From NCBI GenBank assembly GCA_965222775.1, contig OZ244971.1, forward strand, positions 1,309,165 through 1,373,164: DNA of 64,000 bases, given 5' to 3'. Below are positions 1-64,000 of the stretch, piece by piece. Within the stretch, counting starts at the first letter, position 1. Each line of letters begins with the position of its first letter. Origin of the DNA: Hyphomicrobiaceae bacterium (GTDB lineage Bacteria; Pseudomonadota; Alphaproteobacteria; Rhizobiales; Hyphomicrobiaceae). Made by a program: the position numbers and the translations under genes. The notes under the pieces are model-generated. The model searched no databases, was not told the DNA's origin, and worked only from the letters and a program-made list of their open reading frames with translations.

Positions 1-992
1 GTCGATATCAGCGGCCTTTAGGCCAGCATCTTTGAGTGCTTGTTCGCAGGGGCCTTTGGTGCGCTTGATCAAGTCATCGACCAGGCTTTCGAGCTTGGCG
101 CGGGTCAGTTTGATCGTTAAGTGCTTTGGTCCTGATTGATCGGCGGTGATGAACGGCAGGTTGATCTCGGTCTGCGCAGAAGAAGACAGCTCAATCTTTG
201 CTTTTTCTGCTGCTTCCTTGAGCCTTTGCAGTGCAAGTTTGTCGGATCGCAGGTCGATGGTGTTTTCTTTTTTGAATTCGTCGGCGAGGTAGTTGACGAG
301 CGCCATGTCGATATCTTCACCGCCAAGGAACGTGTCACCGTTGGTCGATTTGACTTCGAAAACGCCGTCGCCGATTTCCAAAATTGAGATATCGAAGGTG
401 CCACCGCCAAGGTCGTAAACGGCGATGGTTTTTGACCCTTCTTTTTTGTCTAGGCCATAGGCCAGCGCGGCGGCCGTCGGTTCGTTAATAATGCGCAAGA
501 CTTCAAGGCCCGCGATCTTGCCCGAATCTTTGGTGGCTTGGCGCTGGGCGTCGTTGAAGTAGGCAGGAACCGTAATAACAGCTTGGGTGATCTTTTCGCC
601 GAGCTTTTGTTCGGCGGTTTCTTTCATCTTCTGCAAGATAAATGCAGAAACTTCTTGGGGGGAATATTGTTTGCCGTTGGCTTCAACCCAGGCATCGCCG
701 TTCTTGCCTTTGACAATCTTGTAAGGCACCAGGTCCTGGTCTTTTTTGACCACTTCGTCGTCAAAGCGACGTCCGATGAGACGTTTGATGGCAAATAAAG
801 TGTTTGTAGGATTTGTTACAGCTTGCCGTTTTGCTGGTAGGCCAACGAGCCTTTCACCATCTTCGGAAAACGCAACAATTGAAGGCGTGGTGTTTGAGCC
901 TTCAGCGTTATCAAGAACTTTTGGTTTGCCGCCTTCCATCACGGCAACGCACGAATTGGTTGTTCCAAGGTCGATACCAATGACCTTCGCCA
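1..992 (-). CDS. dnaK: Molecular chaperone DnaK (Hsp70), N-terminal ~330 aa. The 3' end of the gene lies beyond the window start
   Basis: Reverse-complement translation from the ATG (complement of 990-992) gives [42 protein letters not shown]..., the canonical DnaK N-terminus. Not in the ORF track because it runs off the window edge. Confidence 0.9.
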
Positions 993-1223
993 TATCAATT
1001 CCCCTTTCGGTTGCGGCAGACAGATCGGGCCCGTAAACGGCGTCCGATACCGGCTGGCCCTTTTTTTTGGGACCTAGCCGCGGTCTCCTGAAGCAAAAAA
1101 TTGTGACTGGGCGTTATATAAGCAGGAGTTTTATGGGTGCAACGGTTGGTAGACACGCAAGTGTGATCAATTTGCTTTTTTCCCGTGGTGGGTCCGTTGC
1201 ACGTACATGCGGGTAGGTCTGAG

Positions 1224-1832
1224 ATGATTGATGGATTTCAGCATTTGTCTGAATATTTGGATGCCAAGGCCCAGGAAGCGCTGTTGACTGATATTTACGA
1301 TATCCTTGATGTTGCCCCCTTTTTTCAAGCTCGAATGCCGCGGACCGGGCATCCCTTATCGGTGTTGATGACGAACGCTGGTGCGCTCGGGTGGGTAAGC
1401 GATCAAGAGCATGGGTATCGTTATCAGGCCTCGCATCCAGACACGGGAAAGGCCTGGCCGCCTATTCCTGAGCGATGCTTAGAGCTGTGGCAAGACGTGG
1501 CGCATTGGACCCATCCGCCGGAGGCTTGTTTGATCAATTTTTACAAAGGCAAAGCGCGGATGGGCAGTCATGTGGATCGCGACGAAGAGGAGCTTGGCGC
1601 GCCAGTGGTTTCGGTGTCGTTGGGCGATGATGCGATCTTTCATGTCGGCGGCCGAAAGCGTTCAGATCCGAAAACGAGATTGACGCTTAGGTCAGGTGAC
1701 GTTGTGGTTTTGGGTGGCGCGGCGCGACTTTGTTATCATGGTGTCGATCGTGTGCTCGGAGGAACGTCGAGGCTGTTGGCTGAAGGCGGTCGGATTAATT
1801 TGACGATGCGTCGTGTGACTCGGGCTGGATAG
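1224..1832 (+). CDS. alkB: AlkB-like 2OG-Fe(II) oxygenase (alkylated DNA repair dioxygenase)
   Basis: ORF 1185..1832 contains the HxD...H iron-binding pattern (GSHVDRDE ... RLCYHGV) and overall AlkB-like sequence. The start at the internal ATG 1224 (MIDGFQ...) is preferred. Confidence 0.7.
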   Translation: MIDGFQHLSEYLDAKAQEALLTDIYDILDVAPFFQARMPRTGHPLSVLMTNAGALGWVSDQEHGYRYQASHPDTGKAWPPIPERCLELWQDVAHWTHPPEACLINFYKGKARMGSHVDRDEEELGAPVVSVSLGDDAIFHVGGRKRSDPKTRLTLRSGDVVVLGGAARLCYHGVDRVLGGTSRLLAEGGRINLTMRRVTRAG

Positions 1833-1873
1833 GATGCCTTGTGGCTCCCAACATCCGTCAAAATGCGCGCATG

Positions 1874-2722
1874 CTAGAGGTCTTTTGTGCCGTTTTGTGA
1901 TTGACCGTGACCACCATCACGTCCCGTTGTGTCGTCTTGCTTCGCGTCGCTGGTTGTTTGGTTTTCTGAGCCAGATTTGGCATCCGCGGCTTCGTCGACG
2001 TCAGATTTCGCGGAGCGGACAGGTTTTTCACCGCCCTTGGCAACCAAGACCATCGCTGGTCGCAGCATTCGGTCGCTAATCAGATATCCGCACTGTACGA
2101 CTTGAAGGATTGTGCCGGCTGCGACGCTTTTGTCTTCTTGTTCCATCATGGCTTGGTGCTTGTGTGGATCAAAGAGCTCGCCCACGGGGTTGATGCGCTT
2201 GATGCCGTGGCGCTCCAAAATATTGAGAAATTCTCTTTCTGCTATTGTGACGCCATCGAGCAGGCTTTTGAGCCCCTCGTTCTCCTCCGGGGCGCCTTCA
2301 GGGACAGATGAGATGGCCCGTTCGAAGTTATCCACGACTGCTACAATGTCGCGGGCGAAGTTGCTGATCGCGTATTTTGAGGTTTCTGCCCGCTCACGTT
2401 CAAAGCGCTTGTGCAGGTTTTGAATATCTGCCCGGGATAAGAGCAACTGCTTTTTTAGATCATCGACTTCGAGGGTCAGGTCAGCGATTTGCTCAAGGGG
2501 GGTCGGCGCTTTGATGTCGTCTTCGCCCATGTCCTCCGGATCGGATTGTGTAGACGTGGCGTTCTCCGTTTGGCTCATGGCTTTGCGAAGTGCTTCTTGT
2601 TTGTCTTTATCTAAAGACAGTGTCGGCCGTTTGGGTTTGTTGCCCGGGCTCCCACCTGTTCCGTCGCGTTTGTGGGTCGGCCTGTTCTTTGGTTGACCGG
2701 TTTTATTGGCTTCGTCGGTCAT
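1874..2722 (-). CDS. grpE: Nucleotide exchange factor GrpE, with N- and C-terminal low-complexity extensions
   Basis: GrpE core present (LEVDDLKKQLL...KRFERE...NFARDIV...VLQVVQCGY). GGAG RBS 6 nt upstream of the ATG at 2722. Lies downstream of hrcA in the same orientation. Confidence 0.85.
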   Translation of the reverse strand: MTDEANKTGQPKNRPTHKRDGTGGSPGNKPKRPTLSLDKDKQEALRKAMSQTENATSTQSDPEDMGEDDIKAPTPLEQIADLTLEVDDLKKQLLLSRADIQNLHKRFERERAETSKYAISNFARDIVAVVDNFERAISSVPEGAPEENEGLKSLLDGVTIAEREFLNILERHGIKRINPVGELFDPHKHQAMMEQEDKSVAAGTILQVVQCGYLISDRMLRPAMVLVAKGGEKPVRSAKSDVDEAADAKSGSENQTTSDAKQDDTTGRDGGHGQSQNGTKDL

Positions 2723-2855
2723 TGGTGCTCCATTTCAAAATAATGCGTCTTAATCTTTGGCGCCTGCTCAGCGGGTTTTGGTTGGGGGAATTGCGCGGGC
2801 GCATTTTTTTAATTGGTTTTTCGCTGACCTCGATATCAGGGCGGGGGTGCGAAAA

Positions 2856-3917
2856 TCAAGTCAGCAGGCGTGTGACCAATTTGGCTGTATAATCGACCAT
2901 TGGGATAATACGACCATAATTGAGGCGAGTGGGTCCAATTATGCCGAGCACGCCGACAATCTTTCGTTCTTCGTTGTGAAAAGGTGCGGCTATGACGGAT
3001 GAGCCGGATAGTGAAAACAGTTTGTTCTCTGAACCGATAAAAATTTTTACACCTTCGGCGCGTTCTGCAAGCCCCAAAATTTCGATGAGTTCTCTGCGTG
3101 ATTCCAGGTCGTCGAACAATTGGCGGATGCGTTCCATATCCTCTGCGGCTTCAAGGTCGTTTAGGAGGTTTGAGCGGCCACGGACGATCAAACTCTTTCG
3201 ATCATCCAGTGCGCCTGACCATTCAGCGAGGCCGGACTGAATGACATTTTTTGTAAGCTTGTCGAATTCCGCCTTCTTGCTTTTTAATTCCTTTTCGATC
3301 CGCGCCCGCGCTTCGGCAAATGTCAGGCCGCAAATGTGTGCATTGAGGTAGTTTGAGGCTTCCGTGAGTGCTGAGTGCGGAAGGCCCGGAGGCAGGTCGA
3401 TAATTCGGTTTTCGACGGCTTGATTTTCACCGACAATGATTACCAAGGCACGGCGTGGTTCAAGTTGTACAAATTCAATATGCTTTAAGTGCACAACGTC
3501 TGTTTTGGCGAGGACAACACCTGCACAGTGCGAAAGCCCGGAAATCATTTCGCCGGCTTCGTTGAGAACCTGCTCAATGTTTTGTGGGGTTTCAGTTGTG
3601 CAGAGTTGTGTTTCAATTTGACGGCGTTCTTGTTCGTTTAGGTCACCGACTTCCAACAGCCCATCTACGAATAGGCGCAGACCGGTTTGGGTTGGCAGGC
3701 GACCCGATGACGTATGCGGTGCGAAGATGAGGCCAAGCTCCTCCAAGTCCGACATGACGTTGCGTATAGAAGCCGGAGACAACGTCATCGGCAGGACACG
3801 GGAAAGATTTCGCGAACCCACTGGGGCGCCGGTGGCGAGGTAGGTCTCAACGATTTCGCGCAGAATGGTCTGAGCTCGCGCGTCGAGATTTTGAAGTACT
3901 TCGATGTTATTTTCCAT
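2856..3917 (-). CDS. hrcA: Heat-inducible transcription repressor HrcA
   Basis: 353 aa with a winged-helix N-terminus and the typical HrcA C-domain. The hrcA-grpE operon arrangement is conserved in alphaproteobacteria. Confidence 0.85.
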
Positions 3918-4298
3918 CCTATTAGGACCGGGGCGGACAGGACACTCTATGCGTTTTCCAGTTTAGATGAGACCAATATATGCCTCTTTTTGTGAAACCA
4001 AGACTATTTGGTGAAAAAGGGCAAATGGCGGTGAACATTAACTCGAGTTCGAAAGGGTCTGTTGGGGGAGCGGCTCAAGGGTGTGGATCTTTGGCTTCAG
4101 TCTCGGATAACGACTTTATCATTGGTATTCGGGGCTTGTCGTAATTGCGCGAAGCACGCATAAAGGCCGAGCGTATTTTGACATTGTTAACGGATACGTG
4201 CGTCGCGCTGCAAGATGATCGATTTTTAGAGAGAGCTCGTCATCTTGCCATGTGAGGAAATAAGCTTAGCCACCTCTTTTCTGAAAAAGAAGTAAGAT

Positions 4299-5012
4299 AT
4301 GCGGCCTTCAAAACGCAATCCAGATGAACTGCGCAGGGTTTCCATCGAGCGTGCCGTTTCCATGCATGCGGAAGGCTCATGTCTTATTAAGTTTGGAAAT
4401 ACGCATGTCTTGTGTACGGCAAGTCTCGAGGAACGGTTACCGCCGTGGTTGAAGGGCCAGCAGAGGGGTTGGGTTACGGCCGAATATGCGATGTTGCCGC
4501 GTTCAACTTCAGAGCGCATGCGTCGCGAGGTGACAAAGGGACAAGCTTCGGGACGGACGCAAGAGATTCAACGTCTCATCGGGCGTGCACTGCGCGCGGT
4601 GGTTGATATGCAGGCGCTCGGAGAGCGGCAGATTACGGTTGATTGCGATGTGATCCAGGCGGATGGCGGTACGCGTACGGCATCCATTACGGGTGCATGG
4701 GTAGCACTTCATGATTGTGTGGCTTGGATGAAGTCGCGAGACATGGTGAAGGATGGGGTGCTGCGCGATCAGGTGGCCGCCGTTTCTTGTGGACTTTATC
4801 AAAGTACTCCGGTTCTTGATTTGGACTATGCGGAAGATTCATCGGCGGATGCTGATGCAAACTTTGTTATGACGGGTTCGGGCGGAATCGTTGAAGTCCA
4901 GGGGACGGCGGAGACCGTGCCCTTCAGCCAAGATGACTTTGATGCGCTGATGGCTTTGGCCAAGAAAGGTATTGGCGAGCTGATTGAGCTACAAAAGCTC
5001 ACCGTTGGATAG
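4299..5012 (+). CDS. rph: Ribonuclease PH
   Basis: 237 aa. MRPSKR...DELR...[20 protein letters not shown]...[11 protein letters not shown]...[19 protein letters not shown] is near-identical in pattern to canonical RNase PH. Confidence 0.9.
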
Positions 5013-5050
5013 TTCAGGTGCGAACTTAAGGCCTCCAATTTTGTGAGGGC

Positions 5051-5500
5051 TTGATGTGTGGTGATCCCATGATGCCGCGTGCGGTTTTAGAGACCGTCAT
5101 CTATGCGGAAGATCTTGGTCAGGCCGAGGTCTTTTATCGAGATGTTCTTGGGCTAGAGCCGAAGGTCAAGACGGAAGGTCGACAGCTTTTTTATCAGTGC
5201 GGGCAGCAGATGTTGCTGATCTTCAATCCGGTCGTAACGAGACGGCCGCCTTCGCCCGATGGGCGTTTGCCTGTCCCTGCCCATGGTGCAACAGGTTCCT
5301 GTCACGTGTGTTTTGAGGCGACGGGCGAAGAAATTTCGGCTTGGAAGACGCGGCTCATGGAAAATGGAATTGAAATAGAGGCTGATTTTCAATGGCCTGG
5401 AGGCGGTCGCTCGATTTACTTTCGGGACCCTGCAGGCAATTGTCTTGAGTTTGCTGAGCGGCGCATCTGGGGTCTTGATGAAGACAGAGGTCATTCATGA
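5051..5500 (+). CDS. VOC (glyoxalase/bleomycin-resistance/dioxygenase) family protein
   Basis: ~145 aa with betaalphabetabetabeta-module-like sequence ([22 protein letters not shown]...[14 protein letters not shown]). The true start may be the internal ATG at 5069/5072. Confidence 0.55.
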
Positions 5501-6408
5501 CGCGACGACGCCTGAAGGCCGGTCAAAAATTGGTTGTTGCGAGCCATAACTCCGGCAAGGTTTGGGAGATCAAAGAGCTTTTGGCGCCTTACGGGTTGGA
5601 TGTTGCTGCCGCTGGTGATTTGCAACTGGACGAACCCGAAGAAACGGAAAAGACGTTTGAGGGCAATGCGCAGCTCAAGGCTGTGGCTGCGGCAAAATCG
5701 TCTGGCCTTCCGGCGCTTGCAGATGATTCAGGGCTTGAAGTTGACGTGCTTAAAGGTGCACCCGGCATTTATTCCGCGCGCTGGGCTGGGCCTACAAAAG
5801 ACTTTTCCATCGCAATGAAAAAGCTTGAAGCCGATATTGCCGCCAAAAAAGGATGGCGGGGCAAAGGACCTAAAGCCAATTTTACGTGTGTGTTGTGTCT
5901 TGCTTGGCCTGATGGTGAAGCAGAGTGTTATGCGGGTAAAGTTTTCGGTAGGCTTGTACGTCCTGGGCGTGGCGGCAATGGATTTGGTTATGACCCAATG
6001 TTTGTGGCTGACGGCGAGACTTTAACGTTTGGTGAAATGGAACCAGATGAAAAGCATTTGATTTCACACCGCGCGCGGGCGTTTAAAGTTTTTCAAAAAG
6101 AATGTCTAGGACATTTGGCAGTTGCGGATGCGTTGGTCGACGGTTTCGATGATGAGCAATTGGGTGATGGGTCACCTGCAGATGCGCTGCTGGCGGCTGC
6201 TGCCAATATCTCTACAAAAGATGAGTTGGTGCGCTTTATCGCAAATTTGCGGGAGGATTTGGCGCACAACGACGGCGAATGGGAAAATGTAACGCTGGAA
6301 GCTTATCTGGAGGCCATGGAAGCTTGGATTGACGACAGCGAGTTTGGCGACGAGCCGCCGTGGCGGATGTTTGCCAAGGTGCTGTTTGCTGCAGGGCGTT
6401 ATGAGTAA
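5497..6408 (+). CDS. rdgB: RdgB/HAM1 non-canonical purine NTP pyrophosphatase fused to an uncharacterised ~100-aa acidic C-terminal domain
   Basis: The first ~200 aa match the RdgB pattern ([17 protein letters not shown]...FEGNAQLKA...ADDSGLEVD...GYDPMF...HRARA). The ORF runs on for ~100 more residues ([41 protein letters not shown]...) before a TAA that overlaps the hemW start. Confidence 0.8.
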
Positions 6409-7683
6409 ATGACCCAATCTGGCGTACGTAAACTTGGGACTGCAGAGGAGCGTCGTGTGGGCGGGGGCTTTGACACCGAAACTGCGGGCTTTGGTGTTTA
6501 TGTGCATTTTCCGTTTTGTCAGCGAAAGTGCCCTTATTGCGATTTCAATTCCCATGTTCGGATTAAAGGTTGGGATGAAGAGGCCATATCCAACGCATAT
6601 GTTCGCGAACTCGATTACATTTCTGAGCTCACCGGTCCGCGCGTTGTGAATTCGATTTTTTTTGGCGGTGGGACGCCGTCATTGATGCAACCCAAAACAG
6701 TTGGTTATGTGATTGATGCGGTTGCTAAGCGTTGGACGCTGGAAGAAGACGCAGAGATCACACTTGAAGCAAACCCAGGAAGTGCGGAAGCAACACGATT
6801 TCGTGGCTACAAGCAGGCTGGTGTCAATCGGATTTCGGTGGGTGTTCAGGCCTTTCGTGATCATGATTTGCAAGTCTTGGGTCGAATTCATTCGGTTGAC
6901 GAAGCAAAAGCGGCGTTGGCTCTTGCGTCTGACGTGTTTGGGCGATTTTCGTTTGATTTGATTTATGCGCGTCCTCAACAGCGGGTCGATGACTGGCGAA
7001 GGGAATTGGCTGAGGCGCTGACGTTTGCGGGTGGCAGGCACTTGTCGCTTTATCAATTAACGATTGAGCCTGAGACGCCGTTTGCCAAGTTGCATGCTGC
7101 TGGCAAGCTTAAGGTGCCTGATCCGGACTTGGCATTGGCGTTTTACGAAGTAACTCAGAAGATCATGGAAGCGGCTGGTCTACCGGCCTATGAGATTTCC
7201 AATCACGCGGCCCCGGGTGAAGAAAGTCAGCACAACCTCGTTTATTGGCGGTATGGGGAATACGCCGGCATTGGCCCGGGGGCACATGGTCGGATTTTGT
7301 CTGGCGGAACGCGGGTGGCGATGTCCGCGCTGAAGGCCCCCGAAGCTTGGCTGTCACGCGTTGCGAAAAAAGGGAACGGGTTTGTTGACATTTCAGTGCT
7401 CAATCAAGATCAGATGGCCGACGAGATGCTGCTTATGGGATTGCGCTTGATGGAAGGTGTTGATTTGGATCGACTGGAAGAAGTTGGCGGTGTGCGTCCT
7501 GCGCGAGACGTGTTGGATGATCTTTCAAGCCGCGGTCTCATTCAATTTGATGAGGGTAGTCAACGCCTCAAAGTGAATCGGAAAGGTCGTTTCATACTCA
7601 ATGAGATTGTCTTCCGTCTTTCTGACAGTTTTGAAAGGCCGGGCGTCACACTGCATCATGGTGTGGCAAGTGAATGCAGTTAG
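6409..7683 (+). CDS. hemW: HemW-like radical SAM protein (oxygen-independent coproporphyrinogen-III oxidase-like, heme chaperone family)
   Basis: CxxxCxxC radical-SAM motif (FCQRKCPYCDF) and HemN/HemW-like downstream sequence. Conserved position after rdgB. Confidence 0.8.
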   Translation: MTQSGVRKLGTAEERRVGGGFDTETAGFGVYVHFPFCQRKCPYCDFNSHVRIKGWDEEAISNAYVRELDYISELTGPRVVNSIFFGGGTPSLMQPKTVGYVIDAVAKRWTLEEDAEITLEANPGSAEATRFRGYKQAGVNRISVGVQAFRDHDLQVLGRIHSVDEAKAALALASDVFGRFSFDLIYARPQQRVDDWRRELAEALTFAGGRHLSLYQLTIEPETPFAKLHAAGKLKVPDPDLALAFYEVTQKIMEAAGLPAYEISNHAAPGEESQHNLVYWRYGEYAGIGPGAHGRILSGGTRVAMSALKAPEAWLSRVAKKGNGFVDISVLNQDQMADEMLLMGLRLMEGVDLDRLEEVGGVRPARDVLDDLSSRGLIQFDEGSQRLKVNRKGRFILNEIVFRLSDSFERPGVTLHHGVASECS

Positions 7684-7754
7684 GTCTGCGTTATCCGATT
7701 GCGGCATTCTCGACGATAGACATTCCGTTCAGTCCCAACTATTCAACTTAAGCA

Positions 7755-8336
7755 ATGATCAAAAGCCTTTACGATTGGACCATGCGGGCCGCGCAACACA
7801 AGCGTGCGCCCGAAGCGTTGTTCGCTGTTTCATTTGTGGAAAGTTCGTTTTTTCCCATTCCGCCAGATGTGATGCTGATACCGATGGTGCTGGCTGAGCG
7901 CGCGAAGGCGTGGTTTTTTGCCTTTGTCGCAACTTGTGGATCTGTCTTGGGTGGGCTTTTTGGCTATGTGATTGGTTATTTTTTGTTTGACCAAATCGGC
8001 AAACCGCTGCTTGACGCTTATGGGTACACCGAAAAATTTGCGTCATTTGCGCAGCAATACAATGATTATGGGGCTTGGATTGTCTTTATCTTTGGTGTGA
8101 CGCCCTTTCCCTATAAGGTTATTACAATTGCCAGCGGTTGGACGCAGCTCAATTTGATTGTGTTTATACTCGCTAGCATTGCATCGCGTGGCTTGAGATT
8201 TTTTATCGTGGCGGGGCTTTTGTATTTCTTCGGGCCTCATATTCGAGACTTCATCGAAAAACGTCTTGGTTTGGTGTTTACCGTGTTTGTAATCCTATTG
8301 ATTGGCGGCTTTGTTGCCATCAAATACCTGCTTTAG
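7755..8336 (+). CDS. DedA/YqaA-family (SNARE-associated-like) inner membrane protein
   Basis: 193 aa polytopic membrane protein. The N-terminal FVESSFFPIPPDVMLIPMVL motif is typical of the YqaA/DedA family. Confidence 0.7.
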   Translation: MIKSLYDWTMRAAQHKRAPEALFAVSFVESSFFPIPPDVMLIPMVLAERAKAWFFAFVATCGSVLGGLFGYVIGYFLFDQIGKPLLDAYGYTEKFASFAQQYNDYGAWIVFIFGVTPFPYKVITIASGWTQLNLIVFILASIASRGLRFFIVAGLLYFFGPHIRDFIEKRLGLVFTVFVILLIGGFVAIKYLL

Positions 8337-8427
8337 ATGCTCTCTTGTAAGTGGAGTGTTGGTGTTGGGCATTCGATCACATCTAGATACCGGTTCAGAA
8401 GCATACCAGTTGGGTGCGGCTGCACTC

Positions 8428-8901
8428 ATGTTGTCGATCGCCGTCATCTTAGGTGCGCTGGCCTTTGAGCATATTGGCGGGCTCATTCCGTGCCCGCTCT
8501 GCCTGCAACAGCGTTATGCCTACTATGCGGGGATCCCGCTCATCTTCGGAGCGCTCATATTGGTCAGTGCTGGGAACGGGCGAGCGGCTGGCGTGATCTT
8601 TTTTCTTGTAGCGCTTGTGTTTGCTGCGAATGCGGCGCTCGGCGCTTATCATGCAGGTGTAGAATGGGACTATTGGCCCGGACCTCAGTCCTGTGCGGGA
8701 ACCCAAGACTTGGCGACGTCTACGGATGATCTGGTTTCTAAACTTGGTGAGACAACGATCGTGCGGTGCGATGAGGTCGCCTGGAGCTTTTTGGGTCTGT
8801 CTCTGGCGGGCTGGAATGTCGTCGTTTCGCTGTTGGTCTTTTTGATGATGCTTCGCGCAGCGTTTACCGCCCATAATCCCGTCTTGAAAAAGTCGGTTTG
8901 A
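8428..8901 (+). CDS. dsbB: Disulfide bond formation protein B (DsbB family)
   Basis: Four predicted TM helices and the periplasmic-loop Cys pair CPLCLQQRYAYY. The ATG at 8428 is chosen, but an upstream TTG/GTG start (about 8353-8362) would give a more typical N-terminus. Confidence 0.7.
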   Translation: MLSIAVILGALAFEHIGGLIPCPLCLQQRYAYYAGIPLIFGALILVSAGNGRAAGVIFFLVALVFAANAALGAYHAGVEWDYWPGPQSCAGTQDLATSTDDLVSKLGETTIVRCDEVAWSFLGLSLAGWNVVVSLLVFLMMLRAAFTAHNPVLKKSV

Positions 8902-9768
8902 GAACAACGGGATAGCGACGCGCAGCATGCGTCGCAGTTGGTCTTTTTCCACACCAATGTCGTGCTTGCAGCATCGGTCAATCAAAATTCCCCGGGTTAG
9001 CCAGATTGCGGACTTTTTGTTGCCTCGATGTCACGGTTAATTCGTCATGTTCGTGGAACACAAGGCGAACGTTTGGTTTGGATGAGGGAATTGCGGAATG
9101 GTTGTGCGTGCGTTCGGGTCCGCAGGTTGTGAACCTCCAACCCAAGTGTTGTTTCGACACCGGGTTGCTCGCGTTGAAGAGCCAACAGGTACGTCGTCAG
9201 CAAAGTGTTCTGCAGGAAGTACGTTGTCGCGTGCAGATCAAGAATTGCGTTCCAGTCCAAGTTTAGCGTCCGTATTGCGTGCCCTTCGGTTTCGTGAGTT
9301 GCGTAGAGTTTCGTTTGCGTTTTCCCCGTTACCAAAAGAAGCACTGAAGCCCGTGCTTCTCGACAAAAGACGGGCCGCTCTGCGTAATAAGTTTCAGCGT
9401 TGGTTTGAGCGGCTCGTCAGTACCGATAAAGAATTTCGTTGTTTTGAGTCCGTTAGTGGTTCGGTGTCTAAAAAGACGTCTCACTCAGGTGTTGTTAGCA
9501 AATTGCATAAGCGTATCGGGTCATCGTCGGCACAGTTGGGCTCGGATGACTAGAGTTTAGAGTTTTGTGGGTGCAAGTAGACCCTCATTCGAGTTGGCAA
9601 GTGCGTTCAGTGAAGCAATCAACAGCTCAAGACGGCGTCGTATGACCAGTTTAGCGTTTCGATGCCATTAAGGCTGAATGTGCTTGCCTCTTCTTCAAGT
9701 TTCAAATGCGTTTGTCTGTGCGGGCGTACACAAGGTTGTCCGTGTGCCATCGCAACCAGGAGGCAAAA

Positions 9769-9984
9769 ATGGCAGGCACTCAAATGAATCCCGTCCAGTG
9801 GCATCAGGCGCAAGACTATGCGCGCCAATATTGTGGGCGGGTCTTTTGTGAGGGCGGTTCCCCGGAAGATGCTCTTGAGGCGTTTGGATTGACGTCTGAG
9901 GGCGCCCAAGCGGCTGATTGGAGTGACGCGGTATCTTTGATTGCGGGTGCGTTGTGCCAACAGCCATCGCGGCGTGCTGCGTAA
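9769..9984 (+). CDS. Hypothetical small protein (71 aa)
   Basis: ATG preceded by a strong AGGAGG Shine-Dalgarno (ccaggaggcaaaaATGgcaggc). No recognisable domain. Lies in a 1.1-kb stretch with no other convincing gene. Confidence 0.25.
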   Translation: MAGTQMNPVQWHQAQDYARQYCGRVFCEGGSPEDALEAFGLTSEGAQAADWSDAVSLIAGALCQQPSRRAA

Positions 9985-10074
9985 GGGTTGATCCCGTCGC
10001 GCTGCTACCTAAACCGAGCTTGCGCGACGTAACCAACTTTTTTGCAGGCTGCTCTCGAAGTTCTGTGGCTCGGG

Positions 10075-10635
10075 CTACGGTTCGAGTTCCGTATCCCAAT
10101 AAAGATAATCGAGCCAGCTTTCGTGGAGGTAGTTTGGAGGAAACAGCCGCCCGTTGCGGTGCAGTTCAAACACCGTTGGCCGATACGGCTCTTGATCCGG
10201 AAACATGTTGACTTCGTTGGGCATGGCACCGCCTTTTTCCAAATTGCACGGTGCGCATGCGGTAACGACGTTGTCCCAACGCGTTTGGCCGCCTTGTGAT
10301 CGAGGGATGAGATGATCAAAGGTCAAGTCGTCTTTTGAACCGCAATACTGACACGTGAAGCGGTCTCGCAAAAAGACATTAAATCGGGTGAAGGCTGGAT
10401 AAAGGGCGGGCTTCACGTAGGTCTTGAGTGAGACCACGCTCGGTAAACGCATTTCAAAATTTGGGCTGCGCGCAAAACGGTCGTACTCGGACACGATGTT
10501 TACGCGATCGAGGAACACGGCTTTTACCGCGTCTTGCCAGCACCAAAGCGACAATGGATAGTAGCTTAGGGGCCGGAAATCCGCGTTGAGCACCAGGGCC
10601 GGATGGGCATCCGGTATGGTAGCATGAGCATTCAC
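10075..10635 (-). CDS. HNH endonuclease family protein
   Basis: 186 aa with an HNH/zinc-finger motif (CQYCGSKDDLTFDHLIPRSQGG...NVVTACAPCN). Confidence 0.75.
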   Translation of the reverse strand: MNAHATIPDAHPALVLNADFRPLSYYPLSLWCWQDAVKAVFLDRVNIVSEYDRFARSPNFEMRLPSVVSLKTYVKPALYPAFTRFNVFLRDRFTCQYCGSKDDLTFDHLIPRSQGGQTRWDNVVTACAPCNLEKGGAMPNEVNMFPDQEPYRPTVFELHRNGRLFPPNYLHESWLDYLYWDTELEP

Positions 10636-10845
10636 AGACCTGTTTCCTGTAGGTTTTCTCCCCGAATCACGGGTGCGCGCCCATTGGTGGCCGGATACTA
10701 GCCGCGCATGTCAACTCTGTGAAGCTCTAGCATTGTTATTGTTTGGCAGATTTGACACGGTTTTGATCTTTGGTTGATGTGCGGATTTTGGCGACCAGAG
10801 CAGGAGGTGTCCTCAGTTGTGGCGCTTTTGTGAGGGCCTTCAGAC

Positions 10846-11715
10846 ATGGCAATTTTTCGCTTCGCGCCCAGCCCAAACGGCTATTTGCACCTGGGGCATG
10901 CGTATTCGGCGCTTATTAGTTTCCGGATGGCGCAGCGGATGGGCGGTCAATTTCTTTTGAGAATTGAAGATATCGATAAGGGACGTTCGCGCGAGAAATT
11001 TGTTTCTGCCATATATCAGGATCTTGAGTGGCTCGGTTTGAGATGGCCAGAGCCCGTGTTGCGTCAATCAGAACATATTGCGGACTATGAACAGGTGGGA
11101 CGCCAGCTTGCAGAACTTGGGCTCACTTACCCCTGCTTTTGTACGCGTAAGGAAATCTCAGCGGCGACGGCGCTATCTAGCGGGTTAGATCCTGATGGCA
11201 TGCCGATTTATGCTGGCCGTTGCCGAGGCCTTTCAAAAACAGAGGCTGACAAGCTTAAGGAGGACGGACGTTCGTTCTGTATGCGGCTCAACATGGAACG
11301 GGCGCGCGATCACGCGGTCGGTGTTTTTGGGAGCGACCATCTTTTTTTTTGTGAACTTGATGCGCAGGGTCGCACGCAAGACGTTTTGATTGATCCAATG
11401 CGCTGGGGTGATGTTGTCGTGCAGCGCAAGGATGTTCGGACCAGTTATCATTTGTCTGTTGTTATTGATGATGCGCGCCAAGGTGTGAGCCATGTGGTTC
11501 GTGGTCGAGACCTCTATGAGGCGACAAGCATCCATCGACTCTTGCAACTCATACTTTACATTCAGTCGCCGATTTATCACCATCATGATCTTGTGCTGGA
11601 TCAATCCGGTGCCAAACTTTCAAAAAGCAATCATGCGACGAGTATTCGGAGCTTAAGAGAGAGAGGCTGGTCGCGGGCGGATGTGTTGGACCGGATCGGG
11701 CTTGAGCCTGACTAA
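10846..11715 (+). CDS. gluQ: Glutamyl-Q tRNA(Asp) synthetase (GluQRS, truncated GluRS paralog)
   Basis: 289 aa with the class-I HIGH-like FAPSPNGYLHLGHAYSA motif and a KLSKS motif near the C-terminus. The length fits GluQRS rather than full GluRS. Confidence 0.8.
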   Translation: MAIFRFAPSPNGYLHLGHAYSALISFRMAQRMGGQFLLRIEDIDKGRSREKFVSAIYQDLEWLGLRWPEPVLRQSEHIADYEQVGRQLAELGLTYPCFCTRKEISAATALSSGLDPDGMPIYAGRCRGLSKTEADKLKEDGRSFCMRLNMERARDHAVGVFGSDHLFFCELDAQGRTQDVLIDPMRWGDVVVQRKDVRTSYHLSVVIDDARQGVSHVVRGRDLYEATSIHRLLQLILYIQSPIYHHHDLVLDQSGAKLSKSNHATSIRSLRERGWSRADVLDRIGLEPD

Positions 11716-11818
11716 GATTTAATGAAACCACTGGCGTTTGGGGTGGTGGTGTCGGCGATGGGACCACATATTTTTTCGATGGGCCGTATTTTTTGGATTT
11801 GAATGTCCGGGATTGGAG

Positions 11819-12454
11819 ATGACACGTTTGGACTTCATGCGTTTTCGTACAGTTATTCTGGGCGCTATTTTGGGATCGATCCTAATTGTAGTGCCGGCCT
11901 TTGGTGCACATGCTGTTGAAACCCAATCTGGAACTAGTTTTGGCGAACGACTGGTGACGGCGGCGCGGGACCAGACGGGCTTTCTTGTCATTTATGATCC
12001 AACGTATCGAAAGCTCGACTACCCCATGGGTGATGTTCCCTGGTATTATGGTGTTTGCACAGATGTTGTCGTTCGGGCGTACCGGCAACTTGGCATTGAC
12101 CTGCAAGTTCTTATTTATCAGTCGGGCGTTGGAAGTGGCGACAAAAACATTGACCATCGTCGGGTCAATGTGATGCGCAAGTTTTTTGCGCGAAAAGGGC
12201 GGTCGCTGCCGATCAGCAAAGATCCGAAAGATTACAAACCGGGTGATCTTGTTTCTTATTACGTGCCGGAAGGAACTTTTTCAAAAACGCATATTGCAAT
12301 TGTCTCTGATCGCATGGGGCTTTCAGGGGCGCCCCAGATCATTCACAATCGTGGGCTGGGTGTTTTGGAAGAAGACTGGCTATTTGCTTCCAAAATTACA
12401 GGGCATTATCGATTTGAAACGACACCAAACATAAAAGGTTGGAAAGGCAACTAG
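11819..12454 (+). CDS. DUF1287-family secreted protein
   Basis: N-terminal signal/TM segment, then the conserved DUF1287 core (YDPTYRKLDYPMGDVPWYYGVCTDVVVRAYRQLGIDLQ...). GGAG RBS before the ATG at 11819. Confidence 0.65.
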   Translation: MTRLDFMRFRTVILGAILGSILIVVPAFGAHAVETQSGTSFGERLVTAARDQTGFLVIYDPTYRKLDYPMGDVPWYYGVCTDVVVRAYRQLGIDLQVLIYQSGVGSGDKNIDHRRVNVMRKFFARKGRSLPISKDPKDYKPGDLVSYYVPEGTFSKTHIAIVSDRMGLSGAPQIIHNRGLGVLEEDWLFASKITGHYRFETTPNIKGWKGN

Positions 12455-12698
12455 CTTAAAGAAGAATTGTACTGTCAATTAAAATGCAAAAACAGTTTTT
12501 AAGGTTTATTAGAGAAATTGAAGCGCTTTGAGCCCGTATCATACTTTTTATTAACTGGATTGCGGAATTCTGTTATTGTGGAAATTGGGCTATTGAATCG
12601 GTTTTTTCTATTTTTTGCATTTGCGAAAAATAAGGCTCATTGAAAAAACGGTCTGAAACCGAAACTGGCCTGATCGGAAACTCAACGGTTGGTGTGCC

Positions 12699-13292
12699 GT
12701 GCCTCAAGTTTCGGAATATGTATCTTATTGGGAAATGGTTGCCCTGGCGACGATCGTTGCCGGGCTTTATTTGTTTGTTGTGAAGTTGAGGCTCGTTGCG
12801 GCGGCTGAATTTTGTTTTCGCCGGATTTATTGGGTTTGGTCTTCGTTCCGCAGGTTCTCATTTAATGCAGACGGCCTGGTTTCCTTTCCGCATTCGCTGG
12901 ATTTGAAAGCGCCAATTCTTGCCGATAATGAAAATTTCCGGAAAACGGGCTCTGCAAAAGAAAAATCTGAGAATGCACCTGCATCTGAGACCGTTTCCAC
13001 TATTGGGTGTGAGCGGCTGACCCGGGAAGATCAGTGGAACCGGATTTCCATTTTCCTATCTTGCTCTGTTGAAAGCGCGCGGACGGCAGGCGAGATGCAC
13101 ACGTCGGCTGCCCGTCAGCTGGATGCTGTCGATTATGAATATCTAAAAATGATCGATGAGCTGGGGGCTTTGATGCCTGAAGTGGCTATGGCCCGCGTTG
13201 CTGCTTCACATGCGCAACGTTCTAAGTCGGTTAAAGATCAAATCGGGAAACCGGCGCGCGCCAAAGTGGCGCCTTCCAGCATGGCTGCTTAG
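12699..13292 (+). CDS. Hypothetical membrane-anchored protein
   Basis: 197-aa ORF with one N-terminal TM helix and no recognisable domain. It is preceded by a markedly AT-rich 250-bp region (12455-12700). Codon usage was not evaluated. Confidence 0.35.
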   Translation: MPQVSEYVSYWEMVALATIVAGLYLFVVKLRLVAAAEFCFRRIYWVWSSFRRFSFNADGLVSFPHSLDLKAPILADNENFRKTGSAKEKSENAPASETVSTIGCERLTREDQWNRISIFLSCSVESARTAGEMHTSAARQLDAVDYEYLKMIDELGALMPEVAMARVAASHAQRSKSVKDQIGKPARAKVAPSSMAA

Positions 13293-13363
13293 TTGCGGCG
13301 CTTGCGGCCCAAGATTTTTCTTCACAAACTTTGCTTCTGTTTGAAAATTTGAGCGCCACGCTG

Positions 13364-14670
13364 TCAGGGCGTGGCGTAGGGTGCTGCTTTTTGGGTGGTA
13401 CCCGTTTGCTGCGGCGGAGATTTGGCGACCGAGACAGATGACGGTTGTTGGGTTGCTGGGGCTGGCGAAATAACCCGTGAGCCAAAATTTTGGACCTCTA
13501 AGATTGCAAGGCCACGATGCGATAGGCCGTCATGGGAAAAGCGGATCGGGCCATCAACGCCGTTAAATCCACCGGAGTGGGTTATTCGCTGTGGTGTATA
13601 GCGATTACCGATTTGTGCAGAGGACAGGGTAATTGCAATGTTGACGGCATCGTAGGCGAGGCTTGCGATCCGTGGTGGCGCCTGACCGAAGTTTTGTGCA
13701 AATCGGGCCGAAAAATCACGCCATCCGTGGGGTTCTGGGCTTGGATACCAGCCACCTACAAATGCCTTGTCGCGGCCAATGTTTGGGAATTCCCAGCCGC
13801 CTGTACCGATCAGTCGGACACGAGAAGTGTCTAGGCCCGAGTAGGCAATGAGTGGCCGAGCCTGGGGAGCAGCTTGTCATCGCCAGGCAAGAAGAGAGCA
13901 TCAATCGGGCCACCCAGCTCATAGGATTGTTTGACGATGCCAAAGACTCGCTGGGCCGGTTCTACGTGACCGTTTCCCGATGCCGGGTAGCGTTCAAGTG
14001 TGACGATGGATCCGCCAACCTGTGATACGGCCTGGCGAAATGCGATCTCTACCGTTTGGCCAAATGTGTTGTTGGGAATGAGTGCCGAAAACCGTTTTGC
14101 ACCTGTTGTGGCGGTATAGGACACGATCCGTTCGACTTCTTGGCTTGGCAAAAAGCTCATCAAATATACGCCGTTGCCGGCAACACGTTGGTCATTTGAA
14201 AAAGCAATGACTGGGATGTTGCTGTTTCTGGCGACGCGCGCGGCTCCAGGCACGGCGGTGGCGAACAATGGGCCTAAAATGACTTCAGCGCCTTCTTGAA
14301 TGGCTTCGGTGGCGGCTAATGCGGCGCCGTCGGCGGTTCCTTTGTCGTCCTTTACGATGAGCTGAACGGCTGAATCGGAACGCTCAATAAGCGCCATCTC
14401 GCCGGCCTGCTTCATGGCCTTTGCGATTTCTGCCGTCGCGCCGATGCCAGCCAGCGGCAACAGCAATGCAATGCGCACAGGTTGCTTCTTCGCGCCGGGT
14501 GCACCATCGGTGCCTGGTTGTGATACGGATGCCGTGGAGTTCGAATTGTTGAGATTTGACGCGCATGCGACGAGGGCTGTCGCGATGAAACCTATTCCGC
14601 AGATTGCAAGTAACGTTCGGATCAACGCCCGAGCGCCGTTTCTAGCATGTGCTGTGGTGTCACGGATCAA
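13364..14670 (-). pseudogene. LpoA-like / LivK-family periplasmic binding protein gene disrupted by a frameshift (or sequencing error)
   Basis: The N-terminal 279 aa (signal peptide plus a type-I PBP lobe) stops at 13831. The other minus-strand frame that is open through the stop (the one that reads act-tct-cgt = TSR; not the adjacent 75-aa ORF 13716..13943) continues as TSRVRLIGTGGWEFPNIGRDKAFVGGWYPSPEPHGWRDFSARFAQNFG...LAILEVQNFG. This is the expected C-terminal PBP lobe and ends at 13364. The gene is divergent from rsmI, as lpoA is in E. coli. Confidence 0.6.
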
Positions 14671-14941
14671 GCGGCCGGTCCCCGGTTGGATTGCCGTTTT
14701 TCGCCAGCCCTTTCAGCGCGGGGCTGATTCGCAATTTACTACTTTCTTTGGTTAGACCCTCTTTGCCATCCCGAAAAGAGCAATTGTGCAATTCCAATAG
14801 AAAATGTTTGGCCGGGATGCCCATATAGGTTGTTGAAAGTGTTTCTGTCAGGGCGTCATGTCGCGGGGTCGTCCTGAGTGACATTCTGGTCGTTCCGCAC
14901 CCAAATTTGTTTCACATGTTTTCGCGCAAAGGAGATCGTAT

Positions 14942-15880
14942 TTGGGTCCTCCGATTATTGATTCTAAATCTGAGCATGTTGATGAAGCTGCCATCAAACG
15001 CCTAGGCGTGCACATTCAGGCGCAACTGGAGGCGCTTGCAAGCGAGGCGCTGGCGCCCGGGCTTTACTTGGTCGCGACACCGATCGGGAATCTTGCCGAC
15101 ATTTCGGTGCGCGCTTTGGATGTCCTGATGCGTGCCGACATCGTCTATGCGGAGGACACGCGTACGAGCCGTGTTTTGCTGCAGAAGTATGGAATTAAGA
15201 CTGCGCTAAAGTCTTATCACGAACACAGTGCGGAGCGTGTGCGCGACACAATTCTAAAAAGCCTGAGTGACGGAATGCGTGTTGCATTGATTAGCGATGC
15301 GGGGACGCCTCTCGTCTCAGACCCAGGCTTTAAGCTTGTTCGTAATGCCGTTTCCGATGGCCATCAGGTTTTTTCCCTGCCTGGTGCTTCGGCATCTTTG
15401 GCTGCGCTGACAGTGGCGGGTTTGCCCACGGATTGTTTTTTGTTTTTGGGATTTTTGCCGAATAAATCTGGTGAGCGGCGTTCACGACTAGAAGCGATCA
15501 AAAATTTGTCAGCGACGTTGTTGTTTTTTGAAGTTCCAACGCGATTGGAGCCTATGTTATCTGATCTTTTAGAGGTGCTTGGCGCACGCGATGTGGTCAT
15601 TGCACGTGAACTCACAAAGCGTCACGAAGAGGTTCGTCGGGGGGAACTCGACAAGTTCTCAGAACTACTTGAGGGCATGACGTTAAAAGGCGAATGCGTC
15701 GTCGTCGTTGGTCCAGCGGTAGGGCGCGAAGTGTCGGATGAAGAGATCATCGCTTCACTTGGTGAAGTGCTTAAACATGAGAGCTTGCGAGACGCTGCAA
15801 AGCGGGTGGCAAGTGCGTTCGGTGTTCAGAAGACGCGTGTTTATGAGTTGGGTCTCGCAATAAAGGATGCGAAACGGTAG
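14942..15880 (+). CDS. rsmI: 16S rRNA (cytidine1402-2'-O)-methyltransferase RsmI
   Basis: Tetrapyrrole-methylase-fold motifs (LYLVATPIGNLADIS...ADIVYAEDTRTS). The true start is probably internal to the 312-aa ORF. Confidence 0.85.
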   Translation: MGPPIIDSKSEHVDEAAIKRLGVHIQAQLEALASEALAPGLYLVATPIGNLADISVRALDVLMRADIVYAEDTRTSRVLLQKYGIKTALKSYHEHSAERVRDTILKSLSDGMRVALISDAGTPLVSDPGFKLVRNAVSDGHQVFSLPGASASLAALTVAGLPTDCFLFLGFLPNKSGERRSRLEAIKNLSATLLFFEVPTRLEPMLSDLLEVLGARDVVIARELTKRHEEVRRGELDKFSELLEGMTLKGECVVVVGPAVGREVSDEEIIASLGEVLKHESLRDAAKRVASAFGVQKTRVYELGLAIKDAKR

Positions 15881-16261
15881 GTGATCATGGGCGCGCGGCG
15901 CAACACAGATACTGAGACGCGTCAGAAACGGAATCGGCAGGGCAAGTTCTCTGAATTCGTCGCTGCCATGATGTTGCGTCTTAAAGGGTACCGGATTGTT
16001 GCGCGCCGTTACAAAACACCGGTTGGCGAAGTTGACCTTATTGCTTTGCGTCCGCACCGTGTTTCGTTTGTTGAAGTCAAATACCGCACGACAATGGAGG
16101 AAGCGGAAGCCGCGTTACCGAAACGCCAACGACGGCGGATTCGACAAGCGGCCAAGTTTTGGATGGCGCGCCAGCCCGATCTGCAAGAGTTTGAGCAGTC
16201 CTTTGATCTGGTATTTGTTTTTCCGTGGTCGCTGCCAAAACACTTGAAAAATGCTCTGTAA
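15881..16261 (+). CDS. yraN: YraN family (UPF0102) endonuclease-like protein
   Basis: 126 aa. The (GE)VDLIA...FVEVK pattern is typical of UPF0102. Conserved position after rsmI. Confidence 0.75.
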   Translation: MIMGARRNTDTETRQKRNRQGKFSEFVAAMMLRLKGYRIVARRYKTPVGEVDLIALRPHRVSFVEVKYRTTMEEAEAALPKRQRRRIRQAAKFWMARQPDLQEFEQSFDLVFVFPWSLPKHLKNAL

Positions 16262-16348
16262 CCTGAGGGCATTTTGGCCACGGCCGTGGATTTGTTCTTA
16301 TAATGTTCTTGCTAGGGATTTGTTTGCCTGCTACGTTGGGTTGAGGCC

Positions 16349-17905
16349 TTGGAGTTGTTCGAGGAGCGGCCATTGTACGGGCAGATTGCAACGATCGCGT
16401 TTGTGGGAATTGAAGCACGGCCGGTCGAAGTTCAGGTTCGCATAACGCCGGGGCAGCAGACGTTTGCGATTGTTGGTTTGCCTGATAAAGCTGTTGCTGA
16501 AAGTCGCGAACGGGTGCGAAATGCGCTGCATGCTGTAGGGCTTGGACTTCCTTATAAACATTTGACCGTGAACCTTTCGCCGGCGGATTTGCCGAAGGAA
16601 GGTAGTCATTTTGACGTGCCCATTGCGCTTGCCTTGATGGCCGCAATGGGGGCGATTGCGCCTGATGCCATCTCAGGGTTTGTGGCGATTGGTGAGCTGG
16701 CGCTTGATGGGTCGTTGCGGGATGTGCCGGGTGTGCTGCCGGCGGCCATTGGCGCCAACAGCATGGGCAAAGGGCTTATCTGTCCGGAAGGTGGTGGGGC
16801 AGAGGCTGCGTGGGCCTCGCCTGAGATGGATTTGTTGGCGCCACCGCATCTGTTGTCGCTAATCAATCACTTTAAGGGGTTGCAGATGTTGGCGCGTCCG
16901 GAAGCCAATGTTGACATGGCTGAAACGCCGCTTGCCGATCTTAAAGATGTCAAGGGCCAAGAAAGTGCCAAGCGCGCGCTGGAAGTGGCGGCTGCTGGCG
17001 GCCATAACCTGTTGATGGTTGGTCCTCCGGGGTGTGGCAAATCCATGTTGGCGCAGCGCTTGCCATCGATACTGCCACCGCTTGAGCCAGAAGAAATGTT
17101 GGAAGTCTCGATGGTGCATAGTTTGGCCGGCGAATTAATGGGGGGTCGGTTAAGTACGTCGCGGCCGTTTCGCGCACCGCATCATTCGGCAAGTATGCCG
17201 GCACTTGTTGGTGGCGGATCGCGGCCCAAACCTGGTGAAGTGAGTTTAGCTCATCTGGGTGTTTTGTTTTTGGACGAATTGCCGGAATTCCATCCGCAAG
17301 TTTTAGATTCTTTGCGTCAGCCTTTGGAAAGCGGTGAGACGGTGATTGCCCGGGCCAACCATCGCATTGCTTATCCGTCGCGCATTCAACTGGTGGCGGC
17401 GATGAATCCTTGCAAATGCGGGGAAAGCGCACCTGGTCAAAGTTGTCGACGTGGGCCCAAGTGTGCGGCGAATTATCAAGCACGGATATCAGGTCCGCTG
17501 CGCGATCGTTTTGATATGCAGATTGAGGTGCCGGCGGTGACGGCAGCGGATTTGGTTTTGCCGGAAGCGACGGAAGGCAGCGCTGATGTTCGCGCGCGGG
17601 TGATTGCAGCGCGTGAACGGCAGCGGGAGAGATTTCGTTCGGAGGGCGGTGGGGCTACGGTTAAGGCCAATGCAGAATGCGAGGGCGAACTGTTAGACAA
17701 GATCGCTATGCCAGATGCGGAGGGCGTGGAGTTGTTACGGCAGGCAGGAGATCGCATGGGCCTTACGGCGCGTGGTGTGCACCGGACGCTTCGGGTGGCG
17801 CGCACACTGGCAGATCTTGCGGGCCAAGAAAACGTTGGCCGTCTTCATATTGCAGAAGCGCTCAGCTATCGTGGGGAGACGTTGCAGCAAAAAGAAGCGG
17901 CGTAG
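16349..17905 (+). CDS. comM: YifB/ComM-family Mg-chelatase-like AAA+ ATPase
   Basis: 518 aa with Walker A LLMVGPPGCGKSML, an N-terminal Lon-protease-like domain and a C-terminal ChlI-like domain. Confidence 0.85.
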   Translation: MELFEERPLYGQIATIAFVGIEARPVEVQVRITPGQQTFAIVGLPDKAVAESRERVRNALHAVGLGLPYKHLTVNLSPADLPKEGSHFDVPIALALMAAMGAIAPDAISGFVAIGELALDGSLRDVPGVLPAAIGANSMGKGLICPEGGGAEAAWASPEMDLLAPPHLLSLINHFKGLQMLARPEANVDMAETPLADLKDVKGQESAKRALEVAAAGGHNLLMVGPPGCGKSMLAQRLPSILPPLEPEEMLEVSMVHSLAGELMGGRLSTSRPFRAPHHSASMPALVGGGSRPKPGEVSLAHLGVLFLDELPEFHPQVLDSLRQPLESGETVIARANHRIAYPSRIQLVAAMNPCKCGESAPGQSCRRGPKCAANYQARISGPLRDRFDMQIEVPAVTAADLVLPEATEGSADVRARVIAARERQRERFRSEGGGATVKANAECEGELLDKIAMPDAEGVELLRQAGDRMGLTARGVHRTLRVARTLADLAGQENVGRLHIAEALSYRGETLQQKEAA

Positions 17906-17938
17906 GGTCGTTTGGGTTGTTTTGGGGGCTAGCAGAAC

Positions 17939-18322
17939 ATGGAGTGTTTTGTCCACGAAGGGCGCTACGCGGTTGGGTCGTGTAAATTTTGCTGCAAAGG
18001 CGTGTGTCGTGATTGTGTGCAAGACAGCGATGCAGGTGTTGTATGTTCCCAGGCCTGCGCAACTGAGGTTCAGAATCTGCATATATTAAATACGCAGGTC
18101 TTGAAGGCCTATGGAATCGGCGAAAGTCGTCGATTGGTGTCCGCGCCGCTGCTCGCGTGGGGACTTCCTGGTCTCGCGTTTCTAATCTTCAGTCTTTACT
18201 TCGCTTTCGGAAACGACAGATTTTGGCCAATGACTGTTTATCTTGCGCCGACCGGTTTGATCTTTTTGATCATCGGTATCTACTTTCACTGGCGTAACCG
18301 CAACTCAGGCCTAAATTGCTGA
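17939..18322 (+). CDS. Hypothetical small membrane protein with an N-terminal Cys-rich (zinc-ribbon-like) motif and 2 TM helices
   Basis: 127-aa ORF carrying CKFCCKGVCRDC...C and two hydrophobic helices. No known family recognised. Confidence 0.35.
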   Translation: MECFVHEGRYAVGSCKFCCKGVCRDCVQDSDAGVVCSQACATEVQNLHILNTQVLKAYGIGESRRLVSAPLLAWGLPGLAFLIFSLYFAFGNDRFWPMTVYLAPTGLIFLIIGIYFHWRNRNSGLNC

Positions 18323-18403
18323 GCTTTTTTGCGCCCATGGATAGTGCCACGGAGCGTGATGAGCGACCAAGCTAATTTGGTCGCTCTCAACGGGTGATAC
18401 GGA

Positions 18404-19288
18404 CTACTCCGGCGTTGCGATGCCCTTTTGAATGCAAGCCGCTTCAACAGTGTTGCGCAATAAGCATGCGATGGTCATGGGGCCAACGCCGCCAGGCACG
18501 GGTGTGATAGCACCTGCGACACGCGCAGCCTCATCGTAATTGACATCGCCCACAAGCTTACTCTTGCCATTTGCCGCGGGCACACGGTTGATGCCAACAT
18601 CAATTACAATGGCGCCGGGTTTCACCCAATCGCCGCGCACAAATTCCGGCAACCCAACGGCTGCAACGAGCAGGTCTGCGCCTTTGACAACCTGATGAAT
18701 GTTGCGTGTGCGCGAGTGAGCTATGGTCACCGTACAGTTTTCGCGCAAAAGCAATTGCGCGACGGGTTTGCCGACAATGTTTGAGCGACCAATGACGACA
18801 GCGTTCATGCCTGTTAAGTTTGGTTCGACTGATTTTGCCAAGATGATTGAGCCTGTCGGTGTGCATGGCACCAGTGCGCGTTCGCCAATCCAAAGTTTGC
18901 CGACGTTTACAGGGTGAAAACCATCGACATCCTTGTTTGGGTCGATTGTGTTGAGGATTTTCTCGGAGTTGATGTGTTTGGGCAGCGGTAGCTGAACCAA
19001 GATCCCGTTCACGTCAGGGTTTTGGTTGAGGCTGGTTACGAGGGCCAATAAGTCTGCTTCGCTCGTTTCCTCGGGAAGTTTGTGTTCGATGGAATTCATG
19101 CCCGTTTCAAGGGTTTGTTTGCCCTTGTTGCGCACGTAAACTTGACTGGCCGGATCTTCACCAACGAGGACCACTGCTAAGCCTGGTTGGAAGCCATGTT
19201 GGGATTTTAATGTTTCGACTTGGCGTGCAACGTCAGCGCGTACTTGGGCGGCGACGGCTTTTCCATCAATAACCTTCGCATTGTGCAT
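18404..19288 (-). CDS. folD: Bifunctional methylenetetrahydrofolate dehydrogenase/methenyl-THF cyclohydrolase FolD
   Basis: 294 aa. [16 protein letters not shown]...YVRNKGK...GILVQLPLP...[13 protein letters not shown] matches the canonical FolD pattern. Confidence 0.9.
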
Positions 19289-19366
19289 CGTTTACGTAGT
19301 CCTCCCGGTCAACTGTCTTTGTCATTGTTGTTGTGGTTTTTAGGCCTCGATCAGGCCATTGGTTTT

Positions 19367-19696
19367 TCATTCTCGTTTAATTCGGGCGCGCAGGCGGTTT
19401 TCTTGTTCTTTAGCATCACCTGAAATGTGCACCGTCTTTAAACGCGATTTTTGTCCCTTAACCAAACCCACCGTGCTTTTAGGGATACCAAGCCATGCGG
19501 CAAGGACTTTCTCAAGGGCTCTATTTGCCGCTCCCTTTTCGGGGACGGCCCGGACCTTGACCTTTAGGGCGGGCCCGTCGGTCGTGGCGATGACGCCGTC
19601 AACCACGTCCGCGGAGGCCCGCGGTGTCAAGCGCACGTCAACATCGATGCCGTTTTTCGCCGACCGGCGCCAGGGCTGCCTTTTGTTGGTCGTCAA
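19367..19696 (-). CDS. YggU/DUF167 family protein
   Basis: 109 aa with the DUF167 signature ...VRAVPEKGAANRAL...LGIPKSTVGLVKGQKSRLKTV... Confidence 0.7.
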   Translation of the reverse strand: MTTNKRQPWRRSAKNGIDVDVRLTPRASADVVDGVIATTDGPALKVKVRAVPEKGAANRALEKVLAAWLGIPKSTVGLVKGQKSRLKTVHISGDAKEQENRLRARIKRE

Positions 19697-19983
19697 GTGA
19701 GCGCTTTCGCCAGGTTGGGAATTAGGACTTGTTGGATGAACATGCAGATGAGGATGAGTACCACCGGGGATATGTCGATAGCGCCAAGGTTGGGGAGGGC
19801 GTTACGGATTGGGCGGAGGAATGGCTCGGTCACAGCGAGTAAAAAATCGTAAATGGATCGGACGAGTGGATTGTAGAGGTTGATGACACCAAAGGCGATC
19901 AACCAACTCATGATGACGCTTGCGATGACAACAATCACAAAAAGATGGATTAAATAGCTGATAAAGCCCAAGAGTTCGATCAT
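19693..19983 (-). CDS. YggT family membrane protein
   Basis: 96-aa two-TM protein immediately upstream of yggU with a 4-nt overlap, the conserved yggT-yggU pairing. Confidence 0.7.
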   Translation of the reverse strand: MIELLGFISYLIHLFVIVVIASVIMSWLIAFGVINLYNPLVRSIYDFLLAVTEPFLRPIRNALPNLGAIDISPVVLILICMFIQQVLIPNLAKALT

Positions 19984-20221
19984 TAGAGATTTCCCGAAGC
20001 CCGTTTTGTTGAGAAACGTGTAGCCCTATGGCGCACTTCCGGCAAGTCTTGCGGCGAAGTCTATTCAATTTTGTTTGCCTTGGCGTGTTGGGGTGTTGGC
20101 GGTGTTGAAGATGGCGTGGAATGAAGCCCAATTTGAATTGGGTCGGGCCTGGCCTGGCGGATTCAACGCATTATGTTTGCACATAATTGTGCCAACTATC
20201 CGTGTGTAGTTTTTTGGTTGC

Positions 20222-20297
20222 GGGGCCGTAGCTCAGATGGGAGAGCGCTGCAATCGCACTGCAGAGGTCAGGGGTTCGATTCCCCTCGGCTCCACCA
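20222..20297 (+). tRNA. tRNA-Ala (anticodon CGC)
   Basis: 76 nt, GGGGCCGTAGCTCAGATGGGAGAGCGCTGCAATCGCACTGCAGAGGTCAGGGGTTCGATTCCCCTCGGCTCCACCA. It folds as a cloverleaf with the G3:U70 alanine identity pair, a 7-nt anticodon loop ATCGCAC and an encoded CCA. Confidence 0.9.
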
Positions 20298-20526
20298 AAC
20301 ACGAAGTGTTTGTTCTTTTTGTCGCACGCCAATTCGCTTTGCTCATGGCTCCGACGGGGCGGTCCATTCATTTGTGCTGCCGATTCACGCCCCGCTCGAT
20401 AGAACGCGGGGCGATCGGAGCACAAGGCCCGGCGCCCGCTTGGGCGCTTTGATCGTGTCCTGTCGTTGTGATTCACATTTAGCATTGAACCCCTGACCTT
20501 GTTTGCTTGATTTGAGGCAAGCCTCA

Positions 20527-20560
20527 AATCAGGTGCTTCAACTCCCCTCGGCTTCACCAT
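20527..20560 (+). repeat. Degenerate duplicate of the 3' half (T-arm + acceptor + CCA) of the upstream tRNA-Ala. Putative att-site scar
   Basis: aatCAGGtGcTTCaAcTCCCCTCGGCTtCACCA aligns base-for-base with tCAGGGGTTCGATTCCCCTCGGCTCCACCA of the tRNA-Ala gene 230 bp upstream. Confidence 0.5.
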
Positions 20561-20852
20561 TATATTGCTCGCGCAAAGCTCACTACGTTCGCTTGCTCCG
20601 CGGGGGCGGGCGAAAGCCCGGGCCGCAGTCGCGGCCTTTGCAGTGCTCGAGGTTTCAACTTTAAAGCCCATTAAGTTGCGCGCAGGGTGCTGTTTGGTGC
20701 GCAAATTATGCCAACACTTCCTAGAGTCGTGTTGGGCAGCGGGCACCTACGCGGGCGCGGGACATATGTACCGGATCGCCTTGCTCGGCTGAAGGTCAAA
20801 ATTTTTTGAACGCCAAACCTATTCGCTCATGGCTTCGATTGCGTGGCGTTGC

Positions 20853-21482
20853 CTAACTGGTTTGGCTTTTGCCGGCCTGCTTTTCCCGCATGATTTCGTC
20901 GAAGCGTCGAAACGTAACGTGGCCTGGCATGCTGACGCCCTCGCCGGACAACACGAGTTTGATCGTCTTTAGAATGATTTTGAGATCCAAAAGGAACGAC
21001 TGATTGTCCACGTACCAAACATCCAGCGCAAACTTTTCTGGCCATGACAAGGCATTGCGTCCATTGACTTGGGCCCATCCGGTGACACCGGGGCGCGCTT
21101 CGTGACGTCGCGCTTGCTCGGGTGTGTAGAACTCAAGGTATTCTGTAAGTAATGGGCGTGGACCGACGACGCTCATATCGCCGCGTAACACGTTAAAAAG
21201 TTGGGGCAGCTCATCGAGACTGAGGCGGCGCAGCCAAATACCAAATGGTGGTAGGCGTTTTTCGTCTGGAAGGGGGTCGCCGTTTTCATCTGTTTCGTCG
21301 GTCATGGTGCGAAACTTAAAGATCGTAAATGGCTCTGCATTGAGGCCGGGGCGAACTTGGCGGAACAGAACTGGTGTTCCAAGTCGCGTCCGCACAAGGA
21401 TCGCGACGATTATCATGGGGATGGCGAAGACGGCCAAACCAGCAAGTGCGGCGATGATATCAAACAGGCGTTTTAAGATCAT
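20853..21482 (-). CDS. Sugar transferase (undecaprenyl-phosphate hexose-1-phosphate transferase family, WbaP/ExoY-like C-terminal domain)
   Basis: MILKRLFDIIAALAGL...PGLNAEPFTIFKFRTM...DELPQLFNVLRGDMSVVGPRP is the bacterial sugar transferase (PF02397-type) signature. The internal ATG at 21482 is the preferred start. Confidence 0.75.
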   Translation of the reverse strand: MILKRLFDIIAALAGLAVFAIPMIIVAILVRTRLGTPVLFRQVRPGLNAEPFTIFKFRTMTDETDENGDPLPDEKRLPPFGIWLRRLSLDELPQLFNVLRGDMSVVGPRPLLTEYLEFYTPEQARRHEARPGVTGWAQVNGRNALSWPEKFALDVWYVDNQSFLLDLKIILKTIKLVLSGEGVSMPGHVTFRRFDEIMREKQAGKSQTS

Positions 21483-21733
21483 GTGTTGGGACGTTTTATT
21501 ACGACTGTCCAAGGTTCGATCGTTGGGTTTTCGATTTTGTTTAGGCTTATCGCTCGCCCGTACTGACGGCAAGTGTGAAATTGGTCAATCGTGTTGAACG
21601 TCGACATGATTTGATCATTAACCGGTGCAGGAGCGACGCAGTGCCGCAAGGGCGGTTTTAGACCATTGTTGTGCTTCAACTATGTTCGTTGGGCGCGTAT
21701 ATTTACGCGAGATTTACATCGAGGGTGAACGCG

Positions 21734-22063
21734 ATGGTTCGGGACGGCATTGGGCACAATACTGAGGGCGTTCGGCTTAGAATTGAGGCGAGGTTTTTTA
21801 ATTCATTGGCCAAGTACAGTGGCGGTGATGGCCTTTGCCAAGAAATTGAGATTGAGGCGGGCAGTACGATCGGCGATTTGATACGGCTCGTCGGCCTACC
21901 AATTCCTGAAATCTTTCTTGTGTTGAGAAATGGCCGCGATGTGACGCCCGGGCTTTATCAGGGTGGTGTGGTCAACGAAGATATGGCGCTTGATGATGGA
22001 GACGTGATCGCGTTCTCTGGACCAGTGCCCTACAGCTATGGGTATGGTGCGCCGGTTGTTTAA
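21734..22063 (+). CDS. MoaD/ThiS-like beta-grasp protein (tentative)
   Basis: ~110 aa ...IEIEAGSTIGDLIRLVGLP...VLRNGRDV...DDGDVIAFSGPV resembles ubiquitin-like sulfur-carrier proteins but lacks a C-terminal GG. Confidence 0.4.
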   Translation: MVRDGIGHNTEGVRLRIEARFFNSLAKYSGGDGLCQEIEIEAGSTIGDLIRLVGLPIPEIFLVLRNGRDVTPGLYQGGVVNEDMALDDGDVIAFSGPVPYSYGYGAPVV

Positions 22064-22085
22064 GGTTTTTCTGGCCCGTGTAACC

Positions 22086-22922
22086 TTAGCTCGTCGGCGC
22101 GTTTGGGAAAAATAGTTGCTGGCCGTTGACTTTAAATTCCCTGATCGCGGTTTGACCCTCCGGTCCTGTAATCCAATCGATAAAAGCTTGACCTTCTTTG
22201 GCCTTCACGGTCGGGTGTTTTTTGGGATTAACGAGGATGACGCCATATTGGTTGTGCAATCTTGGGTCGCCTTCAACGACGAGTTTGTGTTGGCGTTTGT
22301 TGCGGAACGCGATCCAAGTTCCACGATCGCTGAGGGCGTAAGCGTTCATTGCCACGGCTGCGTTTAATGTTGCGCCCATACCCGACCCTGTTGAGCGATA
22401 CCAGTTGCCGCTGGCGCTGGCGACATCAATGCCGATGGAATTCCAAAGGCGCATTTCAGCCTTGTGCGTGCCAGAGTCATCACCTCTCGAAGCAAATATA
22501 ACATTTGACGTGGCTATTTTTTTAAGTGCGGCGGCAACGTCTTTTATTTTGGATACTTTTGCGGGATCACTTTCTGGTCCGACAATTATGAAGTCATTAT
22601 ACATGACATCGATACGTTTGACGCCGTGGCCTTCGGCAACGAATTCTTCTTCGGCCTTGCGGGCGTGCACCAATAAAACATCGCCGTCGCCGCGCGTTGC
22701 ATTTTTTATAGCTTGACCGGTTCCTACGGCGATGACGCGGACGTCGACGCCCGTTTTGGCTTTGAATTTTGGTAGGATGCTTTTGAGTAGGCCTGAGTTG
22801 TCGGTGGATGTGGTTGATTGAAGAACAATAAATGGGTCATCTGCATGAGCTGGGTTGACCGGCATGGCTATCGCCAGTGCCGTTAAGAGTAGCGTCATCA
22901 GGCCCAACCTGCGTGTGTTCAT
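22086..22922 (-). CDS. tupA: Tungstate ABC transporter substrate-binding protein (TupA/WtpA-like)
   Basis: Signal peptide, then the TTSTxNSGLL and SRGDDSGTH motifs typical of TupA-type periplasmic binding proteins. Confidence 0.7.
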   Translation of the reverse strand: MNTRRLGLMTLLLTALAIAMPVNPAHADDPFIVLQSTTSTDNSGLLKSILPKFKAKTGVDVRVIAVGTGQAIKNATRGDGDVLLVHARKAEEEFVAEGHGVKRIDVMYNDFIIVGPESDPAKVSKIKDVAAALKKIATSNVIFASRGDDSGTHKAEMRLWNSIGIDVASASGNWYRSTGSGMGATLNAAVAMNAYALSDRGTWIAFRNKRQHKLVVEGDPRLHNQYGVILVNPKKHPTVKAKEGQAFIDWITGPEGQTAIREFKVNGQQLFFPNAPTS

Positions 22923-22961
22923 GAACTTTCTCTTTTTTTAATGCCGGTGCTTATTGTATTT

Positions 22962-23723
22962 TCATTCCAGATAAAGTTGACCGGCGAGGTAGGCGCGTGC
23001 AGCGCGTGACTTTGGTTCAGTAAAAAAGGTAGACGCCGTTCCACTTTCGGCAAGTCTTCCGTGATCGAGAAACAAGATCTCATCAGCTATTCGTTTTGCC
23101 TGACCAATATCATGGGTGACAAGCACGACTTTGGTACTGGCTACATGGGCAGCGGTGATCAGGTCTTCAACCGCTTGTGTTGCTGAAGGATCAAGGCTGG
23201 CGGTCGGTTCATCTAAGAATAAAACTTGAGGTTTTAACGCAAGAGCGCGCGCGATCGAGAGGCGTTGTTGTTCGCCGCCTGAAAGAAGGCGAGCGGGTGT
23301 CCCTGCGTGTGATCTTAACCGTGACATTTCGAGTAATTCGTCGATGCGTGAAATGCGGAGGTCGCTGGGCAAGTGACGGAGGACAAATGCAATGTTGTCG
23401 TGAGTCGATCGGCGCAGCAAAACTGGTTTTTGGAAAACCATGGCTTGCCGTTTTCGGATCTCGGCGTTGGCCGGCTTTCCTGCCCAGGTAATTGTGCCAC
23501 TTGTTGGTGCGATTAGGCCGTGAAGTGCCCGCAACAACAGGCTTTTGCCGGCACCGTTGGGGCCCATGATAACGGATTTCATGTTGGGCAGTAGTGAAAA
23601 GGTTATATCGCTGAGAAGCGGTCTTGCGTTTTGCACATAGCAAAGATTGGTGACAACGACTGGCAATTGGGTCGGAGTATCGCTGCCAACCTTATCCGTT
23701 GTTTGGTTGATGCGGTTAAGCAT
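22962..23723 (-). CDS. tupC: ABC transporter ATP-binding protein (TupC-like)
   Basis: Walker A GPNGAGKS, ABC signature LSGGEQQRLSIARAL, Walker B LFLDEPT. Confidence 0.75.
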   Translation of the reverse strand: MLNRINQTTDKVGSDTPTQLPVVVTNLCYVQNARPLLSDITFSLLPNMKSVIMGPNGAGKSLLLRALHGLIAPTSGTITWAGKPANAEIRKRQAMVFQKPVLLRRSTHDNIAFVLRHLPSDLRISRIDELLEMSRLRSHAGTPARLLSGGEQQRLSIARALALKPQVLFLDEPTASLDPSATQAVEDLITAAHVASTKVVLVTHDIGQAKRIADEILFLDHGRLAESGTASTFFTEPKSRAARAYLAGQLYLE

Positions 23724-24462
23724 ATGCGCGCCTTTTTGCAGAACTGGTTATGAAGCCAACGGCGGCATTGATCGCGAATGCAATCAAGATCAAGACGATG
23801 CCAAGTGCCAACGCATTTGCAAGGTTACCTTTTGAAGTTTCTAAGGCGATGGTCGTTGTCATGACGCGGGTCAAGTGCTCAATGTTGCCGCCGACAATCA
23901 TGACCGCGCCCACTTCAGCAATGGCGCGGCCAAAGCCTGCGAGTCCGGCCGTTGTAAGACTATAGCGGCCTTCCCAAAGCAAAGTTGCGACGCGCTCTGA
24001 TGGGCGAAGGCGCAGGGAGCGAAACAACTCGGAATATTCGGAATTGAGGTCAACCATCGATTGGCGCGTGAGTGCTGCAATGAGTGGTGTGATAAGGCAC
24101 GTCTGGGCGATGATCATGGCTGTTGGCGTATACAAGAGCCCCAGAACGCCCAACGGGCCTTGACGCGATAACAAGAGATAAACGATGAGGCCGACGACCA
24201 CAGGTGGCAGTCCCATAAATGCATTTAGGAGTGTTGTTAGGATGCGCGACCCAGGAAAACGATAAACAGCCAATGCTGTACCGAGGGGAAGGCCTATGAT
24301 GCAGCCCATGGCCGTTGCCGTGATCGACACATAGAGGGAACGCGCAATGACTTCATAGAGGTTGGAGTCGCCAGAGAACAGCAGACTTGCGGCCAACGTG
24401 AGGATTGTAAAGAAGTCTTCCATTTTTTCGTTCGAGATGTTTGGACGTCTAGATGTAATCAA
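23716..24462 (-). CDS. tupB: ABC transporter permease (TupB-like)
   Basis: 248-aa polytopic membrane protein with an EAA-like loop. Overlaps the downstream ATPase gene by 8 nt. Confidence 0.7.
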   Translation of the reverse strand: MITSRRPNISNEKMEDFFTILTLAASLLFSGDSNLYEVIARSLYVSITATAMGCIIGLPLGTALAVYRFPGSRILTTLLNAFMGLPPVVVGLIVYLLLSRQGPLGVLGLLYTPTAMIIAQTCLITPLIAALTRQSMVDLNSEYSELFRSLRLRPSERVATLLWEGRYSLTTAGLAGFGRAIAEVGAVMIVGGNIEHLTRVMTTTIALETSKGNLANALALGIVLILIAFAINAAVGFITSSAKRRAYA

Positions 24463-26162
24463 AGAGCGACAACATCTTGTTCGTTTTTCGAAAATGGTGT
24501 TAGCACGCGCTCTTGTGTGACCGGATTGGTATTGATGTCGATACCATGATCGATCCCGAAGTGGATCATAGCGCGTTCGGCCAGCGCTGTAATGGTGAAC
24601 AGCGGATTTACGCCTAATGAGCGTGGTATGATTGATCCATCGATCACGTAAAGGCCCTTGTGGACGTCCGATGACCCCTTGGTTTTGTTAGCATCAAAAA
24701 CTTGGCCCTTGTGATTCACGACACCTAATGTGCGGTCCTGCGACATGGCACATCCGCCTAGCGGATGTGCGGTGGATGGCTGATGTCCCATGACGGTGCC
24801 GGACAAAGGATTGCGAACATAGTTGCCGCCTGAGTTTTTGACGATTGCTTCGATGGCAGTATCTAGCCGCTTATAGACAGGTTCGTCTTTTGCATTTGGC
24901 CAAGACAAGGCAAGCTTGTCGTCCGTCAATTGGAAGGCGCCCGATGCGCTGTCATGGGAGACGGCAAAAAAGGTTTGAAGATGTGCAAACGGGCCCTTGT
25001 AAACGCCATTGATGAGGCTTTTAAGTGCGCCCAACAGTCGGCCGTTGGGAACGAACAACACGGGCAAAATTGGTGCGATCGCAGACGGAAGAACACCTTC
25101 TTGAATTCTCATCTCGTTGTCTAAGACTTGATCGTCATCAATCTCGATTTGCCCCGACACGGCTGCGCCGATTGTTAAGTCTTCCAATTTTGGGGGATGG
25201 CCAATGCCAACAGCGTTGATGACGGGATCAGCGCCATAACCAAAAGCGATAATGTCACCGTTTGCTGAGAAGCAGTGGCCGACGCGTTCTGAGATTTTGA
25301 GCCCTGCTTCTTGTGACCGTAATAGGATTTCAGTTGATCCCAATGTTCCCGCGGCCAGAATAACAGCATCCGATGACACAGTTCGCGTAGCGGCATCTCC
25401 TTTTTCGTCGTCAAGGCGCTCGATTTCTGTTTGCCAATGACCATTGGAGTTTTTGTTGACCTTTCGGACTTTCGCGTGTGTGAAAAGTTCTGCGCCGTGT
25501 CGGACGGCGTCTGGAAGATATGTCAATGCGACAGTGTTCTTTGCGCCCACATTGCAGCCCGAACAACAATCGCCGCAAAGTGTGCAAGCAGGTTGTGTGA
25601 TTCCCGCAGCGTTTGTGCCTTCTTCATAGGTGACGGCTGTGCGGGGTGTGACCATTCGGTGGTTGAGGTCGTTATTCGCATCTGCCAGCGCCTGAAACTT
25701 CGCAAGTTTGTTGGTGCCGTTGTGCGCGGCTGGTTTCAACCATGCTTCGGCGCGGAGATAACCTTCGTCAAGTGTGGGATCTTGTCTGATTTGCCCCGGC
25801 CAAATTTCGTCGTCAAAGACACGCGGATCCGGTCGTAACGTGACACCGGCGTTGACCAATGACCCACCACCAAGGCCGCAGCCCACGAGGACGTGCATGT
25901 CTTCTCCGACGCGGATGTCGTAAAGGGCTGTTTTTTTCCCGGTTTGTATTCGTTTTCCAGTTAATTGAAATTCGTTTCGCAAGTCTGGGAAGCGATTTGG
26001 AAATTCGCCAGTTAAAAACTCGCGACCGCGTTCGAGTACGGCAACGCGGAGGCCTGCACGTGCCAGACGGGATGCTGACACACCGCCGCCGTAGCCCGAT
26101 CCAACAATGACCACATCATAATGATCGCGGAGTTTTTCTAACGGGCGAGCGAGTGGAAACAT
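24459..26162 (-). CDS. GMC-family FAD-dependent oxidoreductase (cholesterol-oxidase/choline-dehydrogenase-like)
   Basis: N-terminal FAD motif DVVIVGSGYGGGVSASRLARAG and C-terminal GMC active-site region GHQPSTAHPLGGCAM. 567 aa. Confidence 0.8.
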   Translation of the reverse strand: MFPLARPLEKLRDHYDVVIVGSGYGGGVSASRLARAGLRVAVLERGREFLTGEFPNRFPDLRNEFQLTGKRIQTGKKTALYDIRVGEDMHVLVGCGLGGGSLVNAGVTLRPDPRVFDDEIWPGQIRQDPTLDEGYLRAEAWLKPAAHNGTNKLAKFQALADANNDLNHRMVTPRTAVTYEEGTNAAGITQPACTLCGDCCSGCNVGAKNTVALTYLPDAVRHGAELFTHAKVRKVNKNSNGHWQTEIERLDDEKGDAATRTVSSDAVILAAGTLGSTEILLRSQEAGLKISERVGHCFSANGDIIAFGYGADPVINAVGIGHPPKLEDLTIGAAVSGQIEIDDDQVLDNEMRIQEGVLPSAIAPILPVLFVPNGRLLGALKSLINGVYKGPFAHLQTFFAVSHDSASGAFQLTDDKLALSWPNAKDEPVYKRLDTAIEAIVKNSGGNYVRNPLSGTVMGHQPSTAHPLGGCAMSQDRTLGVVNHKGQVFDANKTKGSSDVHKGLYVIDGSIIPRSLGVNPLFTITALAERAMIHFGIDHGIDINTNPVTQERVLTPFSKNEQDVVAL

Positions 26163-26316
26163 TCAAGGTCCTTAGGGAATTGGCAGGGCGTGTTGATCCA
26201 AATCGACGCTTTGCACAAAAACGGACATCAGCGGGTTATTGGAGTTTTTGCACGGTAACGTTTGCACATTACTGATTTGCTAGAATGATTGGGATGCGTC
26301 TAGGTGTCTTTTTGGT

Positions 26317-27120
26317 TCATTTGAATAATACAAGGCTGAGCGCCAAGGCGGCCATGCCGAAGACCATGCCGTAAACAGTTTCGTGACCTTTCGAGTAGCG
26401 TTTGGCTTCGGGCATTAATTCATCGAGGGCCAAAAAAACCATGACACCTGCGATCACACCAAAAACAGCGCCGAATACAGCAGCATTTAGAAATGGTGCC
26501 AGGATCAGGTAACCAATTAGGGCGCCGAGTGGCTCTGCTGCTGCGGAGATGGAGGTGGCGCCGAACGCCTTCATTTTGCTTCCTGTCGCATAATAAACGG
26601 GTATTGCAATTGAGACGCCCTCGGGGATGTTGTGAATGGCAATTGCGATGGCGAGTGGCAAACCCACCACAGGGTTGTCGAGGGTCGCAAAAAAAGTTGC
26701 AAGGCCTTCTGGAAAATTGTGTGCCGTGATCGCCGCAGCAGCAAGTAAGCCCACACGACCGATGTTATTTGCGTGTGCGGCATGTTCTGGATCCATGCCT
26801 TCGTGGGGATTTGGAATTAAGCGGTCAATTATTGCAAGTAGGCCGACACCGACAAAAAACGCCAATGTGGCATAGGCGTACGACATCCTGCCATCGTAGA
26901 TTTCCGAAAAAGACAGATGCGATTTGGTGAAGATCTCGACCAGCGAAACATAGACCATGGCGCCGCCGGCAAACGCCAGTCCGAACGCCAGCAAACGTGG
27001 GTTGGCGGTGTTTGCGCGGAAAATAAATGCGGTTCCGAGCATGGTCGACGCGGCAGCTGCAATGCAAACGGCAAAGGCGATTAGGACAGGTGTTGAGAAA
27101 AATTCTGGGACTTCGGTCAT
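26317..27120 (-). CDS. zupT: ZIP-family zinc transporter ZupT
   Basis: 8-TM ZIP protein with HNFPEGLA and HNIPEGVSIAIP metal-binding motifs. Confidence 0.85.
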   Translation of the reverse strand: MTEVPEFFSTPVLIAFAVCIAAAASTMLGTAFIFRANTANPRLLAFGLAFAGGAMVYVSLVEIFTKSHLSFSEIYDGRMSYAYATLAFFVGVGLLAIIDRLIPNPHEGMDPEHAAHANNIGRVGLLAAAAITAHNFPEGLATFFATLDNPVVGLPLAIAIAIHNIPEGVSIAIPVYYATGSKMKAFGATSISAAAEPLGALIGYLILAPFLNAAVFGAVFGVIAGVMVFLALDELMPEAKRYSKGHETVYGMVFGMAALALSLVLFK

Positions 27121-27621
27121 GGCTTAAAATGTGGCACTCCGATTAGCCGGTGACGAAACTGGGCTTGTGATGGGAGCAGGTGGGCCTCTCTAAAAGAAAC
27201 GGGTGTCCAAGGCCTCAATAAAAAAAACCGTATGGTTCGGGTTTGGCGCTGAACATGTGTGGAGACTACTCTAGTTGCGAACGATTATTAATAGCAGGAT
27301 GAAGTTTGTTTGGTTTGGGCAACGAAGTCAAGCGCTGTGGGGTGTCGTTGATTGTGCCGTCGCCTCCGGCACAACTTGGGTGGCAACGCCATGGGCCTGG
27401 GAACGGATCTGATAGAATGGTGTTGACGCGGTCGGCTAAATGAGAACGTGTCGAATGCTCATGTCTGATGTGCACGCCTGCGGAACATAGGATAACCCCC
27501 TTGTGGGCGAAGGTCGACCAATGGTTCTGCGAAAATGTTGTCCCGATGATATTGTTACACGTTGACTTTTTGTCAGGGTGTTGGGGGCGTAGGTGGTTCA
27601 GACTAAAGGTACGAACCGGTT

Positions 27622-29211
27622 CTAGTGACCCCACTTCTGCCATGCAAAGTAGCCAAACCCGCTGATTGAACTGACTAGTAGCCAGGTGGGCAGAGCGGAC
27701 ACAAACGCCAATGCGACCATGGCGAATGGCAGCATCCACAGCTTTCCCCACAAGGCGTCAATTCCCTGCGATGCTGCCGATTTATGGCGTGCCAGCTGTT
27801 CCATTGTGCCGTCAACATTGTCCAGCACAGCCTTCGAACGAAGTTCCTGGGCAGTCCATTGTTCTTCGGCGCCGTAGGTTGTGTCCTCGAAGGCGTATGT
27901 ACGTAAGTTTGATGGGGCGCGCTGGATTCGTCTCCCGCGCCTGCCGAAAGTAGGAGATGGTGCCTCGTCCGCCTCCTTGATTCGTTGCTTCGATATAGGA
28001 TTGTGTATTTGGCCACGGCGCCCCAATTGAGAACGTGGCGCGGGAAAGTGCTCCCGTTGACCAGCCCATCGATCACGGTTTTGTCGAGGTTTTTCGGCCA
28101 ACGCATCGGCAAATTGCACACCGGTGGTCGCACTGATTGCGGCAATGCGATCGGCTATCGAAGGATGTGTCCACTGATCGACGCCGGACAAGTTGGAAAT
28201 CATCATCATTTGATATTTCGGATTGAGGCCTTCAATCTTGTCGTTCCTTGATATTTTATGCAGTGCCGACATCAGGGCACCTGGCTGTTTCACGATTTCG
28301 ATCGCACGCGCGTCTGCAATAAACTCTCGTTTCTGTGAAATCAGGTATTTCACAGCGTGGGCCATGAAATATGCAAGTACGATCAATCCGTATCCAATTA
28401 GAACGCCATACCATGCGCCTATATATAGCGCCGCGCCCAAACCAACGGCTGTCTGTAGGGGATAGTTTTTGATGTACGCTGCTGTCTTGTGACTATTTCT
28501 AGTGATAACGCCTGCACAAAGGTTGGCGATCGTCATCAAACGGTTGTCACGATTTTCGATATGCGCGAATTCGTGCGCAAGAACAGCCTCAAGTTCCGCA
28601 TCATTCAAAGTGTCAAGGAGTCCGCGCGTTACGCCAATAACCGAATCGGCCGGCGTCATGCCGCCTGCATAGGCGTTGCAACCGGGGCTCTCAATGACCT
28701 CAAGCTTGGGCATCGGCAGTCCGCGCGAAATCGCCATAGGTTCTATAAGCCCGTACAGGCGGGGCTCATCTTGCCGACGGACGCGAACCGCCATCATCTG
28801 ACGACGCGCGTATCGGCTTTGAAACCATAGACCAATTCCAACGTATACCAGAGCCAGGAGGAAGATAATGCCGGCGATGCTACCTAGCAATGCGTCGCGT
28901 TCCCAAAATTGGTTCCAGATCTCACCAACATGTTGGGGAATGGAAATACCAAGTTCTTGTGCAATGGGATTTTCGCCCGGCAGCCCACTGTTGAGATTGG
29001 TGTATATGGGGCCATTTGTTTCCCCAGTCAGAATATTTCCATATGTCTCGAAGGGGCTTCCCATCGAGATCAGAATAACTGACGTTGCCACGTAGAGACA
29101 TTGCAGTAGGATCGCAAACCAGACAAACAGCGCCAAAGAGCGCAAATTGTTCTCTTGGATGTGAGCAAAAAGTCCCTTCGGCGCCGGAAGTGTTTCGGCA
29201 ATCTCAGTCAT
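27622..29211 (-). CDS. M48-family (HtpX/Ste24-like) zinc metallopeptidase with a long C-terminal extension
   Basis: N-terminal TM helices and the HExxH motif (LAHEFAHIENRD). ~200 aa of extra C-terminal sequence ends in a further TM segment. Confidence 0.75.
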   Translation of the reverse strand: MTEIAETLPAPKGLFAHIQENNLRSLALFVWFAILLQCLYVATSVILISMGSPFETYGNILTGETNGPIYTNLNSGLPGENPIAQELGISIPQHVGEIWNQFWERDALLGSIAGIIFLLALVYVGIGLWFQSRYARRQMMAVRVRRQDEPRLYGLIEPMAISRGLPMPKLEVIESPGCNAYAGGMTPADSVIGVTRGLLDTLNDAELEAVLAHEFAHIENRDNRLMTIANLCAGVITRNSHKTAAYIKNYPLQTAVGLGAALYIGAWYGVLIGYGLIVLAYFMAHAVKYLISQKREFIADARAIEIVKQPGALMSALHKISRNDKIEGLNPKYQMMMISNLSGVDQWTHPSIADRIAAISATTGVQFADALAEKPRQNRDRWAGQREHFPAPRSQLGRRGQIHNPISKQRIKEADEAPSPTFGRRGRRIQRAPSNLRTYAFEDTTYGAEEQWTAQELRSKAVLDNVDGTMEQLARHKSAASQGIDALWGKLWMLPFAMVALAFVSALPTWLLVSSISGFGYFAWQKWGH

Positions 29212-29233
29212 CGCAAAAACTCCAACGCCAAAA

Positions 29234-29812
29234 TTAGAGGGCTTTCACAACGGGCGCGTCTTCGACAAACATACGATCCTCACCCAGCCCAAAGAACCTC
29301 TCCTTGTTCAACCCGCGGTATGCAGCGATCAAAGAGCCTGGAAACTGCCTAATGGAGGTGTTGTATTCGTTTGCAGAGAGGTTCAAAAACCGCCGCGATG
29401 CTGCAATCTTGTTTTCCATGTCCGACAATTCGGCACGCAAGACCGCAAACTCTCGTTGTGACTTAAGCTCAGGATAGTGTTCGGCGGCGGCCATAAGCCG
29501 TTCGAGATTATTTCCTAACTGAATCTCGGCCTTAAATTTTGCAGGACCCCCCATGGCATTTAGCGCATCAGTCCGCGACCTAAGCACGGCGTTGATCGAG
29601 TCCTTCTCCATACCGACGAAATTGTGCACGGTCTGAATAATATTCGGGATCAAGTCATGGCGTTGGCGCAGCTGAACATCGATATCGGCATAGGCCTGTT
29701 CGCAGCGACTTTGCAGTGCCATGACGCGATTGTGGCTCATCAACAAGTAGGCCAGCACCCCGGTGATAAGCAGGAGTAAAACAATTATAAACATTATCAG
29801 ACCAGTGAGCAT
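29234..29812 (-). CDS. lemA: LemA family protein
   Basis: 192 aa with an N-terminal TM helix and the conserved LemA core (RCEQAYADIDVQLRQRHDLIPNII...). Located immediately upstream of the M48 peptidase gene, the common LemA-M48 pairing. Confidence 0.85.
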   Translation of the reverse strand: MLTGLIMFIIVLLLLITGVLAYLLMSHNRVMALQSRCEQAYADIDVQLRQRHDLIPNIIQTVHNFVGMEKDSINAVLRSRTDALNAMGGPAKFKAEIQLGNNLERLMAAAEHYPELKSQREFAVLRAELSDMENKIAASRRFLNLSANEYNTSIRQFPGSLIAAYRGLNKERFFGLGEDRMFVEDAPVVKAL

Positions 29813-30059
29813 AGGACTCCCTTTCCAATTTGAAGTCGATCTTCATTTGATCAAAACAGTAGAGATCTGTGGTAAATATCTATTTGATGAACATGGTAAC
29901 GATCGTATTTGCGGGAGGCTCAAAATGAACGAATTCAGGTTTTGAATGTAAGTTAGCGATATTTTTAGTAATGGTCGCAATGCTCACGTGAAGCGTTAGA
30001 ATTTGATGCAAAGGTTGCCATGTGTTGACATCACAGCACGAAATACTGGAGGAAGTTTC

Positions 30060-30752
30060 ATGAGCGAGCCACTCATTTCGCGGATCAACCGCTTGATCTC
30101 AGGTGCAGTCTACGGTCAGGTTGAAGCCCTGGAATCGGCGATGGCTGAAACCACCATGCGCGAAGCGATCCGAGAAGTTGAGCGCACGACAGAGGAAGTT
30201 CGCGATCAATTGTTCAATTCTCGTCGCGAGCAGCAAGTGGCGGCCCGCCGAATAATTCAGACGCAAGAGAAACTGGCGCAGCTAGCAGACAAGGTGGAAG
30301 CCGCGCTTAAGGTCGACCGCGATGATCTCGCCGAAGCGGTCGTTAATCGTCAGCTTGATCTTGAAGCTCAAATCCCGATCCTGGAAAAAACACGCGATGC
30401 TGCAGGCGAGCGAGGAGCTGAACTTAACGGCTACATTACCGCATTGAACGGGCGCAAATCTGAAATGGAGGAAGAGCTAAAGGCCTTTATCCAAGCTCAG
30501 AAGGAACTTTCAAATGTGGCTGTTGACGGTGATCTTGGCGGCGAGACCTGTGGTCTGCAAAAACGTGCCGAGAAAGCCGAGAAAGCGTTCAGCCGCGTTG
30601 TGGAAAATGCAACTGGTGTTACCGGCATGACCCGATCGGACCGCGATACCATGTCAAAGTTGATCGAACTCGAATCTGTCCAGCGCAAAGAAAAGGTCGC
30701 AGAGCGTATGAAGGCCTACAAAGAGAAACGAGGACAAAGCGCCTCTGCGTAA
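30060..30752 (+). CDS. pspA: PspA/IM30-family (phage shock protein A-like) protein
   Basis: ~230-aa coiled-coil protein (MSEPLISRINRLISGAVYGQVEALESA...) with PspA-like heptad pattern. GGAGGA RBS before the ATG at 30060. Divergent from lemA. Confidence 0.7.
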   Translation: MSEPLISRINRLISGAVYGQVEALESAMAETTMREAIREVERTTEEVRDQLFNSRREQQVAARRIIQTQEKLAQLADKVEAALKVDRDDLAEAVVNRQLDLEAQIPILEKTRDAAGERGAELNGYITALNGRKSEMEEELKAFIQAQKELSNVAVDGDLGGETCGLQKRAEKAEKAFSRVVENATGVTGMTRSDRDTMSKLIELESVQRKEKVAERMKAYKEKRGQSASA

Positions 30753-30900
30753 AGCTGCGTGGATTATATCAACAAATTTTTGCCTGAATTCAGCTATAAA
30801 CGCTGCGCCCCCTTGCGACGCCGTGTGGTTGGGCTCGTTGAGACCCACCTGGCGCACGCCGCTGTGCGGTTTGATGTGTGTTCCGCGATCAACAGGGACC

Positions 30901-30972
30901 GAGGGCTATAGCTCAGAGGTAGAGCGGCCGGGAACCCGGCAGGACGGAGGTTCGAATCCTTCTAGCTTCACC
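30901..30972 (+). pseudogene. tRNA-Ala-like element lacking a functional anticodon loop (tRNA pseudogene or tRNA-like structured RNA)
   Basis: AGGGCTATAGCTCAGAGGTAGAGCG...GGAGGTTCGAATCCTTCTAGCTTCACCA has an Ala-type acceptor (G3:U70, G2:U71), a canonical D-arm and T-arm (GGAGG/TTCGAAT/CCTTC) and an encoded CCA. The anticodon arm is only GCCGG-GAAC-CCGGC (4-nt loop) and position 1 is A opposite C72. Confidence 0.5.
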
Positions 30973-31053
30973 AAAGCTCAAAGGCTGAGCACAGGGCTGA
31001 TAATCCTGGGGACGTTAAGTCCGTCGTGGGTTCGATTCCCACTGGTGCCTTCC
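30973..31053 (+). other. Second tRNA-like fragment: perfect T-arm plus a 3' acceptor-like strand without a cis 5' acceptor partner
   Basis: GTGGG-TTCGATT-CCCAC T-arm followed by TGGTGCCTTCCA. The upstream portion has D-arm-like GCTCAAAGGCTGAGC but no foldable anticodon arm or complementary 5' acceptor strand. Confidence 0.35.
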
Positions 31054-31421
31054 AAGCACGATCGGTTTGGGTCCGATTTTCGAAGACAAGATGGGGAGCT
31101 GGCTTCTCTCCAAGCCCAATTGCTGAAAATCCAAAGCTACGGCTGCGGATTGGATGCGAGAGGGCAGCGTTTCTGACGCTTTGTGCTCCATTTGCGGATA
31201 CCGCCAACGGTCTAAACTGGAGCCACTTGTCCCCGGCATCGTTCTTTTAAAGGCGGTGTCGGCAACTTGTGGTGTAAGGCGGTGATTGTTGTCTTAAGCA
31301 GGGGCCCGCGGCAGGAACGTTGGGGGGAAGTCAGCGACCTTTTGTTTGCAGCAAGGTTATCGTTACGTGCTCGTTGTTCATGAGCAGGAATTGTTGAAAA
31401 AGAATTGTTGAGGAGTTTGTT

Positions 31422-32579
31422 ATGGCTGTCCTTGGCGTGTTTCGCGTAACTGTCAAAGATGATGAACGCGCTTTTCTGATGCGTGGTGGCCGGTTTGTGC
31501 GTTTGCTTGGTCCAGGTCGACATGTGTTTTTTGATGTCACGGGCCAGTACACGGCGGACGTTGTCAAAGTTCTGCGTTCGGAGATTCCGGCAGACCGTGC
31601 ACTGATGTTTACAAAGCTGTCGCCTGACTTGGCTGATGAAAACTTTGAGGTCGTTCAAGCGGGCGCCAACGAGGTTGGCATCGTCTCGTTTGACGGCGAG
31701 CCGAAGCATCTTGTGTTGCCGAACACCACGCGCGCATTTTGGAAGGCGGTGACGGATGTCGGCGTAGATAAAATTGACACGTCGGCTGATCTGCGGGTTG
31801 CCAAGCGCCATCTGGACAAAATTGACGTGGCGCGGGCATCGGTCGTGGTGCAAGAGGTTGTTGAGCCGCATGAAGCTGGTCTGTTGATCGTTGACGGCGA
31901 GATGGTCGAGCGTTTGAAGCCTGGTCGGCATGCGTTCTGGTCGGTCGCGCGGACGGTCAAGATCATCAAACTGGATCTGCGTCCGACGCCGTTGGAGGTG
32001 ACGGCGCAGGAAATCATGACCAAAGACCGGGTTGGCATTCGCGTGACGCTGACGGCGTTTACGAAGATTGTTGATCCGGAGAAGGTCGTGATGGCGGCTG
32101 ATGATGTGTCGAACACGATCTACCGTCTTATTCAGTTTGCGATTCGTGAGGCTGTGGCGACGCGCACGCTCGATGAGATTTTGGCGGCGCGCGATGCGAT
32201 CGACAACGAAGTGCGTGCGTTTGTTTCGCAACGGGCAGAAAAGCTTGGCGTCGAAGTGGGTGAGATTGGCATTAAGGATGTCATTTTGCCGGGCGATGTG
32301 CGTGAGCTTTTGAACAAGGTTGTTGAAGCTGAGCGCGTAGCCAAGGCGAACCTCATTCGACGTCAGGAAGAGACGGCGGCGACGCGGTCGCTTCTCAACA
32401 CGTCGAAGCTGATGACCGACAACCCGCTGCTCATGCGTTTGAAGGAACTTGAGGCGCTGGAGCGGCTGGTTGAAAAAGTTGGCCGGATCGATCTGCATGC
32501 TGGTGAGGGCGGCGGCCTTGAGACGTTGTTGCGCAAGCTTTACTCGCTGACGCCTGCGAAGGAGGATGAGGAGAAGTAG
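31422..32579 (+). CDS. SPFH/band-7 (stomatin/prohibitin/flotillin-like) domain protein
   Basis: 385 aa. The central SPFH core (TKDRVGIRVTLTAFTKIVDPEKVVMAADDVSNTIYRLIQFAIREAVATRTLDEIL...) is followed by a coiled-coil C-terminus. Confidence 0.8.
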   Translation: MAVLGVFRVTVKDDERAFLMRGGRFVRLLGPGRHVFFDVTGQYTADVVKVLRSEIPADRALMFTKLSPDLADENFEVVQAGANEVGIVSFDGEPKHLVLPNTTRAFWKAVTDVGVDKIDTSADLRVAKRHLDKIDVARASVVVQEVVEPHEAGLLIVDGEMVERLKPGRHAFWSVARTVKIIKLDLRPTPLEVTAQEIMTKDRVGIRVTLTAFTKIVDPEKVVMAADDVSNTIYRLIQFAIREAVATRTLDEILAARDAIDNEVRAFVSQRAEKLGVEVGEIGIKDVILPGDVRELLNKVVEAERVAKANLIRRQEETAATRSLLNTSKLMTDNPLLMRLKELEALERLVEKVGRIDLHAGEGGGLETLLRKLYSLTPAKEDEEK

Positions 32580-32649
32580 GTGGTTTTTTTGCGCCGACGC
32601 CAACGGCTCCGCCTAGTTGATCTTGTTCATGGCTGTTCCTCGCTACGCG

Positions 32650-32840
32650 AGGGCCATGAACGCGCCGACTGGTACGCCTTCGGCTACACCAGCGGCGGGA
32701 GAGATACGGCGTGCCCGTTCTTGTTGCTGGCGGGCTATTCTGAACGCTTATTGCGTTTGGGCCCACGGGTCCGCTGATCGCGACGGCTTCGCCTACCGCA
32801 GCGGCGGGAGTTTTACGGTGTACGTTTTCTTTGTTGCTCA
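32650..32840. repeat. Pair of imperfect ~55-bp direct repeats in the convergent intergenic region between the SPFH and TIR genes
   Basis: gacTGgtACGcCTTCGgCTACaCCAGCGGCGGGAGagaTACGGcGT versus gcgACGgCTTCGcCTACcGCAGCGGCGGGAGtttTACGGtGT, about 107 bp apart. They fall in different reading frames, so the repeat is at nucleotide level and non-coding. Confidence 0.5.
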
Positions 32841-32893
32841 CGAGCTGTTCATTGCTTTGAGTCACAAGAAAGCTTATGCCCACTTTTGAAGTG

Positions 32894-34450
32894 TTAGTCA
32901 CGTTGCATATGAACGAGATTATGTTCCAAAGTAGTGTGATGAAATCGTGCAGCAAAATCCCATGGCTGGGGAATGCTCTTGCGCCCCAAAATGCGTCGAC
33001 GGGAAGGTTTGGGTATAACAAAGATTTCGGGTGGCCTGAAATTTTCACCGACCTTACGATCGATTGCGCGTTTATATTCCTTTTTGACCCAACTAGATTT
33101 CTTTGCAGCATGACTCCAGATAACGCAGAATGTGTTGCAGCCGTCAATTTCATTTAACAGACGACTTTCCCAGTCCTCGCCAAAACGCAATCTCAAAACA
33201 TCAATAAATGGTTTAAGGCGGACGATTTCTAAGTCTTCGGCTAGATACTTTGCACGGAGCCAATCCCTTCGAGCATATGAAACGAATACTGGCTCGGCGC
33301 CTTGAACTGCCTGACAAACACTCGCAGAATGAGAAGCAAGTTGTGCCGTGCCACAATAAAAACTCAGAACAAGTCTGCCAATGTAGTGCTCGTTGATCCA
33401 TACACGGACGATCGGGTGGAGTTCGTTTACAGCCAGCTGTTGAGGAAAAGTGATTTTGAACTGGAGGGTCTCGGTCTCTCCGCTCCAGTCTACATATTGG
33501 ACAGGTTCGTCAGCAATGACCTCTTCGTCGCCATCAAATTGGACCGTGATTCGGTCTCCGCGGTGGACTTGCATTGCCATAAGTTGAGATGGCGTTGTAA
33601 ATTCGCTTTGTCCGAAGTTGCGCCGCAACCCCTCAAGTTGGTTGCGTTGATGTAGGCTTACTCGGAGTAGCGAGGTGGCGCCTGGGACGATAATCTGATT
33701 TGCGAAAGCGGAGCAATCGACGGTATCAATATCCTTCGAAGCGGAGTTCGGGTTTGTCGCGTTGTTCGCTTTGTTGGTCGCAAAGGTTGCAAGGCTCGGG
33801 GGAATACTTGATTTGGTCAATAGAAGAAGCTTCGATAGTGTGGACCATGCTTCATCACGGTAGATCCATGCAAGTGCGCCGAGAGCCAGCAACGATGTTG
33901 CAGCTCCTAACCAGAATCCTGTGTTGCGAGCAAGCCAAATATCATAGGTGGGTCGCCTCACGCCTTTCGGCGAAACGAAATATGATACTCCGAGGTCCCT
34001 TACTCGAGAGCTGACGGAAGTTGCAGTGCGGCGGTGGGATAGACTCACGTCAGTACGGATTTGCGGAGATATAGAAATTTTTGTAGTTACGAACTTGTCC
34101 TCCGCGTTACGGACAAGCTCTCGCAAAATCACCAACTCGTCGCTACTCGCAATCGATACGGTTGGGACGGTTGCTATGCTTTTGAGTTCAGGACTATCTC
34201 TAAACTCTTTTGTTGCCGCAATTATGGGCGAAACCCAGGGATGACGTTTTAGGTGGCTTAGAATTAATTGGACGCGTTTTTTAAGACCGAAATTGTTGGC
34301 GATGATAATGGCGAGTGCGAAATCTTCAAGATTGAGCCTTAGTGCGCGCTCTGAAGTGGTCGCCGTAACAGAGCGAAGGTCTGAGCCAAGAACTTCCTGA
34401 AGTTGTGTGAGAAATGTGCTTTCGTCGTCGCCGATTAACAGTATCTTCAT
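32894..34450 (-). CDS. Multidomain protein: N-terminal CheY/REC-like (probably pseudo-receiver) domain, one TM helix, a beta-rich middle region, and a C-terminal TIR domain
   Basis: C-terminus ...EPVFVSYARRDWLRAKYLAEDLEIVRLKPFIDVLRLRFGEDWESRLLNEIDGCNTFCVIWSHAAKKSSWVKKEYKRA matches the bacterial TIR pattern (betaA VFVSY, G-D-W, SxWxxxE with a conserved Glu). The N-terminus MKILLIGDDES...ALAIIIANN has a REC-like fold signature but no acceptor Asp at the end of beta3. The hydrophobic segment is FWLGAATSLLALGALAWIY. The locus looks more AT-rich than its flanks (inspection only, no count). Confidence 0.65.
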   Translation of the reverse strand: MKILLIGDDESTFLTQLQEVLGSDLRSVTATTSERALRLNLEDFALAIIIANNFGLKKRVQLILSHLKRHPWVSPIIAATKEFRDSPELKSIATVPTVSIASSDELVILRELVRNAEDKFVTTKISISPQIRTDVSLSHRRTATSVSSRVRDLGVSYFVSPKGVRRPTYDIWLARNTGFWLGAATSLLALGALAWIYRDEAWSTLSKLLLLTKSSIPPSLATFATNKANNATNPNSASKDIDTVDCSAFANQIIVPGATSLLRVSLHQRNQLEGLRRNFGQSEFTTPSQLMAMQVHRGDRITVQFDGDEEVIADEPVQYVDWSGETETLQFKITFPQQLAVNELHPIVRVWINEHYIGRLVLSFYCGTAQLASHSASVCQAVQGAEPVFVSYARRDWLRAKYLAEDLEIVRLKPFIDVLRLRFGEDWESRLLNEIDGCNTFCVIWSHAAKKSSWVKKEYKRAIDRKVGENFRPPEIFVIPKPSRRRILGRKSIPQPWDFAARFHHTTLEHNLVHMQRD

Positions 34451-34487
34451 CGCAAATTCAACCAGGCTGAGTGTGGTTTGGCCCTAA

Positions 34488-35489
34488 CTAACGCCATCGG
34501 CGAGATGCAAAGCCAACATAATCCGAAGGATCGGGAAGTGTAGGTTCTGTTGAGAGTGCTGCCCGAATAATGGCAGCGATGTCTGTCGTTGGGTCTGTTT
34601 CGGTTATCAAAGCGACAATCAATGGGCGCTGCCAGTCGGTGCCACGTTTATAGCAATTGGAACAGGGCGAAGAGAACTGGCCAAGACTGACGACCCATAT
34701 CGGTACCTGGCCTGTTCGTGGGGCCATCCAACTTGCTAGTTTATTAGCCCTAACTAGGGAACGCGGTAGCTCTTTTTCCGGGTCGCCTTCCGAGGAAGCG
34801 GCGCCAATCGACACAATTGTAGTACCGCGCAATAGCTTGTCTCGGATATGTGGTAGGAGTAGATCTCCTACGAAGGCATCTCCGGCGAGGCGTTTTGTTC
34901 CGCAGATGATCAATTCGGTGTCACCCTTCGGCCAATTGCAGGACTGGGAGAAGACCACGAATTCAACTGTATGCCGTTGCTGCGGTCCGGCTAACGTTCT
35001 CACAATGCTAACGTTGGGGCTCGGTTCCTTCGACGACGAGATCGATCCGTTTTGTATTATTGGCTGATCGGTGCTCGGTGTGGTTGACGTAGATTGTTTC
35101 GGCCAGTTGTTTGCAAATAGCGAGAAGACCACTAGCAAAGCTCCGGCAATGGCAAAGATGGCCGCTAAAACAAGTGCAACTGTAATGAAACAAGTTATTA
35201 GTGCAAAGACTGCATGAAGCACGTGAGCGGCGATTTTTCCAACATGCAAGGTGAGCAGCGCAATGGTTGAGAACACAAACGAAACGATTATCTTGATGAT
35301 CCGGGCTAGATTGCTGACGACAGTCCCAGCTAAATTGAGTGGAAGGGCGAGCCCTCTTAGGTAACCTGCCAAAAAAGCAGAGGTACGGTTGGTCGCACCG
35401 ACGACTCTTTGTCTTTGGGCGTTGATGTCTGGTGGTTCGAACACTGGACAAATCTTATTAGTATATGCGGTTGTATTCCGATAAAACAA
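34488..35489 (-). CDS. Membrane protein (2-3 N-terminal TM helices) with an uncharacterised C-terminal alpha/beta (Rossmann-like, possibly SLOG/DprA-LOG-like) domain. Putative partner of the TIR protein
   Basis: 333-aa ORF 37 bp upstream of the TIR gene on the same strand. Its TM block is IIKIIVSFVFSTIALLTLHVGKIAAHVLHAVFALITCFITVALVLAAIFAIAGALLVVF. The C-domain alternates hydrophobic beta-strands (EFVVFSQSC...ELIICGTKRLAGDAF...TIVSIGAASSEGD...IWVVSLGQF), consistent with a Rossmann-like fold. The family assignment is speculative. Confidence 0.5.
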   Translation of the reverse strand: MFYRNTTAYTNKICPVFEPPDINAQRQRVVGATNRTSAFLAGYLRGLALPLNLAGTVVSNLARIIKIIVSFVFSTIALLTLHVGKIAAHVLHAVFALITCFITVALVLAAIFAIAGALLVVFSLFANNWPKQSTSTTPSTDQPIIQNGSISSSKEPSPNVSIVRTLAGPQQRHTVEFVVFSQSCNWPKGDTELIICGTKRLAGDAFVGDLLLPHIRDKLLRGTTIVSIGAASSEGDPEKELPRSLVRANKLASWMAPRTGQVPIWVVSLGQFSSPCSNCYKRGTDWQRPLIVALITETDPTTDIAAIIRAALSTEPTLPDPSDYVGFASRRWR

Positions 35490-35814
35490 AGTTCGTGGTG
35501 TTTCAAAGCATCGTGAACTATGGGTATTCTAACTAGTGCAAATTTGATGCGCTCCCGTCAAGCTGGTTGGGATGGTACGTGCCACTTGACTCCCTGCGGA
35601 GCGGCGAATTGATGAGCTGACATCTTGCGCAAGCAAAACGGTGATCCGTTCAGTTCGTTTGTCCGATATTGTTTCGGGTTAAAAGCGAACATCTTGGATT
35701 GAGTACGGCATGTCCGATCAATAGATAACTTCAGACATTGACGATCAATGACACGCCGAATGAGAGGTGGTCGTTGGCGAAATTTGCTTGTTGAGTGCGG
35801 TGACCTGCGGTGGT

Positions 35815-36792
35815 TCACATCCCCCAAACAACGGCGCCGCCTAAAAGGCCGGCGCCGGCGGCGGTCATGAGGAGGGATTGGTCTTGTGATAGTTTGCCGG
35901 CGTCGTGGGCCAATGACAACGTCAATGGAATGGTTGCGGCGGAGCTGTTGCCGAACCGGGCCAGGCTTATGTGAACCTTGTCGTTAGGGACTTTGAGCTG
36001 GTCGCGCACGGCTTCGATCATTCGGGCGTTGGCTTGATGGGGAATGACGTGGTCGATGTCGTCGATCGATAGCTTTGATTGCAAGAGTGCGTTACTCGCG
36101 CAGTCGGTCATCAAGGTCACGGCTTTTTTGAAGACCGCCTGGCCGTCCTTGATCTCCATGAGTGTTTCAATGGGGTCTGTGATTTCAGAAAACGGTTTGG
36201 TGCTGCCGCCGCCAGGAATAGCGATGAGGTCGTAGGCTTCCCCGTCGGCACGGAGGTCCGACGCAATCAAGCCAGCGTTTTTTCTTTCAGTGGGCGCAAG
36301 GACTGCGGCGCCGGCGGCGTCGGCGAAAAGAATAGCGCTTGATCGGTCGGCCACATTCACGCGCCGTGACAAAATGTTGGCGGCGATGACAAGAACAGGT
36401 TTTCTTTGCGTGTGCACGAAAGCGTCGGCGAGTACCAGTGCGTAAAGAAAACCTGTGCAAGCGCCGGCAAGATCGATGCCACCGGCGTTTTGCAATCCAA
36501 GTTTATGGGCAACAAGCGGAGCTGACGGCGGCAAAAGTTGATCGGGTGTGCTGGTGGCCAATAGCAGAAGCGCGATATCGGATTTTGAGATGTTCGAATT
36601 TGACAGCGCCATGTTGCCGGCGGCGGCCGCCATGCCGCTTAGTGTGTCTTGGGGTTCAGCCCATCGGCGTTCGCGGATGCCCGTGCGTTGTTCGATCCAA
36701 CCTGGATCGAGGCCAAGTTTTTTTTCAAGCTCTTGATTGGTGACGACTCGATTTGGAACATGATGGCCGAGGCCAAGGATTTCGACGCTCAT
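35815..36792 (-). CDS. bioZ: FabH-like 3-ketoacyl-ACP synthase III at the end of the bio operon (BioZ-type pimeloyl-ACP synthesis enzyme)
   Basis: KAS III sequence (MSVEILGLGHHVPNRVVTNQELE...CTGFLYAL...HQANARMI...GNSSAATIP). Its ATG overlaps the bioA stop (ATGA). The FabH paralog terminating bioBFDA is the known alphaproteobacterial BioZ arrangement. Confidence 0.7.
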   Translation of the reverse strand: MSVEILGLGHHVPNRVVTNQELEKKLGLDPGWIEQRTGIRERRWAEPQDTLSGMAAAAGNMALSNSNISKSDIALLLLATSTPDQLLPPSAPLVAHKLGLQNAGGIDLAGACTGFLYALVLADAFVHTQRKPVLVIAANILSRRVNVADRSSAILFADAAGAAVLAPTERKNAGLIASDLRADGEAYDLIAIPGGGSTKPFSEITDPIETLMEIKDGQAVFKKAVTLMTDCASNALLQSKLSIDDIDHVIPHQANARMIEAVRDQLKVPNDKVHISLARFGNSSAATIPLTLSLAHDAGKLSQDQSLLMTAAGAGLLGGAVVWGM

Positions 36793-38075
36793 GTTCCTTG
36801 CTCGCTGGTTATTTTTTCTACGGTTTTTTCGATGGTGTCGTAGATTTTTTTGAGTTCCGGTTCTGTGATGCAATAGGGCGGCATGATGTAAATCGTGTTG
36901 CCAAGGGGGCGCAGCAGGACGCCCTCATCAAGGAACCTTTGATAAAGCTTCGGGCCGATGTTGGCCATATATCCTTGATCGTTTGTACACACGTCCAGGG
37001 CCGCAATTGTTCCCAATTGTCGTGGGTTTGAAACCTTGGAATGGGCTTTGAACCTTTGCAACTGACTTTGGTGGGTGTCACTAATTTTTTTGATCCGATC
37101 AAGCACGGGTTCGTTACGCCAGATTTCAAGATTGGCGCAGGCGGCCGCGCAGGCGATCGGGTTGGCTGTGTAAGAGCTGGAGTGGAAAAACATTTTGGTG
37201 CGGTCTTTTGAATAGTGTGCTGCGAAGATTTCTTCTGAGCAAAGTGTTGCCGCTAAGGGCAAAGCGCCACCGGTTATGCCTTTTGCGATACACAAAATGT
37301 CGGGTCTCACATTCGCTTGTTCGCAAGCGAACAGCGTACCAGTGCGGCCCCATCCGGTCATAACCTCATCGGCAATAAACAAGACGTTGTGTTTTTCGCA
37401 GATGCGCTTTATTTCGGACAGCACCTTCGGTTCATAGATCAGCATGCCGCCCGCGCCTAAAATGAGGGGTTCGACAATCAATGCAGCGGCGTTGTTTTGG
37501 CTGCAATGCTCCTCCAGCGCGTCAAGAGTTTGTTGTTCTAACCCTTGGTTGGGAAATGGAATTCGGGCCACGTCAAACAAAAGCGGTTCATAGGCCGCAT
37601 TAAAGAGACCGCGCGCGCCCGCAGACATGGTGCCCACGGTGTCCCCGTGATAAGCATGCTCCAGTGCAATGATGCGCGTGCGTTTTTCGCCGCGGTTGCG
37701 CCAGAACCCAAGCGCCATCTTGAGGGCAACTTCCACCGAAGTTGAGCCGGAGTCAGAATAAAAAGCCCGAGTGAGATTTGAGGGCGTGATGTCAATCAAA
37801 CCGTTGGCGAGGGTTTCGGCCGGCTCATGTGTGAAGCCAGCAAAAATGACCTGGTCCAGTTTTTCACTTTGATCGCGAATGGTGGCCATGATCTTTGGGT
37901 GGCGATGGCCGTGGGTTATCACCCACCACGATGAAATTGCATCAAGGATTTTTTTGCCATCTTGCGTTTCGAGCCATGCCCCGTCAGCGCTTCGGATTGG
38001 AACCATTATTGGTTGCAAGGCGTGCTGCGTGAAGGGATGCCAAACTGGAGAAGACTTGGCGTCGGGCATTAGCAA
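36789..38075 (-). CDS. bioA: Adenosylmethionine-8-amino-7-oxononanoate aminotransferase BioA
   Basis: 428-aa class-III aminotransferase with BioA-like sequence. Lies in the bio operon. Confidence 0.9.
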   Translation of the reverse strand: MLMPDAKSSPVWHPFTQHALQPIMVPIRSADGAWLETQDGKKILDAISSWWVITHGHRHPKIMATIRDQSEKLDQVIFAGFTHEPAETLANGLIDITPSNLTRAFYSDSGSTSVEVALKMALGFWRNRGEKRTRIIALEHAYHGDTVGTMSAGARGLFNAAYEPLLFDVARIPFPNQGLEQQTLDALEEHCSQNNAAALIVEPLILGAGGMLIYEPKVLSEIKRICEKHNVLFIADEVMTGWGRTGTLFACEQANVRPDILCIAKGITGGALPLAATLCSEEIFAAHYSKDRTKMFFHSSSYTANPIACAAACANLEIWRNEPVLDRIKKISDTHQSQLQRFKAHSKVSNPRQLGTIAALDVCTNDQGYMANIGPKLYQRFLDEGVLLRPLGNTIYIMPPYCITEPELKKIYDTIEKTVEKITSEQGT

Positions 38076-38701
38076 AAATCCTGGAGGTCAAAACTTGTTT
38101 GGAAGGCTTCGTGCAGCGATGTGCGGTTGAGGTCTTTTAGAACTGGCAGCCGACCAAGGATACGCGCTTTTGAAAACGCTTGAATTGTATCTTGTGTGTT
38201 TTTGTTTTCCTCGCCAATGAAGACGATGCCGCGGAGCGGTATCTTTCGGGCATTGAGGGCTTCGACGGACAAGAGTGTGTGGTTGATCGTGCCAAGGGCC
38301 GTGCGGGCGACCAAAATGACCGGAAGGTTCCATCGGGAGAAGAGCTCGATTTGTAATAGGTCTGGTGTGATAGGGACAAGGATGCCGCCGGCGCCCTCGA
38401 TAATGAGCGGCGCGTTGTGTGTTGTTGGCGGGTTCAGCCGGGATCGATCGATTGTGACACCGTCCAACTCGGCCGCACGATGTGGTGAGCAAGGTGTGTT
38501 TAATATATAGACTTCTGGTCTGATGTGGTCCTCAGGCAGTCCAGATAGTTGGGCCACAGTATAGCGATCTGTTTCGGGTTCTCGTCCGGCCTGGATCGGT
38601 TTCCAATAGGTTCCTTTAAGTGCACCTGCTAGTGCTGCGCAAAAGACCGTCTTGCCAACATCGGTATCGGTGCCGGTAACAATGAATCCTTTTGCCATCA
38701 A
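38069..38701 (-). CDS. bioD: Dethiobiotin synthetase BioD
   Basis: 210 aa with the P-loop GTDTDVGKT. Overlaps bioA and bioF. Confidence 0.85.
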   Translation of the reverse strand: MMAKGFIVTGTDTDVGKTVFCAALAGALKGTYWKPIQAGREPETDRYTVAQLSGLPEDHIRPEVYILNTPCSPHRAAELDGVTIDRSRLNPPTTHNAPLIIEGAGGILVPITPDLLQIELFSRWNLPVILVARTALGTINHTLLSVEALNARKIPLRGIVFIGEENKNTQDTIQAFSKARILGRLPVLKDLNRTSLHEAFQTSFDLQDFC

Positions 38702-39855
38702 GCAAGCCGTTCCAATTCATATGACAATGCGTCCATCATGTCTGTGATATCCGTTTCGCTAACATTAAGGGTGATCGCGAGGCGTAAACGGGCCGTGCCT
38801 TCAGGAACGGTTGGAGGGCGGATGGCGCGAACGTCAAACCCATGTGATTGTATGGCATGTGAAAGGGCAAGCGCGCGTTCGTCTGATCCAACAATTATGG
38901 GTTGAATTTGTGAGTTGGATGGTTTTATGGAGCCGAGTTTTTGAAGTTCGTTGATGGTGTGCGTTGTCAATTTTTTTAGGTCTGTTCGACGTGCGTCGCC
39001 TGTAGCGATAAGTTTTAGGCTGTGGCGCACAAGCGCTGCGATGAGCGGAGAGGGTGCGGTTGCATAAATCAGCGAACGACTTCGATTGATGAGAAAATCT
39101 TTGATAGTGCACGGTGCACAAACAAGTGCTCCCATCACACCTAATGCTTTGCCGCAAGTATGTAATGAGATGACGTTGTGGCGTCCTTCCAGGTGAGCAC
39201 TTAGCCCGCGGCCATTTGGGCCAAAGACGCCAGTGGCGTGGGCTTCATCCAATACGAGGACGGCGTCGTGGCGGTCGGCGACCGCTGCAAGATCATCTAA
39301 GGGCGCGCGATCACCGTCCATGCTGTAAAGCGTTTCAATGGCAATCCACGCTGTGCCTGTCCCGCCGCGCGTGCGCCATTGTGTGATTGCGTCGTCAAAC
39401 CCTTGAGCATTGTTGTGGGCGGCTGCAACGCATTCGGCTCTGCTCGCACGCATACCGTCATGGACGCTGGCGTGGATCAATTCGTCAAACACGATGAGAT
39501 CGCCGCGTTGTGGAAGGGTTGAAAAAATTGCGTGATTGGCCGTGAACCCACCGGCAAGAAACAGCGCAGTTTGGGCGCCAAAAAATTGCGCTGCCTCGTG
39601 TTCTAACTTTTGATGTTCTTCGTGATTGCCACGAAGGAGGCGGGAACCGGTGGCGCCAACAGGGATGCCGCGGGCAAGGGCTTCCGTTGTTGCTGTCTTG
39701 AACGTTGGGTCATTTGCAAGGCCGAGATAGTCGTTGGATGCAAAGTCAATTCCCGAACTTGGGGAAAGATTGCGCAACCTATTGCGACGCTTCAGCGCTT
39801 TGAGGCTTTTTTGATGGGCGTCAAAAGGGCCTTTAGATTTAGTCTCGGAGTGCAT
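38698..39855 (-). CDS. bioF: 8-amino-7-oxononanoate synthase BioF
   Basis: 385-aa PLP-dependent alpha-oxoamine synthase (NDYLGL..., ...HTCGKALG). Confidence 0.85.
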   Translation of the reverse strand: MHSETKSKGPFDAHQKSLKALKRRNRLRNLSPSSGIDFASNDYLGLANDPTFKTATTEALARGIPVGATGSRLLRGNHEEHQKLEHEAAQFFGAQTALFLAGGFTANHAIFSTLPQRGDLIVFDELIHASVHDGMRASRAECVAAAHNNAQGFDDAITQWRTRGGTGTAWIAIETLYSMDGDRAPLDDLAAVADRHDAVLVLDEAHATGVFGPNGRGLSAHLEGRHNVISLHTCGKALGVMGALVCAPCTIKDFLINRSRSLIYATAPSPLIAALVRHSLKLIATGDARRTDLKKLTTHTINELQKLGSIKPSNSQIQPIIVGSDERALALSHAIQSHGFDVRAIRPPTVPEGTARLRLAITLNVSETDITDMMDALSYELERLA

Positions 39856-39861
39856 CTTGGC

Positions 39862-40893
39862 TTACGCGCCCAGGGGTTCGAGTCCAAGTCGGTCGAACAG
39901 GCGTTCATCTTTATCTTGATCGGGGTTGTCAGCGGTGAGCAACGTATCGCCGATAAAGATTGAATTGGCACCTGCAAAAAAGCAAAGGGCTTGCATTTCG
40001 TCGGTCATGTCCGAGCGACCCGCAGAAAGGCGTACAAAAGACTGCGGCATCAAAATGCGGGCCAGTGCAATGGTTCTGACAAACTCGATTGGATCTAGTT
40101 TTGCGGTGTCTTCCAATGGTGTACCGTCGACGGGGATCAAAAGGTTTATGGGAACGCTTTGCGGGTGCTCGGGTAAGTTTGCCAACGTGACTAACATTTC
40201 AACGCGATCTGCGGGTTCTTCACCCAGACCTAGGATGCCACCGCAACAGACATTTATGCCAGCTTCGCGAACACGAGCCAAAGTGTCGAGCCGATCTTTG
40301 AACGTTCGGGTGGAAATGATGTTGGCGTAATGTCGTTCAGAGGTGTCAATGTTGTGATTGTAATAATCAAGGCCAGCGTCTTTCAGGCGCGTGACGTCCG
40401 TGTCGGAAAGCATGCCCAAGGTGGCACATGTTTCAAGCCCTAAGGCTTTGACGCCCGCAATCATGTCAACTACGGCGTCCATGTCGCGCGTTTTGGGGCT
40501 GCGCCAGGCGGCGCCAAGGCAATAGCGTGTGGCGCCTGATGCACGTGCTGTTTGTGCTTCTTCAATTACGTCGCTGACCTCCATGAGTTTGGAGGCTCCG
40601 ACATCCGTGTTGTATTTGGCCGATTGACTGCAGTAGCTGCAATCTTCTGGGCAGCCGCCTGTTTTGATATTCAAAAGGCGACTTTTTTGAATCTTATTGG
40701 GGTTGAAATTTTTGCGGTGGATGGTGTGGGCGCGAAAAAGCAAATCGTTAAACGGTTGGTCGTAGATGGCGCGCGCCTCGTCTGCTGTCCAGTTATGCCG
40801 GGTCGCGGATCCAACTTTATTTTCAACGGTGTTGCCCGTGTCGACGGACATTTGATCTTCATGTGCCAGGTCGGGTGCCAAAGGTTGGGACAT
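39862..40893 (-). CDS. bioB: Biotin synthase BioB
   Basis: Radical [14 protein letters not shown] motif and BioB-like sequence. First gene of the bioBFDAZ operon. Confidence 0.9.
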
Positions 40894-41075
40894 GAATCGT
40901 CTTTCGTTTATGCGTTATTATTTGTGTGCCTTGGGGTTTCGGCAGTCCATTAGGGAAACCAGGCCGAGCGGTGGTGTTCGTTTTGCACCGTGAATGGGTC
41001 TTAATGCAAGGGCAGAAGCGTTAACTTGGCCTCAATTTGGGTCCTGCGCGGTTCGGCTCATCTGATGTTGGCGCT

Positions 41076-43058
41076 TTATAGCGCAATTTTGCCGCCGCCT
41101 TTCTTGGTAATGGCGAGGACTGAGGGACGGGGCGGCATTGACGAGTCAAAGTCGGGCCAGCGCGTAGAGGGGTTCTCGAAGCTTGAATAACCGCCGCCTT
41201 CGCTTTGACCTGGGTGCTGAACTGCTAGGAAAAATGTTTCGATATCGGGCGTCAACGTGGGACCGCAGAGTTCAGCGCCTCTGGGGCAGCGAAAGAAAAG
41301 CTTGGATGTGCCGCGTTGGTTGCCTTCCGTTTCCATGGCCCAGACACCGTCCGTGCGTCCGGTCTTGGATTGTGAGTTGCCATCCGTTGCAATCCATAAG
41401 CGGCCCTTAGCATCGATCACGCAGTTATCGGGATTGGCAAACCAACCATTGACGCTTGTGGCTGGATTAAATGTTGCGCCGACTTCGGCAACCATCGGAT
41501 CTCCGCAGCGAACAAGAATTTCCCAATGGAATGTTGGCGCAACGTGGTCGCCACCGGAGGGTGTGATTTCAATGATATGGCCATATGCATTTTTGGCCCT
41601 TGGGTTTGCGGCGTCGACTGTTTTTTCTGTGCGCGCGGTGTTGTTGGTGAGCATGACATAGACTTTGTTGGTTTTTGGATTGGCTTCTATGTCTTCTGGG
41701 CGATCCATTTTTGTCGCTCCAAGGAGGTCAGAAGCGAGACGCGCATTGATGACCACATCGCCTTGGTTTTGAAATCCGGACGAAGCGGTAAGTGGGCCTT
41801 GCCCGTGTTCTAATGGGAGCCAGATGCCACTGCCATCTATGTTAAAGCGGGCGACGTAAAGCGTGCCGTGATCAAGGAGATCGCGGTTTGCGTCGGGATT
41901 GGTGTTATCAATTTTGTCGCGCGTCACATAACGATAGACGTAGTCAAACTTCTGGTCGTCGCCTTGATAGATGACGAACCTGCCATCGCGGTTGATAATG
42001 TTTCCAGCACCTTCGTGCTTAAAGCGACCGAGAGCTGTTCGTTTTACGGGCGTTGCTTTGGGATCACGAGGGTCAATTTCGACAACCCAGCCGAAGCGAT
42101 TGACCTCATTTGGTTCCTTGGAAATGTCGAAACGGTCGTGAAATTTGCCCCATGCATATTGCTCGGAGGGTGCTCCATATCGCTGAAGGGCGATGGCGTG
42201 TGGTGATTTGTTCGCAAATTTTCGGCCCCAAAAATAACCATTGAAATTTTCTTCACACGAAAGCCATGTGCCCCAAGGCGTCATAGCGCCGGCACAATTG
42301 TTGATCATGCCGCGCACCATTTTGCCGCTGGTATCATAGCTTGTTTTCATTTTTTCATGGCCGGAAGCAGGGCCTGAAATGCGCATCGGTGTTTCGGCGG
42401 TGATGCGGCGTGCGTAATTTGAGTCATCGACGACGTGCCACTTGCCGTTTTTTTGTTTGATTTCGATGACCGATCCGCCATGGGCCATCATTTCTATGGC
42501 AACTCGTTCTGCCGTCATGTTTGCGAAACGCTCGCCGTCTAATGCGGAACTTGCGTTAGGAAACATCAGTTCTTCGTTGGTGTATTCGTGGTTTATGACG
42601 AGCAACCCATGTTTGTTGCCGTCATCTAATGGTAGGAACCCGATGAAATCGTTGTTGTAACCAAACTGCGTAGCTTGCGCTTCCGCGGTTTGTTTGGTGG
42701 GGTTAAATTCGGGGGCGTCTTTTAGAACCTTGTCGCCCCAACGAATTAGGACGTCAGCATTATAGCCATTGGCGACATGATGCGTGTTGTCGACGCCTGC
42801 AGTAACTTCATCGAAGGAAAACGTGGGGGTTGTTGATGGTGAGTTTTCGGAACACGCGGTGAAAAATGCTGTTGATGACACCGTGGCTACTAAGGCGCCT
42901 GCGCCCATCATGCCTGATAGTACGCCTCGGCGTGACAGGCGTTCCTCGATTATGTCTCCGATCGTGGGGTTTCGCGATTCATTTGCCGAATTGTCTTCTG
43001 CTTCCTCGAAGAGGACTGCCGAGGGTTCGCGGGCCGTTGACATGGTGTCGCTCCACAA
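41076..43058 (-). CDS. phoX: PhoX-family alkaline phosphatase with a twin-arginine (Tat) signal peptide
   Basis: 660 aa. The N-terminus has the SRRGVLSGMMGAGALVA Tat motif. The body matches the PhoX/DUF839 beta-propeller phosphatase family. Confidence 0.8.
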   Translation of the reverse strand: MWSDTMSTAREPSAVLFEEAEDNSANESRNPTIGDIIEERLSRRGVLSGMMGAGALVATVSSTAFFTACSENSPSTTPTFSFDEVTAGVDNTHHVANGYNADVLIRWGDKVLKDAPEFNPTKQTAEAQATQFGYNNDFIGFLPLDDGNKHGLLVINHEYTNEELMFPNASSALDGERFANMTAERVAIEMMAHGGSVIEIKQKNGKWHVVDDSNYARRITAETPMRISGPASGHEKMKTSYDTSGKMVRGMINNCAGAMTPWGTWLSCEENFNGYFWGRKFANKSPHAIALQRYGAPSEQYAWGKFHDRFDISKEPNEVNRFGWVVEIDPRDPKATPVKRTALGRFKHEGAGNIINRDGRFVIYQGDDQKFDYVYRYVTRDKIDNTNPDANRDLLDHGTLYVARFNIDGSGIWLPLEHGQGPLTASSGFQNQGDVVINARLASDLLGATKMDRPEDIEANPKTNKVYVMLTNNTARTEKTVDAANPRAKNAYGHIIEITPSGGDHVAPTFHWEILVRCGDPMVAEVGATFNPATSVNGWFANPDNCVIDAKGRLWIATDGNSQSKTGRTDGVWAMETEGNQRGTSKLFFRCPRGAELCGPTLTPDIETFFLAVQHPGQSEGGGYSSFENPSTRWPDFDSSMPPRPSVLAITKKGGGKIAL

Positions 43059-43106
43059 GGTTGGTTATTTGTTTTGCCTAGGGCGTGCGATATGATCACT
43101 ACGTGG

Positions 43107-43126
43107 CCATGACAGTTTATGACCTG
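43107..43126 (-). promoter_or_regulatory. Pho-box-like site upstream of phoX
   Basis: On the phoX strand: aGGTCATAAACTGTCATg. This is two TGTCAT-type half-sites with ~10-11-bp periodicity, about 50-65 bp upstream of the phoX start. It resembles the PhoB box CTGTCATA(A/T)A(A/T)CTGTCA(C/T), with one base missing in the spacer. Confidence 0.3.
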
Positions 43127-43179
43127 AGGCATTGATCGTCATATTTCGTTGGGTTGCGCAGGCAAAATCGGGGGGCGGT

Positions 43180-43602
43180 TTAATTGCTTTCTTCTGGCAA
43201 ATCCGGCAGGGGAACAATTTCTACACCGTCTTCAAGCAGTTCTTTGGCTTCGGAAAACGACGCTTGGCCCCAAATTTGGCGAGGTGGCGCCTCGTTGAAA
43301 TGAATTTTGCGGGCCTCCTCAGGAAACTCTGTACCGACGTGTTCGGCTTCTTTTCTAATGGTGCGTCCCATTTCCTTCCACATTGCAAAAATTTGCTGCA
43401 TGTCAGGGGTTTTGTTGGTGTTGCCTGTTGGTGCCTCCTTGGAAGAAATGCTTGGTGACATCAGTGATTTTTGAATGTCGCGATTTGCGCATTGCGGACA
43501 TGCAATTTGATTGTCTGAAGCCTGATGTTCGAAGGCTTGGCTGTTGCGAAACCATACGTCAAATTCGTGATCATTGCTGCATCTGAGCATATATTTGATC
43601 AT
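43180..43602 (-). CDS. DUF1178-family zinc-ribbon protein
   Basis: 140 aa. MIKYMLRCSNDHEFDVWF...IACPQCANRDIQKSLM is the conserved alphaproteobacterial DUF1178 N-terminus. Confidence 0.65.
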   Translation of the reverse strand: MIKYMLRCSNDHEFDVWFRNSQAFEHQASDNQIACPQCANRDIQKSLMSPSISSKEAPTGNTNKTPDMQQIFAMWKEMGRTIRKEAEHVGTEFPEEARKIHFNEAPPRQIWGQASFSEAKELLEDGVEIVPLPDLPEESN

Positions 43603-44489
43603 GAAGTGGTTTCCGTATTGGGTTGTCGGTCCAAGTGCGCGACTTCAAAAGCGCGATCGTGTTTGAGCGAAGGTAGTTTAGCACGGACATCATTTAATAT
43701 GTTTGTATTGATTTCGGCAAAAACAACCGTTGGTTCGGTGCCCGCTTCGGCTAGGATTTCGCCCCATGGTGAGACGATGAGGCTGTGCCCAAACGTTCTA
43801 CGTCCATGTTCATGCGTGCCGCATTGTGCGGCTGCAAAAACAAAACATTGGGCTTCGATTGCGCGGGCGCGTATGAGGGTATGCCAATGGGCCTTTCCAG
43901 TGGGCACGGTAAAGGCGGCCGGGACTGCGATAAACTTCGCGCCGGCTTTGGCAAGTGCGCGATGTAGATAGGGAAAACGAAGATCATAGCAAATTGTCAT
44001 GCCGATGCCGCCCCAGGGCAGGTCGGCAACGACAGCATCTGTTCCAGGTTCGTAGTTCTTGCTTTCTTCGTAGGTTTCACCGTTTGGCAATTCGACATCA
44101 AACATATGAATCTTATCGTAGCGCGCCGTGATACGACCCTGCGGTGAAATGAGGTAGGAGCGGTTGGCAAGTTTATCACTTTGAACGAGGACGGGCATTG
44201 AGCCGATGTGCAGCCAGACTTGCAGTTCCTGGGCGAGCGCACGGAAGTGTGCCAGTGCGGGGTTTTCATCTTCTGGTTTGCTGAGGATCAGAAGTTTGTC
44301 TCGTTCCAATTCCATCAACGTCGTGACTTCAGGTGTTTGAATATAATGCGCGCCGTCTTTAGCGGCTTTGCGGATCAATGACGTTGCATTAATAAGATTC
44401 TTTTCAACGTTTCGTCCTGATGTCAGTTGCACTAAGGCAGCTTTAAAACCCGTTGGTTCATGCTTATTTTGTATCTCTTTTTTTGTCAT
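43599..44489 (-). CDS. Carbon-nitrogen hydrolase (nitrilase/amidase superfamily) protein
   Basis: 296 aa with a CN-hydrolase fold (LVQLTSGRN...; catalytic Cys region GMTICYDLRFP). Confidence 0.8.
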   Translation of the reverse strand: MTKKEIQNKHEPTGFKAALVQLTSGRNVEKNLINATSLIRKAAKDGAHYIQTPEVTTLMELERDKLLILSKPEDENPALAHFRALAQELQVWLHIGSMPVLVQSDKLANRSYLISPQGRITARYDKIHMFDVELPNGETYEESKNYEPGTDAVVADLPWGGIGMTICYDLRFPYLHRALAKAGAKFIAVPAAFTVPTGKAHWHTLIRARAIEAQCFVFAAAQCGTHEHGRRTFGHSLIVSPWGEILAEAGTEPTVVFAEINTNILNDVRAKLPSLKHDRAFEVAHLDRQPNTETTS

Positions 44490-44541
44490 GTTTGTGTTGT
44501 CTTATGGGTGGGAAATTTCTGATACCTGGCACAGCCAAAAT

Positions 44542-44832
44542 CTAATCGGCGTTTGAACTTTCGACTGGAGATTCGCCTGTGAAGAGTAATTGGTCAAGTT
44601 CGCCTTTCGCTTCCAGTGCATGGAGTTCGTCGCTGCCACCAATGTGACGGTCACCAATCCAGATTTGTGGGACTGTCGTGCGTCCACCTGCCTTAACGCG
44701 CATTTCGCGGCGAAGGTCATCGTTATGGGCGACATCGATCTGGTTCAAAGCCACACCTTTTGATTGCAGTAGGCGTAGGGCGCGATGGCAATATGGGCAT
44801 GTTGGTGTTGTGTAGATCGTGATTGGTGGCAT
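44542..44832 (-). CDS. grxC: Glutaredoxin 3
   Basis: ITIYTTPTCPYCHRALRLL...TVPQIWIGDRHIGGSDEL has the canonical CPYC active site and GrxC pattern. Confidence 0.85.
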   Translation of the reverse strand: MPPITIYTTPTCPYCHRALRLLQSKGVALNQIDVAHNDDLRREMRVKAGGRTTVPQIWIGDRHIGGSDELHALEAKGELDQLLFTGESPVESSNAD

Positions 44833-44971
44833 GGACAATGATGATTTTCTTAATGAGGTCTTGGGGTTGCAGCGTTAGCTTTTGCAAACTTTCCTTTGTT
44901 GTTGCAAACCACCTGATTGTTTGTGGTCTGTCAACTAAGTGACTGTGGTTCTTGGAGCACAATGGCCGCGA

Positions 44972-45760
44972 TTACGTGGTCATTTGGTTGGCGTCCGTGA
45001 CAAGTGCAAGTGCGAGAACGTCGACTTCTGCGGCGCCGGCAGCGCGAAGTGTTCTGGTGCAGGCCTCTGCTGTTGCTCCGGTTGTGATGACATCGTCAAT
45101 GAGAAGCACACGTTTTTCTTTAAGGAGGGGCAGCTTTTTCTTCTCAACTGCAAATGCCCCATAAACGTTTTTGCGACGTTGTGCGGTTGTTAATCCTATT
45201 TGGCTTTTGGTACGCCGCGTACGTTTTAGGATTGTTGGGTGATAGGTCTGGCCGGTTTCTGTGGCGATTGATTGGGCAAGGATTGCGGACTGGTTGAAAC
45301 GGCGCTCCAAGAGACGAAACCTATTGAGGGGGACCGGTATGATGAGGTCTGCTTCAGAAATAAGATTGTTGCCAGCGCCGATAAGCCAGCGAGTTAGCAA
45401 TCTGCGTGCTTGATGTTGGTCCCTAAACTTTAGGTCATGGATAAGATCGCGCATTACTCCAGAGTAGCGTGCAACTGCACGTGCTCTGCGGTAAACGGGT
45501 GGATTAGCAGCGGCTGCCGCAGAGATCATGGGATCGCCGGTGCCATAGGGCATTGGGAGCCCCAACCGGTCGCACAATGGTGGTGTGATGAAATCGATAT
45601 TTGACCAGCAGGCCGCGCATAGACTGTCTCTGTCGCCGATAGGTGATTGGCAGGCGGGGCAAACCGACGGTAGGACAAGGTCGACCGTATACGAGGCTAG
45701 GCGGCTCGCAAGTTCTGCGAGGCGGCTTTGTCCAGCAGTCGCGTGATGTCGTTCCTGCAT
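44972..45760 (-). CDS. comF: ComF-family phosphoribosyltransferase-domain protein
   Basis: N-terminal zinc-finger Cys pairs (CPACQ...CAACW) and a C-terminal PRTase motif LLIDDVITTGAT. Confidence 0.7.
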   Translation of the reverse strand: MQERHHATAGQSRLAELASRLASYTVDLVLPSVCPACQSPIGDRDSLCAACWSNIDFITPPLCDRLGLPMPYGTGDPMISAAAAANPPVYRRARAVARYSGVMRDLIHDLKFRDQHQARRLLTRWLIGAGNNLISEADLIIPVPLNRFRLLERRFNQSAILAQSIATETGQTYHPTILKRTRRTKSQIGLTTAQRRKNVYGAFAVEKKKLPLLKEKRVLLIDDVITTGATAEACTRTLRAAGAAEVDVLALALVTDANQMTT

Positions 45761-45801
45761 CCTTAAGGCACTTGTGCTTTATCGCCGCGTATGGCTCCTG
45801 T

Positions 45802-46752
45802 ATGCATTTTTTCGACCCTATATTAGGACAACGCAGTCGCTGGGGCGAGAATGAAATTGTCGGATCTTTTTCGGTGGTGTCATTGAAACAGATTTTTGAT
45901 CGAGATTTGCTACGAAGACGCAGAGAACGCCAGGCTCATGCAATTGGCGCCCATGATTTTTTGTTGTCTCGGGTTGGTGATGATTTTTTGGAGCGGTTTG
46001 CAGCTATCAATCGGCAGTTTGAGGTCGGTATAAATTTGGGTGCCTACAATGGGCTTTTAAGCCGTCGGTTGCGGGCGTCGGATCGCATTGGGGAGCTGAT
46101 TGATTTGGAGATGTCGTCAGGTCTTCTTGAACAGTGCGGAGGTTTGCGTGTTCAAGCTGACGAAGAATTTCTGCCGATCAGACGTCAGTCCGTGGATCTG
46201 GTGGTTTCAGGTTTGCAATTTCAGTTCGTCAATGATTTGCCGGGAATACTTGTTCAAGTTCGCCGTGCTCTGAAACCAGACGGGTTGATGCTTGCGTCTT
46301 TATTAGGTGGTGAAACTTTGGTTGAACTGCGCGAGGCGTGGCTTGCCGCTGAATCAGAAATCACAGGAGGCGCTTCGCCGCGCGTTAGTCCCTTTGCCGA
46401 TATTCGTGAGCTTGGCGGATTGTTGCAGCGTGCCGGCTTTTCGTTGCCGGTGGTCGATAGTGACGTTGTCCGTGTGAACTATGACAATCCGGTTGCTCTT
46501 ATGCGCGATCTCAAGGCAATGGCTGCAAGCAATTGTCTAATGGGACGGTCACGCAGGCCGGTTTCGCGGTGGCTCTTAGAGCAGGTGTGTGAGATCTATC
46601 AAGACCGCTTTGGTAATGATCAGAGCCGTGTGTCTGCAACATTTGAAATTATTACACTGACGGCATGGGCCGCACACGAAGGTCAGCAAAGACCGCTTGC
46701 CCCAGGTTCGGCTGAGGTGCGTTTGGCAGATGCTCTGGGTTCCCGAAAATAG
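45802..46752 (+). CDS. Class I SAM-dependent methyltransferase
   Basis: Methyltransferase-domain sequence (...DLVVSGLQFQFVNDLPGILVQVRRALKPDGLMLASLLG...). Divergent from comF. The start at ATG 45802 was chosen inside the longer ORF. Confidence 0.6.
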   Translation: MHFFDPILGQRSRWGENEIVGSFSVVSLKQIFDRDLLRRRRERQAHAIGAHDFLLSRVGDDFLERFAAINRQFEVGINLGAYNGLLSRRLRASDRIGELIDLEMSSGLLEQCGGLRVQADEEFLPIRRQSVDLVVSGLQFQFVNDLPGILVQVRRALKPDGLMLASLLGGETLVELREAWLAAESEITGGASPRVSPFADIRELGGLLQRAGFSLPVVDSDVVRVNYDNPVALMRDLKAMAASNCLMGRSRRPVSRWLLEQVCEIYQDRFGNDQSRVSATFEIITLTAWAAHEGQQRPLAPGSAEVRLADALGSRK

Positions 46753-46896
46753 CCTTCGCCAGGATCAGAAACGTTAATCATAAGTCTCTTTAGCCACACA
46801 GCTTGCTGAAGCGCCAATGAGGGCTTGTGCGTCGGCCGCGAAGCTGGCAACTGTGATTTTAATGGCGAACAAAGGGGACAAGCGGAAAACAGCCTA

Positions 46897-47664
46897 ATGA
46901 CGTTACCCACCATACGAGACCCAAGTCGGATCGCGTTGTTTTTGGACTTTGATGGGACGCTTGTCGAAATTGCACCCCATCCCGACGCGATCCACGTGGA
47001 AGATGAGACGCGTGAAACTTTGGCGAAGCTTGAAAAGCAGCTTGGCGGTGCCGTGGCGCTCATCACAGGCCGTGAAATACAGGTAGTTGACGGGTTCTTA
47101 GCGCCCTTGCGGTTGCCCGTGGCAGGCGTTCATGGGTTGCGCCGGCGAGATGCAGAGGGAAATCTGCATGGGCTCAATCTTGATACCGGATTTGTTGCAA
47201 CGGTGACAAAACGTCTGGAGCCATTTGTTGCGCGCCATGATGGATTGTTTCTCGAACATAAAGACGTTGCGGTCGCGCTTCATTATCGTGCGCGGCCTGA
47301 GCTTGGCGATCGGTGTGTTTCCATGATGGATACGGCTGTCCGCGGTGTGGACGGTGCATTGATCTCCCGCGGTAAGATGGTGATAGAGGCGCGTTCGAGC
47401 GCGGGCGGTAAAAGATCGGCGCTCGCTAGTTTTATGATGGAACCACCATTTGCGGGACGGATTCCAGTTTTTGCCGGCGATGACATTACGGATGAAGAAG
47501 GTTTTGAGTACATAAATGAGCAGGGTGGAACGTCGATTAAGGTTGGCGGTGGGCCGACGAAAGCGCGAACGCGTGCACTTGATACGCAGGAGTTCCTATC
47601 GTGGCTTAAAGATCTGTCTCAGCGATTTGATGAAGGCCTTACTGCTGGAGTCTCCCAAACGTGA
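46897..47664 (+). CDS. otsB: Trehalose-6-phosphate phosphatase OtsB
   Basis: HAD-family motif I (ALFLDFDGTLVEIAP) and OtsB-like sequence. Lies in the trehalose cluster. Confidence 0.8.
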   Translation: MTLPTIRDPSRIALFLDFDGTLVEIAPHPDAIHVEDETRETLAKLEKQLGGAVALITGREIQVVDGFLAPLRLPVAGVHGLRRRDAEGNLHGLNLDTGFVATVTKRLEPFVARHDGLFLEHKDVAVALHYRARPELGDRCVSMMDTAVRGVDGALISRGKMVIEARSSAGGKRSALASFMMEPPFAGRIPVFAGDDITDEEGFEYINEQGGTSIKVGGGPTKARTRALDTQEFLSWLKDLSQRFDEGLTAGVSQT

Positions 47665-49445
47665 GCACGCTTGACCTTGGTCTGATTGGTAACTGCTCTA
47701 TCGGTGCACTCATCAATAAGAATGCGCAGATCGTTTGGTGCTGTTTTCCGCGCTTTGATGGCGACCCTGTTTTTCACACACTTTTGGGTTCACCAGAGGA
47801 TGCGGCGGATGAGGGCCTGTTTGCGATTGATGTCCACGCACAAAAAGAGGTCGAGCAGACCTATGTTGACAACACGGCGATATTGAAAACGAAGATTTCG
47901 AGTGATTCTGGTGTCGTTGAAATAACAGACTTTGCGCCTCGGTTTTCGTGGCGTGATCGGCGCTACCGGCCGCAGATGATTGTGCGTCGCATTGCGCCCG
48001 TTGAGGGAACACCACGCATTCGGATCCGCGTTCGCCCGCGTTTCGATTACGGAAAAGTTCAGCCCGCGAATACCTATGGTTCAAACCATGTGCGGTACAT
48101 ATGCGAAAAATTTGCGCTACGTCTCACGTCGGATGCGCCAATCGATTACGTGATTGGAGAAACGTGGTTTAACTTATCTGAGCCTGTCAATTTGGTGCTT
48201 GGGCCGGATGAAACGCTTTCTGAGGGCCCTGCTGAAACAGCGCGAATTTACGAAGAGCGAACGCGATCCTATTGGCGGTCATGGTCGCATCGTTTGGCTT
48301 TGCCACTTGAATGGCAGGCTGATGTGATACGGGCTGCGATCACGCTCAAGCTTTGTAGCTATGAGCCCACCGGCGCCATTATTGCGGCGATGACAACCAG
48401 CGTTCCGGAGGCGCCGGATACGGAACGCAATTGGGACTACCGGTATTGCTGGGTGCGAGATGCTTTTTTTGTCGTGCGTGCGCTCAACAGCCTTTCTGCC
48501 GTGCGCACGTTGGAAAACTATTTCCGCTGGATCATGAATGTGGTGGCGGATGCGGATGGCGGGCATATTCAGCCGGTTTTTGGCATTGGGTTAGAAAAAA
48601 CGCTGACCGAGCGCATCGAAACTCAATTGCCCGGGTATCGCGGCATGGGGCCGGTGCGTGTTGGTAACCAAGCGCACGAACATTTCCAGCACGATACGTA
48701 TGGCAATCTTGTTCTGGGTGCAGCACAAGCGTTTTTTGATCAGCGTCTATTTATGCGGCCAGGGGAAAGCGATTTTCAACGGCTTGAGCATGTGGGTGAG
48801 CAGGCGTTTCGGCTTCATGACCAGGCGGACGCGGGTTTGTGGGAATTGCGATCGCGTGCGCGTGTTCATACGTCGTCCAGTGTGATGTGTTGGGCAGCGT
48901 GTGATCGTTTGGCGAAAATTGCCCAGCAATTGCGATTGAACCGCCGTGCGTCGGTTTGGCGCAAGCGTGCAGACAAAATCAAAAAAACAGTTTTGGAACG
49001 GGCGTGGTCAGAAAAACGCAAAACCTTTGTTGAGAGTTTTGAGGGCGAGCACCTTGATGCGAGTGTGCTTTTGATGGCTGAAGTTGGATTGGTAAAAGGT
49101 GATGATCCAAGATTTGTTTCGACGGTTGAAGTTTTGGAATCGGTGCTTGGTCGGGGGCCGTTTATGATGCGTTATGAGGCGGCAGATGACTTTGGTGTCC
49201 CCGAGACGGCATTTAATATTTGCGCGTTTTGGCGCCTTGATGCTTTGGCGCGCATGGGTCGGTTTGATCAGGCGCGCGAAATTTTTGAGGCGCTGTTGGC
49301 GGCGCGCAATCATTTGGGACTAATGTCAGAAGATACGGATCCAGGTTCAGGGGAGGCTTGGGGGAATTTTCCGCAAACCTATTCTATGGTGGGTATTATT
49401 AATGGTGCCGTGAGACTGTCCCAATCATGGGAATCCAGAGTATGA
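47661..49445 (+). CDS. Glycoside hydrolase family 15 (glucoamylase/trehalase-like) protein
   Basis: 594 aa with a GH15 (alpha/alpha)6-barrel signature (...WDYRYCWVRDAFFVVRAL..., ...GLWEL...). Embedded between otsB and otsA. Confidence 0.8.
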   Translation: MSTLDLGLIGNCSIGALINKNAQIVWCCFPRFDGDPVFHTLLGSPEDAADEGLFAIDVHAQKEVEQTYVDNTAILKTKISSDSGVVEITDFAPRFSWRDRRYRPQMIVRRIAPVEGTPRIRIRVRPRFDYGKVQPANTYGSNHVRYICEKFALRLTSDAPIDYVIGETWFNLSEPVNLVLGPDETLSEGPAETARIYEERTRSYWRSWSHRLALPLEWQADVIRAAITLKLCSYEPTGAIIAAMTTSVPEAPDTERNWDYRYCWVRDAFFVVRALNSLSAVRTLENYFRWIMNVVADADGGHIQPVFGIGLEKTLTERIETQLPGYRGMGPVRVGNQAHEHFQHDTYGNLVLGAAQAFFDQRLFMRPGESDFQRLEHVGEQAFRLHDQADAGLWELRSRARVHTSSSVMCWAACDRLAKIAQQLRLNRRASVWRKRADKIKKTVLERAWSEKRKTFVESFEGEHLDASVLLMAEVGLVKGDDPRFVSTVEVLESVLGRGPFMMRYEAADDFGVPETAFNICAFWRLDALARMGRFDQAREIFEALLAARNHLGLMSEDTDPGSGEAWGNFPQTYSMVGIINGAVRLSQSWESRV

Positions 49446-50827
49446 GCCGGTTGGTCGTTGTTTCAAATCGTGTTGTTGATCTTGAAAATGTTGCGCAGTC
49501 AGGTGGACTCGCGGTGGCGTTGGGCGATGCGTTGAAAGAAGGGCACGGTGTTTGGTTTGGTTGGGATGGCAAGGTTGTTGAGGGGCAAAAATCTTTTCAG
49601 GTTAGTGAGACACAGCAAGATGATGTGACGATTTGCAGGGTGTCGCTTAGTGAAAAGGATTATGAAGAGTATTACCTTGGTTATTCCAATAAGGTGTTGT
49701 GGCCAACGTTTCATTACCGGTTGGATTTAGCAGATTTTGAGCCGCAGTTTGTCGAAGGCTATCGCCGGGTCAATGCGCAGCTTGCCGATTCATTGGCAAA
49801 AATTCTAGAACCTGACGATCTTATATGGGTGCACGACTATCATCTCATACCGCTTGCGAGCGAACTTCGCGCGCGCGGGCTCAAACATAAGATTGGATTT
49901 TTTCTACATATTCCTTTTCCACCACCGGATATTCTTGTTGCCGTTCCCGAACACGAATGGCTCATGAGAACGCTGTTTTCTTATGATGTTGTTGGGTTTC
50001 AAACGGTCGGTGATGTGGGCAATTTTACGCGTTACGTCACCGATCACGCAGGTGGCGAGGTTGGGGATGGTTGCCATGTGACGTGCTATGGCCGAGAGAT
50101 TCTTGTTCGCGAGTTTCCGATCGGGATTGACGTTGATGCGTTTTGGGAGATGGCGCACACGCAGGAAGCCAACGATCAGATCGATCGGTTGCATCGCAGG
50201 AGCATGGCGCGGGCGCATATCATCGGTGTAGATCGGCTTGATTACACGAAGGGTTTGCCTGGCCGGTTAAAAGCGTTTCGTCGATTGTTGGAACTTTATC
50301 CGGAAAATGTGAAAGCAGCGACGTTAATGCAGATTGCACCGCCTTCACGGGAAGACGTGGCGGCCTACACAGATATCCGGCAGGAGCTTGAAGGATTGTC
50401 TGGCGCGATCAACGGTCAATTTGGTGATTTTGACTGGACGCCTGTGCGCTATATTCATCGGGCTTTGCCGCGGCGGACGCTTGCTGCGTTGTTTCGAGGC
50501 AGTCATGTGGGTCTTGTTACACCCCTGCGCGATGGCATGAATCTCGTTGCTAAGGAATACATTGCGGCTCAGGATAAGGAGGATCCCGGGGTCTTGATCT
50601 TGTCGCAATTTGCTGGAGCAGCGGAAGATCTTGGTGAGGCACTGATTGTTAATCCGTTTGATATTGATGAGATGGCGACAGCGATGCAGCGGGCGACGAC
50701 CATGAGCATTGATGAAAGGCGCGAACGGTACGATGCTTTGATACGAAAAGTGCGTCGTCGTGATGTCAAAGCTTGGCGGACGGAATTTTTATCTGCGTTA
50801 AGCGGGTGCTCAATTGATCAATCGTGA
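49442..50827 (+). CDS. otsA: Alpha,alpha-trehalose-phosphate synthase OtsA
   Basis: MSRLVVVSNRV...WVHDYHLIPLA...GFFLHIPFP... matches the canonical GT20 OtsA. Confidence 0.85.
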   Translation: MSRLVVVSNRVVDLENVAQSGGLAVALGDALKEGHGVWFGWDGKVVEGQKSFQVSETQQDDVTICRVSLSEKDYEEYYLGYSNKVLWPTFHYRLDLADFEPQFVEGYRRVNAQLADSLAKILEPDDLIWVHDYHLIPLASELRARGLKHKIGFFLHIPFPPPDILVAVPEHEWLMRTLFSYDVVGFQTVGDVGNFTRYVTDHAGGEVGDGCHVTCYGREILVREFPIGIDVDAFWEMAHTQEANDQIDRLHRRSMARAHIIGVDRLDYTKGLPGRLKAFRRLLELYPENVKAATLMQIAPPSREDVAAYTDIRQELEGLSGAINGQFGDFDWTPVRYIHRALPRRTLAALFRGSHVGLVTPLRDGMNLVAKEYIAAQDKEDPGVLILSQFAGAAEDLGEALIVNPFDIDEMATAMQRATTMSIDERRERYDALIRKVRRRDVKAWRTEFLSALSGCSIDQS

Positions 50828-51797
50828 TCACGGCTTCTGGATTTTTGCCGATGTTGGCGGGACGAATGTGCGTTTTGCACGTGCTTGGTCTGACGACAGC
50901 TTGAAAGATTTGCGTCGTTATTCAACAAAGGAGTTTGATGACTTTTCATCGGTGCTGCAGACTTATCTGCGCGAGCTTCATGGGGAAGGCAGTTGTGCTG
51001 GCATTGCCATTGCGGCTGCCGGACCCGTTGATGATGGGTGCGTGCAGCTGACGAATTTGCCGTGGGTCATTCGGCGTGAAGATGTTTTGGGTGCAATAAA
51101 CGCAGTATTGGGCGTAGAGATTGCCCGCGAGAAAGTTGTGTTGCTGAACGATTTGGCGGCGGTGGCCAGCGGTCTACCTTACCTTACCAACAAAGATTTT
51201 GAGCTCCTGGGTCAATTTGAGATTGCTAAATCCGCATCAGCTCCGATGTTGGCAATCAATGTTGGAACCGGATTTGGTGCCGCCAGTGTCATTCCCCTTG
51301 GAGAGTCATGGTGTGTTGCATCAAGCGAGGCCGGACACATGACATTTGTGGCTGCTGACGGTGAGGATTCCGTTTATCACTTGAATGGACGGTCAATTGA
51401 ATCGTTTTTGTCTGGTACCGGCGTCATTGACGCATATGAGCGGCTGTCCGGTGAACAAGGTGCCGACCGCGGTCAAATGAATGCAGGGGATGTGTTTGAT
51501 CGTGTCAACTCAGATTCCAACGCGCGCGCCGTTGTAGATTTGTTTGGCCGTGTACTTGGGCGCGTTTGCGGAAATCTCATTTTGGCAACAGGGTCGTGGG
51601 GTGGCGTTTTTCTAACCGGCAGCGTTGCGCAAAGTTGGGTGCAAGTTGGATCGGTTTCTGATTTTCGAAATACGTTTGAAGCAAAAGGGCAAATGCGAGA
51701 ACGCATGAAGGGGACGCCGTCTTATCTTATCACAATTGCGGAACCGGCACTCGTCGGTATGGCGCGATCTATCGGCAACTTAAAATTAACCCAGTAA
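50814..51797 (+). CDS. glk: Glucokinase (Glk family)
   Basis: FADVGGTNVRFA N-terminal ATPase motif and Glk-like length (327 aa). Probable TTG start. Confidence 0.7.
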   Translation: MINRDHGFWIFADVGGTNVRFARAWSDDSLKDLRRYSTKEFDDFSSVLQTYLRELHGEGSCAGIAIAAAGPVDDGCVQLTNLPWVIRREDVLGAINAVLGVEIAREKVVLLNDLAAVASGLPYLTNKDFELLGQFEIAKSASAPMLAINVGTGFGAASVIPLGESWCVASSEAGHMTFVAADGEDSVYHLNGRSIESFLSGTGVIDAYERLSGEQGADRGQMNAGDVFDRVNSDSNARAVVDLFGRVLGRVCGNLILATGSWGGVFLTGSVAQSWVQVGSVSDFRNTFEAKGQMRERMKGTPSYLITIAEPALVGMARSIGNLKLTQ

Positions 51798-52193
51798 GTC
51801 TCGCAGCATGGGTATGAGTGGTGCATCAGCAGGCGGCATTTCATACTCAGATAATTTTTTGGCGCGCGTCCAAGTGATCTGTTGGCCTTCTTGTGGTGTC
51901 ACGACGCCATCCCAATTGCGACACAGATAAAGTGGCATCAGGAGATGGAAATTTTCATAAGTGTGGCTTGCGAACGTAAATGGCGCGATGCAATCGGCGC
52001 AGACGTCTATGGCCAATTCCTCATTGAGTTCGCGACGTAACGCGGCTTCGGGTGTCTCACCGTGTTTCACCTTGCCGCCAGGAAACTCCCATAGGCTTGC
52101 AAGGCTCTTTCCCTCCGGGCGCCTCGTTATCAAGACGCGATTGTCGCGATCGATGAGCGCTGCCGCGACGACGAGAAGGATTGGGCGTGCCAT
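51786..52193 (-). CDS. mutT: NUDIX hydrolase (MutT-like 8-oxo-dGTP diphosphatase)
   Basis: Nudix box GGKVKHGETPEAALRRELNEELAI. Confidence 0.7.
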   Translation of the reverse strand: MARPILLVVAAALIDRDNRVLITRRPEGKSLASLWEFPGGKVKHGETPEAALRRELNEELAIDVCADCIAPFTFASHTYENFHLLMPLYLCRNWDGVVTPQEGQQITWTRAKKLSEYEMPPADAPLIPMLRDLLG

Positions 52194-52211
52194 TTTCGTT
52201 TTCGCCAGATG

Positions 52212-52868
52212 TTAGGAACGGGTTATCAGGTAGCTTGTTTCTTCGACCCAAGTCAGTCCGCGTTTTTTTAAGTTTTCATTTTTTTCAAGAACAGATTCGC
52301 GTTCGAGCTCTTTTATTTTGAACGTATCGGCAAAAAGTTCTTGGACGCGCCGGCGCGAAATTGAGAAGGGCGGCCCGGTCATTTCGCTTTGGTCATAATG
52401 AAGTGACACAAGGAGTAGCTTTGCGTTAGCTGGCGCGTTTGTAGCAAGGAATTCGGCATAACGCTGTTGGTCGGCGGGAGGAAACGCGACAAGGCTTGCG
52501 CGGTCATAAATTGCCACGGCGTCATTTAGGGCGTCACTTGGCAAATTGAATATATCGCCACACCACAGCTCATAGGGCCCTGCGGACCAAATTGTAAATG
52601 AGGGACCGGACCGTGTTGTCGGTTTTACATTGATGTATTCGAAAAAGGTTTTGATTGCGAGTTCGCTTAGTTCAATACCTATAACCTTGTGGCCCTGTTG
52701 GGCGAGCCATGTCATGTCAAGTGATTTGCCGCACAAGGGTACAAAGACCGCACCATTCTTTTTCAGCTCAAGCTTTGGCCAATGGCGTTTCAGGCAATCG
52801 TGAATTATATCGCGGTGAAACCCGATGTCGCCTTTTTGCCAGCGATTGATCCAGAAATCGGCGTCCAT
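52212..52868 (-). CDS. tpm: Thiopurine S-methyltransferase family protein
   Basis: N-terminal FWINRWQKGDIGFH motif and SAM-MTase motif I (VFVPLCGKSLDMTWLA), characteristic of TPMT. Confidence 0.75.
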   Translation of the reverse strand: MDADFWINRWQKGDIGFHRDIIHDCLKRHWPKLELKKNGAVFVPLCGKSLDMTWLAQQGHKVIGIELSELAIKTFFEYINVKPTTRSGPSFTIWSAGPYELWCGDIFNLPSDALNDAVAIYDRASLVAFPPADQQRYAEFLATNAPANAKLLLVSLHYDQSEMTGPPFSISRRRVQELFADTFKIKELERESVLEKNENLKKRGLTWVEETSYLITRS

Positions 52869-52899
52869 TTAGGTCAATCCATGATGATTGCGATGCACG

Positions 52900-54147
52900 T
52901 TAAGTTCGATAATCGGCGTTGATGGAGATGTACCCGTGCGTAAGATCGCAGGTCCATACTGTTGCTTGGCCATCGCCGACGCCCACATCGATTGAGATTT
53001 CTAATTCAGCATTTTTCATATATGTGGCGCCTGTTTCCTCTTTGTAATCAGCTGCGCGTTCGCCTTCGATTGCGACGAGGTGGGGTCCGAAGGAAATACG
53101 CAAGCGATCGCGATCTGCGCGCTCGCCGGCTTTGCCGACCGCCATCACAATGCGCCCCCAGTTGGGATCTTCGCCGGCAAGGGCTGTTTTGACCAATGGA
53201 GAATTTGCAACGGACATGCCGATCTTTTGTGCTGCAGTGTCGTTTTCCGCGCCTGTGATGTTGATTGTCACGAATTTGGAAATGCCTTCACCGTCTTTGA
53301 CAACCTGAAGTGCCAGATCGTGGACGACAGCGTGAAGGGCCTTCGCAAAAAGGTCAAACGCTGGATCGGTTTTGCTTTTGATGGGTTTTGCTCCGGTCGC
53401 CACAGCTTGGCCTGTCGCAAAGACCAACAGCGTGTCGCTGGTGGAGGTGTCGCCATCAACGGTTATGCAATTGAATGTTTTCGCGGTCGTGTCGGCGATG
53501 CAATCTTGCAGGAGAGGCTTTGAAATGGCAGCGTCCGTGAACACAAAACAAAGTGTTGTTGCCATATCGGGCGCAATCATTCCGGCACCTTTGGCGATAC
53601 CGGAAATCGTAACCGGGGTTCCATCGATTTGGATTTGCGTGGTGGCGAGCTTGGGAAATGTGTCGGTCGTCATGATGGCGTGTGCTGCAGCAGGCCAATT
53701 GTCAGGAGCCACGTCCTGCGCGAGCTTTGCAATTAACTCAGCAAACTGAGTTGTATCTAAGGGTTCGCCGATGACACCGGTTGACGCGATGTAGGTTTCA
53801 ACCGTTTGGCATTCAATTGCGTCCGTGATTGCTTTGGCAGTTGTCGTAACGGCTTCATGGCCGCGCATACCGGTGAACGCGTTGGCGTTGCCCGAGTTTA
53901 CGACCAGTGCACGGGCATGGCCTTGTTTTAGGTTTTTGGCACACCATTCGACGGGTGCAGAGCGGGTTTTTGACTGCGTTAGAACGCCGGCTACTACGGT
54001 GCCTTCATCAAATGTGACGAGAAGCAGATCCTCTCTGTCTTTATATTTGATACCGGCTTTGGTCGTGGCCAACTGGATGCCGGGAATTGGTGGCATATCC
54101 GGATAAGAATTTGGTGCAAAAGGGGATGGCGGAAGCGGATCGGCCAT
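52900..54147 (-). CDS. argJ: Bifunctional glutamate N-acetyltransferase/amino-acid acetyltransferase ArgJ
   Basis: 415-aa ArgJ/OAT family with a self-cleavage-site region (...GMIAPDMATTLCFVFTDA...). Confidence 0.9.
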   Translation of the reverse strand: MADPLPPSPFAPNSYPDMPPIPGIQLATTKAGIKYKDREDLLLVTFDEGTVVAGVLTQSKTRSAPVEWCAKNLKQGHARALVVNSGNANAFTGMRGHEAVTTTAKAITDAIECQTVETYIASTGVIGEPLDTTQFAELIAKLAQDVAPDNWPAAAHAIMTTDTFPKLATTQIQIDGTPVTISGIAKGAGMIAPDMATTLCFVFTDAAISKPLLQDCIADTTAKTFNCITVDGDTSTSDTLLVFATGQAVATGAKPIKSKTDPAFDLFAKALHAVVHDLALQVVKDGEGISKFVTINITGAENDTAAQKIGMSVANSPLVKTALAGEDPNWGRIVMAVGKAGERADRDRLRISFGPHLVAIEGERAADYKEETGATYMKNAELEISIDVGVGDGQATVWTCDLTHGYISINADYRT

Positions 54148-54313
54148 CTCAGTCTCCTGATTTGTTGGACTATTCGGTCCAACTCATAAACTATTCTGGC
54201 GGGAAGGAAAATGTGTTCGGGCCGACTATCGAAGCGGCCCATCAGGATGGGTTGTTTCAGCTCGAAGATTTGTAGAACTCATTTTTGTCTGGCTGATCCC
54301 GAATTGGCGCGTT

Positions 54314-55243
54314 TTAATTTGCGTTCTCGTTTTTGGGCTTTTGTTTGTTTTGCTCGTCTTTGAGTTGCTGCATGATCTTTTCTTGCGACTTACGTTGGGC
54401 GTCCTCGCGTTGAACCTGCGCTTTCAGGTCAGGGTCCAGATAGTCAATTTTTGCACTTTTACGTAGCTTTGAGGCAGTCTCTTGGGTTTTCCGGTGGGCC
54501 ATGGAGTTTAATAACTTTTCTTTTATGTCATCAAAGGCCGGGATCGGTTTGGCGCGTTTTTCTTCGACTTTAATGAGGTGCCACCCGTAGCGGCTTTTGA
54601 CGGGATCTGAGATGTCGCCGGCCTTTAAGCTGAAAGCTGCCTCTTCAAATGCAGGGACCATTTGCCCGCGCGTAAAAAAACCTAACAGGCCACCAGAATT
54701 TTTTGTCCCTGGGTCGGTTGAGTGTTCTTTTGCCAATTCTGCAAAGTCGGCGCCACGTCCAATTTGTTCTAAGAGCTCTTGGGCGTCCTCTTCGGTTTTT
54801 ACGAGAATGTGTCTGGCCTTGACTTCTTCTTGTGGTTTTAGGCCCTTGACGCTGTCATCGTAAAATTTACGAGCTTCGGCTTGGCTAATTTTGCTTTTGA
54901 TTTTTTTGTCGAAGTAGGTTTCGCGCAAGGCGCGGCGGCGCATGTATTCCATGCGTTGTTCAAAATCCGTTCCGCTATCTAGTCCCTCAGACTTCGCAGC
55001 TTCCGCAAATAACTCAGTCTCGATGAGGTATTCGAGAAGAACACGTTTCTTGGTGTCAAGGGGTAGGTTGCCCAGATCAGAGCCGATTTCATTTTCGGCG
55101 AGATTTATATCGAGCTGCGTGATCGGTTTGCCATTGACCGTGGCGATCGTCTTGTTGTCGTCCGCGTGCGCCGTTACGGCGCCAAACAGAAGCGCGATGG
55201 CGATCAGACCGCGTGGGTGAAAAGGGAGGTAGGTTTTTGACAT
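54314..55243 (-). CDS. Periplasmic parvulin-type peptidyl-prolyl cis-trans isomerase (SurA/PpiD-like)
   Basis: Signal peptide (MSKTYLPFHPRGLIAIALLFGAVTAHA) and a parvulin domain (ARHILVKTEEDAQ...GGLLGFFTRGQMVPAFEEAAF...GWHLIKV). The internal start at 55243 is preferred over the longer ORF. Confidence 0.75.
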   Translation of the reverse strand: MSKTYLPFHPRGLIAIALLFGAVTAHADDNKTIATVNGKPITQLDINLAENEIGSDLGNLPLDTKKRVLLEYLIETELFAEAAKSEGLDSGTDFEQRMEYMRRRALRETYFDKKIKSKISQAEARKFYDDSVKGLKPQEEVKARHILVKTEEDAQELLEQIGRGADFAELAKEHSTDPGTKNSGGLLGFFTRGQMVPAFEEAAFSLKAGDISDPVKSRYGWHLIKVEEKRAKPIPAFDDIKEKLLNSMAHRKTQETASKLRKSAKIDYLDPDLKAQVQREDAQRKSQEKIMQQLKDEQNKQKPKNENAN

Positions 55244-55812
55244 TTTGAGTCTTGGTCCTTGGCCAATTTTTATAATGCGTGGGCAGGGGATTTCGGCGAT
55301 TTTTGATCGCGCATAGGTCATGATGGCTGGTTGCCCACACGGCCATAGCGGCTCTTCTAACATGGGGTGGTGGTTTGCTGCGTCAAATCCATCGATTATC
55401 GCCGTGCTCCCGGCTCGCCAAGTTAAGATTTGGCCAGATTTATTTGATGTATCGCCCAAACAGGAACGAAACGTGAAGCTGACGGCAACGGCTTTGTTGA
55501 CAAGATCAATAAGGCACTCATATTTGGGCTGAATTCCATCACACTCATCCGCCCTGGTCGAATCTGGTGGTTAATTGGTCTTATTGCTCGTTTGATCGGT
55601 GCAATATCGCCGCGGTTGCGCTTTCGGCTGGGCGAACTCATGTGAAGGGCTGATTGTTGTCATATTGAGTTGTGCGTAGCCGAACAAGGTTGTGAAAGTG
55701 GCAAATATAATGTCGAGGTCTAACGGGCAATGGTTGGGAGTGTCCGGTCGTTGTTTGTCGGAACCTGAACCTTCTTTGCCCCTGTGAATCTTCTAAAGAG
55801 GAATTCTTCAGA

Positions 55813-58752
55813 ATGCTCTCCAATATCGGCGAATTCGCTGCCAAGGTGTTTGGCTCTTCCAACCAACGCCGCGTGAAGGCATTTAGGCCGACCGTTGAAA
55901 AAATAAACGCACTTGAGCCGGAGTTGGAGGCGCTCAGTGATGCTGAGTTGCGCGCACGCACTGATATGTTTCGGGAGCAGCTTCAAGAGGGTGCCAAGCT
56001 TGATGATCTGTTAGTGCCTGCATTTGCGACGGTGCGTGAGGCGGCGAAGCGCACGTTGGGTCAGCGGCATTTTGATGTTCAGCTCATCGGTGGAATCGTG
56101 CTTCACAAAGGCAACATTGCGGAGATGAAAACGGGCGAAGGTAAAACGCTCGTTGCGACGCTTCCGGTCTATTTAAATGCGTTGGCGGGAAACGGTGTGC
56201 ATGTGGTTACCGTCAATGACTATCTTGCCCGGCGCGATGCGGACTGGATGGGCCAGATTTATAAGTTTCTTGGGCTTTCCGTCGGTTGTATTCTTCATGA
56301 CCTCGATGATGACGAACGCAAAGAACAGTACGACTGCGATGTGACTTATGGCACCAACAACGAGCTCGGCTTTGATTATCTGCGCGATAACATGAAGATG
56401 AGCAAAGATGAGATGGTCCAGCGGGGGCATAGTTTTGCGATCGTTGACGAGGTGGACAGTATTCTCATCGATGAAGCGCGTACACCGCTCATTATCTCTG
56501 GTCCGGTTGAAGATCGCACTGAACTTTATAATGCGATCGACCAATTTATTCCGAAATTAGAAGCGGAAGATTTTGAGCTGGATGAAAAGCAGCGCCAGGT
56601 ATCGTTGACGGATCAGGGAAACGAGACGGTTGAGAAACTGCTGGAAGACGGAGGCCTCCTCAAGGGGACTTCGCTTTACGACCTGGAAAACGTGTCGGTT
56701 GTTCATCACGTCAATCAGGCGTTGCGCGCGCATAAATTGTTTCAACGTGACCGCGATTACATCGTCAAGAACAACGAAGTGATTATTATTGACGAATTTA
56801 CCGGGCGCATGATGCCGGGGCGCCGGTACTCGGAAGGCTTGCATCAGGCGTTAGAAGCCAAAGAACATGCGGAGATCCAACCGGAGAATCAGACGCTCGC
56901 GTCGATCACGTTCCAAAACTATTTTCGGCTTTATGAGAAGCTTTCCGGAATGACCGGTACGGCGGCAACCGAAGCGTCCGAATTTATGGACATTTACGGA
57001 CTCGATGTGGTTGAAATTCCGACAAACCTTCCGGTGGGCCGTGTTGACGAAGACGATGAGGTTTATCGGACGCAAAAGGAAAAACTTGCCGCGATTATCA
57101 TGACAATTGCGGATGCGCATCGACGTAAGCAGCCGGCACTTGTGGGCACGGTTTCGATTGAAAAGTCGGAGCAGTTGTCTGAGCTACTTAAAGACAAGGC
57201 TTATATTGCGCAACTGGGGAAGAAGGTTCTCAACCAAGCTGACGACCTGCATGACGACCGTGAGAGTAGTCTCAAAGAGCATCTGACCGGTCTTGGAAAA
57301 CACTTGATTGAACTTGCTGCAAAAACGAAAGGCAAGGGGGCGCCTATTCCACACCAGGTCTTGAATGCGCGGTATCACGAGCAAGAAGCCAATATCATTG
57401 CGCAAGCCGGTGTACCGGGTGCCGTGACCATTGCGACGAACATGGCAGGTCGCGGAACGGACATTCAGTTGGGTGGTAATGCGGAATATCAGTTGCGTGA
57501 TTGGATTAATGAGCAAACGGAAAACGGCTCACCGCCCGAAGAAAAAGAGATTGAGAAAAAGCGGGCTGAAATTGCTGCAAATATAGAAGAGGAAAAATCT
57601 GTCGCACTCGATGCGGGAGGTCTTTATGTGATTGCGACGGAGCGGCATGAAAGCCGGCGTATTGACAATCAGCTTCGCGGGCGTTCGGGACGGCAAGGCG
57701 ATCCCGGTCGATCGAAGTTTTATCTTGCGCTGGATGATGATTTGATGCGGATTTTTGGCTCGGATCGCATGGATTCGGTGTTGAAGTCTCTCGGGTTGAA
57801 AGAAGGCGAGGCGATTACGCATCGCTGGATGAACAAGTCGTTGGAAGTGGCGCAAAAGAAAGTTGAAGCGCGCAATTTTGACGCCCGCAAGTACGTCCTC
57901 AAATACGACGACGTCATGAACGACCAGCGTAAGGTCATCTTTGAACAGCGCATTGATATTATGGCGGAAGATGATGTCTCCGAGACCGTCAAGGATCTGC
58001 GTTATGAGGTCATAGATAAACTGGTTTCGCGGCATATTCCCGAAAATGCATATGCTGAGCAGTGGGATGTGGCGGGTCTTAAAGAAGCGGTCTTCGAAAT
58101 TTTTGGCATTGATCTGCCGATTACGGATTGGGCCGAGGAAGAGGGTATTGCGGACGAAGAAATTCGTGAACGGCTCATTCGGGCGGCAGATGAAAAAGCT
58201 GCTGCAAAAGCCGTTGAATTTGGACCTGAGGTTTTTCGGCAAGTTGAGAAGATGGTGCTCTTGCACACGCTTGACCATTTATGGCGCGAACACTTGGTGA
58301 CGTTGGAACACTTGCGGCAGGTCATTGGGTTTAGAGCCTATGGACAGCGCGATCCCCTTAACGAATACAAAACCGAGGCGTTTGTTTTATTTGAAGCGCT
58401 GTTGGCGCAATTGCGGGAAGCGGTGACGGGGCAGCTCATGTCGGCTGAGCCTTTGCCGCCTGATCAAGAAGCTGACTATTTGGAGCCAGCGGAATTGCCG
58501 CCCATGGAAGCCCACCACATTGATCCGATCTCCGGGTTGGATGAGTTTGCAATGGCGGAAGCAGAAATGGATGGCGAAGTAATGGACGAGGTTCGCGAAA
58601 GGCCTCCGCGCCGGGCGCCTGTTCGTTCACGTAAGCCTTCCAGCGCGATTGATCCAAACGATCCGCTGACATGGGGCAAAGTTGCGCGGAACGCGAAATG
58701 TCCGTGTGGGTCTGGCAAGAAATACAAGCATTGTCACGGGAAGCATGCCTAA
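55813..58752 (+). CDS. secA: Preprotein translocase ATPase SecA
   Basis: 979 aa. The N-terminus [22 protein letters not shown] and the C-terminal zinc-binding tail [14 protein letters not shown] are both canonical. Confidence 0.95.
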
Positions 58753-58775
58753 GATTGCTTGGGCGGTTGCCTGAG

Positions 58776-59918
58776 TTATGTTTGTGTGATGTCGATTTCT
58801 TCCGAAACATGGAATGAAATGTCGAGGTCTTGGACTTCGTCTACGAACTCTTGAAGCGTGAATTCTTCAAAACACGGTCGTGCGCCCGGTTTGATGTCAC
58901 CTGTTAGTGAAAAGCGTCTCGCCAAGATTACGGATGCGATGGCAGGGATGTTTGGTCCGTGGCCGCTTTCAGCAATCAACGTCCATTGGAGTTTTTTTGG
59001 TTTGCCCTTCTGATCGCGGCCGTGAAGTGCGACGTACATTCCGCCTTTGTTGCTACCAAATGAAACGAATAAGCTGTTGATGTTGCGGAGTACGGATGCT
59101 GCGGGCTCGAGGCTGTGAACGAGTCTTGATCGAACGAGCCCAGAAAGTGACCATAGGCCCAAGTGAATGAACGACAGCTCGACGCCGCCCTTGAATGAAA
59201 CGGTTTGCAGTTTTGGGTCGTTTTCAACAAAGAGATCTAGGTCGGGGACTTCGGCATAACCAAGCCAGCGATGGCCCAGCTTATGAAAGTCATGGCGTGA
59301 TAGGCCCTGCCAGCCATAAACGTTTTGCCAATCGCGATTGATCCACATCTTTATCGGTTTGCCGACGTAGCTTAGCACAGACCGCATGGTGGCAATGCCG
59401 AATTCGAACTGATAGCCCGGCGATAGACCGATGTGAACGTCTTCAAGGGATTGAAACCGTGGTCGGTAATTGGCGACAACAGCAGATGATAGTCCTGGTA
59501 AAGAACTGGCGCCACTTATGACGGCAACACCAGCTTCCTTTGCTTGGTTATCGAGAGTTTTGATTCCAACTACAAACGTACGGGAGTCGGCGAGATCAAT
59601 GTAGTGAATGCCTGCTGCAATGCAGGCGGAAGCTAAGCTGTAGTCCTGATGTTGAAATGGGCCCGACGCGTTTATGATGACGCGCGCTTTTGTTTCTGAC
59701 AGGTCTTTTGGTTTGCATGTCGTTGCATCAATCGTGGTGTGATTGATACGCGCCTTGGTCCGGTTATCTGCAGCCAATTGTTTGGCTGTTAATTCGGCGC
59801 GGTCAGCGTTTCGCCCGGCAATAACAATCTCGACGTCCTTGTTACGAACCAAGCGCTGGGCCGCCATGATTCCAAATGCGCCATATCCGCCGATGATCAA
59901 TATTCGTGACGGTGGCAT
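58776..59918 (-). CDS. Saccharopine dehydrogenase-like NAD(P)-binding oxidoreductase
   Basis: N-terminal Rossmann motif ILIIGGYGAFGIMAAQRL and a saccharopine-dehydrogenase-family body. Confidence 0.7.
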   Translation of the reverse strand: MPPSRILIIGGYGAFGIMAAQRLVRNKDVEIVIAGRNADRAELTAKQLAADNRTKARINHTTIDATTCKPKDLSETKARVIINASGPFQHQDYSLASACIAAGIHYIDLADSRTFVVGIKTLDNQAKEAGVAVISGASSLPGLSSAVVANYRPRFQSLEDVHIGLSPGYQFEFGIATMRSVLSYVGKPIKMWINRDWQNVYGWQGLSRHDFHKLGHRWLGYAEVPDLDLFVENDPKLQTVSFKGGVELSFIHLGLWSLSGLVRSRLVHSLEPAASVLRNINSLFVSFGSNKGGMYVALHGRDQKGKPKKLQWTLIAESGHGPNIPAIASVILARRFSLTGDIKPGARPCFEEFTLQEFVDEVQDLDISFHVSEEIDITQT

Positions 59919-59942
59919 CTGGGTCTTGTCCGCTATGTTGCC

Positions 59943-61205
59943 CTATAACCTTTTGCGTTTTCTAATACGTTTCGCGCTGCGCTTGGGTTTCTTTTTGCGC
60001 TTTGACTGTTGGGCGGCAGCTAACTTGCGGGCCAGTTGCTTTCGTTTGAGAGCAACGAATTTTCGGCAGCTTGCACGTTTCAGCGAACACTTAATCTTGA
60101 AAGTTGGTGTGGCGCGCTGTTTTGATTTTTTGAGTTTTGCGTGCGCCCACTTTCTATAAGCTTTTTCCTTTTCCAGCGTGTACGATGGCAGCGCGTTCTT
60201 TCCCGGCATTTCGGCCAGAATCCACTTTTCGCGTGCGGTCAGTGTTCGCCACTGGAACGGGTGGTTCGCAATACTCTCTAATAATATCTCTGCTTCTAGT
60301 CTTGCGACGGTTTCGTCGCATGGTGCTAAAGGGCTTGAAGCGGCCACCTCCTGGGGGCCGGAGGGTTTGGCAAAATAGCGACCCTTGCAGACGCTCACGT
60401 CAACGGGGCGATGGGTTTGTTCGAAGGCCTGATAACCGGTCTTCAGATCGTTCCAAAAATCAAACCATTTGCTTGATCCGTGTTTTGCCAGATTGGCGGG
60501 CGTCATGCGAAATGGAAAGACGTGCACTTGGGCATGGCGTTGACCAGCCTTAAGGGCAGATTCGGTGAGTTGAAAGATTTCTTCCATGACTTCGTTGGTC
60601 ATGGCGTAACATCCGGTCGATGAGCAGCCGCCGTGTACAAGAATGTAAGAGCCGGTGCGGGATAAGGAACGGTCAAAGACGTTGGGGTATCCAAGATTAA
60701 GGGATCGTGGCCAGCGGCCCGCACGGTGTAGGGCGCGGCGGGTCAGCGTATAAAACCCTTCCGGAGATTGCTTGTCGCCCTCAAGGATTTTGGGGCCAAG
60801 TTCGCCGGACCAATTGCAAATTGGGTATTTGGCAAAGAGCACGTATGAGTCTTCTTTGCCCATCCACAGTTCGAGTTCTGATTCCTGTTTGAAGATTCGA
60901 ATCAGAACAGGTGCGCCTTCTTCAATGCCCTTTTCCTTCAGGCGGGCTTCGCGTTTTGAAAGATTTGGCGTTCCGTCTAGCGGTAGTTGGCCTGTTTCTG
61001 CGAGGCGCTGACGTTCAATGCGGTCTGATGCGGCGGCTTTGAGCTCAATTGTTATGGCGAGGCTGGCGGACGAAGAAGCAATACTTGAAACAAGGGCGAA
61101 GGCGGCAAACACGACATATCGGAATGCCAAAGCGCAGCATTGAACGGGAACCTGCGCGGTATTCGCAAAATGGCCTGTGCATCTTAATAACGGGATGCCC
61201 GTCAT
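59943..61205 (-). CDS. YafK/DpaA-like L,D-transpeptidase-family protein, paralog 1, with a strongly basic K/R-rich C-terminal tail
   Basis: Conserved core RIFKQESELELW...YPICNWSGELGPK...GDKQSPEGFY...LGYPN.FDR...VHGGCSSTGCYAMTN...FPFRMT shared with the two downstream paralogs. The C-terminal ~60 aa are almost entirely K/R (…KRKKKPKRSAKRIRKRKRL). Confidence 0.65.
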   Translation of the reverse strand: MTGIPLLRCTGHFANTAQVPVQCCALAFRYVVFAAFALVSSIASSSASLAITIELKAAASDRIERQRLAETGQLPLDGTPNLSKREARLKEKGIEEGAPVLIRIFKQESELELWMGKEDSYVLFAKYPICNWSGELGPKILEGDKQSPEGFYTLTRRALHRAGRWPRSLNLGYPNVFDRSLSRTGSYILVHGGCSSTGCYAMTNEVMEEIFQLTESALKAGQRHAQVHVFPFRMTPANLAKHGSSKWFDFWNDLKTGYQAFEQTHRPVDVSVCKGRYFAKPSGPQEVAASSPLAPCDETVARLEAEILLESIANHPFQWRTLTAREKWILAEMPGKNALPSYTLEKEKAYRKWAHAKLKKSKQRATPTFKIKCSLKRASCRKFVALKRKQLARKLAAAQQSKRKKKPKRSAKRIRKRKRL

Positions 61206-61416
61206 CTAATATTCCTTTGCCGCGGACGCTTCGACATCACTTGGTCTGTTTGTGTCAAAGGCCTGACTTATCGTTCAATTCTGTTGAGCATGTGACAACT
61301 GCGTCGTCTCATCGCGTTGTTTATCTAACGCTATCAAGACCTTCAACCTTATAAGATCCTATCCTATTGACCGTGTGAATGCAGACCGCTCATTAGCATA
61401 TTCGTTGCAAAAACAC

Positions 61417-62313
61417 TTAATTGGTACGGGTTGAAGATTTTGCGGCAAAAATCTTAACGCCTTGGCAATCTGCCATTATCTTTTCGCTGCCATTTGAACC
61501 GTTTTTGCCAGGTTTGAACGCGTATTGTTTTTTGCAGATGGATACTTTTGGCGGGATATTTGACTGCTCGAATAGATCATGTCCAATTTTAAGTTGCTGC
61601 CAAAACGTCGCCCACTGATTGTTGGCGCGTTTATTTAAGGCTTCTTGTGTCATGCGGAATGGGAAGATTTGGACTTGAAAGCGTTCCTGGCCTTGTTTCA
61701 GGGAGTGCGTCACAATTTTCCAGATCTCGTCAATGATATCATTTGTCATTGCATAACATCCAATGGATGAGCAGCCACCGTGAACCATGAGAAAGTCGCC
61801 GGTGCGTCCGTGTTTGCGGTCGAATAGGTTTGGGTAGCCAAGATTAAATGACCGGTGCCAGCGGCTGTTGGGGTTTAGCTGATCAGTGGCCACTGTGTAA
61901 AAGCCCTCGGGTGCTTGCCGGTCTCCTTGCTTGAGTTTCGGGCCTAGGTGACCTGAAAAACGACAAATGGGATAGGTCGCAAAATGATGGAAGCGACCAT
62001 CTTTTTGCATCCAAATTTCGAGTTCAAATTCTTGTTTGAAGATGCGCATGAAAATTGGTGCGCCAAGTTTGAAACCCGCATCTGCAAGGCGTCTATCAAA
62101 GTTGTTGAGTTTGGGTGTTCCGGGAATTTTTATTCCGGCACGTGCGTAGGCTTTGCGCCAGGTTCGTTCTGCGCGCAATCCAATGAGATCCGGGTCGTCT
62201 GTTAGGAGTTCTGCGTAGCGATCGAAAACGAATATGGCCAGCGCAAACAATGCTGCTAAGACCAAGAACGTTGCCAGAATTGGTTTTCGCCTACGCTTTT
62301 GTTTTGAGGCCAT
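61417..62313 (-). CDS. YafK/DpaA-like L,D-transpeptidase-family protein, paralog 2 (N-terminal TM anchor)
   Basis: MASKQKRRRKPILATFLVLAALFALAIFVF anchor, then the same conserved core (IFMRIFKQEFELEIW...YPICRFSGHLGPK...VHGGCSSIGCYAMTN...FPFRMT). Confidence 0.65.
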   Translation of the reverse strand: MASKQKRRRKPILATFLVLAALFALAIFVFDRYAELLTDDPDLIGLRAERTWRKAYARAGIKIPGTPKLNNFDRRLADAGFKLGAPIFMRIFKQEFELEIWMQKDGRFHHFATYPICRFSGHLGPKLKQGDRQAPEGFYTVATDQLNPNSRWHRSFNLGYPNLFDRKHGRTGDFLMVHGGCSSIGCYAMTNDIIDEIWKIVTHSLKQGQERFQVQIFPFRMTQEALNKRANNQWATFWQQLKIGHDLFEQSNIPPKVSICKKQYAFKPGKNGSNGSEKIMADCQGVKIFAAKSSTRTN

Positions 62314-62386
62314 TGTTCTCCTACTGCGATCAGATTTTGACGCAGAAACACTTGTTAGACTGGAACAATGAACTAGGGAAAAATGG

Positions 62387-63454
62387 TTAATTCAAGCCGC
62401 GGACGGACGGGTCCACGTTTTCACGGTCTGCGACGCTGCTATCTTTAGCAAGAAAACCGGAGTGAACCATCTTCGGTACGGGAGGGCCGCCCAATGCCAT
62501 GCTTGTGCCAGATGATCCATCGTAGCCGCCTGTCGGGAATGAGGCAGGTTCAGACGGTGGGATTTTTGATTGCGCGAACTGGCGCATTTTTGGGCCTTTG
62601 ACAGTGATGCGCTCCATCGCGATTTGTGCTTCCGATGGCCTGGGTACAAAGGGCTCGATTTGTGGCCGCTTAAACCTTGGGCAAGCACCGTCAGGCCTTA
62701 TGCGTCTGCGGGACTGAAGACTAACGTTCACCACATAGCGGCGTTCGCAAACAGCCACGTCCGGTGGGATTCTGTGGACCTCAAAATGATCGTAGCCTTG
62801 CTTGAGGATTTTCCAAAATCTCATCCATTTGTTTTTGCGATGACGTATCATGTTGGCGTGCGTCATACGGAATGGAAACGCGTGGACGTGAAACTTTTGT
62901 TGACCGCCTCTAAATGCTTCGCGGGCTAGCGCGTAGATTTCTTCCATCAACGCGTCTGTCATGGCGTAACAGCCGGCCGAACGGCACTTGCCATGAACCA
63001 TGAGAAATTTACCCGTGCGGCGACGTGAGCGGTCGTAGAGATTTGGGTAGCCCAGATTAAATGCGACGTGAAAATCTGAGTTGGGATTCATCTGATGGGA
63101 GGCAACGGAATAAAAGCCCTCAGGCGCCTGTTTGTCGCCTTTCGCGAGCTTGGGTCCAAGTTTGCCTGACCAATTGCAGATTGGATAGGTTTTGTAATGG
63201 TAGAAACGTCCGTCGTCTCGACCCTTCCAAACTTCCAGTTCGGATTCTTCTTTAAAGATGCGAACAAATATCGGGGCGCCTAGGCGCATGCCTTTGCGAG
63301 ACAAAAGTTTAGAAGACTCTTTGGTGAGCGGCTGTTCGGATGGCGGCAATTGAGGTGCAGAGCCGCACGCAGTGACAAGCATAGCGCAGACGGCGCACAA
63401 CACGCCGCGCACAATCGCTGCGGAATTTTCTCGCAACCAGATGATCAAACCCAT
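62387..63454 (-). CDS. YafK/DpaA-like L,D-transpeptidase-family protein, paralog 3 (predicted lipoprotein)
   Basis: Lipobox-like N-terminus (...AMLVTAC-G), then the conserved core (IFVRIFKEESELEVW...YPICNWSGKLGPK...VHGKCRSAGCYAMTD...FPFRMT). Long Gly/Ser/Pro-rich low-complexity C-terminal tail (…PSEPASFPTGGYDGSSGTSMALGGPPVPK…), not basic. Confidence 0.65.
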   Translation of the reverse strand: MGLIIWLRENSAAIVRGVLCAVCAMLVTACGSAPQLPPSEQPLTKESSKLLSRKGMRLGAPIFVRIFKEESELEVWKGRDDGRFYHYKTYPICNWSGKLGPKLAKGDKQAPEGFYSVASHQMNPNSDFHVAFNLGYPNLYDRSRRRTGKFLMVHGKCRSAGCYAMTDALMEEIYALAREAFRGGQQKFHVHAFPFRMTHANMIRHRKNKWMRFWKILKQGYDHFEVHRIPPDVAVCERRYVVNVSLQSRRRIRPDGACPRFKRPQIEPFVPRPSEAQIAMERITVKGPKMRQFAQSKIPPSEPASFPTGGYDGSSGTSMALGGPPVPKMVHSGFLAKDSSVADRENVDPSVRGLN

Positions 63455-63765
63455 GACGCAGTGCCCCTAGCGCACGTCGACCACCATCGAATCCGTAGGC
63501 TTAACAAAGCGTTAACAATCCCTCATTGCAAGCCCAAAGGCATAGTGAATCAGTAAATGTGATCTATGACTCTTTGATATGGAAATGGGCCGGGAAAATG
63601 GCGTTTCGGGTCGGTCTCAAAGGTACGAATTGGCGAGGTGGGTTATGCTCGCGATGGGCCCATTCCCGCGCCAACGCCGCGTAGTCTGTTCATTTTAAAG
63701 GGTTTTTTGGGTCGTAGCCGTGGTTTAGTGGTTATGGGCCCGCCAGATGTAGGCATCATTTTCGG

Positions 63766-64000
63766 CTAGACGTTTCTGCCCATTTCAAGGAAGCGCTCGC
63801 TTCGCTGGTTGCGGATCTCGTCGGCTTTCAAGCCTGAAAGTTCCTTGAGGGCCGTTGCGATGGCATCGCCAGCGGTTTTGATCATGGCGCCTGGATCGCG
63901 GTGGGCGCCGCCGATGGGTTCGGGGACAATGGAGTCAATTATTCCAAGAGTCTCAAGATCTTGGGCGGTGATCTTCATAGCTGCGGCGGCATCTTCTTTC
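63766..64000 (-). CDS. accA: Acetyl-CoA carboxylase carboxyltransferase alpha subunit AccA, C-terminal end. The gene continues beyond the window
   Basis: ...LGIIDSIVPEPIGGAHRDPGAMIKTAGDAIATAL...RNQRSERFLEMGRNV aligns with the AccA C-terminus (...[22 protein letters not shown]...). Confidence 0.7.
   Translation of the reverse strand, partial: KEDAAAAMKITAQDLETLGIIDSIVPEPIGGAHRDPGAMIKTAGDAIATALKELSGLKADEIRNQRSERFLEMGRNV

Follow-up and report, generated by a model that had tools for sequence, protein, structure and literature searches.

Two tandem tRNA-like elements in an alphaproteobacterial genome are, by comparison across lineages, conserved folded parts of a predicted non-coding RNA of about 525 nt and not decayed genes. 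We propose that they are tRNA-derived domains of a dedicated RNA whose cognate partner is probably the Band-7/slipin protein, the gene for which follows directly downstream. The window, meaning the whole stretch of DNA analyzed, comprises 64,000 nt of a Hyphomicrobiaceae bacterium (GCA_965222775.1, contig OZ244971.1, positions 1,309,165 to 1,373,164 of the forward strand). It was compared with six other alphaproteobacterial loci (L263, L264, L265, L269, L275, and L277), giving seven lineages with one sequence each. The same pair was present at the same site in all six, where the Rfam tRNA model matched with 35 to 58 bits, and the elements are far beyond chance.

The conserved RNA and its two tRNA-like elements

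The features of the locus, in window coordinates, were as follows.

30775 to 30790, plus strand: AATT...GCC...AATT palindrome-like motif about 35 nt 5' of the conserved RNA, from the aligned upstream regions of the seven homologues
30823 to 31347, plus strand: whole conserved structured RNA of about 525 nt holding both elements, from the seven-sequence alignment and RNAalifold
30827 to 30849, plus strand: 5' hairpin P1 (helix 2), 98% of cells paired, 2 pairs changed on both sides
30851 to 30887, plus strand: hairpin P2 with an inner hairpin (helices 3 and 4; register of the outer stem uncertain), running into the near-invariant GCGUGUUCCGCG
30902 to 30973, plus strand: tRNA-like element A, full cloverleaf with G3:U70, encoded ACCA, and a reduced "anticodon" arm
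30974 to 31045, plus strand: tRNA-like element B, with D arm, 7-nt-loop arm, long variable arm, and T arm, and no conserved acceptor stem
31046 to 31059, plus strand: conserved hairpin GUGC-CUUCCAA-GCAC, YUUCCAA-type loop and covarying stems
31061 to 31077, plus strand: hairpin AUCGG-UUUGGGU-CCGAU (helix 12), 4 pairs changed on both sides
31093 to 31340, plus strand: 3' domain of about 250 nt (helices 13 to 24), closed by a long-range helix of 31093 to 31113 with 31320 to 31340
31341 to 31347, plus strand: U-rich tract past the closing helix, a terminator-like RNA 3' end (terminator-like site plus T run)
31422 to 32579, plus strand: slipin/Band-7 (SPFH) gene, accompanying the RNA in all seven lineages (Pfam Band_7, E value of 5e-28)

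RNAalifold predicted 139 pairs from the seven-sequence alignment. Changes on both sides were found at 62 of these, against 33 in shuffles and 14 to 22 with the partners slid, and none of 500 shuffles matched the 62; this covariation rests on seven alphaproteobacterial sequences, with uncertainty in the finer structure of the 3' domain and in the P2 register. Pairing was observed in 91.6% of cells, compared with 40 to 46% when the partners were slid. The identity of the RNA was 60 to 81%, versus 38 to 57% at third codon positions of the adjacent gene and 24 to 57% in spacer. Within the 3' domain, helix 13 had 18 pairs and helix 20 had 10, with 8 changed on both sides in each, and GCGGAUACCG at positions 31194 to 31203 was invariant. 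A terminator-like site was predicted at 31318 to 31336 together with the T run, the tail was U rich in four to five of the seven homologues, and conservation fell beyond the U-rich tract. At the other end, A..TT..GCC of the upstream motif was invariant in the seven homologues and the motif formed the perfect palindrome AATTCCGcCGGAATT in L275. We regard it as a putative operator or promoter region; a promoter scan found no sigma-70 consensus there. The single-sequence fold was uninformative (z-score of -0.29), and its long-range GAGGGC/GCCUUC pairing was not conserved. A riboswitch-type switch was considered and set aside, a local hairpin alternative to the closing helix of the 3' domain being available in only four of the seven lineages.

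Element A matched the full length of the Rfam tRNA model at 48.7 bits and was called "tRNA-???" with a 2-nt anticodon by ARAGORN. In the window sequence its D and T arms were canonical, ACCA was encoded, and the acceptor stem AGGGCUA/UAGCUUC contained an A1xC72 mismatch, G2:U71, and G3:U70. The "anticodon" arm was GCCGG-GAAC-CCGGC, with 5 bp and a 4-nt loop. The acceptor, "anticodon," and T stems all covaried in the seven-sequence alignment (helices 5, 7, and 8). Most lineages had a 7-bp acceptor stem, CCA was present in five of seven, and A73 likewise in five; G3:U70 was retained in six of seven while other acceptor pairs varied (pair 86:153). The exceptions were L263, with A3:U70 and GUCA, and L277, with ACAA. 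The loop sequences in the seven lineages were GAAC, GAAU, GAAA, GAAA, UGAAC, CUCUUC, and GGUUGGC. The last of these, from L265, was the sole 7-nt loop and lacked U33; this copy was labeled "tRNA-Gln" by ARAGORN. With a variable loop of 4 to 7 nt, element A, as read from these homologues, does not decode. The 17 nt directly 5' of it were unconserved (27% identity).

Element B scored 36.9 bits with the Rfam tRNA model (30971 to 31045). It consisted of a D arm, GCUC-AAAGGCU-GAGC, at 30976 to 30990, a 5-bp stem with a 7-nt loop, CAGGG-CUGAUAA-UCCUG, at 30992 to 31008 with the "anticodon" GAU, a long variable arm at 31009 to 31025, and a T arm at 31026 to 31042. The loops found among the lineages were CUGAUAA, CUGUUAA, CUUAUAA, CUUUUAA, CUAGGGU, and CUGUUAC, so that the "anticodon" varied across species (GAU, GUU, UAU, UUU, and AGG). 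The acceptor-like stem was 0 to 5 bp across homologues and was followed by a hairpin, with no CCA in the window clade. The 5' side of element B can pair with the ACCA tail of element A (CACCA/UGGUG) in the window genome only, and this pairing was not conserved. Element B does not decode either, its anticodon being unconserved and its acceptor stem slight or missing. The hairpin that follows had UUCCA in five of seven loops, on stems that differed among homologues (GUGC/GCAC, UCGC/GCGA, GCGU/ACGC, GUCC/GGAC, and CUCGU/ACGAG). In this comparison both predicted L-shaped tRNA bodies (the D-loop GG, the T-loop UUCGA, and all stems) are shown to be held by selection, whereas the decoding features are not.

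A previous sequence-only reading had recognized two tandem tRNA-like elements. Both proved to be real, but element B had been misparsed and the context mostly misread. For element A, the D and T arms, G3:U70, G2:U71, the A1xC72 mismatch, the 4-nt loop, and ACCA were all identified correctly, but the element starts one base later than the 30901 to 30972 proposed. For element B, the T arm was seen correctly, but the D arm and the normal arm with 5 bp and a 7-nt loop were overlooked. What had been taken for its 3' acceptor strand and CCA (UGGUGCCUUCCA) consists of a linker of 2 to 3 nt and, next to it, the loop and 5' strand belonging to the separate hairpin GUGC-CUUCCAA-GCAC. The statement that neither element can decode holds for both, for B on grounds other than those given.

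Linkage to the slipin gene

In all seven alphaproteobacterial lineages sampled, the slipin gene immediately followed the RNA in the same orientation, with 24 to 135 nt between the RNA end and the slipin start codon (24 nt in L275 and L277). The gene upstream of the RNA differed by lineage and encoded PspA, ZupT, a GMC oxidoreductase, Nramp, OpgC, or a CO-dehydrogenase subunit. These gene orders show the RNA traveling with the slipin gene through genome rearrangements. The lineage-specific parts of the window locus were an M48-LemA-PspA block upstream and, on the downstream side, a TIR gene with one further gene of unknown type; neither part was present in the syntenic relative L263. At four PspA orthologue loci (57 to 72% identity) the M48-LemA-PspA arrangement was kept and there was no tRNA-like element, and pspA is therefore the wrong neighbor. 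The suggestion that the elements are processing signals for pspA is accordingly not supported, nor is the placement of the SPFH gene inside an old island, since that gene is the conserved partner of the RNA and not island cargo.

The slipin homologues were 72 to 87% identical, some being named "slipin family protein [Hyphomicrobiaceae bacterium]," and the DNA identity of the gene (67 to 80%) argues against recent horizontally transferred copies. No membrane helix was predicted in the window slipin, for which the maximum Kyte-Doolittle hydropathy over 19 residues was 1.1, compared with 2.6 to 3.0 for nearby membrane proteins. In the AlphaFold model the N-terminal third had pLDDT values of 24 to 66, and at this low confidence no RNA-binding fold was hinted at. 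A search of viral contigs for slipin relatives gave one distant match with no usable upstream sequence. A tblastn search with RtcB, RlaP, and RtcR gave no match in the 64-kb window and none at the six alphaproteobacterial loci, and an RNA-repair role is therefore unsupported for this clade. No Rsr (Ro60) gene was found in the gene tables of the alphaproteobacterial loci.

The b7a-tRNA class and other tRNA-like RNAs

Literature searches under generic descriptions of the element produced no match; a predicted class that fits it is b7a-tRNA. Burroughs and Aravind reportedly predicted this "band 7-associated tRNA" computationally in 2016. The sequence-only reading, which listed a novel tRNA-derived structured RNA among its explanations, was right in substance, but the class itself is not new, having been predicted in 2016 under that name. 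In the description given by Wang et al. (2018, bioRxiv 10.1101/312249), b7a-tRNA is a predicted noncoding RNA beside a Band-7 protein and RtcB "in certain bacteria," suggested to be functionally redundant with YrlA and never validated. Since that description is worded "in certain bacteria," an RtcB locus may be the usual context and not a strict requirement.

The first feature of the class, a noncoding RNA strongly resembling tRNA, was present in the window at 48.7 and 36.9 bits. The second, a directly adjoining Band-7/SPFH gene, was present in all seven lineages and also in Burkholderia and Photobacterium. The third, a locus with the RtcB ligase, often accompanied by RtcR and the nucleotidyltransferase RlaP, was absent from the window and the six alphaproteobacterial loci and present in Burkholderia (L280) and Photobacterium (L281), with RlaP in Escherichia coli. 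The gene order was RtcR, tRNA-like gene, slipin, RtcB, and RlaP in Burkholderia and RtcR, two abutting tRNA-like genes, slipin, and RtcB in Photobacterium. The "anticodon" arm of the Burkholderia element had the same design of a stem with a GAAA tetraloop. The acceptor stems of the two genera (UUUUAAG/CUUAAAA in Photobacterium and GUUCG/CGAAC in Burkholderia) were unrelated to that of element A, and the second Photobacterium element was called "tRNA-Met" by ARAGORN. The E. coli locus, found in 1,632 of 5,426 genomes, comprised a sigma-54-like promoter, a GCGUGUUCCG motif, a T arm, slipin, and RlaP. At the place of the tRNA-like genes it had only the T arm and the motif, which is shared with the P2 region of the window RNA, and no RNA gene was annotated at this site in E. 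coli RefSeq genomes.

The window RNA fits the b7a-tRNA class, in which the RNA would physically associate with the Band-7 protein. Like b7a-tRNA, it is a tRNA-like noncoding RNA right beside a Band-7/SPFH gene. Unlike it, the window RNA has two abutting modules within about 525 covarying nt, 5' hairpins, and the 3' domain of about 250 nt; the window clade lacks a nearby RtcB, RlaP, or RtcR, and its putative promoter region has the AATT palindrome in place of the sigma-54 site. Relative to the description in Wang et al. (2018, bioRxiv 10.1101/312249), the new features are the two modules in tandem, the long additional domains, and the lack of RtcB, RlaP, and RtcR in the neighborhood. There was no separate Rfam family for b7a-tRNA, only matches to the generic tRNA model, and the same model was the only one to match when permissive thresholds were applied to the window, to four of the alphaproteobacterial loci, and to the E. 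coli locus. BLAST searches of phages and plasmids with the elements and the whole RNA gave generic tRNA similarity or nothing. A scan of genome, metagenome, and viral contigs for the T loop-CCA-D arm junction found only ordinary tRNAs with a terminator hairpin after them; this pattern was too strict, because relatives differ at the junction.

Several other systems resemble the window RNA in part. YrlA, which is found with Ro60/Rsr in rsr-yrlBA-rtcBA operons, also has a tRNA-like elbow and lies beside the gene for a ring-forming scaffold protein. However, YrlA has its T arm 5' of the D arm and a Ro-binding stem, whereas the window modules keep the normal tRNA order, and the Rfam YrlA model scored 18.3 bits on the window RNA versus a gathering score of 69. 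Plant mitochondrial t-elements and MALAT1 mascRNA are likewise nondecoding tRNA-shaped modules inside a longer RNA. In contrast to the tandem pair, they are single and serve only as cleavage signals, and the mascRNA model gave 15 to 22 bits (threshold of 42.5). Modules of this type are not known to form, in bacteria, a conserved tandem pair linked to a single protein family. The tRNA-like domain of tmRNA shares with element A an alanine-type acceptor (G3:U70 and ACCA) and the lack of an anticodon, but element A forms the complete cloverleaf, D stem and "anticodon" stem included.

Candidate roles and rival explanations

A candidate RNA-slipin complex is proposed from gene linkage and the analogy with Ro60 and YrlA, the slipin gene and its RNA occupying the same slot as Ro60 and the tRNA-like Y RNA YrlA in rsr-yrlBA-rtcBA operons. 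By this analogy, a regulated promoter would drive synthesis of the RNA, either along with the slipin mRNA or immediately before it, and the RNA would bind the soluble Band-7 oligomer. The two tRNA-like elbows could act as handles that recruit enzymes recognizing tRNA shape (ligase, nucleotidyltransferase, and nucleases), or alternatively could imitate damaged tRNA during RNA repair or quality control. In the alphaproteobacterial clade, the RNA-slipin pair would have lost its dependence on RtcB, RlaP, and RtcR, and its RNA would have acquired the 3' domain.

The most substantial rival, which we consider possible but clearly less likely, is that the RNA acts in cis, as a 5' leader on the slipin mRNA, and not in trans as a partner. 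Its tRNA-like modules would then be cut by RNase P and 3'-end trimming enzymes as in t-elements and mascRNA, and the long-range helix with the U tract would be a conditional terminator or a stabilizing 5' structure that sets slipin expression. The distance of 24 to 135 nt from the U tract to the start codon, which in L275 and L277 is too short for a separate promoter, and the terminator-like 3' end fit such a leader as well as they fit a partner RNA. The unconserved 17 nt 5' of element A resemble a tRNA leader, and the 7-bp acceptor with T arm and NCCA in five of seven lineages are RNase P features. However, a processing signal needs neither two L-shaped bodies nor a covarying domain of about 250 nt nor conserved 5' hairpins; tRNA-like genes also lie beside distant Band-7 genes in multigene repair operons, and there a role as partner RNAs has been suggested; and no conserved alternative antiterminator pairing was found in the seven lineages, the local hairpin being limited to four of them. 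The leader and partner-RNA explanations are compatible and not exclusive. Less probable still is that element A is freed as a tRNA-sized RNA and charged with alanine by AlaRS through G3:U70, acting as a nonribosomal alanine donor or sensor. AlaRS requires no anticodon, and the frequency of G3:U70 (six of seven), A73 (five of seven), and CCA (five of seven) would suit this role. The A3:U70 and GUCA of L263, the ACAA of L277, the A-C mismatch at position 1:72 in the window, and the unrelated acceptor stems of the Photobacterium and Burkholderia counterparts all speak against it, and because G:U pairs are frequent throughout the RNA the persistence of one of them may reflect ancestry.

Two further explanations are very improbable. 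One is that the elements are functionless, either decayed tRNA genes or attachment-site remnants of an integrating element, as the sequence-only reading had suggested. Both lack the full set of tRNA features, and the lineage-specific M48-LemA-PspA block and TIR gene flank the RNA-slipin pair in the window genome. Against this, the pair is conserved in seven lineages, with every stem showing compensatory changes, and is better conserved than synonymous sites, the insertions lie outside the RNA-slipin unit, neither a duplicate arm nor a second copy or repeat of either element was found within the 64-kb window, and the open reading frames from pspA to the bio operon include no integrase. The other takes one or both elements to be functional tRNAs with an unusual shape, or else a two-piece tmRNA. 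The 7-nt loop of element B reads GAU, and ARAGORN gave the names tRNA-Gln and tRNA-Met to an L265 and a Photobacterium element, but the anticodon is unconserved, element B lacks both an acceptor stem and CCA in the window clade, and the L265 loop has no U33. For tmRNA, whose earlier rejection we share, ARAGORN made no call, the tmRNA_permuted model scored 11.3 bits (threshold of 47), and none of the seven homologues contained a tag-like reading frame.

Returning to the partner-RNA explanation, a wider and frankly speculative version, which we hold to be doubtful, is that the RNA assembles with a membrane-free Band-7 oligomer into an autonomous ribonucleoprotein ring or cage, like Ro60/Y RNA or vaults, freed from the RtcB operon. 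The two linked tRNA mimics, spaced like neighboring ribosomal tRNAs, might capture damaged tRNAs, tRNA enzymes, or stalled ribosomes, and the clade-specific 3' domain might be a large structured domain of a new kind, having its own activity or ligand.

Covariation at this locus argues strongly that the RNA is genuine and maintained by selection, and the locus indicates that RNAs of the b7a-tRNA class can far exceed tRNA size through a tandem pair and extra domains. The RNA-slipin pair lasts without an adjoining repair enzyme, and the pair is therefore the likely core unit. Genome annotation may well call such elements pseudo-tRNAs or omit them. The relative, which about 30% of complete E. coli genomes carry, would be experimentally convenient for testing how a Band-7 protein and a tRNA-like RNA work together.

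The tRNA-like pair in the window

Read directly from the sequence, two adjoining tRNA-like elements occupy positions 30902-31053. The Rfam tRNA model matched the first, element A, over its full length at 30902-30970 (48.7 bits) and the second, element B, at 30971-31045 over model positions 5-66 (36.9 bits); ARAGORN reported 30902-30973 as "tRNA-???" with a two-base anticodon. Element A lay one base later than the sequence-only reading had placed it and otherwise had the structure described there. Its acceptor stem, AGGGCUA/UAGCUUC, carries A1xC72 together with G2:U71 and G3:U70; the D and T arms are normal, a loop of 4 nt closes the arm GCCGG-GAAC-CCGGC, and ACCA is encoded. Element B had been taken for a T arm and a 3' acceptor-like strand without a 5' partner, which was incorrect: it has both a D arm (GCUC-AAAGGCU-GAGC) and a normal arm with a 7-nt loop (CAGGG-CUGAUAA-UCCUG), as well as a long variable arm and a T arm. 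The supposed acceptor strand and CCA end of element B form a separate hairpin at 31046-31059 that recurs in homologues, and the only 5' partner for element B in the window genome is the ACCA tail of element A (CACCA/UGGUG). No second copy of either element was found in the 64-kb window, and the single-sequence fold was uninformative (z-score of -0.29).

Conservation of the pair upstream of a Band-7 gene

The downstream gene (31422-32579) encodes a Band-7/SPFH protein (Pfam, E = 5e-28), referred to here as slipin; some of its homologues bear the name "slipin family protein [Hyphomicrobiaceae bacterium]". Close homologues were very numerous at 72-76% identity, and two reached 86-87%. The gene order in these two closest relatives is GMC oxidoreductase, ZupT, a gene-free stretch of ~1.2 kb and slipin, followed in one of them (L263) by the biotin operon. 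This backbone is shared by the window, where M48-LemA-PspA additionally lies between ZupT and the gene-free stretch, and a TIR-domain gene with an unknown gene between slipin and the biotin operon; these two additions are therefore the lineage-specific parts. The tandem pair precedes slipin in both closest relatives and also in four more distant lineages (slipin identity of 72-75%), where the far-side gene is variously a GMC oxidoreductase, Nramp, OpgC or a CO-dehydrogenase subunit. The earlier notion of an SPFH-TIR island was therefore mistaken, since the SPFH gene and the pair belong to the shared backbone and the TIR gene is lineage-specific. Nor was pspA borne out as the relevant neighbour, since the loci of PspA orthologues (57-72% identity) retain the M48 peptidase-LemA-PspA cluster with no downstream tRNA-like element.

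The M48 peptidase-LemA (minus strand) and PspA (plus strand) trio was observed as one unit in four lineages with differing surroundings; in the window, its insertion separates ZupT from the RNA-slipin pair. The TIR gene and its neighbour are missing from the syntenic relative L263 and so constitute a small lineage-specific insert; they are possibly a defence gene pair.

Genes flanking the RNA-slipin pair
27622-30752 in the window; 5597-8693 in L001; 5640-8681 in L002; 1085-4199 in L010: M48-LemA-PspA trio
32894-34450 in the window, minus strand: TIR protein, 518 aa, C-terminal TIR domain (Pfam TIR_2, E = 4.8e-13; weak PADLOC matches to SAVED_TIR and ThsB)
34488-35489 in the window, minus strand: neighbour of the TIR gene, 333 aa, strongly hydrophobic segments, no family match

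A structured RNA of about 525 nt

Seven alphaproteobacterial regions, including that of the window, were aligned. The conserved span extends from ~80 nt upstream of element A to ~290 nt downstream of element B (30823-31347 in the window) and ends in a helix and then a U-rich tract, beyond which conservation collapses.

Features of the RNA and its upstream region in the window
30775-30790: palindrome-like motif AATT...GCC...AATT (AATT-N8-AATT), ~35 nt upstream of the RNA, at the same position in six homologues
30827-30849: hairpin P1
30851-30887: hairpin P2, leading into the nearly invariant GCGUGUUCCGCG
30902-30973: element A
30974-31045: element B
31046-31059: hairpin GUGC-CUUCCAA-GCAC, with a YUUCCAA-type loop and covarying stems in homologues
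31061-31077: hairpin
31093-31113 with 31320-31340: closing helix of a 3' domain of ~250 nt
31341-31347: U tract

RNA identity between the window and the others was 60-81%, compared with 38-57% at third codon positions of the adjacent gene and 24-57% in the spacer that precedes its start codon. Conservation was highest in element A (75%) and in the 5' hairpins (73%), and the 17 nt immediately 5' of element A were unconserved (27%). RNAalifold predicted 139 pairs from the alignment. A standard pair was present in 91.6% of cells, versus 81.6% in shuffled alignments and 40-46% when partners were slid by 1-3 columns, and 62 pairs had changed on both sides, versus 33 and 14-22, respectively, these counts coming from seven sequences only and from a structure derived from the very alignment being scored. 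On every measure, all 500 shuffles fell short of the observed value. Despite the seven sequences and the same-alignment structure the margin is large, and every tRNA stem participates. Apart from the generic tRNA model, no Rfam family matched any part of the RNA in any homologue.

Both elements keep the D-loop GG, the T-loop UUCGA and all stems, which indicates that both L-shaped bodies are under selection. The loop of element A varies across homologues (GAAC, GAAU, GAAA, GAAA, UGAAC, CUCUUC or GGUUGGC; 4-7 nt). That of element B is 7 nt throughout with an unconserved "anticodon" (GAU, GUU, UAU, GUU, UUU, AGG or GUU), and its acceptor-like stem is 5 bp in L275 and L277 and 3 bp in L269, three of the more distant loci, and absent or accidental in the window's clade; the long variable arm occurs in four lineages only. 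Decoding features are thus not retained, and the initial view that neither element can decode holds, for element B on grounds other than those first given. Element A retains G3:U70 in six of seven lineages and A73 and CCA in five of seven each, so that its alanylation, judged from sequence, is possible but unproven.

Decayed tRNA genes or att-site remnants are ruled out by the conservation and covariation of the pair, and a working tRNA or tmRNA by the lost decoding features and by the lack of a tmRNA-like tag frame in the RNA, on which ground a permuted two-piece tmRNA had already been rejected.

A promoter scan found no sigma-70 consensus upstream of the RNA. The AATT palindrome, perfect in L275 (AATTCCGcCGGAATT), suggests a promoter site for a dimeric regulator that may replace the sigma-54/RtcR control of beta- and gammaproteobacteria.

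When genome, metagenome and viral collections were searched with the A/B junction pattern, only ordinary tRNAs followed by terminator hairpins were found. A separate pattern, GGTAGAGC-N15-AGG-N5-GGTTCRANTCC, describing a tRNA body with a D-to-T distance 3 nt short, matched at least 120 IMG/VR viral contigs (L012-L131; e.g., L012 3972-4041, minus strand; L013 6443-6512, plus strand; L014 1913-1981, minus strand). Most of the 60 distinct sequences form a full cloverleaf in which a covarying stem of 5 bp and a loop of 4 nt (CTTC, GGAA, GAAA, GGCA and others) make up the anticodon arm; some lie within phage tRNA arrays, and ARAGORN reports them as "tRNA-???". The literature searched gave no description of them; they are possibly the phage equivalents of such non-decoding tRNA mimics. 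Seven further viral contigs (L133, L157, L166, L168, L194, L219 and L235) carry phage tRNAs whose body is of class II, with a Ser/Leu-type D arm and a long variable arm, but whose anticodon loop is CUGAUAA and thus contains the isoleucine anticodon GAU; they could be mis-sense or recoding tRNAs, or the search pattern may have picked them out by chance. A tRNA-like fragment also abuts a tRNA in JGI contig Ga0310122_10008341 (L257, ~70-260): a normal tRNA-Ala(GGC) ends in CCA and is continued, with no spacer, by another D arm, a stem of 7 bp capped by a GGCA loop, and a T arm that is broken. The sequence of this arrangement is not related to that of the pair in the window.

Relation to the b7a-tRNA class and possible function

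A tblastn search of plasmid and chromid records with slipin identified homologues at 33-38% identity in several Proteobacteria. In E. coli (L279 2680-2990 = CP061233.1 ~611500-611810), the homologue is one of two genes in an accessory locus flanked by yjbD and lysC; the other encodes a nucleotidyltransferase of the RlaP family ("RNA repair pathway DNA polymerase beta family"). Of 5426 complete genomes, 1632 carry this locus, in which no RNA is annotated. The 530-nt upstream region contains a sigma-54-type TGGCAC-N5-TCGCA, a hairpin, the motif GCGUGUUCCG with its complement just before it, as in P2, and a lone T arm, UGGGUUCGAUUCCCA; neither ARAGORN nor Rfam recognized an element there. The Burkholderia cenocepacia order is RtcR (divergent), a tRNA-like gene, slipin, RtcB and RlaP, and the tRNA-like gene has a stem and GAAA tetraloop in place of the anticodon arm, as in element A. 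In Photobacterium, RtcR (divergent) is followed by two abutting tRNA-like genes, slipin and RtcB, and the ARAGORN coordinates of the two genes overlap by 3 nt, as do A and B in the window.

Burroughs and Aravind (2016) reportedly described, in their abstract, SPFH/Band-7 modules with "a novel tRNA-like molecule" and a novel nucleotidyltransferase. A tRNA-like gene beside a Band-7 gene in RtcB-type loci is the arrangement given in the Discussion of Wang et al. (2018, bioRxiv 10.1101/312249), and a passage of that preprint states that Band-7/b7a-tRNA (band 7-associated tRNA) is sometimes swapped with Rsr/YrlA and was not validated. No other mention of b7a-tRNA was found in the literature searched. 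RtcB, RlaP and RtcR were absent from the window and all six alphaproteobacterial loci; thus the RNA-slipin pair stands alone in this clade, and a repair role is by analogy only.

The data show that the RNA is conserved and folded, that its two tRNA-shaped modules have lost decoding features, and that it is obligately linked to a Band-7 gene in alpha-, beta- and gammaproteobacteria alike. By analogy with Y RNA and Ro60, we propose that the RNA most likely partners the Band-7 oligomer; its tRNA-like elbows would serve to recruit tRNA-related factors, or to mimic them, in the repair or surveillance of RNA. Slipin has no predicted membrane helix (maximum hydropathy of 1.1, versus 2.6-3.0 in neighbouring membrane proteins), which is compatible with a soluble particle. 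The main rival is that the RNA is a cis-acting leader of slipin. In its favour, the RNA stops 24-135 nt short of the start codon, in a helix and U tract that resemble a terminator, and element A has the features needed by RNase P; the leader and partner roles are not mutually exclusive. In the AlphaFold model, the N-terminal region of slipin holds a second copy of the SPFH-opening beta-hairpin segment (residues 6-49 and 143-172; pLDDT of 24-66), with the motifs G..F.RLLGPGRH.F and G.....RLKPGRHAFW in this low-confidence region.

The finding is real and biologically meaningful: the locus is a variant of an obscure, computationally predicted class. Its apparently new features are the pairing of two elements in tandem, a covarying RNA that reaches ~525 nt through extra domains, and independence from a repair operon. 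For RNA biologists, it backs this system with evidence from covariation and points to an E. coli relative that is tractable.

Follow-up and report, generated by a model that had tools for sequence, protein, structure and literature searches.

We analyzed a 64,000-nucleotide stretch of DNA from a Hyphomicrobiaceae bacterium (hereafter the window), in which two adjacent minus-strand genes together span 2.6 kb. The first encodes a membrane protein, referred to here as the partner, and the second a multidomain protein carrying a TIR domain (Table 1). Both open reading frames proposed in an initial annotation of this DNA (32894..34450, encoding 518 aa, and 34488..35489) are present, real and conserved, and the 37-bp gap it gave between them is exact. 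The partner gene more likely starts at a GTG, which fits the database entry P0005 and the length of the orthologue; starting instead at a TTG at 35489 would lengthen the protein by 15 residues that are not conserved. The promoter of the pair presumably lies in the spacer between the FabH-like gene and the partner gene, in which no consensus sigma-70 site was found and which shares no sequence conservation with the equivalent spacer of L001, a second locus described below.

Table 1. Features of the gene pair and their positions in the window.
Feature	Position	Strand	Details
TIR protein gene	32894..34450	-	518 aa: pseudo-receiver, hydrophobic helix, beta-rich domain, TIR, conserved C-terminal tail
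TIR domain	33026..33295	-	aa 386-475; Pfam TIR_2 and alignment to plant TIR structures
Beta-rich middle domain	33311..33733	-	aa 240-380; strands predicted at low confidence
Gly/Ala/Leu-rich hydrophobic helix	33860..33919	-	aa 178-197; marginal TM segment or membrane tether
N-terminal flavodoxin-like/CheY-like domain, without phospho-acceptor Asp	34076..34450	-	aa 1-125; predicted from AlphaFold2 and Foldseek
Spacer between partner and TIR genes	34451..34487	-	37 bp; operon-like
Partner gene	34488..35444	-	318 aa from GTG at 35444
Partner C-terminal domain, unannotated family	34491..34997	-	~165 aa; translation checked
Partner polytopic membrane region	35106..35381	-	aa ~22-113; 2-4 hydrophobic helices (hydropathy)
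Spacer between FabH-like and partner genes	35445..35814	-	~370 bp; presumed promoter region of the pair

The TIR domain that had been claimed for the C-terminal part of the larger protein is borne out by an above-threshold match to the Pfam TIR_2 profile (PF13676; residues 388-475, E=4.8e-13, 50.1 bits versus a cut-off of 28), and the motifs VFVSYARRD, FGEDW and IWSHAAKKSSWVKKEY are all found in the protein. In a profile alignment with plant TIR structures, its SSWVKKE segment aligns with SRWCLDE of RUN1, which places S452, W454 and E458 on S94, W96 and E100; this alignment of NAD-site residues covered the RUN1, RPV1 and L6 TIR structures, each of which aligns only weakly when taken as a single PDB entry (E ~0.7-0.9). 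E100 is the catalytic glutamate of RUN1, and the S94A, W96A and E100A substitutions impair NADase activity. E458, whose codon at 33077-33079 was checked, is invariant in the three orthologues and stands at the position of the NADase catalytic glutamate. With its NAD-site Ser, Trp and Glu apparently intact, the domain looks catalytically competent. The AlphaFold2 models of the two proteins are poor (pLDDT 42.8 and 48.5) and give no structural confirmation of the folds of the TIR domain and the partner; in the TIR protein, an alignment of no more than three sequences keeps pLDDT below 50 at residues 358-518. The dedicated defense models scored low: ThcB4 of Thoeris type III reached 27 bits versus a 220-bit cut-off, below family level, and ThsB_TIR reached 14.7 bits versus 21.2, with PADLOC ThsB at E=0.005.

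In the same protein, residues 1-120 were modeled at medium confidence (pLDDT 60-80) with a beta-alpha-beta pattern, and a Foldseek search with the model returned the FlrA FleQ domain as the best match, followed by many receivers (E ~1e-3 to 1e-2, TMt 0.6-0.7). The (beta-alpha)5 fold of CheY-like domains is predicted on this medium-confidence model only, and the residue after the third strand, where the acceptor would stand, is Ala in the window protein and Val in both orthologues in a manual alignment by eye. No Pfam Response_reg match was obtained at E<=1, hhalign gave a probability below 1% against CheY, and there was no sequence-profile similarity to TIR domains either. The CheY-like N-terminus lacking its acceptor Asp, as first described, is partly confirmed, by the predicted fold and the acceptor position, and finds no counterpart at the sequence level. 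In the orthologue from locus L088, which scores 92.7 bits against TIR_2, a second TIR domain stands where the window protein has its pseudo-receiver.

The single transmembrane helix of the same description corresponds to residues 178-197. This helix is conserved in the orthologue alignments, including that with L088, but its hydrophobicity is only marginal: Kyte-Doolittle values peak at 1.62 in the window protein and stay under 1.5 in both orthologues, the Hessa sums amount to +1.0, +2.5 and >3 kcal/mol across the three orthologues and to +2.7 in L088, and one orthologue carries a Glu inside the helix. The beta-rich domain that follows, also conserved in L088, matches no Pfam, NCBIfam or PDB entry, in agreement with its description as a domain of unknown family. 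Every Cys of the TIR protein is C-terminal to the helix, and C246 and C366, at the two ends of the beta-rich domain, are the only ones common to all four orthologues.

The AlphaFold2 model renders the membrane region of the partner as one long helix. Its C-terminal domain carries the motifs FxhhVxSxxCxW, VSIGAASxEG(4)E..R...RA, LGQF..C..C...T.WQRP and LP.P..Y, has invariant Arg and Glu residues, and has no match in Pfam, NCBIfam, PADLOC or PDB sequences. Membership in SLOG, Macro or SIR2 finds no support, as neither the partner nor its family matched such models in Pfam, NCBIfam or PADLOC; DUF2270, DUF6650 and the PADLOC effector models gave no match either.

This domain belongs to a family of at least 163 representative clusters at 50% identity (E<=1e-3), all matching the C-terminal region of the partner. 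Against OmpA-like sequences, which were validated as members of the OmpA family, hhalign gave a probability of 52.6% (66% for the four-Cys subfamily; P=1.4e-4 to 5.5e-5), which falls short of the level usually required for confidence. The score of 29.7 lies ~9 SD above those of 200 column shuffles (10.7+/-2.1, maximum 18.1), control comparisons stayed below 0.5% probability, and Pfam OmpA (PF00691) matched neither the partner nor 84 family members at E<=10. An Asp and an Arg bind diaminopimelate (DAP) in OmpA_C-type domains. In the hhalign alignment, the family retains this Arg as the invariant R232 but has an invariant Ser (S217) in place of the Asp, and an equally invariant Glu where OmpA-type domains have Asn. 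These profiles suggest a remote OmpA-like similarity, and the family is possibly a divergent OmpA-like module; the Rossmann-like nucleotide-binding fold put forward in the initial annotation finds no support.

In most family members, a tail leads into a single hydrophobic segment, which the domain follows, a layout that resembles MotB. We consider the domain probably extracytoplasmic, because one member is joined directly to PufC, a cytochrome of the periplasm (NCBIfam E=2e-134), several have signal-peptide-like N-termini, and K+R residues are more numerous before the hydrophobic segment than after it in 38 of 57 single-segment members, a moderate positive-inside bias. In the subfamily of the partner, this probably periplasmic domain has four conserved Cys. 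An even number of spans in the partner, for example four, would place its domain in the cytoplasm. Across the transmembrane segment from the domain, other members carry an N-terminal effector, which can be TIR_2 (P0153), a caspase (P0098) or CHAT (P0116). As the domain is constant while the killer domain varies, a role as sensor or anchor fits better than one as signal-activated effector. Most family members are core genes of Hyphomicrobiaceae, in the order L25, pth, X, ychF, where X is the family member (in the best 80 of 135 relatives' loci), and no TIR lies within 10 kb of them among the loci kept. Immunity is therefore not intrinsic to the partner domain.

A lack of conservation of the two genes as neighbors had been named beforehand as grounds for abandoning the two-gene reading. 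The pair withstands this check: the partner gene followed by the TIR gene on the same strand is found in four loci from unrelated DNA sources: the window, L001, L007 and L088, with gaps of 37, 33, 27 and 11 bp and GC contents of 52%, 60%, 57% and 63%, respectively. Full-length orthologues of the TIR protein are P0002 (60% identity) and P0003 (48%), and the distant L088 orthologue aligns over window residues 173-508 (BLASTP E=5e-34); those of the partner are P0006 (52% identity), a partial gene in L007 (58%) and a distant gene at 136-969 of L088 (28%). The pair is rare and patchy, with only three full-length homologues in a search of 5.8 billion proteins plus one metagenome locus, and no match in viral contigs. 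In L001 its neighbors encode TIR-NB-ARC, tandem TIR, TIR-FGE-sulfatase, patatin and TIR-WD40 proteins; the patatin matches PADLOC 'Effector' phospholipase models (E=6e-36), and we take it to be CBASS-type. L001 is thus a TIR/NB-ARC/patatin island, the window a housekeeping region, and the L007 and L088 stretches are short.

The neighbors in the window are bioBFDA with the FabH-like gene, SPFH, PspA-like and PhoX genes, all housekeeping or stress genes; no defense island, mobile-element gene or secretion-system genes were found near the pair in the window. The locus is AT-richer than its surroundings, as claimed, but mildly so: GC is 49.2% versus 51.9% over the window as a whole, which ranks it among the lowest 1.3% of 2.6-kb windows, and GC3 is 47-50% versus 50-64% in the neighboring genes. 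The same shift of 2.7 GC points is seen in L001, where the genomic context differs from the bio operon and SPFH gene of the window. The two tRNA-like elements said to lie just before the pair do exist, at 30902-31045 on the plus strand, but ~1.85 kb away on the far side of the SPFH gene, and the pair is not flanked by att-like repeats. The case for horizontal acquisition retains its GC argument, with a modest shift, while the tRNA-scar argument is weak.

We propose that the pair probably represents a previously undescribed form of the TIR-based conflict systems of bacteria. In the form that we favor, to which we give a probability of roughly 40%, it would be a horizontally acquired, membrane-associated module in which signaling runs from the partner to a tethered TIR effector. 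The first gene would provide a polytopic inner-membrane protein whose divergent, probably extracytoplasmic C-terminal module reports an envelope or periplasmic cue, such as the state of the cell wall or a component of an invader. The second would provide the executioner, a TIR protein with an intact NAD-site, kept at the membrane by its small-residue-rich hydrophobic helix, which could pack on the transmembrane helices of the partner. The beta-rich and non-phosphorylatable receiver-like domains that flank this helix would probably control oligomerization. Upon activation, self-association of the TIR domains would lead to NAD+ cleavage, with either depletion of NAD+ or an ADPR-derived product as the result, after which cell growth would stop. 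The combination of a constant partner domain and a varying killer domain bears the sensor/effector signature that conflict systems show (Kaur et al. 2021, PMC8195603). Also in favor of this model are the recurrence of the pair in four loci of differing GC, its lowered GC in the window and L001, the S/W/E residues of the TIR domain, the neighbors of the pair in L001, the signs that the partner domain is extracytoplasmic, and its remote OmpA-like core.

Several observations count against this model: the housekeeping and stress neighbors in the window, the restriction to four loci, the fact that most family members are core genes, the poor AlphaFold2 models, the OmpA similarity below threshold, and a partner that may have an even number of spans and hence a cytoplasmic domain. 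In addition, should the helix at 178-197 cross the membrane once, with a cytoplasmic N-terminus, the TIR domain would end up in the periplasm, separated from NAD+; should it not cross, coupling to a periplasmic partner domain is harder to explain. A broader extension, which we regard as speculative and unlikely, is that the partner domain represents a new, widespread OmpA-derived family of extracytoplasmic envelope sensors coupled to interchangeable TIR, caspase or CHAT death effectors, either in one polypeptide or, for this pair, in two genes. If true, the family would act as an 'outside-in' immune or suicide receptor that watches the cell wall or periplasm, not cytoplasmic phage components. 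In a stranger variant of this idea, the catalytic-type TIR domain may itself lie in the periplasm.

The alternative that survives best, although we doubt it, is a Thoeris-like system. Infection would be detected by the TIR protein, which would then synthesize an ADPR-derived messenger, and the partner would be the effector, with a soluble domain that binds this signal and transmembrane helices that go on to disrupt the membrane, as in Thoeris type II (TM plus Macro) or type V (DUF2270). Thoeris is defined by an operon of two genes, one for a TIR protein and one for a transmembrane protein that also has a soluble domain, as here; the catalytic residues appear to be kept, and the best TIR matches, though weak, are the ThsB and type III ThcB4 models. 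The invariant Arg and Glu of the partner domain could bind a phosphorylated ligand, and four spans would make this domain cytoplasmic. Moreover, many of the 29 putative Thoeris configurations reported by Yirmiya et al. 2025 have transmembrane effectors or domains of unknown function (10.64898/2025.12.03.692087). This must be set against TIR scores far below family membership, the failure of the partner to match Macro, SLOG, SIR2, DUF2270, DUF6650 or any PADLOC effector model, the PufC fusion and signal-peptide-like N-termini in its family, and the TIR, caspase and CHAT fusions across the membrane segment, which do not suit a producer/receptor relation. The ligand sensor of the Thoeris mould that had been claimed finds no support in a family with remote OmpA-like similarity that is probably extracytoplasmic and mostly without a TIR partner.

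A non-immune role appears improbable. Here, the pair would be an accessory version of a housekeeping membrane or periplasm module, for example a cell-wall-anchored complex, in which the TIR and receiver-like domains scaffold or regulate instead of serving as a suicide NADase. The core syntenic position of the family in Hyphomicrobiaceae (best 80 of 135 relatives' loci), the membrane-stress and housekeeping genes around the pair (PspA-like, SPFH, bio operon), the remote OmpA/Pal-like core with its tail and hydrophobic segment in most members, and the lack of matches in viral contigs are all consistent with it. By contrast, the extreme rarity and patchiness of the pair, its differing contexts and its shifted GC argue against it, TIR-paired and TIR-fused forms keep the company of caspase, CHAT, NB-ARC and patatin, which is typical of conflict systems, and an invariant Glu at the catalytic position argues against a purely scaffolding TIR.

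Least probable is an exported TIR toxin acting on other cells or a host once released, with the helix as signal-anchor, the beta-rich and TIR domains outside the cytoplasm and the partner as chaperone, immunity factor or export helper: the helix is marginally hydrophobic and holds a Glu in one orthologue, the L088 orthologue would have a TIR on each side of the membrane, secretion-system genes are missing near the pair in the window, and the putative immunity gene would lie upstream of the toxin, not downstream, an order atypical of toxin/immunity pairs. In its favor, an N-in/C-out topology is predicted for a protein that begins with a folded domain, has no signal peptide and continues with one hydrophobic helix. 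All Cys lie beyond the helix, and the two common to the four orthologues sit on either side of the beta-rich domain, as expected of a disulfide; the subfamily of the partner has its four conserved Cys, and translocated TIR effectors with NADase activity are known, such as Brucella BtpA and BtpB (PMC7188309).

Our preferred reading, a partner that senses the envelope and a TIR effector, joins a catalytically intact-looking TIR to a membrane protein whose unannotated domain is found in at least 160 protein clusters. If this domain senses the envelope, a transmembrane input route to TIR- or caspase-based cell suicide would be added, and a conserved orphan domain of Alphaproteobacteria would gain a function; if the partner were a Thoeris-type effector instead, it would found a new effector family. 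Among bacterial immune systems, the two-gene systems with a TIR protein form a class that is growing fast, with 29 Thoeris configurations proposed in 2025, and, to our knowledge, all those characterized sense and signal in the cytoplasm. The small size of the pair (2.6 kb) makes it easily tested in a heterologous host.

Compared with known systems, two resemblances concern single domains. The N-terminus of the TIR protein resembles FleQ-type receivers in its predicted (beta-alpha)5 fold without acceptor Asp, the FlrA FleQ domain being the best structural match of the model, and differs from receivers in lacking Response_reg sequence similarity and in having a TIR at the same position in L088. 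With OmpA_C/Pal, the partner family shares the core spacing G-x2-[D/S]-x2-G-x4-[N/E]-x2-..-x2-R-A and a later [N/Q]-R-[R/P]-h-x-h, a likeness drawn from sequence profiles; it differs in the Ser and Glu that replace the DAP-binding Asp and the Asn, in an extra N-terminal beta-strand region and in a CxxC motif.

Thoeris systems with membrane effectors comprise type II (ThsB with TM-Macro), type V (ThsB with DUF2270/ThsF) and type VI (DUF6650/ThsG). Like them, the pair is an operon of two genes, one for a TIR protein with a Glu at the catalytic position and one for a protein that joins transmembrane helices to a soluble domain. Thoeris systems and the pair alike are probably accessory and spread horizontally, and in all four loci the TIR gene adjoins the partner gene, which stands in the place of a Thoeris effector gene. 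Unlike in Thoeris, the partner and 84 members of its family have no recognized signal-binding or effector domain (SLOG-SIR2, Macro, DUF2270, DUF6650, caspase-like), the domain of the partner probably lies outside the cytoplasm, the TIR protein is apparently tethered to the membrane and has further domains (pseudo-receiver, beta-rich), and the partner gene comes first. No family-level match to ThsB was obtained. The initial view that it matches no recognized system was upheld, since PADLOC and NCBIfam reach only the generic TIR part, far below their cut-offs, and nothing in the partner.

A second comparison is with the conflict systems of multicellular bacteria, in which receiver domains occur without histidine kinases (Kaur, Iyer, Burroughs & Aravind 2021, PMC8195603). 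The words 'OmpA', 'periplasm' and 'peptidoglycan' do not occur in that paper. The pair itself differs from these systems in having no STAND/NTPase switch or effector-associated adaptor domain and in a constant domain that is membrane-anchored and probably periplasmic. It resembles them in the interchangeable TIR, caspase and CHAT domains on a constant non-catalytic domain, in the receiver-like domain without a histidine kinase, and in the L001 context of TIR-NB-ARC, TIR-FGS, TIR-WD40 and patatin.

The TIR gene and the membrane-protein gene upstream of it (the partner) form a genuine, rare and conserved TIR two-gene module, in which the partner carries an unannotated domain. Exactly 37 bp separate the two ORFs. 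The partner most likely starts at a GTG codon at position 35444, since the predicted 318-aa product is the same as database entry P0005 and its N-terminus agrees with that of the orthologue P0006. In an index of 5.8 billion proteins, each of the two proteins has two or three close relatives, always as a pair. The expectation that the genes would co-occur in other genomes was borne out at three loci: L001 (16.7 kb; partner of 314 aa, TIR protein of 516 aa, gap of 33 bp), L007 (2.6 kb; partial partner, TIR protein of 519 aa, gap of 27 bp) and the metagenomic L088, found by a scan (2.75 kb; partner of 277 aa with 28% identity to that of the window, TIR protein of 577 aa, gap of 11 bp). The L088 TIR protein aligns to residues 173-508 of the window protein (E=5e-34), covering a helix, a beta-rich domain and the TIR domain, and carries a second TIR_2 domain in place of the N-terminal pseudo-receiver described below. 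GC content is 52% in the window, 57% in L007, 60% in L001 and 63% in L088. No relatives of the pair were found in viral contigs.

Features of the window and of related loci, with their positions
Feature	Sequence	Positions	Strand	Remark
Partner ORF	Window	34488-35489	minus	ORF call
TIR protein ORF	Window	32894-34450	minus	ORF call
Codon of E458 (TIR protein)	Window	33077-33079		
bioB-bioF-bioD-bioA operon, FabH-like (KAS III) gene last	Window	35815-40893	minus	Upstream of the pair, same strand
SPFH/Band-7 gene	Window	31422-32579	plus	Convergent with the TIR gene
Spacer between SPFH and TIR genes	Window	32580-32893		57% GC
60-nt direct repeats in tandem	Window	32663-32722, 32772-32831		72% identity, 109-nt spacing
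tRNA-like element 1	Window	30902-30970	plus	Rfam tRNA, 48.7 bits
tRNA-like element 2	Window	30971-31045	plus	Rfam tRNA, 36.9 bits
PspA/IM30-like gene	Window	30003-30752	plus	28.5 bits, below the 33.9-bit cut-off
TIR-rich island around the orthologous pair	L001	1-13092		
Partner-domain gene between pth and ychF	L087	9794-10522		
Partner-domain gene between pth and ychF	L028	9602-10519		

The pair lies among housekeeping genes in the window and within a TIR-rich island in L001. In the window, about 370 bp lie between it and the biotin operon, which, with its terminal FabH-like gene, we take to resemble the BioZ-type biotin operons of Alphaproteobacteria; this resemblance, the sole taxonomic hint in the window, suggests an alphaproteobacterial source. 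Genes of the membrane-stress type (PspA/IM30-like and SPFH/Band-7) are found nearby, the PspA-like gene and PhoX being situated farther out than the SPFH gene. The stretch that separates the TIR gene from the convergent SPFH gene is GC-rich, has an unusually stable predicted fold (z=-4.3) and contains two direct repeats, whose core has no further copy elsewhere in the window. A comparison of the window with L001 found no conserved upstream regulatory sequence. The L001 island encodes a TIR-NB-ARC protein, a tandem-TIR protein (249 aa), a TIR-FGE-sulfatase and a 1396-aa TIR-WD40 protein. It also holds, directly downstream of the pair, a patatin that matches the PADLOC 'Effector' phospholipase models (6e-36; of CBASS type); a 228-aa protein of unknown kind overlaps its stop.

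The initial annotation had read an AT-richer composition and two tRNA-like scars as signs of horizontal acquisition. The compositional shift is real and modest: the GC content of the pair falls short of that of its surroundings by 2.7 points in the window, and by the same margin in L001. Both tRNA-like elements exist according to Rfam, placed head-to-tail with CCA at the end of each between the PspA-like and SPFH genes, but this leaves the SPFH gene between them and the pair. ARAGORN detected the first alone, giving it an aberrant 2-nt 'anticodon', and assigned no anticodon; these elements may represent pseudo-tRNAs or else small RNAs resembling tRNAs. We rejected a tRNA-bounded island, given the position of the elements past the SPFH gene and the absence of att-like direct repeats around the pair.

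The C-terminus of the TIR protein is a TIR domain, as first proposed (Pfam TIR_2, residues 388-475, E=4.8e-13, 50.1 bits against a cut-off of 28). PADLOC and NCBIfam returned only weak matches confined to this domain (SAVED-TIR, ThsB and ThcB4), that to the Thoeris type III ThcB4 model reaching 27 bits against a 220-bit cut-off. In a profile of the three orthologues, SSWVKKE is matched to SRWCLDE in RUN1, RPV1 and L6, all of them plant TIRs. The catalytic glutamate of RUN1 is E100, and the substitutions S94A, W96A and E100A compromise NADase activity (10.1101/2021.10.02.462850). By this alignment, S452, W454 and E458 are predicted to occupy the RUN1 S94, W96 and E100 sites, in agreement with the glutamate previously assigned to the NADase catalytic position, and E458 is invariant among the three orthologues.

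The remainder of the protein is less easily classified. The AlphaFold2 model, built from a three-sequence alignment, is of low confidence (pLDDT 42.8), and its only usable part is the N-terminal domain (residues 1-120, pLDDT 60-80), which has a beta-alpha-beta pattern. Foldseek matched it to the FleQ domain of FlrA and to dozens of receiver domains (E about 1e-3 to 1e-2, TMt 0.6-0.7), and the acceptor position, judged by eye, is Ala or Val. The CheY-like N-terminus without an acceptor Asp agrees with the model, but gains no support from sequence profiles: Pfam Response_reg did not match, and hhalign against CheY gave a probability under 1%. Because sequence methods detect nothing, we use 'pseudo-receiver', with medium confidence, as a statement about the modelled fold only. 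A degenerate TIR was rejected for this domain (hhalign probability 0.1%). The single TM helix of the initial annotation corresponds to a conserved Gly/Ala/Leu-rich hydrophobic helix at residues 178-197, yet its hydrophobicity is only marginal, the Kyte-Doolittle maximum reaching 1.62 in the window protein and staying under 1.5 in both orthologues, and the Hessa sums among the three orthologues being +1.0, +2.5 and above 3 kcal/mol. If the helix were a true single span, either the TIR or the receiver-like domain would lie outside the cytoplasm; being only marginally hydrophobic, it could instead tether the protein to the membrane without spanning it. The beta-rich domain (residues ~240-380) indeed has no match in Pfam, NCBIfam or a PDB profile search. 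All cysteines of the protein lie C-terminal to the helix, and C246 and C366, which flank the beta-rich domain, are the only ones kept in all four orthologues.

In the partner, hydropathy indicates 2-4 hydrophobic helices within the N-terminal 115 residues, followed by a C-terminal part (~165 aa) with no Pfam, PADLOC or NCBIfam match. Its AlphaFold2 model, from a two-sequence alignment, is of low confidence (pLDDT 48.5) and gave nothing at E<=0.001 in Foldseek. Searching 1.84 billion cluster representatives exhaustively with HMMER yielded 163 proteins at E<=1e-3 (72 at <=1e-10), nearly all matching over the C-terminal domain; a word-indexed search from a subfamily alignment found just 4. The family shares the motifs FDhhVL..W..GS, hIAVGxASxEG-x4-E..RA..RA..A.W, LNLGQY..C..CE..TSWQRPhI and EAL.dA....NLPSP..YS.F. 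Pfam at E<=10 revealed no recurrent family among 84 members, NCBIfam on 10 members matched fused PufC and caspase domains and left the shared domain without a match, and the family profile produced only spurious matches to PDB sequences (designed repeat proteins, E about 1). A typical member has 260-280 aa, with an Arg/Lys/Trp-rich tail and one Ala/Val-rich hydrophobic segment before the domain. In other members a TM segment joins the domain to an N-terminal TIR_2 (P0153), caspase (P0098) or CHAT (P0116), and in P0064 it is fused directly to PufC, a periplasmic photosynthetic reaction-centre cytochrome (NCBIfam 2e-134). P0047, P0066 and P0072 have signal-peptide-like N-terminal segments; a Cys/Gly-rich motif, C.GCGC.GG.G[YF], lies between segment and domain.

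The Rossmann-like fold initially proposed for the partner found no support, as we obtained no Rossmann, SLOG, Macro or SIR2 evidence, and similarity to TIR was rejected (hhalign probability 0.1%). The family spacing, G-x2-S-x2-G-x4-E-x2-R-A-x2-R-A and later Q-R-P-h-x-h, mirrors instead the OmpA/Pal pattern G-H-T-D-x2-G-x4-N-x2-L-S-x2-R-A ... N-R-R-V-x-h. As templates we used E. coli Pal, H. influenzae Pal and the E. coli OmpA C-terminal domain, with sequences that match Pfam OmpA with E between 2e-19 and 5e-25. Aligned to these with hhalign, a 100-sequence family alignment gave a probability of 52.6% (P=1.4e-4) over 74 columns in the expected register, the 4-Cys subfamily alone, to which the window partner belongs, 66%, and the family without it 28.5%. 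The score of 29.7 compares with 10.7+/-2.1 for 200 column-shuffled templates (maximum 18.1) and 14.0 for a reversed template, and the control comparisons (family with TIR protein, TIR protein with OmpA) stayed under 0.5%. In OmpA/Pal, an Asp and an Arg bind diaminopimelate; in the partner family the Arg is kept, whereas an invariant Ser takes the place of the Asp. These alignments are suggestive of a remote OmpA-like core.

The PufC fusion, the signal-peptide-like N-termini and a K+R density higher before the hydrophobic segment than after it in 38 of 57 single-segment members together make an extracytoplasmic location of the domain probable for most family members. The same would apply to the window partner only if its spans are odd in number.

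A scan of species-representative genomes recovered 135 relatives, the best 80 of which belong nearly all to Hyphomicrobium or Hyphomicrobiaceae. There the core order is prs, L25, pth, X and ychF, X being the partner-domain gene, whose product of ~240-305 aa is encoded between pth (peptidyl-tRNA hydrolase) and ychF. As none of the loci of these best 80 of 135 has a TIR-like ORF within 10 kb, the TIR association is limited to the 4-Cys sub-branch (window, L001, L007 and L088) and the fused proteins, and the wider family is not as such an immune family.

The mechanism of the pair is one that we infer. A constant domain combined with a varying killer (TIR, caspase or CHAT), and the conflict-island company in L001, point by analogy to the partner domain as a putative sensor or anchor and to the TIR protein as the output. 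A Thoeris reading, in which the TIR protein makes a signal and the partner is the TM effector (Yirmiya et al. 2025), would be viable if the partner domain were cytoplasmic and nucleotide-binding, but the partner matches no known effector family, and we consider this the less likely reading. The sensor-and-output arrangement follows the same logic as the conflict systems of Kaur et al. (PMC8195603), in which histidine-kinase-independent receiver domains also occur. The pair matches no recognised system, as noted from the start, and is a variant of the TIR conflict and defence theme that stands outside every named system.
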